From Chlorokybus atmophyticus (Eukaryota > Plantae > Mesostigma and Chlorokybus algae): a stretch of 64,000 nucleotides of DNA. Under the pieces are notes generated by a model that saw only the letters and a list, made by a program, of their open reading frames with translations, searched no databases and had not been told where the DNA came from. Below are positions 1 through 64,000 of this stretch, piece after piece. The DNA is taken from contig RHPI01001559.1 of assembly GCA_009103225.1 (NCBI GenBank), positions 4,274 to 68,273 of the forward strand, written 5' to 3'. Position numbers and translations under genes: made by a program. Positions within the stretch are counted from its first letter, which is position 1; every line of letters begins with the position of its first letter.

Positions 1-2
1 TG

Positions 3-539
3 TATGATCTGACAGTGCGCAGTGCGCTGTTCGAACACACAGTCCCCATGGCCTTCAACAACCTGCGCATCGCGCAGCACCGCGACACGCTGCGTTACGA
101 GCGTGTGCGCAGTGGTTTCTACAAGGAGCGGGAGCGCCGCTTCGAGTCAGGAGACTTCGTCTACCGTATGGCGTCTACACGCGACACCCTCGATACCTCC
201 GTCGGGCGTGCTGTCTACAAGGTATTGAAGGTGCACCCCACAGGGGTACTGGACCTGTTGGGACAACGAGGCGAGCGCATGAAGGACAACATGGTCAACT
301 GCGCGCCCTGTCATCTCCCCTACATTGCTGGCTTCACCAAGATCCAGCACCCGCGTCCGCTGCGCAGCACCCGATGCGAGAAGTGCGGCAGCGCCGACGA
401 CGACCCATTGATGATGTTATGCGACGACTGTAATCAAGGCATGCACTGCTACTGCCTTGACCCTCCACTGGACGCAGTACCCTTGTGGGAGTACTGGTGC
501 GATGACTGCCGCATCAACGGTCCCCCACACAGTCGGTAG
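3..539 (+). CDS. Gypsy Pol C-terminus: integrase tail (GPY/F-like region) plus PHD finger; 5'-partial
   Basis: AFNNLRIAQHRDTLRY..RFESGDFVY..GVLDLLG..NCAPCHLP, then a C4HC3 pattern CEKC..CDDC..H.YC..CDDC; stop TAG at 537-539. Confidence 0.85.
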   Translation, partial: YDLTVRSALFEHTVPMAFNNLRIAQHRDTLRYERVRSGFYKERERRFESGDFVYRMASTRDTLDTSVGRAVYKVLKVHPTGVLDLLGQRGERMKDNMVNCAPCHLPYIAGFTKIQHPRPLRSTRCEKCGSADDDPLMMLCDDCNQGMHCYCLDPPLDAVPLWEYWCDDCRINGPPHSR

Positions 540-585
540 GAACTGAGTTCTGGAGCAGAGGGCTACCCCAGAATCTCAGGGGGGG

Positions 586-1715
586 TGGCTTGTTGACTGT
601 GTGCACTACAACACAGTCTGTACACAAAGGTGGCGAGCGGCATCGGCTCGTCCACTGCACTAAACACCGCGTAGGCTCATCTTCAAGCCTATGCCCACGA
701 TTGGGGGGTTGTCTTTTGCTTGCATGACTCCAATGCAGTGCACGGCACTAGCATGCGTGCAGCACTAGCACTCCTCTGCAGCCTGTCCGAGACAAGGTTG
801 CCCTCGACCATGGCAGGCACGACAGCTGTCATGCCATCTACCCTCGCATGCCAGTCCTTCTCGAGCATGCCTACACCCAGCCCCACGCCCGGGCTACCAG
901 CATGAAGACCGCGCGAGCCCCAGCCTACTGCTAGCTACTGTACCACTCATGTAGCATGTAGCTAGGGCTACTTTATAGACCTGTCTGTAGGGACCGCGCG
1001 TAGCTGATCAGTTGTAAGTCTGTTAAGAACACATGTGCTATGTCAAGTCTTAGGAGATTTCCGAAATAGCATGAGGCCTCAATGTGACCGTTGGCCTAGT
1101 GCCCGCGTGGCACTGCACAGTCATGATTTGACATGTATAAGTAGGAAGTCACGTCACCTGACTGGCTGGTGACACTGTAAGTGAGTACTGTGAGTACTAG
1201 GAGTACCAAGAAGTAAAGACTCTGTCTCTAAAGAGCTTGTGAAGCGACTTGAACTGGAAGCACGCTGCCCCGGTTGCCAAGAATTCCCTTACTGCGTGAG
1301 ACACGGTGCATGCTCTTGTGCGCTGTGCCTGCCATTGCTGTGAGCTTGACGGTGGTGTGTTGTTTCAGTAGTCAGGGTGTTGTATCCACGTGTTGCACAC
1401 TCATTCACCTCACTTAACAGTGTATCATTCTATCCACTCATGCAAAGAACTGTGTCCACAGCACTACCTATCGTAGTGGCTTGTTGACTGTGTGCACTAC
1501 AACACAGTCTGTACACAAAGGTGGCGAGCGGCATCGGCTCGTCCACTGCACTAAACACCGCGTAGGCTCATCTTCAAGCCTATGCCCACGATTGGGGGGT
1601 TGTCTTTTGCTTGCATGACTCCAATGCAGTGCACGGCACTAGCATGCGTGCAGCACTAGCACTCCTCTGCAGCCTGTCCGAGACAAGGTTGCCCTCGACC
1701 ATGGCAGGCACGACA
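586..1715 (+). repeat. Terminal repeat with A-B-A structure (240-bp A at 585-824 and 1476-1715; 651-bp B between)
   Basis: Direct alignment shows the two 240-bp A blocks are apparently identical. The first begins right after the PPT and the second ends in ...GCACGACA. Confidence 0.9.
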
Positions 1716-2160
1716 CTTGTGATCAGCTAAACCCACAACGACTGTGACAGCCAAATGCTGGCCCAAACCCACACACCTATCAGACACTCTCGCCATCTTT
1801 ACACCATTAACGGCGAGCGCAGTAACCAACCCACGAGGAAAATTAAACACGCACAACCACTCACTCTGACGGCACAGGGCAGCAAGCAGAGGTGTCATGA
1901 CAGTAGAGGTGATTACCTCTACTCACAGTTCATCGCTTGCAGCACGGCACAGCGGCCGCCAGCGTTGCGCCCCTCCACCCAACCTCTCTTGTTGACACCA
2001 ACAACAACCCCCTACATCACAGCAGCAGCTTATGTCAACCTAGCGCCGGCTTCTCAACAGTTCCAAGGGGCCATGCTTATCCTTGCTGCGCGTGCGTGCC
2101 ACCGCCCGCGCTATGCATGCGCCCTGCGTTATCCAATGCTAGTTTGACAGAGCGCCCTGC
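1716..2160 (-). repeat. Relic of the upstream region of the tandem TM/coiled-coil gene family, cut by the Gypsy insertion
   Basis: Shares blocks with 4430-4850 and 8500-8660, e.g. CAACCACTCACTCTG and CCACCGCCCGCGC(T/C)ATGCATGCG. Confidence 0.65.
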
Positions 2161-3739
2161 GACAATGCAGACATGCATGTTACTGACTGATGGTGACATG
2201 TGTCTCTCTCAGCTATCGCCTCGAGCGAGTCTCGCTCGATATTTGCAAGTTATTAAGCCCCCTTTCGGCAATCACTTCAAGGTAACCAAGCTACAGGTGA
2301 GCGACTAATTAGTATACTTGGCATAGGTTATGGTGCATCCATTTAACAAGCTGTGCACATGCGCAATCATGTGGATGCATTTGCACACTCGAACTAAGCC
2401 AGCCAATGAGCAACACAATTTACAATTGTATACATCAGTTGGCTAGGGACCCAATGCAAGGTAAGTGCTCACATCGGCAGCAAGGGCGGCTTTGAGTCAA
2501 AGCCTTCAACTGACTGTCGACGACAACGACACAGCATGCATTGATGATGGTATGTAGACAACCACAGCCAGTACTTGTTGCTTGTAAATCGCAAGTACGC
2601 TGCTTGCTAGGTTCTACTGTTGATGACGCTAGCTGTACGTATGAACGCAAAGCAAGCCTTGTTTTAGGCAGCGCCAATACCAGTGGTATTGGCGCTGCCT
2701 ATTCAGTACATTATGCAATTAGTCAACTTGAGCTTGAAGCTAATAAAAAAGGCTTATAATATGAGTTATTATGTGGCGCAAATTTTAGATGTGGTTATCA
2801 TTTATAGCCATCCATAAGGGCTAGCTATAGCCTAGACCGATAAGACTTGAGCAATCAGCATGCAAAGAACCAATTAGCACACCTTGCATGCGACTAATCT
2901 AGCATACCATCTTTTGTACACTAACCCAGCATACTATCTCTTGTACACAGGGGTAGGAGCCTTGTATCTGAAATGTGCGCGACGAGGAGGAAAGTTGGCA
3001 ATTGACATGGGATTTCGTTGAGCCCGCAAGTAACATCGCCAAATATTGATTATCATAGTATGAAGTGCAGACCCGCATGCGCGTTCAGTTTACAAGTAAC
3101 AAGGTTGTGTAGGCGGCCAGAAACCAAAATCACTACGCATCTGCACAAGTGCAGGCAGTTGTGAAACACCTACACAAGCGCATGTGCTGCAATAGTCACA
3201 GTCACTGCACAAGCCGCTGTCTGTTGCAGCACACGCGACAATATGGTGCGCAGACACAGCAAGTGTCAGTCGCAGCACATGTGCAGTTCTGCGACTGACA
3301 CTGTTCGTTCAGTCAAACCTCAATCAGTGTGCCCAATCAAGTGTAGTCGAAGATAGACGAGATGCGTGTCATACTGTGCAGCAAGACACATTGCATGTTA
3401 TGCATTCCCTCTTGCATCTTTTGTACACCCTTGCACTAAGTGCACTGCATCACAGTGCAGTTGCAGCAGCTCACATGTATGCGAATCGTGGGTGACTACG
3501 AGCAAGCATACAACAGGTACTGTGTACGCGTCGCATGACAGGCAACACAGCCTGACAGCACAGCAACACCCCATGCACGGCGAGGATTGTGGACAAGGCA
3601 CTGGCACATGTGGCACATGTGACAGGTGAGGAAACGGTCTTGTACACAAGGAACCCTTGTGCTTAAAAGGTTCATACCGGCATCACTGTTCTTTGGACTG
3701 TGCGTCTCCAATGTAGTCAACATGTGTCATGTTGCAGAG

Positions 3740-4203
3740 TCAATCACTGCTTGTGATTTTGCCAAACCTGAGCGTGTATGTCCGCTCACCAAACTCAATA
3801 TCTGACAAAAGCTTTGAATTTGCGGAGACGGTGGATCCTAGTTTGTCCAGCCGAGCGTCCAAACTCTTCAGATCACGATGCATGCTAAAACCCTGTACAC
3901 AACCCCATCAATCACGTTGCATTCACACCAGGTCAAGCATTGCATACATTCTGCCTACTACTTGCGTAGTAAGTGGCTGGTGCTGCCGTCAAGATGCTGA
4001 CGGCAACAGGGATATAAGCTGCTAGCCGGCTGGATGGCTTTGTAGCACTTGTACATGTCTCGTGCTGGGGTTTGGGCTGGGGCTCAATGCCTGGCTGCGT
4101 ACATCGTGCTGGGTGAGGCAGCCGCCTTCTTGGGTGCGAGGTGGCGTAGAGTAAAACCCCATGGCTGCCCCCCGCATACGTGTGTACCAGAGATGTTCTC
4201 CAT
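3740..4203 (-). pseudogene. Paralog of the 7747-8272 gene; apparent frameshift near 4135-4140
   Basis: MENISGTHVCGGQPWGFTLR, then a frame change to SHPRRRLPHPARCTQPG..IPVAVSILTAAPATYY. A GC-AG intron (3893-3965) precedes the last exon GFSMHRDLKSLDARLDKLGSTV..SSD*. Confidence 0.6.
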
Positions 4204-5537
4204 GCCTTGCTTCTGCTACCAAAACTCTAACCTGACAAATGCAAAGTAAGTTTGCTGACTAGCTTGACAGCAGCAGCGTGACCTACATCAACCTCTCCTC
4301 ATACTGCTGGTGCTTGATTTCGCGCATGCTTGTCCAAGCTTACGCGAGCAACAGCAGGCAAGTTCGAGACAGCGTGTTCGTTCATAAAACAATCATCACA
4401 CGCAAAGCTTGCCAGCAAAACGCATAACAACATTGCTTCCATACACTCTGTCCACACGCACAGCATCAACGGCGAGCAGATCAACAAGCAACAATGCAAA
4501 CACGCCCAACCACTCACTCTGGTGGGGCAGGGTTGCAAGTAATGGTAAATTTACCGCTTGTAACACTGCACCACAGCGGCGGCCTATGTTGCGCCCTCCA
4601 CCCAAACTCTCCTTCACAAACCCTACCGCACAGTAAGCAGAGCCGCCCACTTCACCGCCAGCTGGAGCTGCAGCCTGAGTAAGTTTACCGGCCGCGGCGG
4701 CAGTGCGCACGCAGGCCCTGCGCATCAAGCAGCTTGTCGCCAGCTTAGACAAACACAGCGCTGGCTTCACTGCGCTTCTCGAAGGTTCTAAGGACCGAGC
4801 GGTTGAGCTTAACACCATCGAGAGCCACCGCCCGCGCCATGCATGCGGATATGCACGAGCTTGAGCACGACTTCGAGCCCTCCCTCTCCACTGACAGCGT
4901 CGGACTATAGTCCGCGAAACTGCAGGCGAACATCAAGTACCGCGAATGAAACGTAGCGAGAGTGGTGGAGGTCTCGCTCGAGGCATTCAGCAATTCACTG
5001 GCTCTCTCTCGCACGCGATGTCCCATGTGCATAGAACATGCGCAACAACACGTACTCACATGCACACAAAAGATGCGTATGAGTTTGTGCACCTGCAAGC
5101 ATGTGTGCAGAACCTCTTGTAAGAATGTTGAATGACGTTGATTACATGATGTATCATATTACTTCATCTATGTATGTATATATGATTGCACATATGATTG
5201 TACGTTGTGTATCATCTAAGATCGCCTCTCTAACGTGCGGATTAGCACTCGTGTTATGCATGATATGATGTTAAAAACTCTTTTTTGCAGAATGGCTTGC
5301 GGTTACCACCATGCATGCCGCTGATGGTTTGTAATGTAATGAATGGTACTTGGTGCTTACAAGATACATGCCTTTACAAAATACTTGCATTTGTATACAT
5401 TTACAAAATACACGCATTTGTATTTTTCGTAATTTTGTTGTTATTGCTACCTATGCGTATGAACCAAAAGCAAGATGTTACATCAATCAGTAGGCAATAA
5501 CTTGCTACTTATTGCCGACGCCATATTACAATATGCA

Positions 5538-5565
<28 letters not shown>
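5538..5565. repeat. (TA)n microsatellite
   Basis: Pure TA run. Confidence 0.95.
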
Positions 5566-5569
<4 letters not shown>

Positions 5570-6399
5570 ACCCAGGTTGATATTGTATACAGTATGTGTT
5601 ACACGATGTGCAAATGTGTGCGCAGCTGTGTGCGAACAGAGCCTCGGTACTCAGCAAGCAAATCACCAACCCATACACCAAGGGCTTTTAGCGTGTGCAC
5701 GCAAACCAATAAAGTGGCAGGAGCCCATGTTAAGCGCATCCAACTCATACGTGTTTATTCGCACGTGCGAGTGCCACCGGTCGTTAGTTATCGACCGTCG
5801 CGATTACAAAGTTAGTATTACTACAAGGTTAGTATTACTGATGCCTGTATTAATAATACCGATAGCACCACCTATTGCAAAGTTAACTAACAGTTGGAAA
5901 GGGAGTACTAGTCGAACTCCGTTAGCCGCCACTCCTCAGAGTGGCACCTTGCAACATCGCCATGGCGGCCGATTGCCGCTCTTGACAAGACTACCTGTCT
6001 AGAGTTGAATCAGCCATTGCAAATTATGCATCCCATTGGTGCTGTGCACTCCCCCCACTGCTGCACTCGCGTGTACAAAAGATGCAGCATGCATAGCGCA
6101 CATGCAAGCAAATACTAGTCATATACACTTACCATACCCGTATTTCCGCTTATGCACACGACCATCTGATGCATGTTTATAACTGCCTTGGGCATACCCT
6201 ATACACATTTTAGCAATCTCAACCATGGTGGCCACTTACAATACTACTCACCGCCCCCGTTAGTCATGCACGCATGCAAGTGCATCTGGACCTTATCTGC
6301 ACGCAGCATGGCTCGTACAGTAGCAGGCGGTCAATGTTAAACACTGCTCACACAGCCGCAGCAGGACGCAAGCAATGTCGGTGGTAGTACACAACGTAT

Positions 6400-7250
6400 A
6401 TGATGCATGGATTGTGGCATGCATGAGAGTAGCAGGCATGCAACGCAAGCAAAACACTCAACACTTACACTCACCACCGGGTTCTACCTATTCCGAGTTG
6501 GTGGTGGCACTACCCAACTTCACTACTAGCCCAACCCCGTTAGACATGCAGGCATGCATGCATGCACGCGCCATCATCTGCACGGTGGCTGCTGGTTAGC
6601 GGCCTAGTCCTCGCAGCATCAGCGACGTCATCGTCAGGCAGACCCAACGGACTCCCCCTCCGGCTTCTCCCACACCTCCGCCTATTGTCGTCCCGTCTAC
6701 TGCTGCCTTAGGTCGTTGGTACACGCAAGCATGCATGTACCGTGCCGGGCAAGCACCAAAATCCCCCCTCACGACTGCGTCGTAGCTGTGTGCGGCCATG
6801 TGTGCGCCCTCTTCAATGACACGGGCAGTCGTTACTGCTCCCCATGTACTTCGACTTCAATCTTTGTCGTTAATCTCTCGCACTGCCATGCATGCCAACA
6901 TGGCGGGCTCTACGTACCGAACACTACCTATGCATGCAGAGTGCTCCCGGTCCAGCACCCACGTAACCACACGACCATTACATGGCATCACGCATTGTGA
7001 CATGCACGCCCCAAGCTTTAGCATTGGGTAGCCAGCCGCTCACGAAGACAGCATGAGCGAGCTGGACTGACCTCCGGTTCGGGAACGGCTGTGCCAACCA
7101 GGGCATGGGGTACAAAACATTTCAAGCCTCATATGCTGCAAGGTGTACAACAGATAGGATGCAGGGATTGCGACACGCATGAGAGTGGGAGGCATGCAAC
7201 GCAAGCAAAACACCACAACACTCAACACTTACAATCACCACCGGTGTTTC
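6400..7250 (+). repeat. Copy of a dispersed ~760-bp repeat; first ~90 bp repeated at its end
   Basis: 6400-6490 recurs at 7160-7250. Internal blocks match 10874-11665 (CAACGGACTCCCCCTCC; TACTGCTCCCCATG; GGGTAGCCAGCCGCTCAC..CCAACCAGGGCATGGGG). Confidence 0.75.
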
Positions 7251-7746
7251 CTACGCTCTCTCTCTCTTTCCTTCCTCCGCCTCACACCCTTCTTCCTCTC
7301 TCACGCTGTGGCTGCGCCTGGTGTGCTCTTTCGTAAACCTCATTGCTGAGGGGGCTTATGCCAGAGGCTGTGCAGCCGTGCCGGCGCAGTTGGAGTCCCT
7401 CTTCCCCTTGGGCTGTCGCTGTTATGCACCGCTGGTGCTGCGTCAGTCATGGTGATGGTGTGGTGGTGAGCATGTGTACTTTGGTGTGCTCCTCTGTGCC
7501 AAATCAAGTTTACTACGTTGATTGTGCTTTATGTTGAAGTTCAAGATAAACCACAAGCGTTTTACCATGTGTTGCAAGACACACCCTTGCCCTTGAGTGT
7601 GAGAACACAGTAGTATCCTGCATTGTGTACAACAGGAGGTTTACTTGCTTAACAACGTAACACAACAACTCGACAACACAGCAACACCCCATGCACAGCG
7701 AGGTTGTGAACAAGACCACATCGTGTCGGGCGAGGCAGTGGCCTTG

Positions 7747-8272
7747 TCATTCATCACTGCTTGGATCTATGCGTATCCTGATAATGCGCTCTGCATTTTT
7801 AGCCTGAGAATCTGAAGTGGACAAATGCTCTGAGTGTGCGGAGACGGTGGATACTAGCTTTTCCAGTCGAGAGTCCAGCTTCTGTAGATCCCGGTGCATG
7901 TTGAAACCCTGTACACATCAACCCCATCAAACACGCTGCGACCAAACCGGATCAAAATCATGCTGGTTGAACAATCTACCTATCAATTACATAGTAAGTG
8001 GCCGGAGCTGCTGCCACCAAGACGCTGACCGCCGTAGGGATGCTGTTCAGAAATTGATAAACTGCTCGCCAGCTGGACTTGTTTGTGGCTTGTGGTTGGG
8101 TCTCGTGCTGGGTGAGTTTGGGCTCACTGGGCTGGGGCTCACTGCCTGGCTGTGTACATCGTGCTGGGTGAGGCAGTCGCCTTCCTCTCGGGTGCGACTC
8201 GGAGGTGCGCAGAGCGAAACCCCCCAACGGCTGCCCTCCGCACATGTGTACACCGGACATGTTGTTCTCCAT
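7747..8272 (-). CDS. Predicted 147-aa protein: transit-peptide-like N-terminus, one hydrophobic segment, C-terminal coiled coil; two exons (8272-7991, 7908-7747)
   Basis: The spliced frame is open and ends in TGA. It is conserved with the 3740-4203 paralog, including intron position and a terminal SSD(E)* motif. Additional upstream exons cannot be excluded. Confidence 0.55.
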
Positions 8273-9448
8273 GCCGCCCCGAGTGCAAAGCAGTGAATTG
8301 GTTGACTAGCCTGAGAGTAGCAGCACATAACACTGTCTCTTTTCATAGCTGCTGGTGCAAGGTTTTCCGCGCGCTTGCACATGAGCAGCAGCAGGCAAGT
8401 CTGAAGCAGCGTGCTCGTCAATAGTAACTGCTACAGTTCACACGAGCTTGCGACCAGCAAAGCGCACAACAGCCGCAACACAACACAACCCAACTTCCTT
8501 ACACTCTCTCCAGTCACAGCATCAACGGCAAGGACAGCGGCAAGCGACAAAGCAAACATGCACAACCACTCATTCTGGCGGGGCAAGGCGGCAAGCAGAG
8601 GTGAGTGCGCCACAGCGGCTGTTGTGTTGCACCCTCCACCCAAACTCTCCTTCGCAAACCTTACCGTACGCAGAGCCGTCCAGTTGGCCCTCCACCCTCG
8701 ACGTTAGACCTGCGTCTTCCCTCCACCTGTAACGCCACCGCTGCCGCCGCCGCCGCTCCCCTTTTACAACAATCACAATGCAGGCTGCTTGCTTTCACGT
8801 ATGAACACGGACCAAAACAAAGCACGAGGGCATAAGCTTGTGTCGCTCAATGACAAGCTGTCATGGCGTTGCATGCCGGGCCACTGGCACCTCTCCGCCT
8901 CTCTTGCTTATCAGTCAGCAGATGAGCTTGACAGTGTTGACAAATGACGTGTTAACACCCCTCGAAAGCCAGCGCTGATAAGCATGAGCGCGAGCCTTCC
9001 TCTTCACCGCCAGCGTCAGCGTCAGAGTCTGCGCGGGCAGCCGTCAGACGGTCAGCTGCTGACGCATTGTCGCAGGTGATATCTGATAGGTCTTGTGACA
9101 AGACTCTTGTCGTCGAGCCCACGACTAAGGGGAGTATGATATCTGATCAACCAAACGGCTGCAACATGTCATCTAGAGCGTCGCGAAACCTGAGAACTTG
9201 ACTCGAGGCGACAAATCGCATTTCACAGGCGCACACGGAGGGAGAACAGCAGGAGCCCCAGTGGAGCGCCAACAAAACACACGTGCAACGACAGCAACCG
9301 GACTAGAAACTGAGCCGCCATATGTATGTGCACATAGCTGCACGCCCCTTCCGTCAAAGCCTCTTGAAGTTGTGCTTGTGGCGCAGTAGTAAAGGTAAGC
9401 ACTCAGGTAAGGAGTGGCGGGGAGCAGGTCACCTGTCCGCATGCAAGC

Positions 9449-10155
9449 CAAAGCGACAGCCTTTGCTTGTTGTCTGGACTGCTTATGTCGCTGCTGGTGC
9501 TATGTGCTATGGCTGTTGCTATGCTGGTTGTTGTCCATGTTATTGCTAGGTGTGATTCATACCACCAAGCTACCCAAGACCTATGCTAACGGACTAATGC
9601 GTAGGCACAGGCAGAATGCCTGCAGCCATTGTGTGGTCGTTGGGTGTTGTGGCAGGGATATGAGACACTGAGCAGACTGGCGACGTGGGGGTCCAGTCGG
9701 TCGTCAGCGTCATCTGCGTTGCTGTCGTCCTGGACTTCTGTTGCTGCTGTACCGGACGTGATGCCTACGCCTCAGCTGTGCAGGTGGTTTGCCCAGTCTT
9801 TCCCTTACCCCGTCCTTGCCCACCTGCCTGCCTGCGTCCTGCCCGTCACGCCCAACGGTTGGGTGCTTAGTTAGTGTCATAGCTGCTAGTGTTGTTGTGC
9901 TAGCAGTCCATGTATAGCGCTGCCCGCCCGCTGCATGCACAGTGTCTCATATCCCTGCCACAACACTCAACGAACACACCATGGCTGCAGGCACTCTGCC
10001 TGTGCCTACGCATCAGTCCGTTAGCATAGGTCTTAGGTAGCTTGATGGTTTGCATCACACGGTATGCATCACACAACCAGCATAGCAGCAGCCATAGCAA
10101 ATAGCACCAGCAGCGACATAAGCAGTCCAAACAACAAGCAAAGACTGTCGCTTTG
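9449..10155. repeat. Long inverted repeat: arms 9449-9670 and 9940-10155, 269-bp spacer
   Basis: The reverse complement of the right arm aligns to the left arm with scattered substitutions and one short divergent patch. Confidence 0.9.
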
Positions 10156-10544
10156 ACCCCCACCCAAACATGTGAATGCAACAATGCGCGTGTGCTTGTT
10201 GTTCACTTGCATTTTCTTTCTGTCAGCATCGAATGCGTTGTCTGCTAAGTTTGCGTGACTGTCACTCTCATATGAACATTATAATACCTTATTATGCGCC
10301 CATGTGTTGTATCCTATGCGCATTGAAAGGTAATAAACTGATACGCAATGCAAGAAGTGCAGAGCAGGGTGACACTGACCGTCTGCATGCCGATTGGGTG
10401 TTGCAAAATTGCGCATTATCACGACACACCCGCACATGCAAGGTTGTTATCGCATTAGACGAACAAACATCTGCGTGTACATGTGATTTAAGGCGCTTGT
10501 GAGACGCATGCACTGTCTTTCAGTTGTCCTGCTTGTCACTTGTG

Positions 10545-10830
10545 CCTTCCAAGTGCAGTTCAAGACGTGTGTGTATTGACAAAACCCTAAGCCGGCAGTT
10601 GACAAGACGGCAGTAGGAGGCTGGCGGAGATGGCGGCGGGGGTGTGGGTGAAGCGGGAGGGGGAGTCCGTTGAGTCCTGCTGCTGGTGTGGCCACTGCTG
10701 CTGCAAGAAGGCCGCTGACCAAGGCGCATGTGCAGGTGATGACGCACGCATGCATGCATGCCTGTCTAATGGGTATGGGCAGTAGAGAAGGTAGGTAGCA
10801 GCTAGGTTAGCAGCCCGGTGGTTAATGAGA
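10545..10830 (-). repeat. Truncated minus-strand copy of the ~760-bp repeat, head-to-head with the next copy
   Basis: Reverse complement contains ACCACCGGG..CTAAC..TTAGACAGGCATGCATGC..CAACGGACTCCCCCTCC. Confidence 0.7.
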
Positions 10831-10873
10831 GTGCTTCATAGTGTGGTGAGTAGATTGCTCATGCATGTACATT

Positions 10874-11665
10874 ATATAGGATGCAGAGGTTGTGGCATGT
10901 ATCGCAATGTGAGGCATGCATTGCACACCACACACAACAGCACACAACAATTACATTCACCACCGGGTGCTCTTCCTACTTACTACCTACCTAACTTCAC
11001 TACTAGCCCAAACCCCGTTAGACAAGCATGCATGCACGCGCATCACCTGCACCACGGCCGTTGGTTACCGGCTCCATCATCCAGCAGGCAGCAGCAGCAG
11101 CGTCAGCTGACTCAACGGACTCCCCCTCCTCCGCCCACATCACCGCCGCCACCCACGACAGCGTTGTCCCTGCTCAACGCGACTGCGTCGTTAGGGTTTG
11201 CGCCCATCGGCGCGCAGCATGCATATGCACAGCACGCCGCACTCCCTGTCGCAGTGCCGTTGCTGTGTGCGCCTACTTCGATGACATGGGCAGTTGGTAC
11301 TGCTCCCCATGCACTCAGACTCTCTCTTTGTCTTAAGTCTTAGTCTTTCGCACTGCCATGCATGCCAACAGGGCGGGCTCTAACTACTGAACACTACCTA
11401 TGCATGCAGGGTGCTCCCGGTCAAGCACCCACCTAACCACGCCATACTCATGCAAGGCCACTAACAACACATCAGCACACTGCAATCATCATATCCAACC
11501 ACACTCCAGGTGACATGCACGCTCTATGCCTTAGCATAGGGTAGCCAGCCGCTCACCAAGACAGCATGAGCGAGCTGGACTGGCCTCTGGCATGGGACGG
11601 CAAACGGCGCCAACCAGGGCATGGGGTGTACATGATATAGGATGCAGAGATTGTGGCATGTGTGT
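10874..11665 (+). repeat. Best-preserved copy of the ~760-bp repeat; contains an intron-like segment and a 102-aa Cys-rich ORF (11028-11336)
   Basis: The first ~30 bp (TATAGGATGCAGAG.TTGTGGCATGT) recur at 11637-11662. A GT..CTAAC..TTAG segment lies at about 10966-11021. ORF ends ..CVVRVC..CIC..PC..VCAYFDDMGSWYCSPC. Confidence 0.7.
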
Positions 11666-12114
11666 GTCACACTCTCATGCATGCCACAATCCTTGCAATC
11701 TATTTATTATACATATCTGTAGTAAGTATGTGATGGGCTTGTGACTAGCAAGACACATGCACGCAGTCAATCCCCTCCAGGTTCTTTTGTACACTTCTAC
11801 CTTGAGTGCAGTGCATCTGGGATCGGCGGCAGCAGCTCACACCCATGCACATTGCGTGCTATGCGGAAGGGCATAGGTGTAGTCTACTTGCACAAAATCC
11901 AACATCTTCACACAGCAACACCATGTGCGCCCAAAGTTGCTGTATATACACCAAAGTGTGCCACGACCACAGGCACCATTTCTCGATGTGTGTACAGAAA
12001 ATCTAAGCTATACTGTGGGCATGCATAGGGGGTATGTTATGGTACAAAACCGCTCAGTCTGTTTCATTGAGAAAGCCAAGAGCTCGTGCCAACTTGACTG
12101 AAGCGGAGCGCTTG

Positions 12115-13880
12115 TTAGAATATGTACTTCGGCCGCAAAATGGGATTTCCAACAACAGCAGCTGCAGCCACCTGCACACATACACGCCGAGGGAAAACAG
12201 ACCGACTGGCCTCACAATGCTCGTGTCGAGGCTGGGATGCAGCAGCTGGTTGTAATAATATACGGGCTCCAGCCAGGCTGCGCATGTTGGGTTCTGCGAC
12301 AGCACCGCAACACCTGACGGCACCAATGCACACGATGTGTTTGTCGCCAACTGCGTTGCTGCGATCCACAACATGGAGGCGGTTGACACCACTCGCCACA
12401 CCTGTTCACGACACGCACACATGAGTAATTGCTGCCACGTCACTACTGAGCTGACATGTTCATGGTCCGAATGCTACGCGCACGCACGTCTGCACACAAA
12501 CACAGACGCACACGCATGCACGCAGAAAGGTACGCATGCACACACGCACACACACATGCACATGCGCACCCAAAAGCTCGTGTGCACCTGCAAACACATA
12601 ATTCACCTCATCATTGATTCATCATGTTCACCTGCCAAGATGTGTTGAGCGATAGACCCGCTCTCGCACCTTCCTTGATGTCCTCATTGAGGTCTTTGTA
12701 CCACCATAGCGCAATTGGCGTGAGCAACACGGAAGCCACCTCCGTGATGAACGCTGGAGCCCAGCCGGTGATTTCGAGGTACACCGTTATCATGAAAAGA
12801 GAACAGGCCTGGCATCACGTCTGCATTGGTGCCAACATTGCTATCGTCAAGTTTGGGCAATGCATCACGCAACGTGAAGCATGCAGACACGCATAGTAAA
12901 TGCAACTGAGGGATTGCACTCAGTCAAAGTGCAAGTATACACGCTTAGAGCGAGTGGGTGCATGCATGCATGCAAGCGTGTGTGCGTATAGCACCTGCCA
13001 GTAGGCAAGATTGGCTCGCTTGATGGCGCCATTGTTGGTCTTCAAAGCCCAAACAAACAGGTACTGCGGCGCGACCTGGCACAACCAGTGGGGAAGTTTA
13101 GGGCTCCAGGCATACGAGAGCAAGGTGTGGAACCGGGCCAAGTGGCTTATTGCATACAAGGATGGCAACACTTGGGAATAGATGCACGAATGCATGTTGA
13201 TGCATAATGCATGCATTCGTTTGTTGCATAATGCACGCTTGCAGGCATGCTTGCATGCGTCACTGCAAGCCACGACCCGCATGTGTGGATGCAGTGTTGC
13301 ATGCATGTCACTTGCAGAACGGCGTCCAAGCATGCAAGTAACTAGGGCTTCATTCGTGCATGACTGCCTAGTTGCGCTAGCATGCATGCTGTGCCAACAC
13401 GCATGCAGGCTACCAACCTGCGCAGCTTGCATGAGACTTACCACATTGAAGATGACCGCAAGCCAGAAGTCGCTCCAAACAACCAGCCGCAGCCACTCGG
13501 GGCCTGGCATCATTTAATGGCAGAAACCCTACCGAAAAGGCCTGAACAAGCACCAACGCTCAACAACAACTAAGCAGAATCTTTCACAACAAGGCTGGGC
13601 AGCATGCTAAGCATACACCAACCTGCAGCAAAGGTGCGGTAATGCTCTCAGCAAAGGCCGGCGCCGGTGCAGCAAGCATGCTCACAGCGGAGGCCAACCC
13701 ACACCCAACGCCCAACGCTAGCCCTGGCTGTGACTTCGAATGCTGATGTAGCTGCGGCACGCGGTTGCTGGCCGCAGCTGCTCGCGGGTGACATGGCCTC
13801 TTGCTATGCGCCTGCGCCACCACGCACGGCCTCGACCACAACGACGGCGCCACCACTACCGTCACCGCCACTGCCGCCAT
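12115..13880 (-). CDS. DUF3177-family membrane protein with plastid transit peptide; multi-exon, 3' end uncertain
   Basis: Exons give PEWLRLVVWSDFWLAVIFNV, VAPQYLFVWALK..AYWQ, ACSLFMITVYL..PIALWWYKDLNEDI, and VWRVVST..CAAWLEP.YY..LLHP, matching the cyanobacterial/plastid DUF3177 pattern as I recall it. The first intron junction and last exon are not firmly resolved. Confidence 0.75.
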
Positions 13881-14003
13881 GCTGACGCCACGTGGCACAC
13901 CGACGGGCAATGAACTGCCGTCGTAACTGGGAAAGAGCTGAACGCCATTGCAATGCATTGGGCAAGAGCCAGTTAGCTATTCTGCAAGCATGCTGACCGC
14001 AAC

Positions 14004-14018
14004 TGGGCTCAAACCCTA
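14004..14018 (+). promoter_or_regulatory. Site II motif (TGGGCT) adjacent to a telo-box (AAACCCTA) in the divergent DUF3177/DEG9 promoter
   Basis: Sequence TGGGCTCAAACCCTA lies between two divergent start codons; this motif pair is established in plant promoters. Confidence 0.45.
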
Positions 14019-14401
14019 AACCTGGCCTTAATGCCAGCGGCGGCCAGGGCGGCGGCGGTGGTGGTGGCGGTGGCGCCGGCCGTGTCGCTGGGGGGAGCAT
14101 TTCTCTTCTCCGGGTGATGCAGTGGTCGGTGGGACTGGTGAGGAAGCCGGCCGCAGCTGGATTAGAGGTGGCGATGTCGTTGCTTGCGGGGGCGCGCCCG
14201 GCAGTCGGCGGCGGCGGAGCGGCGGCAGCAGCAGCAGCAGCAGCCTGGAGGACGCAGGCGGGACCCTCCCGGCGCACAGCATCCTCCTCCTCGTCCTCCT
14301 CCTCGTGGCGAACCCACAGGTGGCAGCAGAAAAACCCGCAGCAGCCGCAGTCTCAGCCGCAGCACCCCAAGCACCGAGGCTCCCCTCCTCCCACCACCGC
14401 C

Positions 14402-17400
14402 ATGGCTCCTCGTGGCAAAAAGGCTAGCAAGAAGGCTCCCAACAACAGCAACAAGCAGCGAGTGCGTGCATGAACGGCTTAATCGCTGCATGGTCAATCC
14501 AACACATGCAAGTATATGCTGCGCCATGCTTGCGGCATTCGGCAAGGGTTGTCACGCAAGCTGGCAATCCAGCAGCGCACCGTCCGCAGCAGCAACCTGC
14601 CATGCGCTACGTTGCGCATGGTAGGTTGGAGCAGTGTGAACACTTGCACTGCTTGCTACGATGGCCGAAAGCAACAACACATGCAATGCGAATGGCTGGC
14701 ACTGTTTGCTATCATGCGTGTAACAGCAACTATACATGCACTGTATTGCATGACGAGTATTGGCAGTGCGGATGTGCAAACACTGGCACTGCTTGGTGTT
14801 GTGCGCACAAGCAACAACACATGCACTGCATTGCATGCTGAGTATTGGCAGTTGTGCACTAACATGCCCCATGCATGGCGCAATGTACAGTCGTTGTAGA
14901 GTTTGTTGACTCAAGTGTTGGTCAGCAGGACTCGAAGATTGCTGCTGTGGCTTTGGGCCCGGATGCGCAGATGATGGAACGCATCCAGAACATACCTGGT
15001 GGGGCAGAAGCATTGCAGGTAGCATACTCAGCCAGTTTGCTTGCCTCTTGGCTGCACGTATCAGGCTTATAGCTGAGAGACCAGATAGGCAAATTCCTTC
15101 AGCTCGCAGGGTTGCAGTGCAAAAATTCTTGCTTACTGTCTAGGCTCTGCTTGGTCTCAATGCACAAGCTACAGAAGTTGCGTCGGAAGCTCTGCAAGCA
15201 CCCTTCTTGGACGCTGTGTTTAAGGTACCACTCACAATGCGTGCTGTGCTTCTTGCCTTTGTTTTAACTGGCATGTATCATACTGTCACTGAACACCTAC
15301 ATAGCATCATCAGCAGCGTAGGATGCATTCACAAGTGTGTGACACTCCTTCACTGAGGTTTGTAAGTTGGTTCTTCACCAACACAGGTGTACTGTATACA
15401 CTCGGAGCCAAACTTTTCACTGCCGTGGCAACGCAAAAGACAGTACTCATCCACTGGTAGCGGGTTTGCGATTGCAGGACGAAGGTTGCTCACAAACGCA
15501 CATTGCGTTGAGCATCATAGCCAGGTGATGACCAGCATTGCTTGGCTATGACATTGATCTTGACGTGCACATTACATAGGGCTGTTAGCAGCATTGCTCA
15601 CTAGCTCTCGTGCAGGTTAAAGTTAAGAGGCGAGGGGACGACACCAAGTTCTTGGCAAGGGTTCTCGCTGTTGGCGTAGAGTGCGACATTGCGTTGTTAA
15701 CTGTAGATGACGATAAGTTTTGGGAAAATTTGCAGCCGCTGTCGTTGGGAACACTGCCCCGGCTGCAGGTACTGGCATGATCGTCGTGAGGCGAATGTTG
15801 TGATTTGTACATACGTACGTACGTTCATACATACATACATACATACCTACATGCATGCATACATACATTATTACATACATACATACGCACATATGCACAT
15901 ATGTACGTGCACAGCCACACAGAAATTGCGCACGCACTCATGTGTGTCTGTGTGTATGTACGTGATACAGATATGTGTCTGTTTGTGCATGTATACGATA
16001 CAGATACATTTATACATGCGTGCATGCGCGCGTGTACTTGCATCAGCATTCTGGGACAGTGAGAGGCTAGGATTACAAATGCCAATGGTAGCGCGGTCAC
16101 TCATTGAGGCTGGTTGCAGGATGCAGTTACCGTTGTTGGATATCCCATTGGTGGGGACACCATATCCGTCACAAGCGGGGTGGTTTCCAGGATTGAAGTT
16201 ATGCCATATGCGCACGGCTCCAGCGAGTTGCTCGGGCTGCAGATCGACGCAGTACGTTGTCGTCATGCTTTGTGTGGGCGTTGCCCACGATAAAACTACC
16301 ATTGCTTGTATTGACTCGAAGTTTGATGATATAGGCTATCAATGCAGGCAACAGTGGCGGGCCAGCCTTCAACGATGCTGGGCAGTGTGTCGGCATTGCG
16401 TTTCAAAGTCTGAAGTCAGACGATGCTGAGAACATTGGTAAGTAAATATCCAGTGAGTAGTCCAAAATCCGCTGGGCTGTATTCATTGTCAACATTGTCA
16501 AGTGTCTAAACAGGGTACGTCATCCCCACACCTGTGATCAACCATTTCCTGATGGATTACGAAAAGACGGGCAAGTACACTGGGTTTCCTGCATTGTGTA
16601 TAGAGTGGCAGAAACTAGAGTCTCCTGCCCTGCGTGCATACTTGGGCATGAAGCCTGGTCAAAAAGGTGTTCTCATCAGGTACGTTACCAACTTGCCCTG
16701 CATTACTTTTAGACATCACAGTTGTGCACAGCTTCAGCACTGGCAGTGTCACCTCTTGTGCTCATTGCTATCTTACATCAGGCGAATCCAGCCCACATCT
16801 CATGCGGCCTCTGAGCTGAAGCCCGGTGATGTGGTGATGAGTTTCGACGGAGTGGCTGTGGCAAATGACGGGACTGTGGCATTCCGCAGTGGGGAAAGGA
16901 TTTCTTTTGGCTACCTGGTTTCCCAGAAGTGGGTCATCTTCACCATCCTCATCAGTTCCACCAGAGCTGGCCTTAGGTCCCTACCCTGCATGGACACTCA
17001 CATCTGCTTTTTCGCTTGCAGGTATGCCGATGAAAGCGCGCGCTTAGGGATATTGAGGGAGGGCAAGGAGTTGCAGGTTGAGGTGCGACTGAGCGTGTTG
17101 TCTCCGCTCGTCCCCGTGCACATCCACGGGGCGCTGCCCAGCTACCTTATCGTAGCGGGCCTCGTGTTCACCATCGCTTGCGAGCCGTACTTGCGCTCCG
17201 AGTATGGGGAGGAGTTCATGTACGATGCACCTGTCAAGATCCTGGACAAGCTTCTGCATGCTATGCCAAAGACACCAGACGAGCAAGTGGTGGTCTTGGC
17301 CCAGGTAAGTTGTGTCCAAGTGATTGTTATGGAACAACATCATCATCAACAAGCTTCAACATCACACCACATTGGCAGGTGCTGGCCTCTGATGTCACCA

Positions 17401-17875
17401 TTGGATATGAGGATATCAACAACTCGCAGCTGAAAAAGTTCAACGGCGTGGAAGTGCGCAACCTCAGACACCTGACGGAGCTGGTGCATGCTTTCAAGAA
17501 TGAGAAGTACCTTGTGTTTGAGCTTGAGTACGACAATGTGCTCGTGCTGGATTCAACTGCGGCTCATGATGCTACTACGGTTGTCTGCGCAATCCACGGC
17601 ATCCCAAGCCATCTGTCTCAGGTATTGGCGTAGTTGTCGGCGCTTCGTTCTTGCTTGCGTTACAGTCTTTACTCACCATGCATATATCTGCGCAGGATTT
17701 GGTGGACATTGGCAAGGCTGCCGAAGTCAATGGAAGTAGTGCAAACGCTGCTGATGATGAATTGGAAGCTGATGCCGCCCCAGAGCACGGTGCAGTCAAT
17801 AAACAAGGACATGATACGCCGAGCAATCTGGCCAAGTGCAGTCGCGCAGTTGCCAGGCCAGGGAGTAGAAAATGA
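14402..17875 (+). CDS. DEG9: Deg/HtrA serine protease, DEG9-like (trypsin domain plus PDZ and PDZ-like domains); multi-exon
   Basis: [26 protein letters not shown] (His), ECDIALL (Asp), [13 protein letters not shown] (Ser), [20 protein letters not shown], and stop TGA at 17873-17875. Start 14402 has the best context; in-frame ATGs also occur at 14117 and 14174, and the N-terminal exon joins are unresolved. Confidence 0.92.
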
Positions 17876-18204
17876 CACTAGCATATGGTCTGTAGCATAT
17901 TCTTTTATTCTTGCTGCAAGTGCTGTGTGGTGAAGTGCATTGAAGTGCACAAGCACACCAAACAGCTCTACATGTAGGTTGTGCACACTTGCAAGGTTCC
18001 GCAACTGTGTGCTTAGTCAGCCAATTCACAAGTGAAAAGAACTGGGTCACATGCATTTGATGGTCTGCTTGTGAATGAGTGTAGCCGTTTGGTAGCCCCT
18101 TTGCATGCATTATCAAACCTTGTGCCTGCATCAGATATCAGGGTCATGGTGGATACGGTCGTACAATGTGTACACAAATGATACAATCCCTGCATCCGTT
18201 ATGT

Positions 18205-18209
18205 TGTAA
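18205..18209 (+). terminator. Candidate chlorophyte polyadenylation signal TGTAA for DEG9
   Basis: TGTAA about 330 nt after the stop; UGUAA is the established chlorophyte signal. Confidence 0.4.
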
Positions 18210-18379
18210 ACCCAGTCTGCAATGTTTCTGCTGAACGATTACAAAGCGGGGTGAGGGTGTGCACCATGAGAGGTTGTGGCTCGTCATGTTACAAGACGAA
18301 TAGGGCCAGCAGAAGCGGGCCTGCACCACAACTAGCTGTCTCTCTCTAGATATACTAGTCAAAGACTTGCACATGCGTG

Positions 18380-18680
18380 CAGGTAAAAACTGTGACTGTC
18401 ATTTGCCATGCATGCACTGCATGTGGTCTAACGGGGTAATAGTAGTAAGTACGTAGGAGAGTAGATAGCCCGGTGGTGTAAACATAAATGCGGTGTGCTG
18501 AGTGAGTATGTGGGTGTTTGCTATGCATGCTGTGTGCTGTGCATGCGCGTGGTGCAGCTTGCATCTTTTGTACACTATCGCAGGTGATGCATGCATGTTG
18601 ACTAACGGGGCAAGGGCAACAGCGAAGCTAGCTACCTAGGTTGTATAGGCAGCCCGGTGGTGAAATAAGTTGCTGCCATG
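18380..18680 (-). repeat. Two degenerate 5' fragments of the ~760-bp repeat family
   Basis: Reverse complement shows CACCACCGGG..CCCCGTTAG..CATGCA twice. Confidence 0.5.
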
Positions 18681-19317
18681 TTGGACTGTGCTTGTGCTTG
18701 CGTATGTCGCATGGGCCGTGCAATGGTGAGTCACATGCACAGCATTGCCTATTTCCTACACTGCAAACCCTTGTATAGAGCTGCTGATGTAGTGTGGCTG
18801 TGGTTGCATCTTGCATAGTGATGCGTGTGCCACACTGCACTTCACACATCCTATACACAGTGTAATTGAATGCTATATATGTGCTGATGGCTGCGTGCAT
18901 GCATACTGATCAAGCAGCCACAGAGTGCGCATATCCACTTCATTCATGTATGTCCGGGAACCCCGTACACAGCATTGCATATGATCTACACATGAACAAA
19001 CATGCAAACCAGGCATGACGCAGTATCACCACAGCCGTGCCGCCATCGTGCACGAGCATGGGCAGCAGGCTGTTGGGTACAGCTTGCCCATGCGACCCAG
19101 GACAGCCGTACAAACCCAACCCCCCCACCCCCACCCCAGCACCAGCGCTGGCACTACCTGCACTGCACAGTGCAGTGACGACTCTGCTAGCAGTACACGG
19201 CAGGGACAGGCGAAGGGTACGACCCTGGCAGCCCTGCAAGCAAGGGTGACGCAGCGAGGGTGGCGGCAGAGATGGGAAGGAGGCGGGTGCGGAAGGAGAG
19301 AGAGGAGGGGCGGAGAC

Positions 19318-19852
<535 letters not shown>

Positions 19853-20419
19853 GTGGAGACAGGGAGGGGCAGTGAAGAAGAGGGAGGGAGAGAGCGGGTT
19901 GCGCTGCACTGCACTGCACTGCACTGCACTGCATGTCATCCACTGCATGCGTATTAACGTCCTACTGACTGCAACAAGTGTTGTACAGGTAACGCTGGTG
20001 AGTACATGCGTTGACTGGCAGCACTCAGTCCAGCCATCAGCACCGGGCTACTTCATTACCTCTACACCTATCACTACCACCTCTACCACCCTGTTAGTCA
20101 TGCATGTTGTGTGTATGTGCAAAGCATGCATTGCACGCAGTGAATTCCGTCGACATTCTTTTGTACACATACAACTCGGCCCAGCTATGCGCATCACTAC
20201 ATTCGCAGGACGCACAAGAATGATCCGTGCGATTGGCGACCCAGCCTGCAAACACATGATTGATGTGCATGTTGCACCAGTCTGTAAATATACAAGTTTA
20301 CTTCACCACCTTCAGCAGATGTTCAACGACGTACTGATACATGTTGACTACTATCGACTGCGCAAGTTCATCACGCACCAAACATATGTCACTTCATCGC
20401 TCACTGTAGCATCAACGCG

Positions 20420-22621
20420 TTAACCGGATAATAAAGGCTGTGCAAAGCTACATGCACCCAATACAGATTGAGCGCCTGAATTCTCATACCCATGTGCATA
20501 TGTATATAGATGTGTATCCACTTCCATTGTGCACGTAGAGACGCAATTGCTCGGAGGAGGAGCCCCAGCTTCCAACCAACGATTCATCCGACGTTTGTGC
20601 CTGATGCTTGCAGCCTCGCTGCAACACTCTGAGACAACTGACCTGGCCGAGGTTGCCAAAACCGTGATAACCGGTTAGTCAGACGATGTGGGCAAGTGCC
20701 AATTTTGAGCCGCACATCGTTGGTGCAGGCCATCGCATGTACGCAAGGCAGGTAGGCTATGGCGCTTCCTTTGCACTGAGTGCATATGATACTGTTGGAT
20801 CACATAGAGAGAGCGACAGCTTGCAGCAATGTGGGCGAGTAGAATGTCGCTTATGAGAAGCCCTTGGCTGCATCCGCTTCAGCCATGACCTGCAGTTTGG
20901 ACTCAGATTGGGCTTGGGTATGAATTAAAAGCAGCATTCTGTGTAACCTATAAGCAACCTATGACCTGCGCAGCAACGGCAAGCAAGAAAGTCTCATGGG
21001 GTTGGAAAGGGTGCATGGTGCTTGCTCTCACCTTCATGGTGAGCAAGACAAGCTGGCTGATGGGCACCCACTGTGGCGCAATAACGCGCTTTTCCGATGC
21101 CACTCCACCAGAGTGTCCGCCGGTTGCAAGGCTCCTGTGCACATGGAGCAACAGCAATCATCTTCGCATCCAGACACAAAACACTATAGAACTGAACATT
21201 GGCATGGACCTAATGTGTGTCAAGCCTGGTCAGCATCCAACCTGGAAATCACCTATCAAACTTTACATTGCTCTGTTCGTCACCCGTCGCTTGACCGCTG
21301 ATCGTCCTTCGTACGAGCTGCAAAAGCCACTCCATCTCGGCCTCCACTTCATCAGCACTCTCAACAGCTGATTCGCTGCTTTCCTCACCATCATCATTGT
21401 CAGCTGCAGGTTGCTGATGCAAAGGGACTCCTTGAAGCTCGCTTAGAGTCACGTAGATCTGTAATGCGCTAACGTGAGCTGAAATTCCTTGCATCAAGCA
21501 ACGTGAAATTTTCAAAGGCCATTGCCAAGAACGTTTTGTGCCTTCGTGACAATGTAGACAGGAAGCCGATTCACAAGTTGTTTATAGGCAAATGATGTGC
21601 AACTTGATTAGTTAAAACTGCCCAAGCAAAGTGACCACTGTGTATGTTGGTTAGCCTCGCAACAATCGCTTTGTTTGGGCAACAACCAACATATACACGT
21701 GCATAGTAACAACTCACGGCGTTTATCCATTGGGACCGACAGCGCCGCTCGTACGCAGTTAGGCGATGTCCCTCTGCATTGGCGCCGCTCTCATCGATAC
21801 CGAGCTGCAGCTGCAGCGCCAGCCGCTCACGTGCATGGCCTGTTGCACACACACAACCACCGCCATCACAACTGAGTACATTGCTGCTATCTGTAGGTTA
21901 ATATGCATGCATGCATGCATGCATGTCTGCGTGAACTGGTTTGCTGAAATTCGCCAGAATTGGATGCCCGTACGCTTTGATGTTATTGCTTGCCAATGCA
22001 ACTGAGACTGCCACAGCATATGAAAGCCTGGTAATTGCTGAGTGAGGTTCAGGAGAACGTGTAAAACTACACTATGAGAACGCTGTAAGACAAGTGAACT
22101 GTGTAAACAAGTTAGACGGACATGCCTGCTAAATAGGCACACACCACGCACTCGACAAAGTCTTTCAGCGCTGCCGCCGCCGGCCGTCCAGCATTCTCAA
22201 CGCACACCTGCCCAGCATACCCACATCGAAAGCGTTAGGTGCTTATCAGATTATTTCAATGCCAACCCTGGCTCAGCACATGTTAAAAACAAGAAGCACA
22301 CTTGCAAGCAAAGCTCCACACCTCTGCGAAGCAGCGCTCCAGCCGGAACGCCAGCTGCCCAAGCGACTGCGACGTGTCAAGCTTGCAGCACACCTCAAGA
22401 GCTCTCCTCCAGGCCGCACCGCCAGGCCGGGCCATTGCCAGGCCGGCGCGACCAGGCCGGGCGGCGGCGTGCTTCCACCTGCCCGGCTGAAGTCTGACAG
22501 GCCGAGCAATGCAGCTGGCAGCTGGCAATGCACGCCTGGCGCACAACCGACGCTCGCTGACAACGGCACCGACAGCAATGGCGCCAGCGGCGCCAGCGCC
22601 CACCGCCGCCGCCGTCGCCAT
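20420..22621 (-). CDS. Uncharacterised multi-exon protein with transit-peptide-like N-terminus; 3' exons unresolved
   Basis: Splice-flanked segments MATAAAVGAG..AAWRRALE, VCVENAGRPAAAALKDFVEC, GHARERLALQLQLG..LTAYERRCRSQWINA, IYVTLSELQG..EMEWLLQLVRR, and QWVPISQLVLLTMK. No family recognised with certainty. Confidence 0.45.
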
Positions 22622-23319
22622 GCACAAGCATGCAGCTCCAACCACTGCGATAGAATGTATTACACTAAACCATCCGTTGCAACTTGCAAAGAGTTGTTGA
22701 TGAATGCAGAACTTGGATGAAGCATCGGTAGTAGCTCACTTGCACGTGCCACAACTTGCACAAAGCGCTTTGCTAGCATGCATCCTGTTTGTTGACAACG
22801 TGACAGCGTTGCTTAAACAAGTACACTTGCTGTGATGCACTGCAGCAAGTGTACTTGTTCTGAATGAGTCAATCATGTCTCGCAAGCATCGCCATTTTAT
22901 CCATCTGTGCACGTAGGCGGCTTCCCACATATACTCGGCTCTCTGCGCTTGTCACGAGCCAAGTTTTGGATCAGCACTTTTTTCGACCTGCCAAAGACCG
23001 TCCGGTCGCCGGTCAGTCCGCCATTCGTATCATACCTTTCGCAGTGTAAACCGATAGCAGATGAAGGCTCTATTGACGGCTAAAGTAGTTTGTCCGGCGT
23101 CTGCCCGGGCGTCTTCAGCCATTTCAGCTGAAGCTTTCAACACAAAAGGGAGAATGAAACATGTCAGTGTTTTCCAACTTGCAAGCAAGCAAGTAAGCTT
23201 TGCCATTGTGTGTTGAAGTCTGCTGCTGGCTTGTTGGGAGGAGCAGGTAGCTGCCTGCCTGTAGCAGGCTGCTTGTTGCGCGCGCGGCACTGTCGCCGGG
23301 TGTTGGTCGGGCAGCCGGC

Positions 23320-26098
23320 ATGGCGGCGTCCGGAGGATGGAGGTTGCTGCATTGTCTTGTAGGCGTGACTGCTGTGCTGCTGCTGGTGCTGTGCGCGTCC
23401 GTCAGCCCCGCTCAGGGCTACATCGACATGGTGGTTGGCATCCACCGCCACGGCAGCAGGTGCGCAAGAAAACCAGCGTTCAGCCAGCGTTGAGCATTGC
23501 ATTGTTTGCAACGCCTGTGCATGGAATGCACCGTAAACAGCCACTTGTGCGCACATGGCAGGGCTTGGGTTTGTGGAAGCATGCAAGCCTGCATTTACGC
23601 TGTAGAGCACAGCTGTGTTGTGCTTGTGAGGTTGCACAGCATTGGTAAGGGCAAAGCTGGGCTAATTGGGCTGCTGGCGCAGGACGGTGCTGTCCAAGAA
23701 CGTGTCCACTCTGCAGGAGGGAGGCGGTGTGACGCTCACGCCCAAGGGTCAGCGCCAGCTGTACGACGTGGGGACACAATTCCGCCTACGCTACATCAAC
23801 GATACCACCTGCAACGCCTCCAACACCTGCCTTTACGACTACCCAGGTTGAAGCTTGTTGTTGCCGCACAAATAGAGGCTTGTCTGTTGCCGTGTATGCA
23901 TGTCTGCCTTGCTAAGAGTCAAAGCTTCTGCTGCATGCAATCAGCGCTTCCCCGCGATTGCAATGCAGCAGTCTACAATAGCTGTGCTTGCAGGTGATTA
24001 CTCTGCACAGTACGTGCATGTTGAGAGCTCCGGGCTGGACCGCACTTTAGTGAGCTCTGAAGCCTTTCTGATGGGGTTGTTCCCACCGACTGGCGATGCT
24101 ACTGAAGACCTTCAGGGTCAGCCTGCAGGAATCCCTGGAGGCTACCAACTAGTACCAATTTACAGGTGGGCAGTTTGCATGCATGATGTTGTGAAGTTCT
24201 CTGGCTTCTGTGCTAACTCTTGTTGCTGTGATGCACGCAGCACGAATGACACCAATGACTGGATCCTTCGCGCATACTACAATTGCCCAACATTCCTGGC
24301 CAATCTTGCAAACTTCTACAAGTGAGCAACGAGTCAAGCTGCGTGCTTGAGCATGTACAATAACCCAAACATGTTACTGTGTTGAGCCAACAACTCAGCT
24401 TTGTGTGTCTGCTTTGAGCAGTTCCACAGCATATGCAGAGGAGGCAGCTGCCACGCAGGACCTGCGCTCTTATCTTCAGCACATTCTAAACCTCCCTACG
24501 ATGCCGAACGTGGTGGACATGTACAACATCTTCGACCAGTTCAATGTATGGCAAGACGAGCGGCTCGGCATAGCGCAGCCCACCATCAGCAGTCAAGGAA
24601 TGAGCAACCTCACGGCAGCTGCTAACTGGCTTGAAACCAACCGGTACTCCCGTGCAAACATACAAAACCTCGGGGCTGGCCCGCTGCTTGCACAGGTAGG
24701 TTCAAGCTGCATTCAGGTGTTGCATGGGTCCCAGAGCATAATTGGAGCGCATATGCTACAGGTGTTGGACAGGATCAACTCAGCTATTACAGAGGATCAG
24801 ACCGAAGCCAATTCGTAAGCTGCTGTGTTTGTGCTGCAACAACTTGCATGTGTGTGTTTTACTGCGCAGCTGTATTTGATTAGCTCACAATCACTTGTCT
24901 GTGGGGAACTGGCAGGCTGATTCTGTACAGTTCACACTATCCAGTCCTGTTATCCTTCCTGGCGCTGTTTGATCTTGGACCGGGGGCGACCACGTGGCAG
25001 ACTGGTATGTTATCACTCCACGAGCCTTTACAACACATGTCTTGTGTTACTGAGCACTGTCATTTATTGGCTTGGTTCAGATGCATACCAACGTAACGCC
25101 TTTTGCAGAGATACCTGCGTATGGAGCTTTGATGGTGATTGAGCTGCACACCGATTATAATGGGCTCTGGGCCATCAAGCTTATCTATCAGGTAGTATAG
25201 CAGTATGGTGTCACCTATCATGTCAACTCGCATTTACGGGCATCCCCCCCCCCCCCNACACCGATTATAATGGGCTCTGGGCCATCAAGCTTATCTATCA
25301 GGTAGTATAGCAGTATGGTGTCACCTATCATGTCAACTCGCATTTACGGGCACCCCCCCCCCCCCCAACACACACACGCGCATGTTTAGACAGATGCATG
25401 CGAGCACGCACAAAGACACATGCACATGCGCACGGGGCCACCTTTCGAGATCAAGTCGTCTGCTTCTGCTTTCTACAGGATGGCCCAGGAGCGCCGTACC
25501 TGCCAATTCCCTTGCCATGCACAGGATCCGCGCGACAAACCGAAGTGAACGCATTGACTGGAAGCGACGGCGCGTGCGAGCTCAGTGAGTTCATCAACAT
25601 CACAGCCTCTCAGGCGTATCCGAATTCCTCTGACTGGTGCCAGGCATGCAACAACAACGCCATGAACGTGTGCAAGGCAGCACAGACGGACAACCTCAGC
25701 CAGCAGGCAAGCTGAGGCAGGATAGGACGAATAGTCGTGTTTGCATGTGAAGGTTTCCACTTGAGAGGCTCTAACTGGCGCATCTAACAGGTCACCGCTC
25801 TCGAGAGTGAGGTTGCAGCTTTTACGTGTGGGAATAATGGTGTTCCATGGAAGGTGGCGCTCACAGCCGTGCTCTGCTTCTTCGGCGGCGTACTCGCAAC
25901 AGGTGCTTATCATCATTTACTGCATGCCTGTGCAGAATGGACCGTTTGGTTGGGTGTTGGCATATGTTGAACCTGAGCAACAACATGTCTGCAACAGCTG
26001 CTGCAGCGTATATGTTGATGAAGAAGCAGGAAAGGCGATGGAAAAGCCTTGACACCTCGGGTGCAGTGCCAGTTGGCACTATGAGCGCAACTGCATAA
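23320..26098 (+). CDS. Histidine acid phosphatase (branch 2), signal peptide plus C-terminal TM and short tail (lysosomal/vacuolar type); multi-exon
   Basis: Signal peptide, then RHGSR motif, SSGLDRTLVS and LILYSSHY. A GC-AG intron (25707-25790) leads to TM VALTAVLCFFGGVLAT..AAAYMLM and tail KKQERRWK..; stop TAA at 26096-26098. Confidence 0.85.
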
Positions 26099-26379
26099 GG
26101 TCGGAGTTGGCCATATACTTCATCCACAATACTACAAGATTACCTTGAGACTCAATGTTTTGTGCGTGTGGCAGCAAGCGCCATAGATAAGATTGCGGCC
26201 GTGATGACAATGGCCAATGAACCAATGCGGATTGTAGCTGAAGTTCTTGTTCTATATTACATGTCCGTTGCGTAGTTTGCTCCTGTACATATGTTGAGTT
26301 GGACTACGTTGCGCAGCTTGTACATACAATGCGAAACAGCAATGCACATGCATAGTGGCATGCACAGTCAGCAGCATGT

Positions 26380-26770
26380 AGAGCGACATAGCGCATACCA
26401 ACAACACCATTGTCAGGTTGACCACCGGGTTCATTCACTACCTCACACGCTGCACTATCCCTACCACCCCGTTACCCATGTAAGCATGCACATGCATATG
26501 CGTTCACCTGCACAACGGCCGTTGGTTAGCGGCCCAGTCTTAGCCGAGGCAGCAGCAGCAGCAGGAGCAGACCCAACGAACTCCCCCTCCTCCTCCCACA
26601 TCACCACCTCCACCCACAACTGCGTCATACACCCTGCTGTGGCTGCGTCGTTAGGGTTTGCGCCCATTAGCGCGCAGCATGCATACGCACAGCACGTCGC
26701 ACTCCCTTTTCGCAGTGCTGTGTACTCCACCGTGATGACACGGGCAGACCTCGCTGCTCCCCATGTATTG
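26380..26770 (+). repeat. Frameshifted copy of the ~760-bp repeat family
   Basis: Close match to 10960-11310 (GCTGCGTCGTTAGGGTTTGCGCCCAT..GCGCGCAGCATGCAT..GCACAGCACG). Confidence 0.75.
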
Positions 26771-28611
26771 CAATTCGCCGTAGTAGTCCTGCTCGGGTGC
26801 TCCTTGCTTGTATAAATCACACAATAGCAAGCGTACAAAATCTGCATTGTTGCTGTCTTTTAATGCGCGAGTATGGTTGCTTTGAAAATGAACGTTAAAG
26901 CAAGCTTTCTTATCAGTCACAATTGCCTAATGGCTGATACTGTTGTGCCTCGCTTGTTAGCTTTGCCTATGAGTGCTTTCCGGTAGGTGTACAAACATGA
27001 AGCGCAATGTGCAATTGCATGAACAGTACACGTGCGCTTCGAATTTTAGTACACGTGCATGAACTGGTCCACAATATCATATACTTGCACATATATATTG
27101 CCTACAAGCTATAATGGCACTGATTTACAACCGTAGTCTTGTAGGTTAATTCTGTGGTTTATCACGTATATGCGCATGTAGTGTGAAATTGAATTCAAAC
27201 TAGCTATAAGAATTTGTTGCAAGTCGTACATGCTTATAGCATATTAACTTGCCATTACGTTTGCTTATATAATGTGTCATGAAATTATTTCGTGGTACAA
27301 GCGGTACCATGATACTGTTGATAAAGGTAAACCTTACACATAAAGGTACCCGTGTTATCTTGGTACAATAATAAGGCAACTGGCCTTGTCAACATGATTT
27401 ATGGAGGCTGAACGTGCCGATTTTAAAAAATCGTGCTTGATATCGATGTACAATTCGGTACTACTTACTGGTTAACCATCAACAGATGTATTATGTCAAC
27501 ATTAAGGTTGTTAAAATATTGGCAATACGCCTCGTAAATTGTCAAGGATCTTTGAATGCCTACTTGAAACACTCGATCGCATTGTTTGTATATTACACAT
27601 TACAATACAAGGTCGATTGGGATTTTGCATTAAAGCAAACTACTATTATGCGCCATGATGTGCGGTTAATCAAGCCAAGTTGATAAAATATACATAACTT
27701 ACATACAATGCTTATTCGCATTAATACATATGTATTCATACACGTTCACTTTGATAAATATCTGCTGCCTGCTGCAGCCCCACCTGATTAGCACGCACTT
27801 ATTCAACCTGCGTTATTGTGGTGCCCCTTGTATTATAGTTGTTGTTGTAGATATGTGCATGGTGTGAGCCACCAGTGAACGGCCTGATTTCTACAATGGA
27901 GAGTGGCTTACCGCCTTCATTGGTTGGCTATAACAACGGCGCTACAGGGCTATTGCATTGCGCTGAGATTGCATTGAAACATTATATGTGACGTGCGTAC
28001 GGGGTGCTATGACATACATTTGCAGAATGGGCATGCGCACTTTGTTGCTGCATGATCAGTATGCATGCGCGCAGTCATCAACACATATCCAACATCCTAT
28101 TACAACCGCCAGGCTATATGCCTACGCTAACCCCACTACCCGTAGCCCCAAAAATAACCCGCAGTTGCTGTCATACCTGCCACACAACCGCTGCTCCCAG
28201 AAGCCCTCAAGCGCCATAGTGGCCGCCACCACTGCTGGTGCATTGCGTACATGCTTGCATGCGTTCTACCAAACATCCTATATGCATGGACATATTGCTT
28301 GATAAACCTATGCATCCATGCGCACAAGATGCACCTTATACCATCGTAATGTATCAATTTCATGTCAAGTTGGCTAGCATGTTGCCCCGCGATGCCTATA
28401 GGGAGGGGGCTGAGAGTCTGACTATAGTGTAGGGGGGCTGACAGCCTGAGACGTACCGTCATCAAAGATCCATTTACGACACGCGACTGCTGCCAGTCCG
28501 GTCGGACCAGGCCGTTAGGCAGCGGGCGGGCGGGGTTGCTGCGCTTGTCGCCGCCGTCGCCGTTGTCGTTGCTCGGCGCCTTGACCGGAGTCCTTTTCCT
28601 GTTCCGCCACC

Positions 28612-31406
28612 ATGCCAGGCATCCTCAGCGTACGAGGTGAGCGGAGGAGCTGAGCTATGACTGTTGGCCAAGTCAGCATGGCCTAGCCAGGCTAAGCCAG
28701 GCCAGGCTAGGCCAGGCCTGCTCGGGTCCAAACTTTTGTGATATGACCTTGTCGTTGCTAGTGACCAATGCGTGCTTGCTGACACTTTTGTCTCGCTGGG
28801 CAGTGCTTTCGGCGTCGGACTTACGCCTCCATGATGGCCGTAAGTGTACAGTGAAATGCTTGCATCGCCTCTCTAGTGACGTCTTAGTCCAACAGAGTGC
28901 CTGCTTGACAAACTGTCTTTTCACGCACTGTCACCCACGTTACGCCGCTTTAACCTGTTCCCCCTCTGTCTCAATCATAACTGTGCATGTTGATAACATG
29001 AATGCATTTGGTCTTGGTTATTTAGACTGATAGTTTTTCTCGTGTTCGGGCAGCTATTAAGAACGACACTTTCATACGAGGTAAGTAAGTGCATGTGTGT
29101 TTCACAGTGGCATTTGATGTGCATTCATCATTCAACAAGGTCAACCTCAGTCTGGCCTGCATTGAAGACACTCTTTTCGGGTCTTTCCAGTGCACTTGAG
29201 CGGTCAAGAGAAGCGCACGGCCGTTGCAAAGCAAACGGCCTCACCGGTGTTCAATGAAGACTTCACGTTGTGAGAGTTAGCTTTGAGCAGTGATCTTGTT
29301 GATGGTGGTCTTGATGGTGGTGGTGGTGATGATGACTGTTGTGCAGTCCTCTTGCTTCGCTTTCGGACAAGCTGTCTGTGGCAGTGTTCAGCAGTGGCCG
29401 GTTCAGTGAAGAATTGGTTGGCTCCGTTGGTAAGTCGATCCACAAACAATTTCCGAGAACCGTGTGTCCTGACCATGCTCAATCAGCTATATAGCCCACA
29501 TTGCACTGAGCAGAGATCTCCATGCCATCTATCATCGAGTTGGGTTACCGGGACGAAGTGTTCTTGCTCACGGATGCAAAGGTATGCAAATCTATGGTCA
29601 TGTGTCGTTAGATATTCAACCGACATGTGCCATTGCCTTTGCATGCTCATTCCTTCGGCTTAGTTTGAACGTGATGCTTACACATGCCATGCAAGCTCTA
29701 CTATGCCATGTGATCATCACTCTCATACTGTTGTTCGTGGCAGACTGCTGCAGCTGGCAAAGTGCACTTGCAGCTCACTTTCACTCTAAGTGATGAGGAA
29801 CGACAGAAGCTGGAAGAGCTGGTAGGCACTGCTGCGTGCCAATCACCACCTTTGTGAAGAGTGAGTAGCATTGGTCACTGCATTTCCACTCACAACAAAC
29901 TGTTCGCACGGCAGCGTCAGCGCACGAAGCATACAGCAGCTGAGAGAGCGAGCGCCCTCAACTCGCCGTCCAACACGCCCACCAAAAACATCACCAACCC
30001 GGTATGTGCGTGCGCGAGTGTGTTCTCGTGCGTGTTCACGTGAGGCCGTGCGCATGTATGTGTCTCTGTGTGTGTTCGCATGCACACGTGTGTGCGTTCG
30101 TAGTAAGCAGTTTTGCTGCAGTGTTGCGTGTTGTGCAATTCGACACACGAGTCATGCACAATACTGGTCTGGCGCCAGACTCTCTTGCGTTGTCTTAACG
30201 CTGTTACTTACTAACACACAATGTTGTGCTCACACATTAGGCGGGGAGTGCGGTGGCCGAAGCCGTTGCGCGCGACACAATGGTTGCATTGCTCACGTTC
30301 ACAGTTTGCGAGGCACGTGTGACTGGAGGAAGGTGAGAGACAGCCAGATTTTAAGCACATTGCGTTTGCCATACTACATTTTTCCAATGGTGTCTCTTCT
30401 TCATCACCTTACGTGTTCGCGCAGGACTTTGAACATGCCAAAAGGGGAGCTCTTTGTCAGCGTGACAATGGGCGGCCAAGAAACCAACAGCGACTTTCCG
30501 TCAATGGTCAACTCCGACAAGGGCAAAACATGCCAATTGTAAGCGCAGCAACTTTATCATTATCGATGTCGTCGTCATGGCGTGGCTTGTGTGTCTGTCC
30601 TCAACATCTCTTTTCTGTTGGCAGTCCTGTTGGCTCTGCAGACACATCAATATCCTTTGCGTGCTACGATGCGACATTGGAAAGACAGCAAATAGGCACG
30701 GCCACGGTGTCCATTCCGATACTCGCGGCGCAGCCCACACAGGACCAGTGGATCCCTCTCTTGCAGGGAGGCAAGCGTGTGGGTGACGTACACCTTGTCC
30801 TTAAGTACGCTGGCATCCCAAAGGTGAGAAGCACATGATATTGAACTGTTGTTTTTGAGCTGGGTAAGTGTTGGTTTGTTGCAAGGGGGCAGAGGGGCCG
30901 TGCGCACGCGCGTGCATTCGTGTGTATGACCAGCTTGTTGGCAGATAAGTGGCAATGGGAGGCTTGTGCAGCCATTGAGCCAACAACATCAACCAGTTGA
31001 TGAGCCGGTGAAGAAGCGCGCGGGTCCGGGCAAGGGGCTTGGCATCATCGGGGCCATCCTGGCCTTCACTGGGGCCTACCTGCTCTGGCCTAAGCCCGAG
31101 TTCTACACCGTCAAGCGAGGGGACTACCTCGAGAAGCTGACTGAAGACTGCAATGACCCCAGCTCCAAGTTCTACTCGCTCAACCCTGATGTAAGCGTGT
31201 GAATGCTGGCCTCGTTGTCATGCACTCGAGTGCCATATTTGTTGTGCTTCTTGTTGCGTGTGCGTACACGTGTGTGCGAGCTGCAATGCCTGAAAGCTTT
31301 TGCGTGTTGCTGAGACTTGCTGCTCAAGGAGGTAATGACGTGTTGTTGGGTTCAGATCTGCAACCGGGACCTCATCTTTCCCGGGCAAAAGATCCGCCTG
31401 AAGTAG
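28612..31406 (+). CDS. Tandem C2 domains + single transmembrane helix + C-terminal LysM domain; 11 exons
   Basis: All junctions are GT-AG and in frame. C2A: MPGILSVRVLSASDL..KRTAVAKQTASPVFNEDFTF..LSVAVF..LVGSVEI..GKVHLQLTF. C2B: LLTFTVCEAR..LFVSVTMGGQE..ISFACYD..IGTATVSI..DQWIPL..VGDVHLVLKY. TM: GLGIIGAILAFTGAYLLW. LysM: YTVKRGDYLEKL..LNPDICNRDLIFPGQKIRLK*. Confidence 0.8.
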
Positions 31407-32118
31407 GGTGATGGACTGGATGTGGTGGGACGTCTCAGAGGTGCCTGTTGTCTGCAAGAGGTTATATACGGAGCATGTGCGCCCCTGAGCCAGCACTGTT
31501 GTTGTGGGTCAAAAAGAGAATAGACCGGAACCACCCAGACCAGCATGTTAGTGCCAGCATAATGTTGATCACTTGCACAATGAATTCCAGTAGTACGTGG
31601 CCAGCCGTGGCACAAGACACGCACACATCATGATTCGGTAGTCAACTGGAAACGCACCTATGCATCCACAGCGCTGGCTCATACCCCTGCGTCCTTGCAT
31701 TCATGCATGTCTGTATGCGTGTGCAAGTGTCCTCAAGTGCACGTGCATATACAGCTTGCTTGCCTGTCTGTCGCACAGCCTTGCACACACGTGGACAGTG
31801 TACAAAAGGGGTGTGCTACTATGTGCACTGCACGCGCATGTGTGCACACAATGGGGTTACACAACAGCACCAGGAAGGGTCGTATTGCACAGCAACAGCT
31901 TGTAATCTGGAATCCTACCAAAGCGCAGACACACTAGTAACCACCAAGTATCAATGCCAGTTTCTGTTGGGGTGAGATCGGCGGCCGTTGCGGCAGAACT
32001 TGCTGGTCGCGAGGCCATCTTGTCGATGGCAGCCCAACCGCTGACTCAACCAGCCCTGCCTCTAATCGGTGGCTGCTGCCATTCCTGTTGTGCTTCCACA
32101 CATTCACTTTAAGGATGC

Positions 32119-32466
32119 NNNNNNNNNNNNNNNNNNNNNNNNNNNNNNNNNNNNNNNNNNNNNNNNNNNNNNNNNNNNNNNNNNNNNNNNNNNNNNNNNN
32201 NNNNNNNNNNNNNNNNNNNNNNNNNNNNNNNNNNNNNNNNNNNNNNNNNNNNNNNNNNNNNNNNNNNNNNNNNNNNNNNNNNNNNNNNNNNNNNNNNNNN
32301 NNNNNNNNNNNNNNNNNNNNNNNNNNNNNNNNNNNNNNNNNNNNNNNNNNNNNNNNNNNNNNNNNNNNNNNNNNNNNNNNNNNNNNNNNNNNNNNNNNNN
32401 NNNNNNNNNNNNNNNNNNNNNNNNNNNNNNNNNNNNNNNNNNNNNNNNNNNNNNNNNNNNNNNNNC
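32119..32466. other. Assembly gap (Ns)
   Basis: Run of N followed by a poly-C tract. Confidence 0.99.
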
Positions 32467-33589
32467 CCCCCCCCCCCCAACTGCAGCCGCTTGCTTGTGT
32501 GCTGATCAATGTTTGCTGTCGTGCGCGCGCGCATGGATTGTGTAGTCCACAGCTTGTTGCTGGGTGTGGAGTGCGTCCCTGAGCGTTGCCCTGGTGGAGG
32601 TGCTGGCAGGGGTTTGGGCAGGCTGGTGGGAGCTGGCGCGGTACCCATGCGTCTGCCGGGTGGCGGGCAGCCCGGCAGCAGTCTCTGCGAAAACGCCTGT
32701 GCGCCAAAGACTTCCCCACAGCGCAATAGGTGCGTGCCATGTCGACATGACCTCGAGCTGACATTGATAATCTTTGTCATTGTACGCTCAAGTGCACGGT
32801 CGCCGTGCACTTGAGCAGGTGACTAGGCACCTTGCTCAATCAAACCAATGCCTGCATTGCACACTCACATTCACACTCGTGCGCACTTACACGCATGCAT
32901 GCATGCACAGGCACATGCGCACAAACCAAACACATAGGTGGACACGACGTGTACCAGAGCACGCACACTAAGCACAGTGCACAATGTACATAAAGGGCGC
33001 AAAATAGGTGCACATGCGTATAACATGCAATGAGCCACATAGCAATGCAGTGTACGTGTGCGTGTGTGTACGCAAGCATGCGCACGCGTGTGTGAGACCA
33101 ATTCACCATGACGGCATGCATTCTTGACACGACGAAGCATACAAAGTGCGCACCATGCCAATGCTAGACTCAACCACTGCTTGGCAAGTACATGACATGA
33201 CTGGCATACAAGTGTTCAATAGTGTGTGCATAGTTTTAAACTATTTGTGCATCACGAGCAGTGGCTTGATTGTCGTAAATGCGTGACGGTGGAAAATTGC
33301 CAAGGGAGAATGCGGTTGTATAATTTGAAGATAGGCATTACCTTAATAACTGCAATTGCGAAAAACTGTTTGGCAACGCCCTTAAGGTGACAATCATAAA
33401 AGGGATGACTCTTGTTTTTTATTAGTATGTATGCAAGCACGATATCATTAAGCTAGTTTGCTGCGTGCATGGGTGCATGCTGTAATTGATAACTTGCTAG
33501 CACGAGCAGCAGTTGCACCACCCCCGGTACCACCTGCCACGCAGCACTTGCAGCTCTGTCACGGATCACACTGTCATTAATTAATTGCA

Positions 33590-35970
33590 CCACCATTTCG
33601 TCATCTTCAGGTGCACACGTTCGCATCTACCTTTGCAGTGATCTGTAGAAGATACTACTTATGTCTGCAGAGTTGGATACACTAAACCATGAACTATGGC
33701 AGCAAAATCTGGGGGATGTTATGAATGTGCATGTAGAGTTCAACACCACCCATGACTTCCGCCTACACCAGCACAACTCTAGGCCACGGCTCCAACACCT
33801 ATACCTCACCGCCAAGCTCCACAGTAACTCACATAAGCTGCGATTCATTGCAGCTGCATACAACACAACAATGTCGACGTGTCAGTATAGTATAGTTGTG
33901 TTGTGTGTATGAATCTTGTTCATCTGTGGTTGATGATGTGTGGACTGAACTGGTGCAGGACCCTACAACAGCTGCATCTTGAATTCTCAAAGACTCAAGG
34001 GCATTTGAACGCTTGCAAACCTACCTCAACTGTCACAGCCCACTCGACCACAAAAGACTTGGTGCTTTTATGGTCGTTATATGGTAATTTAATGTACCTT
34101 GTCGTTACATTTCCCCCCACTCAAGAACGTTGACGTCCTCGGCAGCTGGCTCTTATCAGCTGGGAAATCATCCCAGGGGTCTGATTAGGGTCGGTCACCG
34201 GCCCCACCGCCCAAGGACCGGCCAATCTAGGCCCATACCGGTCAACGTGCGCATAGCGCACCGCTGCCGGCCCCACAGGTCGCGTCGCGATAGGTAGGTC
34301 GCGCCCTGCCGCGCCGACTGAACTGGTTAGTTCGGCGCGACTGCCATTAGGCAAGTCGCGACCCATCAATGATGGCACTTATCAAGTGACCATTTACGAT
34401 GTTATTGGATCGAGAGAAACAACGACCGCGGAATTCGTGTGCAATGCAGGAATCGAACCCGGGTCTCAAGCTCCGATGACCAATGTCACAGCCCACTCGA
34501 CCACAGAAGACCGGCAGCGGCGCGCCCTAGGGTCTGATTACTAATCACGGACCCTAGTAGGGTCCGTCACCGGCCCCACCACCCAAGGACCGGCCAATTT
34601 AAGCCTATACCGGTTAACGCGCGCATAGCGAAACGCTGCCGGCCCCACAGGTCGCGTCGCCGCGATAGGCAGGTCGCGCCCTGCCGCAACGACTGAACTG
34701 GTCAGTTCGGCGCGACTTCCATTAGGCAAGTCGCGACCCATCAATAATGGCACTTATAAAGTGACCATTTACGATGTTATTGGATCAAGACTGAACTGGT
34801 CAGTTCGGCGCGACTTCCATTAGGCAAGTCGCGACCCATCAATGATGGCACTTATAAAGTGACCATTTACGATGTTATTGGATCAAGAAACAACGATCGC
34901 GGAATTCGTGTGCAATGCAGGAATCGAGCCCAGGTCTCAAACTCCAATGACCAATGTCACACCCCACTCAACCACAAAAGTCTTGGTGCTTTTATGGTCG
35001 ATTTGTGGTAATTTAATGTACCTTCCCGTTACATCAACACAACACGTACCGAAGAGCAAAGCGTGAGTTCTTACATTTGGACACATATGACTTGACCACA
35101 CTCTATACTAACATTGCCCACGCTAATCTTGACAGCAACATTGGCATGGTGATGCATGAGGTCTATGCTTACATGCATAGGCACAGTAGGGCCACTACAC
35201 TGCATGTCACAGTGGTTGCAGGAGTTGTTACTCACAAGCGGGCTGTTGACATCACGGTAACAGCAGCAGAGGGTATTACCAAGGTGTTTAATGCACACCT
35301 TTTACACACACTGCTGCTGTTTGCTTGCTCCAACCTGTTTGTGCAGTCAACTAGTGATCACCTATACAGACAACGCATGGGGATTCCTATGGGAAACCCT
35401 GCAGGAGTCTATCTTGCGAATTACGATCTTGTGGCCTATGAGCTTTGATGGATGAGGCGCCTACTAGGCGTAGGTGTAGTACAGTCCTTGGTGGATACAC
35501 CGCTCTTCCTCAAGTTGGCCAAGGGCATCCTCAGGTTTGTGGATGGTTTGCTTGTGGTGGCAGTCTCTTACTTCGCACGGTTCATGTACATGTCGGATGC
35601 TGCACTGGGTGGGGAGATTTACCCTCAGCATATGCTAACGTCGTCACGCACATTGTCAGGCAATGATATCCCCTTTCTGGATATGTTGGTCTTTCAGATG
35701 ACATGTCATAGTATCTGCACGCGGGTATACAACGTGCTGAGGAAACCCGCCTTTGCAGTTGTGCTAGTGGTGAGAGCACTACACCCGCTTTTGGCTATTG
35801 CCACTTCCACCAAGCTTAACGTGGTTGTGGCACAGTATGTGACATTTGTACGATTAAGTACTTTCAGGCCACGCTTCGTGCAGGAAGCAGCTCATCACCA
35901 TGATGACCACATATTGCTACAACTAGAATCCATTAAAGCACCTCCTAAGGAGAGCTCGCCAAATTGGTAA
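33590..35970 (+). mobile_element. Decayed Penelope-like retroelement RT (Naiad/Chlamys-type), interrupted by a TRIM
   Basis: LYLTAKLH..LRFIAA; *ILKDS; after removing 34031-35038, LDTYDLTTLYTNI; YRQRMGIPMGNPAGVYLAN; RFVDG (degenerate YIDD); IPFLDMLV; K.NVV.AQ..F.RLST. Stops and frameshifts are present. No GIY-YIG domain seen. Confidence 0.85.
34031..35033 (-). mobile_element. TRIM (non-autonomous LTR element), tandem dimer with a partial middle LTR
   Basis: 79-bp LTRs TGT..ACA at 34031-34109 and 34955-35033 (8 mismatches); TSD TCAAC at 34026-34030 and 35034-35038. Minus-strand PBS-like TGGTCATTGGAG lies 1 nt from the 5' LTR and PPT GAGTGGGGGGAAA abuts the 3' LTR. Partial LTR at 34484-34511 has its own PBS. 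Confidence 0.9.
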
Positions 35971-37973
35971 GAGAACGAGGGTACATCTATGATGTAACAC
36001 CGTTGCACCTGCACATGCAAGTTGTACGAGCATGCAAGCACACCAATGCATGAAACTGATGATGTGACAGTGGGGTAAGTGCCGAGTGCCAACACTGGTA
36101 AGTGATAGTGAGTGTACGTGAGGGGAGCAGCTTGCCTGCCCTCATGCAAGTTATAGTCTTGGCTCTGTCACCTCACATTAAGCTTTATCGTGTGTTCTGT
36201 GACTCTACATGACTCATATTACTGTTGTAACATGAACTGCCTACATGAGTTCGCAGTTGCAAGTCTTAGGCCATCGTTGCTGCAAAATCGCTGTACCAAG
36301 CCCTCACAGCCGCCACCAAGACTGCACGGTTGGCGGGGGAGGGACAGGGAGGAGGAGCGCAATCTGCATAGCACTACATTGCATCGCATTGCTCAGTTCT
36401 TGCTGCCTTCCTACACCTCCAGCCCGCGGACTAACCAACCTTCTGCTCTCCCTCGCTAGTTCACAGGTCGAGCCACCACGCCCTCGCAGCTGCTTGCCCT
36501 TTGTATTGCACTGCACGCACATGAAGCACTAGCCGTAGCATAGGGCCCCGGGGGTTGGTAATAATTTGTTGGTCTGCTGCCTCTTCTGTTGCTAGCTGCT
36601 GATTGCGTGCTTGCTGTTGGTTGCTAGCTGTTGTTGTGCACTTTATTTGTGTGCGCATATTGTGCAAATTGACGTATACCTTAAGAAAGGTCGATGCGAT
36701 CTTTGCATTCCCTCATTTGCATCCGCATCGCAAAATAAAACAGAACTCAGGTGGATTAGGGGGTGGATTTCTTCAACCAGCAGCCCATCTGTTGGCTACT
36801 AGCAAGTTGTGTGCATCAATGATGCATAGATGACATCATCGTAGCATACTTATTTAATTTAGCTCATGCGAATGACATTTCCCCCAATTGTATTGTCAAG
36901 CCTTCAAGTATTTGCGTCACGTACCAATTCGAGCACAGTCAGCCTAATATTCGCATTGCCTATATTTATCAAACATAAACAAAGCATGATATATATATAT
37001 ACATAAGATATTTATACAGCATACAATATATATATTCAAATACAACAGATATTTATAAGATACTTACATCATCTGATAAGATTGTAGATATATACACTAT
37101 ACGTTGCATATCTATGGAAACTTGGCAATAAAGTTGACATATTATTTATGTATTTACACTAACAGCCACGTCGTAGTATTGTCGTATCAATACTTCACAT
37201 ATGCATAAACTTTACAATGTGTTTGTCTATGTATGTTGCATGTAATGCGTAATGTGCAACACTTAAGCAATATGCTTTCCTTAACACGTGGGGCATGATC
37301 ATATGCTTTTTAATTTGAAATACATCCGACTTAAATTCAACCGTAAAAGTTTCATTGAATAACAACAATTGATGTACACTGTGAGCAAGAGGGTCTCGTA
37401 TTGCTGGCGTTTAAGTTAAATGAATCTTAATGTTCTGATGAACTCGATCTTGGCCCCAGTTACATTGTATGCTTGCCTGCATTTATTTTTGTTGCACGTG
37501 CATGGTTACCATTCTTTAAGTCTTCTTGAATGCAACTGTGTGTTATGTTGTCAGCAAACCGATGCAATCTTAAAAAGCACGCAAAGATTATGAGCGCAGA
37601 GTAAGTGGGAGTCGTGAGGAAGAGGTTTTAGATAAGATATAACATTACAAAAAATATAGACTTACATGTAGCAACACGTGTAATTCTGCGAACACTTGCA
37701 TGCACATGCATGCTTGATGCAATGTTATATTTCCACATAAAGGCATTGTTGATGGATCAGCAAAAGGCCTATTATTTTCGCATAACATTATGTCAAATTA
37801 TTATGGTTACTGCAAGTTCAAGTCCAAGCATCTATCGGTGTCTCCTTACGCGTCGCCGCCCGGCGATCAGATGCTTCGCGTGTGACGGTTTGGGCGCGTG
37901 ATTTCTGATATATCGGGTACCCCTCGACGCGCTATGTATCCAATGGAGACCTCATACGCACAATAAGGCCCTA

Positions 37974-39788
37974 GGGTAAGTGTCGCATAGTTCGGACACC
38001 TAATCAAGGATAGGTTTTAAGCTATGATGCCTATATGCAATGTAGGGTTGTGATGGCTTGCTGTCAAGCTTGTCGTGTCTACTGTCTGACACATGTAACG
38101 GCATATTTTTAGCGTATCTACTACTCTTACAGCAGTCAGTGAAGTGGAAAGGTGTCTCTGAGTGGTCTCAAAAGGCTGATGGCCTAAGTTCGGACGGCTG
38201 AAAATGGCTGCTTTTCAGCCTGTTCTGGCGGTTTGCCGGCCTCTGACAGCCCTGAGTCTGTGTTGACGTGCTTTGCTGGCCATTTGTGGCCTGTGACGTG
38301 CCTCTCAACCTCGCCGCCATTGCCGCAGCGGTTGGTGGCGAGGTTGTTGTTGTTGTTGGCTGTCCGAATTTAGGCGTTGTGGTAGGCGCCCGCTACCTTG
38401 TTGCCTTCATAGCCGTCTTGTGGGGTCGAAGCGCTCGGCCCGCCAGTCTCGCCGCCACCATGGTGTGCCCTGCTGTCTCTGCTTGCGCCTGGGGTTGTCT
38501 GAAACCCTCAACCTGCCGTTGCCTGTGCCTTGCATGCACTCTGTGTGTGAAGCGTGTTTGTGTTGGTCATTGTGGTGATTGTCTCTTGTTGTGTGTGTCG
38601 TTGTGGTGGTTGTTTGTGTTGGTCTTCTTCTATGGTCTTCGGCTTCGGCTGTTGTCTTGTAGGGTGCATGCAAGGTCTTGCTGTTGTTGTGGTGGCCTTT
38701 TGTTGTTGTGTTGATGGTGGGTTTGTAAAGCTGCTGTTGACTGTGACTGTGCAGTGCAGTGCAGGTGTGCTAGCCACTGTGCTAGCCAGTCCTAACTGGA
38801 GTGCTGTGATGCCCTGGCCCAGGTGACCCCTGTACATAGTTTCTCTGGTAATGTACATCCCCACCCTCGTCATATTCTGGCCAATGCATGCATGCTGCAT
38901 TGCCAATTGTCTGTTTGCCAGACTGCACATTGGTCACATTCAGGGTGTGCATTGCATTCATGTGCCTTTGTGCATTGCTTTCACAACACAGCAGGTGCAT
39001 TCACATTATGGTTGTGCATTGCACTCATTGTGCATAGGCAAAGCACAAGTAGTGCATGGCAGCTATGTACATGGCAGTGTATGTCCGAATCCAATAGAAC
39101 TAGCGGAGACCTCGAGCTGCCTGCTTGAGGTGAAGCAAGGTTCGGGCTAGAGTTGTGTTAGCAATTGCAGCATCAACCACTGCATTGGCCTGCTGCATGT
39201 GTGTGGCTGTTGGGGACATGGACAGATATCGCGCGGGCTGCGGGCTGCATGTGGGGCTTGGCTGTGGTGTGAGGTTGCGCAGAGGGTCCCTTAGGTAGAT
39301 TGCATCTTGGGCCTGCGACGCCAAGTCGATGATGCAAGGCCTCGCGCCAGCAGGTGTGTTGATGTGGGTTGGACCTGCTCTTGCCACTGCTGCTTGCTGT
39401 GCTAACAGCTTGGCCTGCTTGGCAGCCTCCCTCTCTGCCTTGGCAGCATCCCTGTCTGCTTTGGCAGCTTCCTTCTCGATTCTCGCCTGCTGCTTCTGCC
39501 ATGCCAACACCTCTCGCTGGGCCGCCTTCTCCACACGGAGTGCTGCAGCCAACTCCTTCACCCTGGACGCATCCTGCTTCTTGTTGGCTGCCGCCAGCTT
39601 GCGTGCCTCAACAGCAGCCTTCTTCTCTGCAAGCTCAGCCTTCCTGGCTTGCAGGGCCTTGATGTATCCCTCTGATGTCAGGCACAGAGAGCCCTAGATC
39701 TATGGAGCCTTGGTCTTCTTTTGTTGCTAAGCAGAAGGTCCTGCCTGATTCTGCATGACACCGAAGTTGATGTTGGTGGTGTTGGCAC

Positions 39789-39822
<34 letters not shown>

Positions 39823-42554
39823 GTCCGTGTTGATGTTGAAGTTGTTGTTGTTGGTGGTGATGTTGACATTGTTGTGGTTGACAATGTTTGGCATCGCAGG
39901 CTCTGGAGGCTCGTTCTCCTTGTCGGTGGTGCCATCCTCATCTTCTGTGGCATCGGAGTCAGCCTCCTCGTCAAAAGGCACAGGCACTCCTTGGCCATCT
40001 AACACTGGGCCACCAAACTCATGCTGCACTTGTGCGTGCGCCAAGTCAGGTGTGATGTCCTCCGCTGCTGGTTTCTCAAGCTGTGGCAACTTGTCATCGA
40101 AGGCATGCGTGTTGACCGGCCATAGGCCTGCATAACACACAATGGGTGAGATGGGCCATGTATGCCACATATGCCTGCGTAACACACACAATGCATACGC
40201 GATTGCATGCTGCCCTACCTGTCTTCTTAAAGCCACTGATGATGTTGGCAGGTGTCATGGCGAGGTAAAAAGGCTTTGCCGTTAGCTTAACGAACTTCAG
40301 CTTGGTGATTGGGCAGGTGGGATCCTCGACTCGCCACTTGAGGAACTCTAATCGGTAGTGCTGCTTGAGCGATCTCAAACAGCTCACATCCAGTACCTAA
40401 CAGGTAACGGAAACAGCACCATGAGCATACAACCACTCGTCCACCTTGCATGCCAACTCTCATGCATTGCACCACCCACTTACCTGCATCAGGTGTGTCA
40501 TATGCGCTGGGAAAGTGAGCATGGTGACCCCGTTGTCCCGCGCCATCTCCAGCAACTCAGGATTCATGCGTGATGAATGCCCGTCCAGCAGCAGAAAAAC
40601 AGGCCTGTTGATGCTGGCGCCACCAGGTATATGTTCCAAGAACCTTTTGAACCAGTCAACAAACAGCTCGATTGTCATGTATGCATTCTCTTGCATACGC
40701 ATGAAGGCACCTAATGGGGCAGCCTGAACATAGTTCTCAGTGAAGCGTGCCCCCTTGAGGATGTACATGGGAGGCATCCAGTTGCCAGCAGCGCTCACGG
40801 ACGCCATCACACTCATGTGTTCGCGACTGCCAACCTGGTTGTAATAGGGGTTTTTGTACCCCTTCTTACATATCACCTTGACAGTTCCTACCACACATGT
40901 TATTGTCATCACCACCATACTAACACTAACAGCAACCAGTGTGTGTGTGCAGGCCATACCAAGATTATCTGGCTCAAAGCCAGTCTCGTCCGCATTAAAG
41001 ATGCGTGAGGGATCATCACTGCCCAACTCCTCCAGAGTCCTGACGTATAAGTCGAAGAAACCCTCCACATTCTCCCTTGTGCAAGCTTGCCACCTCCTCC
41101 TATTAAGACCCTCAGCAACCCTGGATGCCAACTGGTGTCTAGTCATGAGCAAGCGCAGCCACTTGTAGCCAGGGCAGCCAGCGACACCAAACCTCTTCAG
41201 CCGCTCCTTGGGATCACCCTTCAGCATATTTACAACCTGTGGCCACCACATCCAGGTGAGACACACACCCACTGCACATACTAGCACACCAGCATTTACA
41301 CACACACTCGCACTTACACACACGCACACGCAGACACACACACACACACACAAACACTTGCACACACACACACACACACAAACACTTGCACACACACACG
41401 CACACACACACTGCACCTTCTGGAACAGGGCTGGGCGGGTAACACCAAATTGGTGGTCAGCACACCAGTTGATCCACCTCACGAGCTCCGTCTCTTCTGC
41501 ATCAGTCATCACTGGTGGACGCCCACTAGAAGTGCGAAGCTGCAGCTTCTCAGGAAAGTGCACGTAGTCATAAAGGGTGGACTTCGCTACACCATGGGTG
41601 GCAGCAGATATCTTAAGCCCCATCCCAGCCTTGACATCATCAACAGCAACTGCCATCTTCAAAAGATGGCTCTGGCCCCTCGCCCCCCAGTTAATGTAAC
41701 GCATACCCTTGCGCCTGGTTGTGCCCAAGCAGCTGCGCAGAGCTGCTTTGCTGCGCCCCCTGAAGCATTTACCAGGGCCAGGGGCTGAGCGTGTACTGCA
41801 TGGTCTCTTGCTGCCAACTGCTGGAGTAGTCTCCTGCAGCAAGCACACAGTTAGACGCAGTGCAGCAGCAGTCACAACACACACACTTGTATAGCAACAA
41901 CCCTCCACGTTAGGCTGAGCACCACTGCCTCACCTCATCTCCTTGTGTGCTCTGTGTGTTTTGACTTGCATGCGTTCCAGGTGTGCCTTTTGTGTGCACC
42001 ATGTCTGCCTCCCTCCCTGCCCAGCACACAGCCACCCCCCACCTTGCAACCCAAACACATCGCCCAACGCTTGCACAACCACCGCCAGCACACACCACCC
42101 TCACCAACACACTGATGCCCACAATTGCAAACAGCCAACTTGAATGTGTGCAAAACTGCCACTTTTCACACCTGCACATCTCCCGCCACAACTTTCAAAT
42201 GGCTACGTTGTTAGACAAACCCTTCTAGGGGCGTTAACTTGGTAACAAAGGCTTTATTAGAGCTATCGAGCGCCACCATTGGCCCACCACAACGCTATCC
42301 TTAAGACTTCAACCCCCCCTTCAACTGACCAGTGTTGCAATCCTTAAATCAATATAGTCAACTGACTGTATTCGCGCCAATACTGATGCAATGAGGCTGA
42401 AACTTGCTAGAGGCACGGAATTGGCTGTTACCTACACGCAAAACTAACAACCACCTCATTTGACAGCCAATTACGTCTTACACACCGTGATGAGTGCCTC
42501 CAGCTACACTTTGTCCGAACTTAGGATACTGTCCGAACTTAGTACCACTTACCC
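37974..42554 (-). mobile_element. Fot-like pogo (Tc1/mariner superfamily) DNA transposon, 4581 bp
   Basis: TA target duplication at 37972-37973 and 42555-42556. Imperfect 25-bp TIRs GGGTAAGTG......AGTTCGGACA (20/25 match). Subterminal CCTAAGTTCGGAC repeats at about 38183 and 42512. Confidence 0.9.
39100..42002 (-). pseudogene. Intron-containing pogo transposase (HTH_psq, CENP-B HTH, DD35D), with premature stops in the C-terminal part
   Basis: GVAKSTLYDYV; GRPPVMTDAEETELVRW; RIFNADETG; LLLDGHSSR; after splicing HLMQVLDVS (35 residues between 2nd and 3rd Asp); GFKKTG|LWP. Three in-frame TAGs lie at 39694-39729. Introns include 41237-41416, which carries an (AC)n tract, and 40888-40959. Confidence 0.85.
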
Positions 42555-44247
42555 TACACCAATCGGTGTCCAAAAGTATTACGGCACCTTCAGCGGCCGC
42601 GTTACGCACATCGCGGCCGTTAATACAAGCAATCTGTTCATTTTAGCAACGTGACACGCGCGTGAGAAGTGACTTTTGATTTGTCGTGTACCTCGCGCTA
42701 CACTAACGCCTCCCATCAGAACCACCTCGTACGCAACAGTAAGACCCTGTACTAATCGGTGTACACTTGATAAACGGCAATTTCGGCGGCCGCGTGACTC
42801 GCGTTTAGCCGTTGATACAGTTAAACTGTTGATACAATTGACATGACGCGCGTGACAAGTCACGCTACCGCATGACTTCTGATTTGTTGGTAGCCTTATT
42901 TGGCGCCATGTTAACCCCATAAATTTATGTACATAGAGTTATTGATATAAGTATATGTGTGTATAAATAAGCATATGCATGATTTTAAATTTGCATACAT
43001 ATGCGTATATAAATATACATACACATATGGTACATTAATACATGTGTATGTATATGCATATGTACATGTACACATACATATAAATTTTAAAAAATACAAT
43101 ACATACACATGCATATAAGGACATCTCAATTGCCATGCGCATACCGTGCTCGTTTTGTGCAACTATTGCGTGTACTCGCCTATGTTTGAGAGATTTCCAA
43201 TTATGCAGGTGTACTTCTAACGGCTCAGATGCATTCACTGTGGATCCAATGGTAGCAAACTATCACTCGCGCGTCGTTTCAAGCCAACTGACAAGGGTTA
43301 AACGGCAGTCAAAGCGTTGCAGGCTTCCAACGGTGACGCGATGCCGTTCACGTTAGTAGCAGGGGCCAAGGCTTCCAACGGAACGAGCGTAGTCACCATC
43401 ATCTTCTGGTTCGCCAACTGCGCCCAGCGTCATGCACCGCCCCCGAAAAGGGAATCATAAGTTGCACCGTCAACCTAGCCACCGTGGCTACCGTGCAAAA
43501 TGACGGGAACGAACACAGTGCAACGCGACAGGCAGCATACCCGTCCACCATGTACGGGAAATGCCAAGCCGGGCAAACGATCAAAACAGGCCCTACAAAG
43601 CCCCTACAAAGCCCCTCCACTGTTCTTTCTCAGAGAGGCTACGTACGTGCTTTCCCGCCGAAGGCACGCCGAGGACTGGGTTGAGGATCGCGGTGTGCAG
43701 TTTTGCACACCGCGATCTTGGCACACGCACAGAGCCTCTGTGACAGAGGCCGAGCCGCGTGCGTAACGCCTATGTGGCTGGCTATCAGCCCCTTGCGTCA
43801 CGTCAGACGACGGATCGGTCACGCTTCGTGCGATGCAACTTTCCCACATGTTACGGCGTGTAGCGTGACGCTGGTGGCCAAGCGTTACAGTTTGAAGCTG
43901 CTGTGTGCTCTGTGAGAGCGCTACTCACGCGTCGGCATCGTTCAGACTTGTTGTTGTTGTTGTCGTCGTCGGGGGTGGTGGCAACATTGGTGGCGGTGTG
44001 GGTGTAGTAGAGCTGAAGCAGCCGTGCACTTGTCGATTTGGTTATTGGTCAGAGGTGTAGCTGCGGTGTGCATGTTTGGTGGGTTGGCGCAGGCTTGAGG
44101 TTGTGTGACGAGGAAGCAGCCCAGTTTGGGGCGGCGTCGGCATGGCCATACTGTTGCCCTCCCGGTGACGCTGGTGGTTGCTGGAGCAATTTGCTACCAG
44201 TACTGAGGCAGCGGCTGGGTGCAAGCAGCTGCGGTTGACGCCGGATC

Positions 44248-47200
44248 ATGGCGGGCTCCTGCGGAGCGGAGAAGAGTTATCTGGAGGTGTGTGCTTCCTT
44301 GCACATGCCAGTCAGCTGGCGTGGGAGCTAGCTGTCTGAATGCTGCTCAAAGCGTAGCCTTTATACCTGTCAAACATGCAAAAAATACCAGTTAGTCAGT
44401 GCAAGCATGGGTTGGCATGTGTGTATGCAGAGCAATTACGCCGTGCAGTTGACTGCGATAGCGGAAGTGTCAGCGTTGGGATAGGCTTTACCTGTGGGTC
44501 AACCAACTGACCTATGAGTTCATCATCAAGTCGGTCGTAGACTACAGGCATCCAATCGGTCGGCTGTAGTTGTGTGCGCCGCATCCGCATTGCACTGCCA
44601 GATCTTAGTCAGATCATGCATGCATAGCACTCTTGCACAATGTTGTAGCTGATGATTTGTCACAACTGCAGACTCCAACGTACTACACAGCAGCCCTGTT
44701 TGCCTTCTTCTTGGGAGTATCGTTGATTCTAGAAAGGGCGTTGGAGCATGCCGACAAGGTGAGCACTTGATTTGCTTGTTCTTCACAACAGAAACCCTGG
44801 CGGTGTCAGCTGTCAGCAGTTGCCAGGAACTGTGCATGCTGACATGCTTACAACTTGGCAATGCAGTACTTGAAACGGAATAAGCTGAAAGGGTTGCGGA
44901 GTGCATTGCGCAAGATGCGGAATGGTATGCGCATCGTTGCTTTTACGCAACGACATTGGCATGTATGCTTGTTTAGCTATCTCAAGGAGAGTATTGTCCA
45001 TGACAGAGTTGATGTTGGTTGGGTTCATATCGCTGCTGCTGGCTGCATCCCAACAACAACTTGAAAAGATTTGCGTCAGTGAGAGTAGCCTGGACAATTG
45101 GACGCCGTGTTCCTCAACATACAAGGTCGCACCTGATGTGGAAGCATCTGGAGCCCCGGTTGGCTCAGGCGAACGCCGCCTTCTGGCGACAGTACCAGAC
45201 GAGGTTTCATCCCTTAAATGCAGTGCGGTACGTGCAAACATTGCTTGTATAGTGCGTAGTATCATGATCAAGCATAGGTTTATACATCCTTTCTACTCGT
45301 CATTAGTGTGCTGGTCACTTGGGACCCCCACAGTGGTGGTGGGTGTAGTGGTAATAGCCTTGTAAGGCCTGCGCAGACTCCCTGCTTCCATTCTTATTGT
45401 TTGATGGCTTGATGTTGGAGACTATCATTACTGTTGCGGTGATGCTGATGGGGTTGCTTGTGCTCAGGGAAAAGGACAGATGTGGTCGACAACACTTCAG
45501 CACCAGGCGCACATCTTCATTTTCCTCATCGCAGTTGTGCATATTCTGTATTCCTGCATCACCATGATCATCTCTGTGTATAAGGTGTGTAACAACAGGC
45601 ACACCAGTTGACACGTAGACGATGCGCATAGCCTACTATTCCTCTAATCACCTGTTGTATTGCCATTACTGCCTGCAGGTGCGGCAGTGGATGAAATGGG
45701 AACACATTGCCACTGAGAGTGAGAAGAATGAGGATGATGAGCATGAGGGCTCGGATGATGAGGCACGGCGAGCGCATGTTGCCCAAAAGTGGGGTGGCGA
45801 GCACTTTTCCGTGTTCCGGCCCATCACACCTCTCATCTTGCAGTTTGTCAAGTCCTTCACCATGCACGACTACCTGCACCTGCGAAGGGAGTTCTGCAGG
45901 GTGAGCTTTTGTTGTCACAACATCAAGTCTTATGCAGTGCATGCATTCGCAGATCCAGTGTTGTTGCTTTTGTAGGTGTGGTGAAGCGAAAGTAGAGCTT
46001 GCAACTGCTGTTGATGCAAAGTTGCAATGCAGATGCACGTGCCGGGTAGCAAGTTTAAGTTCCACCGATATTTGATGCGCTCAGTGGAAAATGACTTTGC
46101 TCGGATTGTTGGTGTGAGCGTATCACTTTGGATGGTTACTATCATATATGTTCTCCTGGACGCTGTGTGGCAAGTCTCCAAGTTCATCCAGGCTTTTGTC
46201 CCGCTTGCGGTAAGCCTACACTTGTCGTTGGGTCCATGAGAAGTCATCACTCCTAATCAATATGCTTACTTCTTGATGTTTACAAAGCTAACTTGTGACT
46301 GCTGTTGTCCAGCTTACAATAGTGGTTGGGTGGAAGCTATCTCACATTGTACAACAGCTGGCTGTTGACGCTCCGCACGACAGTTCCAACGAAGAGTTAA
46401 TGAAAAGGCGCGATCAGCTGTTTTGGTTTCAAAAACCCAAACTGCTTCTGCACATCATGGAGTTCATCATCTTCCAGGTACATACTCACCGGCTGTTACT
46501 TGAAACGCTGCAAGCACGCAGGCTTGTGCATGGGGTTCCAGAGAAACACCTTTTAGCCCATTTTAGCATGTGCTCATACAAACACTCATTCAGCCGGCAC
46601 ATTGGACAGTTGTATTTGGTGTGGGCAAGATGTTGTTCCGCTTCTCATGAATGTTTGCTGCGTGGTGCAGAATGCCTATCAGGTGGCGAACATACTCTTT
46701 GACTTGTGGCAGCTGGGAGCTTCAAGCTGTCTCTTCCACCCAATGACACAGACCATTGTTCAGTCCATTGTGAGCGTCGTGCTCCTCATTTATGTCGCGC
46801 TGCGGCTGCTGCCCGTGTACACCATGGTGGTGTCCATGGGCTCCAATTACAACAAGGCCATTTTCTCTGACCACGTGCATGAGAAATTAATGAACTGGGC
46901 CCACAAGAACAAGAAAGCCCCTGCCAAGAATAAGTTGTCCGAGTGGAAAGAAAAGCTGCCGAATATTCCGATCCCAAACCCACTCAATCTCATCCAGGCC
47001 AAGAGTCCCATGTCCCACAATGGAGATGCGGAAAGTGTGGCATCATCGCCTGGCGTGCGCCATTCACGCTCCACTACCGACTTGACAAAAATGCCGCACA
47101 GCGCCAGTGACAGCAACCTTGTCAGTCACGAAGACATGTTGGACGGGCCCCTGCGTGGCATCCACCATGGCAATGGCCACGTGCACAGACATCCACATGT

Positions 47201-47369
47201 GCACATGCACAAGGTGGGCGGCGCTGTTGTTCGTAATCCTGCGCAGCCTAATGGCCACCATGCCAGCACTCCGCTGCACCCGGGTGATGTGTCGCCCGCA
47301 GCGCTCCCGGTTGAGCACCCTGCAGATGCTTCACATGAAGCCGATAACACAACTCTAAGGGATACATAG
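44248..47369 (+). CDS. MLO: MLO-family seven-transmembrane protein; multi-exon
   Basis: YLETPTYY, ELMLVGFISLLL, HQAHIFIFLIAVVHILY, FKFHRYLMRSVENDFARIVGVS..LW, RDQLFWFQKPKLLL.IMEFIIFQNAYQ, PVYTMVVSMGSNYNKAIF, and CaM-binding-like LMNWAHKNKK; stop TAG at 47367-47369. Confidence 0.93.
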
Positions 47370-47552
47370 TAGAAGGTACATGGTTGCTGGTTTTGTGCGT
47401 GTTGTATAGGTCAATGTGCATGGTTGGTGACCGCACGCCACGCTCTGTTAATAACTTTAAGCATCTGTTGCTAACGTATTGACGCAATTGGCGAACCCAG
47501 ACAACCATTTGCCATCATAAAGTTGCCACACGTGATTGTGCAGCCGTTGTCT

Positions 47553-47557
47553 TGTAA
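47553..47557 (+). terminator. Candidate polyadenylation signal TGTAA for MLO
   Basis: TGTAA about 185 nt after the stop codon. Confidence 0.4.
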
Positions 47558-49647
47558 CTATATACATGAAACAGCATTGACCCAGGAATGTTGGGATGGG
47601 CTTGTTGAATTAACATATGCTATTGCGTTGATATTTCGCCGATGTGATAGGCTAATATAGTTACCTTGCGTAATTATCTCGTCTCCGCTTGCTTGCTAAT
47701 ATCTAAGCAATGCAACAACCTTAATGCATGTGATAGTATATAGGCCGAACTCTAGCATATACCGTTTAAACATATGTGCACGCACATAAGATGGTGGATG
47801 GTAGTTAAGGTGTAAAGCTATACCCATGAGGCATGTTGCACAAGCATCCCAGGCTTGCTAGCTTGTGCTTGATTGATTGCTCAGCTAACTTGCATGATCT
47901 TTGATGTCATATACATGCATGGGTGCAATGCTGCGTGTATGCTATGTCGTTTCGCATTGTATTTAAAGGGTTAGGCAATGACGATTGACCAAAAGACAAG
48001 TTGGCAGGGCGAGTTTAACAGAAAAACGTGGCTTGATGGTTGCACACATGTTAGCATTGGATGAGTATGATGTAATATAGGGTGTAGATCGTGGTATGTG
48101 ATGCGAAAACATGCGTGCACAGGCAATGATGCATATCAGGGCAAGCACAGCATGCACAACAAGCAGAGGCAATTAATATTACATTGTAAGTTGGTGGCAC
48201 TTAGGGCCACCTATTCGCTACTCAAAGTGCTGCTATGTGGTATGGTGATTGCGACAAAGCATGTCATTTATGTGAGCGATGCACCTCTTGCATGTGTGCA
48301 ATACCAGTTGATACTTGTGACAATCTGGGGGATTGTCACATATCATGACACACACATCACGCAGAGCACCGCGTAAGATGCAAGTCCACAATGCGATTAA
48401 AAGAGGACTGGGTATGCGACAATTATAATCACGCCTTCATACCTATATGAATAAGTTAATTGCAATGCATTTGCATTGAATTTGATAATTGATATAGCAT
48501 GATGCAGCTAGCGAAGTATCGTGGTAGCTACAATACTTCACAAGCAGCATCCTGCTCACGTGTGCGGCATAAATTATAGTTGAAGAGTTATTAAGGTGCG
48601 CGGAAACTCTTGCACACCCGGTTTTGTGTGACACACACGCATGTCATATGACATGGCCCGGGGTCAGCCGCTTAAACACAAACATGTGATGCTATGCAAC
48701 AGATACGGTATGGGACAAAAATATGTAATATGCCTCCACCCATGACAGCGATTGTTGCTATCACGGCTGACAAGGTAATTGCCCCTTTTGTTGTATTAAA
48801 TGTGGCTCTGCCGCATTGATTTGTGCTATGTAACTTGAGTTGAGACGACACTTATAAACTTGCAATTGTTAACACATAACTAGCTGATGCGAGGCAAACA
48901 CGCAGGTTTGCAAGGGGGCACAACCACACTACGCGCGGCGAAGTACTCAAAGAGGATCCTAGAGGTTATAATCATAGGAATGGCATGCGGACGGTGCGTT
49001 AGCCTTATTGTTCAACAATCAGCTATGGCCATACCCACAACACAACTCTTGATAGTAGCAGACACTTAACGGGGTTACACTTAAACATCAGTATTGAAGT
49101 GTTTAATGTGATTGATTTAACCTCCATGTTAAAAGTTATTAGAGAATATGAGGAAAGCAAATTGGTCACATTACTCACGGTCTAAAAGCGCTTATTTTCG
49201 TAATGTTACAGTCAAGTTATAAAAATATATATTAAATGCATGCAAGTGTGTACAAGATGCTCAATTATATGCGTTGAATGTATACGATGTATGCATCGAT
49301 GCTGTATATGGCATAAGCATGACACGTGCGTCAACCACATTGCAGAGGAGGCGTTCATATTCACAATTGGGTTAAAATACTCAGCTACAACTTGCTTACG
49401 TTCAACGTGCAACGGCGGCACTATTGCCTCTCAACCTCGTTACACATACACGCATGCTCAGTTACCCACAGGGCTCGTGCATAAAGTTGAAGTATGCCAA
49501 TCGCGATGCCGTGCAGATTTGAACACGCGGCGCACCTTGACCATGTGTCCATGTTGTATAGACAATATAAGAGCCAACATGTGCGTGCATATGCATGCAT
49601 ACATGCTGGCATGATGGTGATTGCGATGTGCCGTGCGTGCTGTACGG

Positions 49648-49650
<3 letters not shown>

Positions 49651-49716
<66 letters not shown>
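49651..49716. repeat. (GA)n microsatellite
   Basis: Pure GA run. Confidence 0.95.
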
Positions 49717-49720
<4 letters not shown>

Positions 49721-50129
49721 GGCGAGATGTGACATCGTTGTGTGATATCAAGGGCTCCCCACTGGGTTGCATCATGCAAGAAGACACATCACCAACAAAC
49801 ATTAGCCAGGCAAGCACATACGTAAGCCAACCTATGACAACAATGTAGTCAATAAAGCTACTTATATGCGGTATGGAAAATGATGCAGTTTGCTGCTGCT
49901 CAACAAGTGGACAAGCGCAAAAGTAAGCAAGAACGAATGCACACTGTGGCACCTTCAATGTAATGTAATTAAGGGTACATGCAACAACAAGCGGACCACA
50001 TCATTTCATTGAATCATAGTCAAAGACGCTGGTGCCGGCGTGAGGGCAGGCGTGGTGAGTGTATAAGAGATAGCATGCTAAATGAGTAGCATGCATGGTG
50101 TCAAGCGCATGCATGTCATGCCAGCACCC

Positions 50130-50700
50130 AACACACAGCACATGCAGTCTTCGCCAACGGTTACTCACCAACGGGTCGTCCTAATGCTACCTAACATAAA
50201 CCCTAAACCCTACCCCGATAGTCACACCAGCATGCATGTTGTTGGTAATCCATCACCTGCACGCCGGCATGTGCTGCGCGCTAGCGGAACACGTGAGTGG
50301 GTATCAGTAGCTCTGCGTGTGGGTAACCGAAGCTGGCGCGTGGCTGTGGTTTGCTTGCCGTGAGTGCGTACGAGATGCTAGATCACATGCTGAAGACTTG
50401 TTACATGCGCACTCAATTGCTGAACATGCACACTTGCATGCACAGCAGCAGCCAACCACAGCCATCATCTCATTGCAATCACCACCGCCAGGCTATATGC
50501 TCTGACTGCTCAACTTCATGCATGCGTAGCCCCTTGGCAACACTAGGTCACTGATATACCCGCGTCACCGTCCGTAGCGTCGGCGCAGACCAACTTTCAC
50601 GACGACACAACTCCCCCCGCCGCCGCTCTCAAACCCTCCGTCGACCACCAATGCCGTGCATGCGGGTGTTGTAGAAAGTGTGAGTTTGGAGGTCATCACG
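50130..50700 (+). repeat. Highly degenerate fragments related to the ~760-bp repeat family
   Basis: Retains CACC..CGGG, CTACCTAAC, CCCCG.TAG, ATCACCTGCAC and AACTCCCCC blocks; CAACCGCCAGGCTATATGC is shared with 28100-28125. Confidence 0.4.
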
Positions 50701-51186
50701 AATGCGGCGCATGGTGACCATACAAGACAAATACAAAGGCTTTCTAAGCATATCACATACACAAGCCACAGCACTCATGCACATGCACCGCAGCGGCAGC
50801 ACTTCAACGAAGGTAGGGGCAAGACCTAAGCCTGTCTATGTGCACTAGCCAATGCGTGCAGTGATATGAAGGGGAGGCAGACAGGCAGCATACATCTGTG
50901 TGCAGATAGCGGGTAGGAAGTAAGCATACACAGCTGCGTTTTGTCAATGCATTTGCTTATGTGGATGCACATAGCGAAATGCTGACTAGATAACTCACTC
51001 TGTATATAAATTCTAAATGACTTCAAGACATGCTCGAGCCACATTGTGCAAGCATCAATTACTCCGTAGAATAATGTGCAATGCGCAACAACAGTACAAG
51101 TGATGCGACGCGGCATAATACAATAGTGTGCATACAAAACAGCGAGCAGCGTGCGGGTGAGTGCAACTGTACATGTGTGCAGCGTT

Positions 51187-52950
51187 TCAAGGCTTTTTAT
51201 GACTTTTCACTCGCTTTGCTGGCGGCTCTTCTTCAGCTTCTTCAGCTTCATCTTCATCAAGCTCGTCATCCTCTTCCACTTCGTCATCGCTTGGTTCAAA
51301 GTCCACACCTGCTTCAAGCTCTTCATCATTTTGATCAGGTCGAGGTAACAGGTACTCAGTCCCATATTCCTCCTGTAGGCCAACAGATGGTGAAAGACAG
51401 CTCACATTGACAACAGGCACAGGTAACCTGCAACAGTGTTTGCACCTTTTCCTCCTCTTCCTCCTCTTCCTCCTCTTCTACCTCTACCTCTGCTTCATCG
51501 CCCGCAGCCACTGCGCGCAAGATTTACAAAGCAAAGCAATCAGACGAGCACAGCCTGCAGCAGATACACAGCAACCAAGTACGCAGACAGCCAGCATCTT
51601 GCAGGGCGCATACCGCTTTGCTGATGTGGTTCTTCACCCTCCTCATCCTCACCCTCGACATCCTGCCAGCGCATAACCAACACAGTCAGTGAACACCACA
51701 TGCTGAGCCTAATAGAGTTGCGTCGGGCACTGGCGCGCGCGCACGTGCGCATGTTATATTCACCTCTTCCTCTTCAATGTCCTCCTCGCCCTCCTCACCC
51801 TCTTCCTCGGCTTCCTCCTCTTCTCCTTCATCCCCCTCTTCGGCCCCTTCCTCCTCTTCCAGCTCCTCACCCTCCGCCTCGTCACCCTCCTCTTCTTCCT
51901 CTTCCTCCTCCTCTTGTTCCTCCTCCTCCTGTTCCTCCTCTTCTTCTCCCTCTACTGCTGGTTCTTCTTGGGCCCCATCCCCCTCCTCACCCTCTTCTAC
52001 CTCTTCTTCTTCTTCCTCCTCCTCGTCGTCCTCGTCCTCGTCCTCGTCATCCTCGTCAGCGCCATCATCCTCACTGATTGCGATAGCGACGCTGGGGGTG
52101 CTTCCCTTTGGCCTTAGGCTGGCCGTGACGTCCCGAACAACGTCTTCGTCGCTGACGCTGTCATGCTCTTCGTCCTGCTCTTCAGCATCTTCACCAGAAG
52201 ATATGTCTGCGGTGCAATGCAATCAGCACAAGCATGCAGTAATGCAGGATGGAGATACAGCAGCAAGGCATAGTAGAAATAGCAAAGCATAGCTCACACT
52301 TACATTGCACGTCATCTTTAGGAGGCTGGTGATGTGAGGATGACACGCTTGGAGGCTGCACGGCCGCCTCCATGCGATGTGCAACCGCTATGGCGTGTTC
52401 GCTTGAAGCAAGCACCCTGGTGTTCAACCTCAATCCTTCTCACCAGCCCGAGGCAGTGTTATACCTTCTCTTTCTCTCTCTCGAAGGCTAAAGCAACAAG
52501 CACTGACTGTGTCAGCTACGTGCAACGCTGTATGCAACAAACTGTAACAGCAGTGAATGTGAGACGGGTCCAACGAAAGCACGCAAGCTGTGACAAGCAT
52601 ACAGGCGTTCTGCACGAAGACACCAACGTGTGCAATCTCAGGACAGGCTTAGTATCATGGGGGAAGGTGTATGCAGACTCAAATCAGGCATGGATGCAGC
52701 AAGGACATAGAGGCAAGCCATGTAAGGCAATGCACAGCAGTCTCACCCGTTCACAAGTGCTGAGTGTCGACGTTACATGGGCAGCAGATACTCGACCACC
52801 ACTTGTACCAGCAACGACTGAGACGATCACGACTAGTAGCATACAAGCTGTACACGGCACAGACCAGGCCAGCTGTCAAACAGGCCGCCGCTCATGCAAG
52901 TAGACATGCCACGCTGTGAAAGCCATGGATGAGTGCTGGCATAGCCGTCT
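51187..52950 (-). CDS. Very acidic low-complexity protein resembling the ANP32-related acidic tail (no LRR seen); N-terminal exons unresolved
   Basis: Spliced E/D-rich exons end EYGTEYLLPRP..DFEPSDD..PPAKRVKSHKKP*. The GTEYL..DFEP motif and terminal basic NLS recall plant ANP32-related acidic proteins. Confidence 0.65.
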
Positions 52951-53737
52951 TACCACCTGGCGCCTCCGGTCAGCTTGAGCAGGGGCTTCACCGAGGGTAC
53001 GCAGAGGCGTGACCACTGCTAGAAGCACGCCGCAAGTAACGCCGCCGACACCACCGACCACCCCACCCACACCGCCGCCAACACAGTGTGGCAACACTGC
53101 CTCCAAGCTTAAGGTTTGCAATTTTAGGGTTGGCTTCAAAGCTTGCAAAGCTCGCAGCCAGCAAGCACCGCGACTTCCGGTCACATCGCCTGGATACTTC
53201 GGTCGCGCCTACCCTTTTGCTTCAATGACTCGGTCTGGAGCCCGTAAAACGACTCGTACCTAGCAGTTGGTGCGTAAACACTACAGGTAAGAAGACCAGT
53301 GCACCGGTCACCTACGAGGCGCGGAAAAGCGGTGCTCGCTCGCATAAGTTAGCCAACTTAGCTGCGTCGGTGTATGCGGTCGAAGGTCAAGGTTAGCCTA
53401 ACCAGCCACACCGCAATACGTACTATGTCAACCAATCGCGGTGGCGCGAAGCCCCTTGCAACCCAGTTGCCATGAAAGCCAAGCGTTAAAACGCGTCATC
53501 GGCGACTGCGGAAGAGAAGTTCTCGCGCGGCTGTGCCACGCAAAGTTGTTGATTCACTGAAGGACGCTGCATGCAGCGCTCGCTCTGCACGGTTAGTACT
53601 GGGTTAACGAAATGGCTCGTGGGAGAGATGCACTGAACTAGATCAACTTGACGACGACCAGGCAGCTGCAACGACTTGCGACAACCTCGAAGGCGTTCGA
53701 AGCTACAACGCTTTCAACAACGCTTCAAATACTGCAT

Positions 53738-53745
53738 TAGGGTTT
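53738..53745 (-). promoter_or_regulatory. Telo-box upstream of VHA-C
   Basis: TAGGGTTT (reverse complement AAACCCTA) about 120 nt before the ATG. Confidence 0.35.
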
Positions 53746-53863
53746 GCCAAAATCAAGGTGTTGGGCTGGTTGTTGGCGTAGTTGCTGCGGGCCGCGGTGG
53801 CGGCGGCAGCGGCGGGATCGGCGTCGCTGCTGTGGCTCTGGCTTGCGTGGAGCCTTGGCGGCA

Positions 53864-56813
53864 ATGGTCTATTGGTTGATCTCTGTCCCGGTGGAGGGTA
53901 CCCGCGACAACACTTGGGACTCGCTGCAGAACAAGACCGTGTACGAGAGAGACCTTGCGCAGAACCATAAGGTGTTTTACCTGTGTGAATTTGTTTCTTT
54001 AAGAAGTTCTTGCTGCAGGAATGGAGTACACTTACCTGTGCTGCATTGAATGTAGTTGTGGCCTCCGCAGGCATGCTTGGAATAACTTATTGATGAACGT
54101 TATTCCGATAGTGTCCCCGCTTTGCGATGGCACGCTATTCAGATTCTGGTTAGCTTATATGTGATTCATGGTTATTCGTGCCTTTACGCCAATCTTATGG
54201 GTGTTCTCCATGCACATTAGCACGAAGCTCTGCCATCCTCGTTTGCATGCAGTAGTAGTAGAGTTTCCTTTTTTGGTGCAGCTGCTCTGTCCAACCTGCG
54301 ACTTGACTCTGACTGATATGTGTCCTCTGCAGTTCAACATTCCCGAGCTGCGTGTCGGCACGTTGGATGCATTGCTCACTCTTAGCGACGAGCTCCAGAA
54401 GGTGGGCCAAGCGTACAGCTGTTCAGTTGTCATGCAAGTAAAGAATTGGAGTCAGTCGGCATGCGCATGCAGCTTATGCTTGGGAAACGCGCGTTCTGTA
54501 ATTCGGTCACGGTGATTACCAACGCTGCAACAGTCGTTGGTTATCACCATCAGTGAATGCAAGCAATCCCATAGCAGCTATCCAATGCTGTACCCTTCTT
54601 TACTGGGGCAAGGTCGGACAATTGGTTGTAACTGTCAGGTGAATGGGTTTGTTGAGGGGGTCACGGGCAAGATTAAGCGACAGCTTGAAGACTTGGACCG
54701 TGCTGGTGTTTCTGCCACCGAGGGCAGTGTTGTTGGCGGCAATGCGGTCCACTCGCAATCCTCGCTGACTAGGTGTGTGCTGGCAGCATTTATGGCGCTG
54801 TCTGTTGCAACCTCCCATGGTCAGCATCTGGTTGTTGACTACACCCAATAAGGCAACACTGGATGTGATTGTCACCTTATGTTACATATGTGTACAATGC
54901 CCTCTGCAATGTGCACGCATGTCAGTTGCACGAGTCCAGTGTGGCATAGTCTGTGTAGAAGCACTTGCAAAGAGTGGTGGGTACCATAGCTTTAGCAGCA
55001 ATGCCAGCATGTCCTATCATAGGTTGATGAACCTGTGCCATACTAGGTTTACCTGGGACGAGGCAAAGCATCCAGTCAAAAGTTCCTTGCGCGATCTTGT
55101 GGACAAAATACAGGAGGGTGTTGCAAAGCAGGAAGATGAGCTGAAGGTAAGGGTTGGCTTGCGAGTGGTCTGTAAACAAGCAAAGTGTTTGGAAAGCAAC
55201 CAACAATTAGGCACTGTGTTGTTCAGATTCGGACAGCTGAGTATGGCTCGTTGAAGAACCAGCTTAGCGCTATCAACCGCAAAGCAGCTGGCAGGCAAGG
55301 AACACTGCTTGCAAGTAACCACAATGTTGTCTCCCTTGCGTGTACTGCTGGCATGTCTGACCACTTGCACTGAATTGTATCTCTGGTCTTTAGCTTGACT
55401 GTGCGCGACTTGTCCTCGTTGGTAACAGCAGAGCACATCGTCGAGACTGAGCATCTCACGACGCTCCTAGTCGTGGTACGTGTGGGTGCTTAGCCCATCT
55501 CAGGCATGCCACCTGCATGTGCAGATAGTTTCGCGCAAGCACTCCATCCCAGCAGAAATAGATCTTGTTGTCTTGTGCGGCAGGTGCCTCGATATAGCGA
55601 ACGGGAGTGGCTATCTTCTTACGAGAAGCTGGAACAATTTGTGGTCCCGCGAAGTTCAAAGCTTATTGCCGAGGAGTCGGACTACGCTCTGTTCACAGTT
55701 GTGCTGTTCAAGAAAGTGGTTGATAGCTTCAAGATTGCAGCGAGAGATCGATCGTTTCAGGTGCTGCAGAAGTCTGCCTTGCCCCAATCTGGTCGCACAA
55801 CTACGCACAAGCGCTTACTACAACTACGGTGGTCTGCAGGTGCGCGAGTACGAACACAATGCGGAAGCCGCAAGTTCGAAGGGAGAGGCTGCACAGAGGA
55901 TGAAGCAGGAAATGGAACTGAAACAAAGCAATTTGGTACAGTGGTGCCAAGCAGCTTATGGTGAGGTGAGCATTGTTCACGTGATGCGCGTCGCCTGCGC
56001 AGGGTTGAGTGGCGTCTCTTGCATTTTCCGCAAGCTTTATGGCTGTGGTTGCTGCCTTGTTCTGTGTCTTGGTGCACGGCTACATGTGTGTTGGTTTGCT
56101 GATGTATGGCAACCCACGTGCATCTCTGTTTATGGTGACACTGTTGGTGAGGCGTGTATTGCGTAATTTCAAATATCTCTTATAAGAAGGTGCCTTGCTG
56201 AACAGCAGGCAGCATCCCCAAACTACGTTGTGTATTATGCAGGTGTTTTCAGACTGGATGCATCTGCTTGCGATCAGAATATTTACTGAGAGTATACTAA
56301 GATATGGGCTGCCTCCCAAGTTTTTGGTGAGCGTCTCCTATCACAGTCGATTGCCAGAGCCTTCGCGGCTGGTATCATGAGCGACCTGTTTATAACTGTT
56401 TTTGTGGCACTGCAGGCTGTTGTAATGAAGCCCAATAACAAGCAAGAAAAGCGGCTGAGGCAAATACTGACCAATACTTATGGCAAAGGCGGTGACAGGT
56501 ACGCCCGGCAAGCCAGCATTGCATGCCAGCTTGTTGACAGCATGCACATTACAACTGCCACAAGCCTACTGTTGCGGTTGAGATTGGCACTGATAACCAG
56601 CAAGTTCTGAAGTCTGCATGTCACATCTGTGTTGCCACTACGTTTTGGCGAGTCAAGCCCTGTACTCCGCTTTGCTTGTCAGGGTTGTTGTCTGATGTCT
56701 TACCTGGCGTGTGCAGTGCATTCTGGTCAGCTGAAGTTTCGAACGAAGTAAGCGCATTCGATGGTGGAGCCGAGTTGTTTCCCTATGTATCGTTTACCTT
56801 GAACATTGATTAG
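53864..56813 (+). CDS. VHA-C: V-type proton ATPase subunit C; multi-exon
   Basis: MVYWLISVP; FNIPELRVGTLDALLTLSDEL; FTWDEAKHP; RKAAGSLTVRDL; TEHLTTLLVV; FVVPRSSKLIAEESDYALFTVVLFKK; FSDWMHLLAIRIFTESILRYGLPPKF; FPYVSFTLNID*. Confidence 0.96.
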
Positions 56814-58580
56814 TGAAGGCCTGTAACATAGCAGCTTGAAAGGTTGAGCTGAAGCAGCAGCAGTTGATATAGCTGACGATTGATGCATGGTAGTAAGCAC
56901 AGTTTCGCGGCTTTGCAAGCGGTGCAAATATTGGCAATGTTGTGAACATTGTCAGAGAAACGTGCACAGCATCTTAGAGTGATGCCAACCAACACACCGC
57001 CATTGGTATATAATCTGGTGCCAATGAAAGTGCCGCTTGTGTTTTGTTGTTATGATTTATTTATAACAAGATGGTTGCACAACAAGCGCGTGGGCATAGG
57101 TATTGCCAAGCGTGCTTGTCCTTGCCGTGTGGACTCAGCGCATCGTTTCGTCCTGCATGGATGTCGCGGGTTGAGCTTCGTGGCTGCTGTCACCTTTTTC
57201 GCGCAGCGGGGCTGGAGGGCAAGGTGTTCGTGTGCTTCGCCAATATCTGAAGCATTCTGCTAGCGGCGAATGGCAACGGCTGGTCCAAGAGCGGCGCGCG
57301 CAGCTGCAGAGGCGACAAGAGCACAAGCACGCATGCACGAAGACGGACGCAACGCAAGCTGCAATGTTCAGCTCCGACGTCGACGCGCAGAACGCTTAGC
57401 GCGAGTGGGTGAGCTACGTCGCGCCGCAGCTGCTGATCGTGATGATCGTTGCAACTGAGATCGCGTTGGACTTGATGCGAGCCGATGAGTGTTGATTCGG
57501 CATTGTGTGGTGTTGTAGTATTGTGTGTGGACCAAGCGAGCGGTGAGGGGAGATTTTGATTGTTTCACGCCTGCAGAGTAGAGGAAACAATGCGCAGATT
57601 CGCGCGTGTACAAAAGATGCAACATGCACAGCGCGCATGCAACTAAGCAAGCCGCTCGTTTCACTTGCATGTGACGCACAAGCAAGCCAACTAGCACGCA
57701 CACAAGCAGCAGCAGTCATGCACACTCACCATCACCGCTTCAATATTTATACACACGACCACCGGACTCACGTTTCAACTATCTCACCTAATTCGCCTTA
57801 TTGCTACCACGACTACTTCGCACACTACCCACCGGCCCCATCACTCAAGCACGCATGCAAGCACACTTACGGACGTTATCTGCACGCTAGCACGCGGTCA
57901 ATCCCCAAGCACAGTCCCCAAACCGTCGCAGCAGCAGGACGCAAGTGGTAGTGTTCCCCACACGCCCCCCTCTCTGTCCCTCTCCTCACCCTCCTATACT
58001 CCCTACTCACGCCGCCGCTGCGCCTGCTGTTTGTGTCTTGTACTACTACTAGTAGTAGTAACACTTAGCGCTCTGGGGTCCCTCAGTGCTGCTGACAGAG
58101 CCTCTGCCATGGTGGTTGTCGGTTGGTGGGCGTGTGTGGTTCTGGCATGTGCCTGTGCATGGCGTGCTCACTTGCATGCAAGGAAGAGAAAAGCACGGAA
58201 AGCAAGAAACAAAACCATTCACATTGAGCCACGCTTGCAAGGTGAGAAAAATGCGTGCTTAGTATATTTTGCAAAAGCGCTCCTATCTGTATACAACTAC
58301 ACTGCGCTTGTAGCGCCCTGATCGATGTCACTGCAACTGCAGCTTATCAGCATCGTCTTACTCTACACATACAGCATAACAATATGTCATGCTCAAAGAA
58401 TGTACTTCTCTGTTGCGTAAATGTGCGCTCCAACCTACCACACGCGTGCATATGCCGCGCGCTGCAGACGAATCCACCGCCGGAAGCAAAGCTTCCTAGC
58501 CTGTCGCAATAACTATCCTACAGTCGAATGTCGACTCGTTGAATGTATATATACCCCACATTGGAAGGTGCCCTCCTCTT

Positions 58581-60344
58581 TTAGTTGGCCATCCCGCATC
58601 CCAACACGTGCGCCTGTCCCGCCTTGCAGCACTCGGCGTACGTGGTCCACACCGAGCCGGGGCCCCAGTTGCACGCGGAAGGGTTGGGCCCGCAGTCGCG
58701 CTTCGGCCACCACGCGCTGGCGACGTAACAACCGCTGCCTCCAGGTGTGGGTGAGGGTGTGGGTGAGGGAGTGGGTGAGGGGGTAGGGGAGGGGNNNNNN
58801 NNNNNNNNNNNNNNNNNNNNNNNNNNNNNNNNNNNNNNNNNNNNNNNNNNNNNNNNNNNNNNNNNNNNNNNNNNNNNNNNNNNNNNNNNNNNNNNNNNNN
58901 NNNNNNNNNNNNNNNNNNNNNNNNTAGGGGAGGGGGTGGGGGAAGGTGTGGTGGGGTTGGAGGTGCACCCGCCTGCGAAGGCGTTGCCGGGCTTGCAGCA
59001 GGACGCCATCGTGTTGTAGACCTGCGACACAACAACAACAACAACATATTGTTAGGTCAGTGTGGACTCGTCGCTGTTGGGGTGCACAGAGCTCGACTGT
59101 GTGTTGTAGTAGTAACACAACATGTAGTTCTCACCGTGGACCAGCCGCAAGCGTCGGGGTTGTGTTCGCACGTGCCCGCCTGGGTGTTGCTAGCGGTGTA
59201 GCATCCGTATCCGGGAGCGTTGGCGGGTGTCTTTGCGGGGTAACCGATGGAGATGTCGGCGCAGTTCCAGAACTCCTCAGGGTAAGGGGCAACTCCCTGA
59301 CCGCAGTAGCCCAAGGCAGGGTTCAATGTGGGCACCTTGCCCACGGGCCAACCGGGCTTGTTGCAACTGCAGAGCAGAGTGAATCAGTCAGTCAGGATGA
59401 CGCACACACACATGAGTACACGCACACAGTAGAATAAAGACACCAATCATCCTTACTTGTTGCCAGTGAGGTAGTGCCATTGGAGTACGCATCGCTCGCA
59501 CTTGACGCTGGCGGGGAGTGTGTACTGCATCGTGTAGGTGTAGGGTCCGCCGCCGGGTGCCGCCGTGGGGAGGAACCACCACTGGCCTTTGCCATCTGAC
59601 CTCCGGAGGATGTGCTGGTTGAAGCAAGCCTGTGAAACACGACACTGGTTAGCGAGCTGAGAACGGTGGGTGGACATGTGTGAGAGTGGGTGTGTACACT
59701 TGCCTGTGTGGCCTCGTTGGTGACGCTGGGGTTGGATAGCGGGCAGAGGCGGAACTCGACTGCGCCCATGTGGTGGGATGCGATGACCACGGTGACGGTG
59801 ATGGACTGGCCCACTTGGTAGTACTTGGCAACGAGGCCGTTGGCGTACTTCCCACCCGCCTGTAATGCAGCACACTCGCTTAGTAAAAGGTATGTTGGGT
59901 TGTTATTCTAATACTCGAATATATATACGTGCGCACACACGCACCATGTGGTCCTGGTTGACGTTCCACGCATCGCCGCAGATTCCGTGCTTGCCAGCTG
60001 GCCACTTGACAGTCTGTCCGAGTGAGACCGTCTGCCCGCACAAACACAAACACATGCACAAGACCAGTTAGCGCATTGGCAGCGTGAACAGCACAAACAC
60101 AAGTACACTACAGCATCCATGCATGCAACAAGGAGGCAGCATGAAACACTTGGCAAAAACTCACCCCAACGCCACCAGCATTGAGGCAGTGCTCGCAGTA
60201 GTTGGCGGGGGCGTCCTTGTAGCCGAGGCCGAACAGGGCGTTGCGGGCCGGAGGGTCAGCCATGTAGCCGTGTGCGCTGGCGGACCAGACGCACATGCTT
60301 GAGCAGACCACCAGCATCAGCAGCCATGTCGCCGCCGCAGCCAT
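58581..60344 (-). CDS. Secreted lytic polysaccharide monooxygenase (LPMO_10 fold, AA15-like) with two 6-Cys modules and a Ser/Thr-Pro linker; N gap 58795-58924 inside the linker
   Basis: Signal peptide ..SASA then His1 HGYMADPPARN; CLNAGG; HGICGD; ASHHMGAVEFRLC; EATQACF; LPASVKCERCVLQWHYLTGN; PEEFWNCADI; stop TAA at 58583-58581. Confidence 0.88.
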
Positions 60345-60436
60345 GATGCTGCACTACACCACACTCTGCTTGCCGCCTAATGCAGCTGAATGCAAGCACG
60401 TACTGTGTTATACAATCTGTAGCAGCCCCGGCCTGG

Positions 60437-60444
60437 TTTATATA
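60437..60444 (-). promoter_or_regulatory. TATA box of the minus-strand LPMO copy
   Basis: TTTATATA, i.e. TATATAAA on the minus strand, about 93 nt before the ATG. Confidence 0.6.
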
Positions 60445-62999
60445 GCTCGACTCCAGGCCAGAAATACATCGGACCAACAGCATCATCATCATCATCCAGA
60501 GCAAATGCAGCAGCAAGTTTGAGACACACATACCGCCGCCATCGCTAGCGACAAAGCCCATAGACTATCACGTGACCCTACTCACGAGTGAATCACTGAA
60601 CCAACCATCGTGTGCATGAACTAACAAACCACTAAATCACTGATTCACTGGCGGCATTAGTTCAGTGACGCGAGCGGCACGGATGTGTCCCGGCCGCCTT
60701 CGAACTCTGCTCCTGAACCCGTTTGGGACTGTAGCTATCCGACACGGGCTATAGCGGGCTATAGGCTGTAGCGGCGCCCGTAGGCCTAGCCGTGCGTTAC
60801 ACACCCTGTCACAATCTGTTTGACTGAGGCCTGGAAAAGGACTGTCCGCTGCGATTCGGCCCGCGACGGGACTCGCCGAAGGTGGGTTTGCCAGGGGGCT
60901 CCGGGGCAATTTCGGGGGCCCGGTCCTGAAAGGCACTTGCGACTGACAGGTCCTGGAAAAAGCCTCCGCGCGATCTCCGGTAACGGACGGCGCTTTGTCT
61001 GAGCAGTGACTGTGGTGTAAGCAGTGCCATGCAATGAGCTACGGGGGGGGGGGGGGGGGGGNAACGGCTTCAAGAATGTCAAATTGCACCGTTACCTGTC
61101 CAAAAAGCCCTCAGAGACAGTGACTCATAATGTGAGTCACAATAACAGTAACAGAAGTTTTTACAGAACCTTTGGGAATAGCGCTTCAACGCTGTATGCT
61201 GATATTTTATGATATTATGAAGTGCGTTTGTGAAGCAGCATGCAGCTTGCATGATGCTGCACAAACGCACTTCATAATATAGCTTTCGCTATCAAGTTTA
61301 ATGAACACCGAATGTTCACACAATAGAAGCAGCTCAAATTGACACGTTTTACAGAGTAGTTATGTAAGGGTAGTCCACACATTGCATGTATGCCACATTG
61401 TGATAAAGCGAGCGCGCAAGTGCGCTTATATATGTTACTCGTATCATGTGCGACACTGACATCAATGTAGCGAATTAAGTGTCTCTTAAACACCGCCCAT
61501 TATGTAAAAGTTGCCAATGTAATTCATTGCACTGCATGCAAGTAATATACATGTTCAAAGCAGTGTATGTTGATGTCATATTTACTTTAAACGCGCAGCA
61601 GGGAAATCTGCGCGAAATTCATCGCAGATATACGGATTACTTGTACTACAAGCTAGTAGCTCTGGCAGCCACAGTGTCCCATTGCTCAACGGCTTCTGGC
61701 TTACTATGATGCTTGTGTGTGTGTGTGTGTGTTTGTATGTGTGTGTGAGCCCATGTACCGCTTAAACTTGCACTTTAAGTTCAAGCCATGCTTCATGGTG
61801 CTGCTGAAGGGCCCAGCACACCATTGTTGCTTCTACCGCTGTTGCTTGCTTGCTAATGCATTTGTCTAATGTTTGCTCACTGTTCACTGTCTACGAAGAC
61901 GAAGGCGATTCAGTTTGCCTTGCATTGTGCATGTACATCATCATTGCAGTTGCTGACGACCAACGCATTGTTTTTGCATTAGTTTATGTCGCGTTGCAAC
62001 GATGTCATCGTAGTGGACGACGACACAGAAGCGGTCTTGACACATTTGCATGCGATAATATTGTAAGCGGGTCACACCATAAAAAAGGCTCAAGTTAAAA
62101 TCCAAGCAGATGCACATTTTATACAAGACTACATGATTAACTACGGAATGATTGATAACAACAATGAGGAGCAAGCTATGTTGTGCGTATAAGATAAAAC
62201 AATATAGCAACATCTCGGGACCAAACTTATCAACCAATACCTTTTTAGCATCATGGTGATTAACAAAGGTAAAAGCTAAGTAGTACTAACTAATGTCACT
62301 GTATTTTGGTCATGCTCAGCATGTTCATGTCTTATGATTGGCGTAAAAATAAACGTATATAATTTCAATACAAAACTTGTGCCCTTTATGAAGACCCTCC
62401 CCCCTTCATTTTTACGACCCCACCCCCCCTTCAAGCATATGCCCGCATGTGCGTAGGCACACATAGCATGCATGCATGCATGCACTCGCGCATACGCACA
62501 ATGACACGCGCACTTGCGCACACACGTGCATGTTGCATCACATCACGCAGCCACTTTGATGGATTTAAAAGTGCAAGCTATAAGCTAACATCATCTGTTG
62601 TGGTACATGTATAATTGCACACTTATATTGGTAAAGTTATAACAAACACACTTGCGGAGGTTCATGGACTTCAGCTTTGATTGAAAAGAGCTCATTGAGA
62701 GCTTTCAACGATGTCAACATTAACCTATCAACCAAATGACCGACCACTGAAGGTGGTTAACGCCCAACACTGGTGTTACACCGGCGGTCAATCAGTGAAC
62801 AACAAAGCCAAAATAGTTCACTCATCTGAGTATCAGTGTCACTACTTCACTCTAATGTAGGGTCACGTGATAGCCTACGAGCTTTGTCGTTAGCGATGGC
62901 GGCGGCGGCGGATAGTGTTAAGGATGAGGATGGGTCTCAAACTTGCTCTTGCCATGATGATGATGGTTGGTCCGATGTATTTCTGGCCTGGAGTCGAGC

Positions 63000-63007
63000 T
63001 ATATAAA
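63000..63007 (+). promoter_or_regulatory. TATA box of the plus-strand LPMO copy
   Basis: TATATAAA about 93 nt before ATG 63100; a G-box CACGTG lies at 62864-62869. Confidence 0.6.
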
Positions 63008-63099
63008 CCAGGCCGGGGCTGCTACAGATTGTATAACACAGTACGTGCTTGCATTCAGCTGCATTAGGCGGCAAGCAGAGTGTGGTGTAGTGCAGCATC

Positions 63100-64000
63100 A
63101 TGGCTGCGGCGGCGACATGGCTGCTGATGCTGGTGGTCTGCTCAAGCATGTGCGTCTGGTCCGCCAGCGCACACGGCTACATGGCTGACCCTCCCGCCCG
63201 CAACGCCCTGTTCGGCCTCGGCTACAAGGACGCCCCCGCCAACTACTGCGAGCACTGCCTCAATGCTGGTGGCGTTGGGGTGAGTTTTTGCCAAGTGTTT
63301 CATGCTGCCTCCTTGTTGCATGCATGGATGCTGTAGTGTACTTGTGTTTGTGCTGTTCACGCTGCCAATGCGCTAACTGGTCTTGTGCATGTGTTTGTGT
63401 TTGTGCGGGCAGACGGTCTCACTCGGACAGACTGTCAAGTGGCCAGCTGGCAAGCACGGAATCTGCGGCGATGCGTGGAACGTCAACCAGGACCACATGG
63501 TGCGTGTGTGCGCACGTATGTTCGAGTATCAGAATAAGAACCCAACATACCCTTTACTAAGCGAGTTTGCTGCATTACAGGCGGGTGGGAAGTACGCCAA
63601 CGGCCTCGTCGCCAAGTACTACCAAGTGGGCCAGTCCATCACCGTCACTGTGGTCATCGCATCCCACCACATGGGCGCAGTCGAGTTCCGCCTCTGCCCT
63701 CTATCCAACCCCAGCGTCACCAACGAGGCCACACAGGCAAGTGTACACACCCACTCTCGCACATGTCCACCCGCCGTTCTCAGCTCGCTAACCAGTGTTG
63801 TGTTTCACAGGCTTGCTTCAACCAGCACATCCTCCGGAGGTCAGATGGGAAAGGCCAGTGGTGGTTCCTCCCCACGGCGGCACCCGGCGGCGGACCCTAC
63901 ACCTACACGATGCAGTACACTCTCCCCGCCAGCGTCAAGTGCGAGCGATGCGTACTCCAATGGCACTACCTCACTGGCAACAAGTAAGGATGATTGGTGT
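63100..64000 (+). CDS. Second AA15-like LPMO copy, 3'-truncated by the window end
   Basis: Same four exons as the minus copy through CVLQWHYLTGN, with open frame and identical splice sites. Confidence 0.88.

Follow-up and report, generated by a model that had tools for sequence, protein, structure and literature searches.

The window, a 64,000-nucleotide stretch of a Chlorokybus atmophyticus contig, carries on its forward strand a gene of 13 exons (positions 28612-31406; ATG at 28612, TAG stop at 31404-31406). Its coding sequence of 1185 nt specifies a product of 394 aa, and all features described below lie on the same strand. Exons 1-7 (28612-28636, 28804-28839, 29054-29080, 29191-29269, 29347-29429, 29514-29581 and 29744-29821), the junctions of which are seen in transcripts, encode a first C2 domain (C2A, residues 1 to ~125). 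Exon 8 (29915-30001) supplies an in-frame, 29-aa linker rich in Ser, Thr, Pro and Asn that leads to a second C2 domain (C2B), encoded by exons 9-11 (30241-30332, 30425-30538 and 30625-30823). Exon 12 starts with another linker (30945-31034), the end of which is the basic stretch KKRAGPGK. This is followed by the only hydrophobic segment of the protein (31035-31091), a predicted transmembrane (TM) helix, and by a LysM domain (31104-31400) with two Cys that is split by intron 12 into 31104-31190 and 31356-31400. The start codon is found in the context GCCACC-ATG. The 5' UTR contains an in-frame TGA at 28582-28584, 10 codons 5' of the ATG, and translation across the start reads ...SAP*PESFSCSAT-MPGILSVR. 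The 3' UTR (31407-31687) is covered by transcripts up to 31687 in X1 record 3 and up to 31655 in X2 record 5.

One mRNA encodes the whole protein

All 12 introns have GT..AG borders and are supported by spliced transcript contigs from two studies. Eleven of the 12 junctions were read directly in contigs, and the remaining one (29269/29347) was deduced from adjoining contig pieces. A contig of 1474 nt (X2 record 5) begins in the 5' UTR, ends in the 3' UTR and covers both C2 regions, the hydrophobic segment and the LysM in between; it crosses every junction in frame and at one depth. One mRNA encodes the whole C2A-linker-C2B-hydrophobic segment-LysM protein, and the single transcript for C2 and LysM that was proposed in the first-pass annotation is borne out by this contig. 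That the C2 exons belong to one gene and the TM-LysM exons to its neighbour is extremely improbable, and we found no support for this artefact reading; the caveat that could be raised in its favour is that the transcript evidence consists of assembled contigs instead of single long reads. Besides X2 record 5, it is contradicted by the junction between the two exon groups (30823/30945), spliced with canonical GT..AG borders in contigs of two studies, by an independent JGI model that joins both groups, and by a single contig of a diverged relative (X6 record 9) in which C2A exons are likewise joined to LysM exons. The junction inside the LysM (31190/31356) is present in X1, X2 and X6.

The JGI model is publicly available in EukProt (jgi/Chlat1/8720, hereafter P0001; 365 aa) and comes without exon 8, jumping from ...EEL to AGS... 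where this exon would be. Transcript contigs from each of the four runs contain exon 8, with its upstream junction (29820/29914) in X1, X2, X3 and X6 and its downstream junction (30000/30240) in X1 and X2. The diverged homologous transcript (X6 record 9, X3 record 8) shows 5-10% divergence from the gene. By hand count, 27 of its 30 listed differences in the coding sequence fall at third codon positions, and in X6 indels start at 31407, directly after the stop codon. We conclude that this is a real, expressed, nuclear gene of the early-diverging green alga C. atmophyticus, and that it is under purifying selection.

Domains and predicted topology

Domain scores were measured on P0001, i.e. on the protein minus exon 8, which gave 72.2 bits for Pfam C2 over two stretches. 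The first-pass annotation had described two N-terminal C2 domains, and both were recovered, C2A strongly by sequence and C2B weakly by sequence but as a C2 domain by fold. C2A alone scored 62.5 bits (E 4.8e-17, residues 3-89) and matched synaptotagmin-3 and synaptotagmin-1 in the PDB with E values of 2.5e-11 to 4e-11; its nearest C2 domains are those of synaptotagmin and MCTP2. C2B alone reached just 14.6 bits (E 0.04). Since phmmer of C2B against PDB sequences returned no C2 domain and a single chance match to a carbonic anhydrase, this domain was recognized by fold comparison only. When folded alone it gave 8 strands with a pLDDT of 61, and each of the best 50 Foldseek matches of this model in the PDB was a C2 domain (best E 7e-5; TM mostly 0.5-0.6). 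Exon-by-exon Pfam scans remained below threshold (LysM E 0.19, C2 E 0.0014); because the introns cut the domains, single exons could not settle them.

With regard to calcium, alignment to synaptotagmin-3 showed FSSGRFSE-E in loop 3 of C2A where synaptotagmin-3 has YDFDRFSRHD. Both loop-1 Asp are retained, whereas the loop-3 positions are S, G and E versus D, D and D, which confirms the earlier remark that the third loop lacks the usual DxD. In C2B, GELFV was found by eye in place of a DPYV-type motif; the domain has a divergent C2 fold, and its loops lack the customary acidic residues. The protein as a whole lacks the set of five acidic ligands, in loops 1 and 3, that marks Ca2+-dependent C2 domains.

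The LysM scored 24.7-27.7 bits against a Pfam cut-off of 20.9 and matched the SafA LysM in the PDB (E 0.0015). It ends 1-2 residues before the C-terminus, and both of its Cys are retained in a Mesostigma protein (P0006, see below), in agreement with the annotated single LysM with two Cys at the extreme C-terminus. The sole hydrophobic segment, GLGIIGAILAFTGAYLLW, is rich in Gly and Ala and is followed by 49 residues. Its Kyte-Doolittle 19-residue mean (KD19) of 1.62 is borderline, the next-highest value elsewhere in the protein being 1.33. A whole-protein structure model from the single sequence was poor (overall pLDDT 51.5) and uninformative about the TM; AlphaFold did not model the segment as a helix (pLDDT <35 there). 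Of the annotated single TM after KKRAGPGK, the single segment stood, and its membrane-spanning nature is a prediction of borderline strength.

The upstream in-frame TGA and the start of C2A strand 1 at residue 3 together make an N-terminal leader within the first exon impossible, in line with the previously noted lack of a signal peptide. The prediction of cytosolic C2 domains is based on this missing leader and not on the flanking charge. The proposed topology with cytosolic C2 domains and the LysM on the far side is compatible with the leaderless N-terminus, but the charge argument for it is weak, as the 15-residue flanks of the hydrophobic segment contain 4 K/R each and do not decide the orientation.

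Relatives and the MIN1-type architecture

A phmmer search with exon 12 gave as clear relatives only P0001, the gene's own model, and one protein of Mesostigma viride (Mv15066; P0006, 176 aa). The tails of the two algal proteins are 52% identical over 69 aa with equal spacing, and P0006 shares the arrangement of a hydrophobic segment followed directly by a LysM, although its segment at the matching place is less hydrophobic (KD19 1.25). In contrast to the Chlorokybus protein, its N-terminus is a low-complexity region rich in Ala, Ser, Thr, Lys and Pro, without C2; P0006 may be a truncated gene model. Word-index protein searches with the whole of P0001, with residues 268-365 and with residues 1-125 returned, besides P0001 itself, one unrelated multi-domain LysM protein, and neither MIN1 nor a moss C2+LysM protein was among the matches. 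Feature searches of the ESM Atlas gave two weak leads, a bacterial LysM cluster (0.78) and a chlorophyte 'C2 domain-containing' cluster (0.83). In the Atlas shape search the nearest clusters were tandem-C2 tethers (E-Syt and MCTP) at TM <0.5, with no C2+LysM cluster among them. Scanning metagenomes with an alignment of the Chlorokybus and Mesostigma tails yielded 14 loci, none with C2 similarity, and most of these had two or three LysM copies per frame, like bacterial LysM repeat proteins.

The first-pass annotation knew of no characterized proteins that combine C2 and LysM in this way. Such novelty does not hold, since MIN1 of Chlamydomonas was characterized in 2008 and C2+LysM proteins were catalogued by Zhang et al. 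in 2009 (PMC2728734). The architecture is thus already characterized, though not common. MIN1 is described as a member of the eyespot proteome with C2 and LysM domains, min1 mutants have miniature and disorganized eyespots, and a function in attachment between the chloroplast envelope and the plasma membrane was postulated (PMC3084665, PMC3276157). Later Chlamydomonas work weakened a simple apposition model for MIN1 (PMC3084665). Zhang et al. found the C2+LysM architecture in green algae and moss and considered it lost from angiosperms (PMC2728734). Their class has the same two Pfam families in one protein, in algae and Physcomitrella; it is a catalogue entry that is silent on TM, C2 number and function, and Chlorokybus was outside the sample.

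Compared by description only, MIN1 and the Chlorokybus protein are both green-algal, membrane-associated proteins with C2 at the N-terminus and LysM at the C-terminus, and the job proposed for MIN1 is membrane-to-membrane or membrane-to-envelope attachment. Mittelmeier et al. reportedly stated in 2008 (Eukaryot Cell 7:2100) that the C2 and LysM of MIN1 are separated by a transmembrane sequence. The Chlorokybus protein likewise has one predicted, borderline TM between an N-terminal C2 and a single C-terminal LysM. It differs in having a second, degenerate C2, where descriptions of MIN1 give one, and in its setting, as MIN1 works in the eyespot and Chlorokybus has none. An eyespot role concerns the function in one species and not the family. 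According to PMC1781420, no streptophyte other than Mesostigma has an eyespot. Likened in this way to MIN1, the Chlorokybus protein belongs to the already described C2+LysM (MIN1-type) design.

Other known families fit less well. Ferlins, MCTPs and extended synaptotagmins also combine tandem cytosolic C2 domains with a membrane TM segment, but these families are without LysM, and the Chlorokybus protein has no SMP, PRT_C or ferlin domain by Pfam. MCTPs have three to four C2 domains and a C-terminal PRT_C, whereas we found two C2 stretches and no PRT_C match; synaptotagmins and E-Syts have an N-terminal anchor before their tandem C2 domains (with SMP in E-Syt), whereas the hydrophobic segment is C-terminal here. 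Plant LysM receptors carry a signal peptide, usually three extracellular LysM and either a TM with a kinase or a GPI anchor (PMC2728734), while this protein has no leader, one LysM and no kinase and so differs from the LYK/LYP receptors. Two further green-algal LysM proteins are known from the chloroplast envelope. EYE2, with a LysM and one TM, is located at the Chlamydomonas chloroplast envelope region (PMC3084665), and LMR1, with two LysM, forms patches along the Chlamydomonas chloroplast envelope (10.1101/2022.05.31.493820). EYE2 differs, however, by its transit peptide, N-terminal LysM and thioredoxin fold, and neither protein has a C2.

Proposed role and alternatives

On balance we lean towards a single-pass, effectively tail-anchored MIN1-type protein that tethers an envelope or other membrane, with its LysM turned towards a glycan, for instance plastid peptidoglycan. 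The two C2 domains would stay in the cytosol and bind a membrane surface largely without Ca2+, since they have lost most of the canonical Asp ligands. Post-translational insertion of the hydrophobic segment would bring the 49-residue LysM tail to the opposite side of the membrane, where it could hold a GlcNAc-containing glycan. By analogy with MIN1, EYE2 and LMR1 of Chlamydomonas, the setting would most likely be the chloroplast envelope. In such a location the LysM would point into the intermembrane space, the presumed site of peptidoglycan in streptophyte algae, and the C2 domains would bridge to a neighbouring membrane. Because Chlorokybus has no eyespot, the role there would be that of a general plastid-surface tether or anchor. 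A synthesis toolkit for plastid peptidoglycan has been reported in streptophyte algae (PMC13519894, PMC9434261). Chlamydomonas is without most of the synthesis genes (10.1101/2022.05.31.493820), so that the ligand of the MIN1 LysM in that alga cannot be peptidoglycan. Of the functions suggested in the first-pass annotation, the wall/membrane tether comes close to the published MIN1 hypothesis, whereas the kinase-less GlcNAc sensor found no support. Some observations weigh against an envelope tether of the MIN1 type. No feature of the sequence names the membrane in which the protein sits, the segment has borderline hydrophobicity in Chlorokybus (1.62) and a lower value in Mesostigma (1.25) with an orientation that the charges do not fix, and tails of classical tail anchors are shorter than these 49 residues. 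Further points against it are the single C2 described for MIN1, the weakened apposition model, the scarcity of peptidoglycan synthesis genes in Chlamydomonas and the one clear relative that exon 12 recovered besides the gene's own model.

The predicted topology would fit equally well with a kinase-less protein of the plasma membrane or endomembranes, the extracellular or lumenal LysM of which either attaches to the cell wall of the alga or perceives chitin or peptidoglycan of microbes while the C2 domains act as relay or tether. Binding of LysM to chitin and peptidoglycan is established, and the two conserved LysM Cys would suit an oxidizing extracytoplasmic compartment. We nevertheless regard this as unlikely, as C2 domains minus most of their Ca ligands are poor signal transducers and the characterized green-algal LysM membrane proteins were found at the chloroplast envelope. 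Moreover, one LysM, the lack of a signal peptide and a tail inserted post-translationally are unlike the plant LysM receptors (PMC2728734). It is also conceivable, but quite improbable in our view, that the hydrophobic segment is not membrane-spanning and serves as a monotopic or in-plane anchor or as a protein interface, leaving a cytosolic, 'LysMn'-like LysM for protein-protein or glycoprotein recognition. Plants do have intracellular LysM proteins, the 'LysMn' class (PMC2728734), and protein-protein roles for LysM were proposed by the Chlamydomonas authors (PMC3084665). The Gly/Ala-rich composition and borderline hydrophobicity in both algae would agree with such an arrangement, as would the missing helix in the AlphaFold model, albeit at very low pLDDT. 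Against it, the segment lies directly before the LysM in Chlorokybus as well as in Mesostigma, and a transmembrane sequence is said to occupy the equivalent place in MIN1.

A more speculative extension of the tether, to which we assign a low probability, is that early-diverging streptophyte algae use the hydrophobic segment and two-Cys C-terminal LysM as a transferable anchor module. Through peptidoglycan in the intermembrane space, such a tail would hold various cytosolic heads at the outer envelope of the plastid, in Chlorokybus two C2 domains and in Mesostigma a low-complexity region. MIN1 would then be an eyespot-specialized remnant in an alga that lost peptidoglycan.

The value of the gene is mainly comparative, as it was already annotated and its architecture has been known from Chlamydomonas since 2008 and from the catalogue of 2009. 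For the question of whether LysM tails of this kind bind plastid peptidoglycan, the Chlorokybus protein is better suited than MIN1, because streptophyte algae reportedly retain the synthesis toolkit, most of which Chlamydomonas has lost. Chlorokybus, a basal branch of the streptophytes that has no eyespot, also has a membrane protein of the C2/LysM design, which makes an eyespot-specific ancestral function of MIN1-type proteins improbable.

Gene structure, transcripts and selection

The gene model was assembled by hand from the sequence between 28000 and 32000, where all 12 introns read GT..AG. On the + strand it comprised 13 exons, namely exons 1 to 4 at 28612-28636, 28804-28839, 29054-29080 and 29191-29269, exons 5 to 8 at 29347-29429, 29514-29581, 29744-29821 and 29915-30001, exons 9 to 12 at 30241-30332, 30425-30538, 30625-30823 and 30945-31190, and exon 13 at 31356-31406, which ends with the stop codon TAG (31404-31406). 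The resulting CDS of 1185 nt, with a product of 394 aa, matched exactly, from ATG to TAG, the span of 28612-31406 proposed in the first-pass annotation. The start codon context is GCCACC-ATG. Since the 5' UTR has an in-frame TGA 10 codons ahead of this ATG and strand 1 of the first C2 domain (C2A) starts at residue 3, exon 1 leaves no space for a signal or transit peptide, which bears out the earlier claim that a signal peptide is lacking. Intron 4 contains a GGT/GAT-type microsatellite (29283-29343), of which 29300-29343 was passed over as a repeat in read mapping.

Evidence for transcription came from assembled contigs, not single long reads. In two runs, each from a different study, ∼0.3 of the words sampled from the 3.3-kb stretch were present, which is the fraction expected of a spliced mRNA. 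After mapping contigs from the transcript runs X1 and X2 on 28000-32000, we found the predicted junctions reproduced; 11 were listed directly, and the twelfth (29269/29347) was deduced from neighbouring pieces of X1 record 2. A single X2 contig of 1474 nt and uniform depth held all junctions with 0-1 mismatches per piece; it included ∼40 nt of 5' UTR and ended within the 3' UTR, at 31655. In X1, contigs of 495 and 1034 nt jointly held all junctions, the second extending 50 nt into exon 8. The possibility of two separate genes (C2 versus TM-LysM), for which a check had been advised, has direct evidence against it in the splice 30823/30945, which connects the final exon of the second C2 domain (C2B) with the TM-LysM exon. 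A single 1311-nt contig of a diverged transcript in run X6 also connects the C2A exons with the LysM exons. One molecule therefore encodes the whole C2-to-LysM protein, as first proposed, with the proof from assembled contigs being strong but not absolute.

A phmmer search with exon 12 against a library of 1.84 billion representative sequences returned as its top match (100% identity over exon 12) the public EukProt model jgi/Chlat1/8720/Chrsp9S08550 of Chlorokybus atmophyticus, here called P0001. With tblastn, P0001 recovered the same exons in the window, at 100% identity where an alignment stayed within one exon. This model of 365 aa lacks exon 8 (87 nt, in frame). Contigs from each of the four transcript runs include exon 8, so the expressed protein has 394 aa, not 365, and the JGI model is probably an annotation error or a minor isoform. 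Protein-level analyses were run on P0001, whose numbering from exon 9 on equals that of the true protein minus 29.

Runs X3 and X6, which carry the same organism label as X1 and X2, contained a homologous transcript differing by 5-10% in DNA. By hand count, third codon positions accounted for 27 of the 30 variable sites listed in the CDS, with 11 further differences outside the list. For 28 of 31 entries at third positions, again with 11 further differences outside the list, we calculated a chance of ∼6e-11 under an even spread over the three codon positions. The other three listed changes, all conservative, put S for N in the linker, S for A in C2B and L for I in the hydrophobic segment. Exon 8 carried an insertion of 3 nt, which preserves the frame, and indels of 2, 2 and 3 nt started directly past the stop codon. 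This pattern marks the gene as genuinely protein-coding and maintained by purifying selection. The mostly synonymous divergence between X3/X6 and X1/X2 is consistent with cryptic species or with deeply diverged strains inside 'Chlorokybus atmophyticus'.

Several features were seen around the gene. Upstream, 28003-28177 was covered by separate short contigs in X1 and X2 (13 mismatches per 175 nt) that continue into unlike sequence; it looks like a transcribed repeat or paralogous element, not the 5' UTR of the gene. Just beyond the 3' UTR, X1 and X2 had loose ends on both sides of 31796-31827, where ∼31 nt are common to an unrelated transcript, probably a short repeat. Assembly gaps occur at 32119-32465 (347 nt, ∼700 nt downstream of the gene) and 58795-58924 (130 nt). 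An ORF fragment at 23900-24322 (+), which weakly resembles histidine phosphatase branch 2 at a score below threshold (His_Phos_2, E 2.6e-4), is possibly an exon of an upstream neighbour gene.

Domains and membrane topology

Scanning exon by exon for Pfam-type domains gave weak hints only. In whole P0001, Pfam detected C2 (72.2 bits over two stretches) and LysM (24.7 bits; cut-off 20.9). Scanned alone, C2A (residues 3-89) scored 62.5 bits, the LysM tail 27.7 bits and C2B 14.6 bits (E 0.04). A sequence search of C2B against the PDB found no C2 match. Folded alone, C2B was predicted to form eight strands (pLDDT 61, pTM 0.53), and the best 50 Foldseek matches of this model in the PDB were all C2 domains (best E 7e-5, TM mostly 0.5-0.6); on this predicted structure we accept C2B as a divergent C2 fold. 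The LysM tail retains the consensus landmarks GD-Y-L, LNP and FPGQ-I and matches the SafA LysM in the PDB. Together with the single hydrophobic segment, these results uphold the anatomy of two C2 domains, a predicted TM helix and a C-terminal LysM. C2A matched the C2A domains of synaptotagmin-3 and synaptotagmin-1 among PDB sequences (E 2.5e-11 to 4e-11). Aligned to synaptotagmin-3, both Asp residues of loop 1 are retained, and loop 3 reads FSSGRFSE-E versus YDFDRFSRHD, in line with the earlier remark that the third Ca-binding loop lacks the usual DxD.

The hydrophobic segment, a predicted TM helix at 31035-31091 (+), has a Kyte-Doolittle 19-residue mean of 1.62, is Gly/Ala-rich and is followed by 49 residues. 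The basic residues noted ahead of it are indeed present, but they fail as a guide to topology, because four K/R precede and four follow the segment (net charge +2 and +1) and the positive-inside rule settles nothing here. We placed the C2 domains in the cytosol because no leader precedes the ∼320 folded residues. With the segment so close to the C-terminus, general knowledge of membrane insertion implies that its insertion must be essentially post-translational and tail-anchor-like.

Relatives and proposed function

The first-pass annotation knew of no characterised protein with this combination, which is refuted by Chlamydomonas MIN1, described as a C2/LysM-domain member of the eyespot proteome whose mutants have miniature, disorganised eyespots (PMC3084665; PMC3276157). 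MIN1 has been postulated to link the chloroplast envelope with the plasma membrane (2008 study, as cited in PMC3084665 and PMC3276157). Zhang et al. 2009 reported a C2+LysM architecture in green algae and moss, with loss in angiosperms (PMC2728734). The combination is thus already characterised, though not common, and only the latter half of the phrase 'common and characterised' applies. The Chlorokybus protein has each of the three features of structure that mark the MIN1 type (an N-terminal C2, a C-terminal LysM and a single hydrophobic segment between them). For MIN1 itself, the 2008 abstract reportedly places a transmembrane sequence between the C2 and LysM domains. Judged by this described domain layout, the Chlorokybus protein may, with reservation, be joined to the MIN1 kind, from which it differs by its second C2 domain.

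Besides its own model, the exon 12 search gave one clear relative, Mesostigma viride Mv15066 (176 aa), with 52% identity over 69 aa to the hydrophobic-segment-plus-LysM tail and both Cys kept. Its N-terminal part is low-complexity and rich in Ala/Ser/Thr/Lys/Pro, and a Pfam scan of the 176-aa model found no C2; either a different head has been joined to this tail or the model is truncated. Word-index protein searches with P0001 gave, beyond itself, one unrelated multi-domain LysM protein. The loci recovered by a metagenome scan all bore LysM and lacked C2, most of them having LysM in tandem, a bacterial pattern, and ESM Atlas feature and shape searches returned weak leads or generic tandem-C2 tethers only.

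The architecture, expression, selection and conserved tail are known directly, and the following mechanism is what we infer. On the cytosolic side, both C2 domains would bind the surface of a membrane with no canonical Ca2+ switch involved, and the LysM, on the opposite side of the anchoring membrane, would grip a GlcNAc-type glycan. The plastid envelope would be the favoured membrane because of the Chlamydomonas precedents, the missing transit peptide and the moderately hydrophobic anchor; moderate hydrophobicity is usual in outer-membrane tail anchors. A transit peptide is typically absent from outer-envelope proteins (PMC3084665), and the Chlamydomonas LysM proteins EYE2 and LMR1 are located at the chloroplast envelope region (PMC3084665; 10.1101/2022.05.31.493820). 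Less likely readings are a plasma-membrane tether to the wall, a plasma-membrane sensor of glycans, and a LysM in the cytosol with an anchor that does not span the membrane. Mesostigma is stated to be the sole streptophyte having an eyespot (PMC1781420), which excludes an eyespot role for the Chlorokybus protein. Because a full peptidoglycan toolkit is reported in streptophyte algae (PMC13519894; PMC9434261), whereas Chlamydomonas is without most peptidoglycan synthesis genes (10.1101/2022.05.31.493820), plastid peptidoglycan would be a natural candidate for the LysM ligand in Chlorokybus, unlike in Chlamydomonas.
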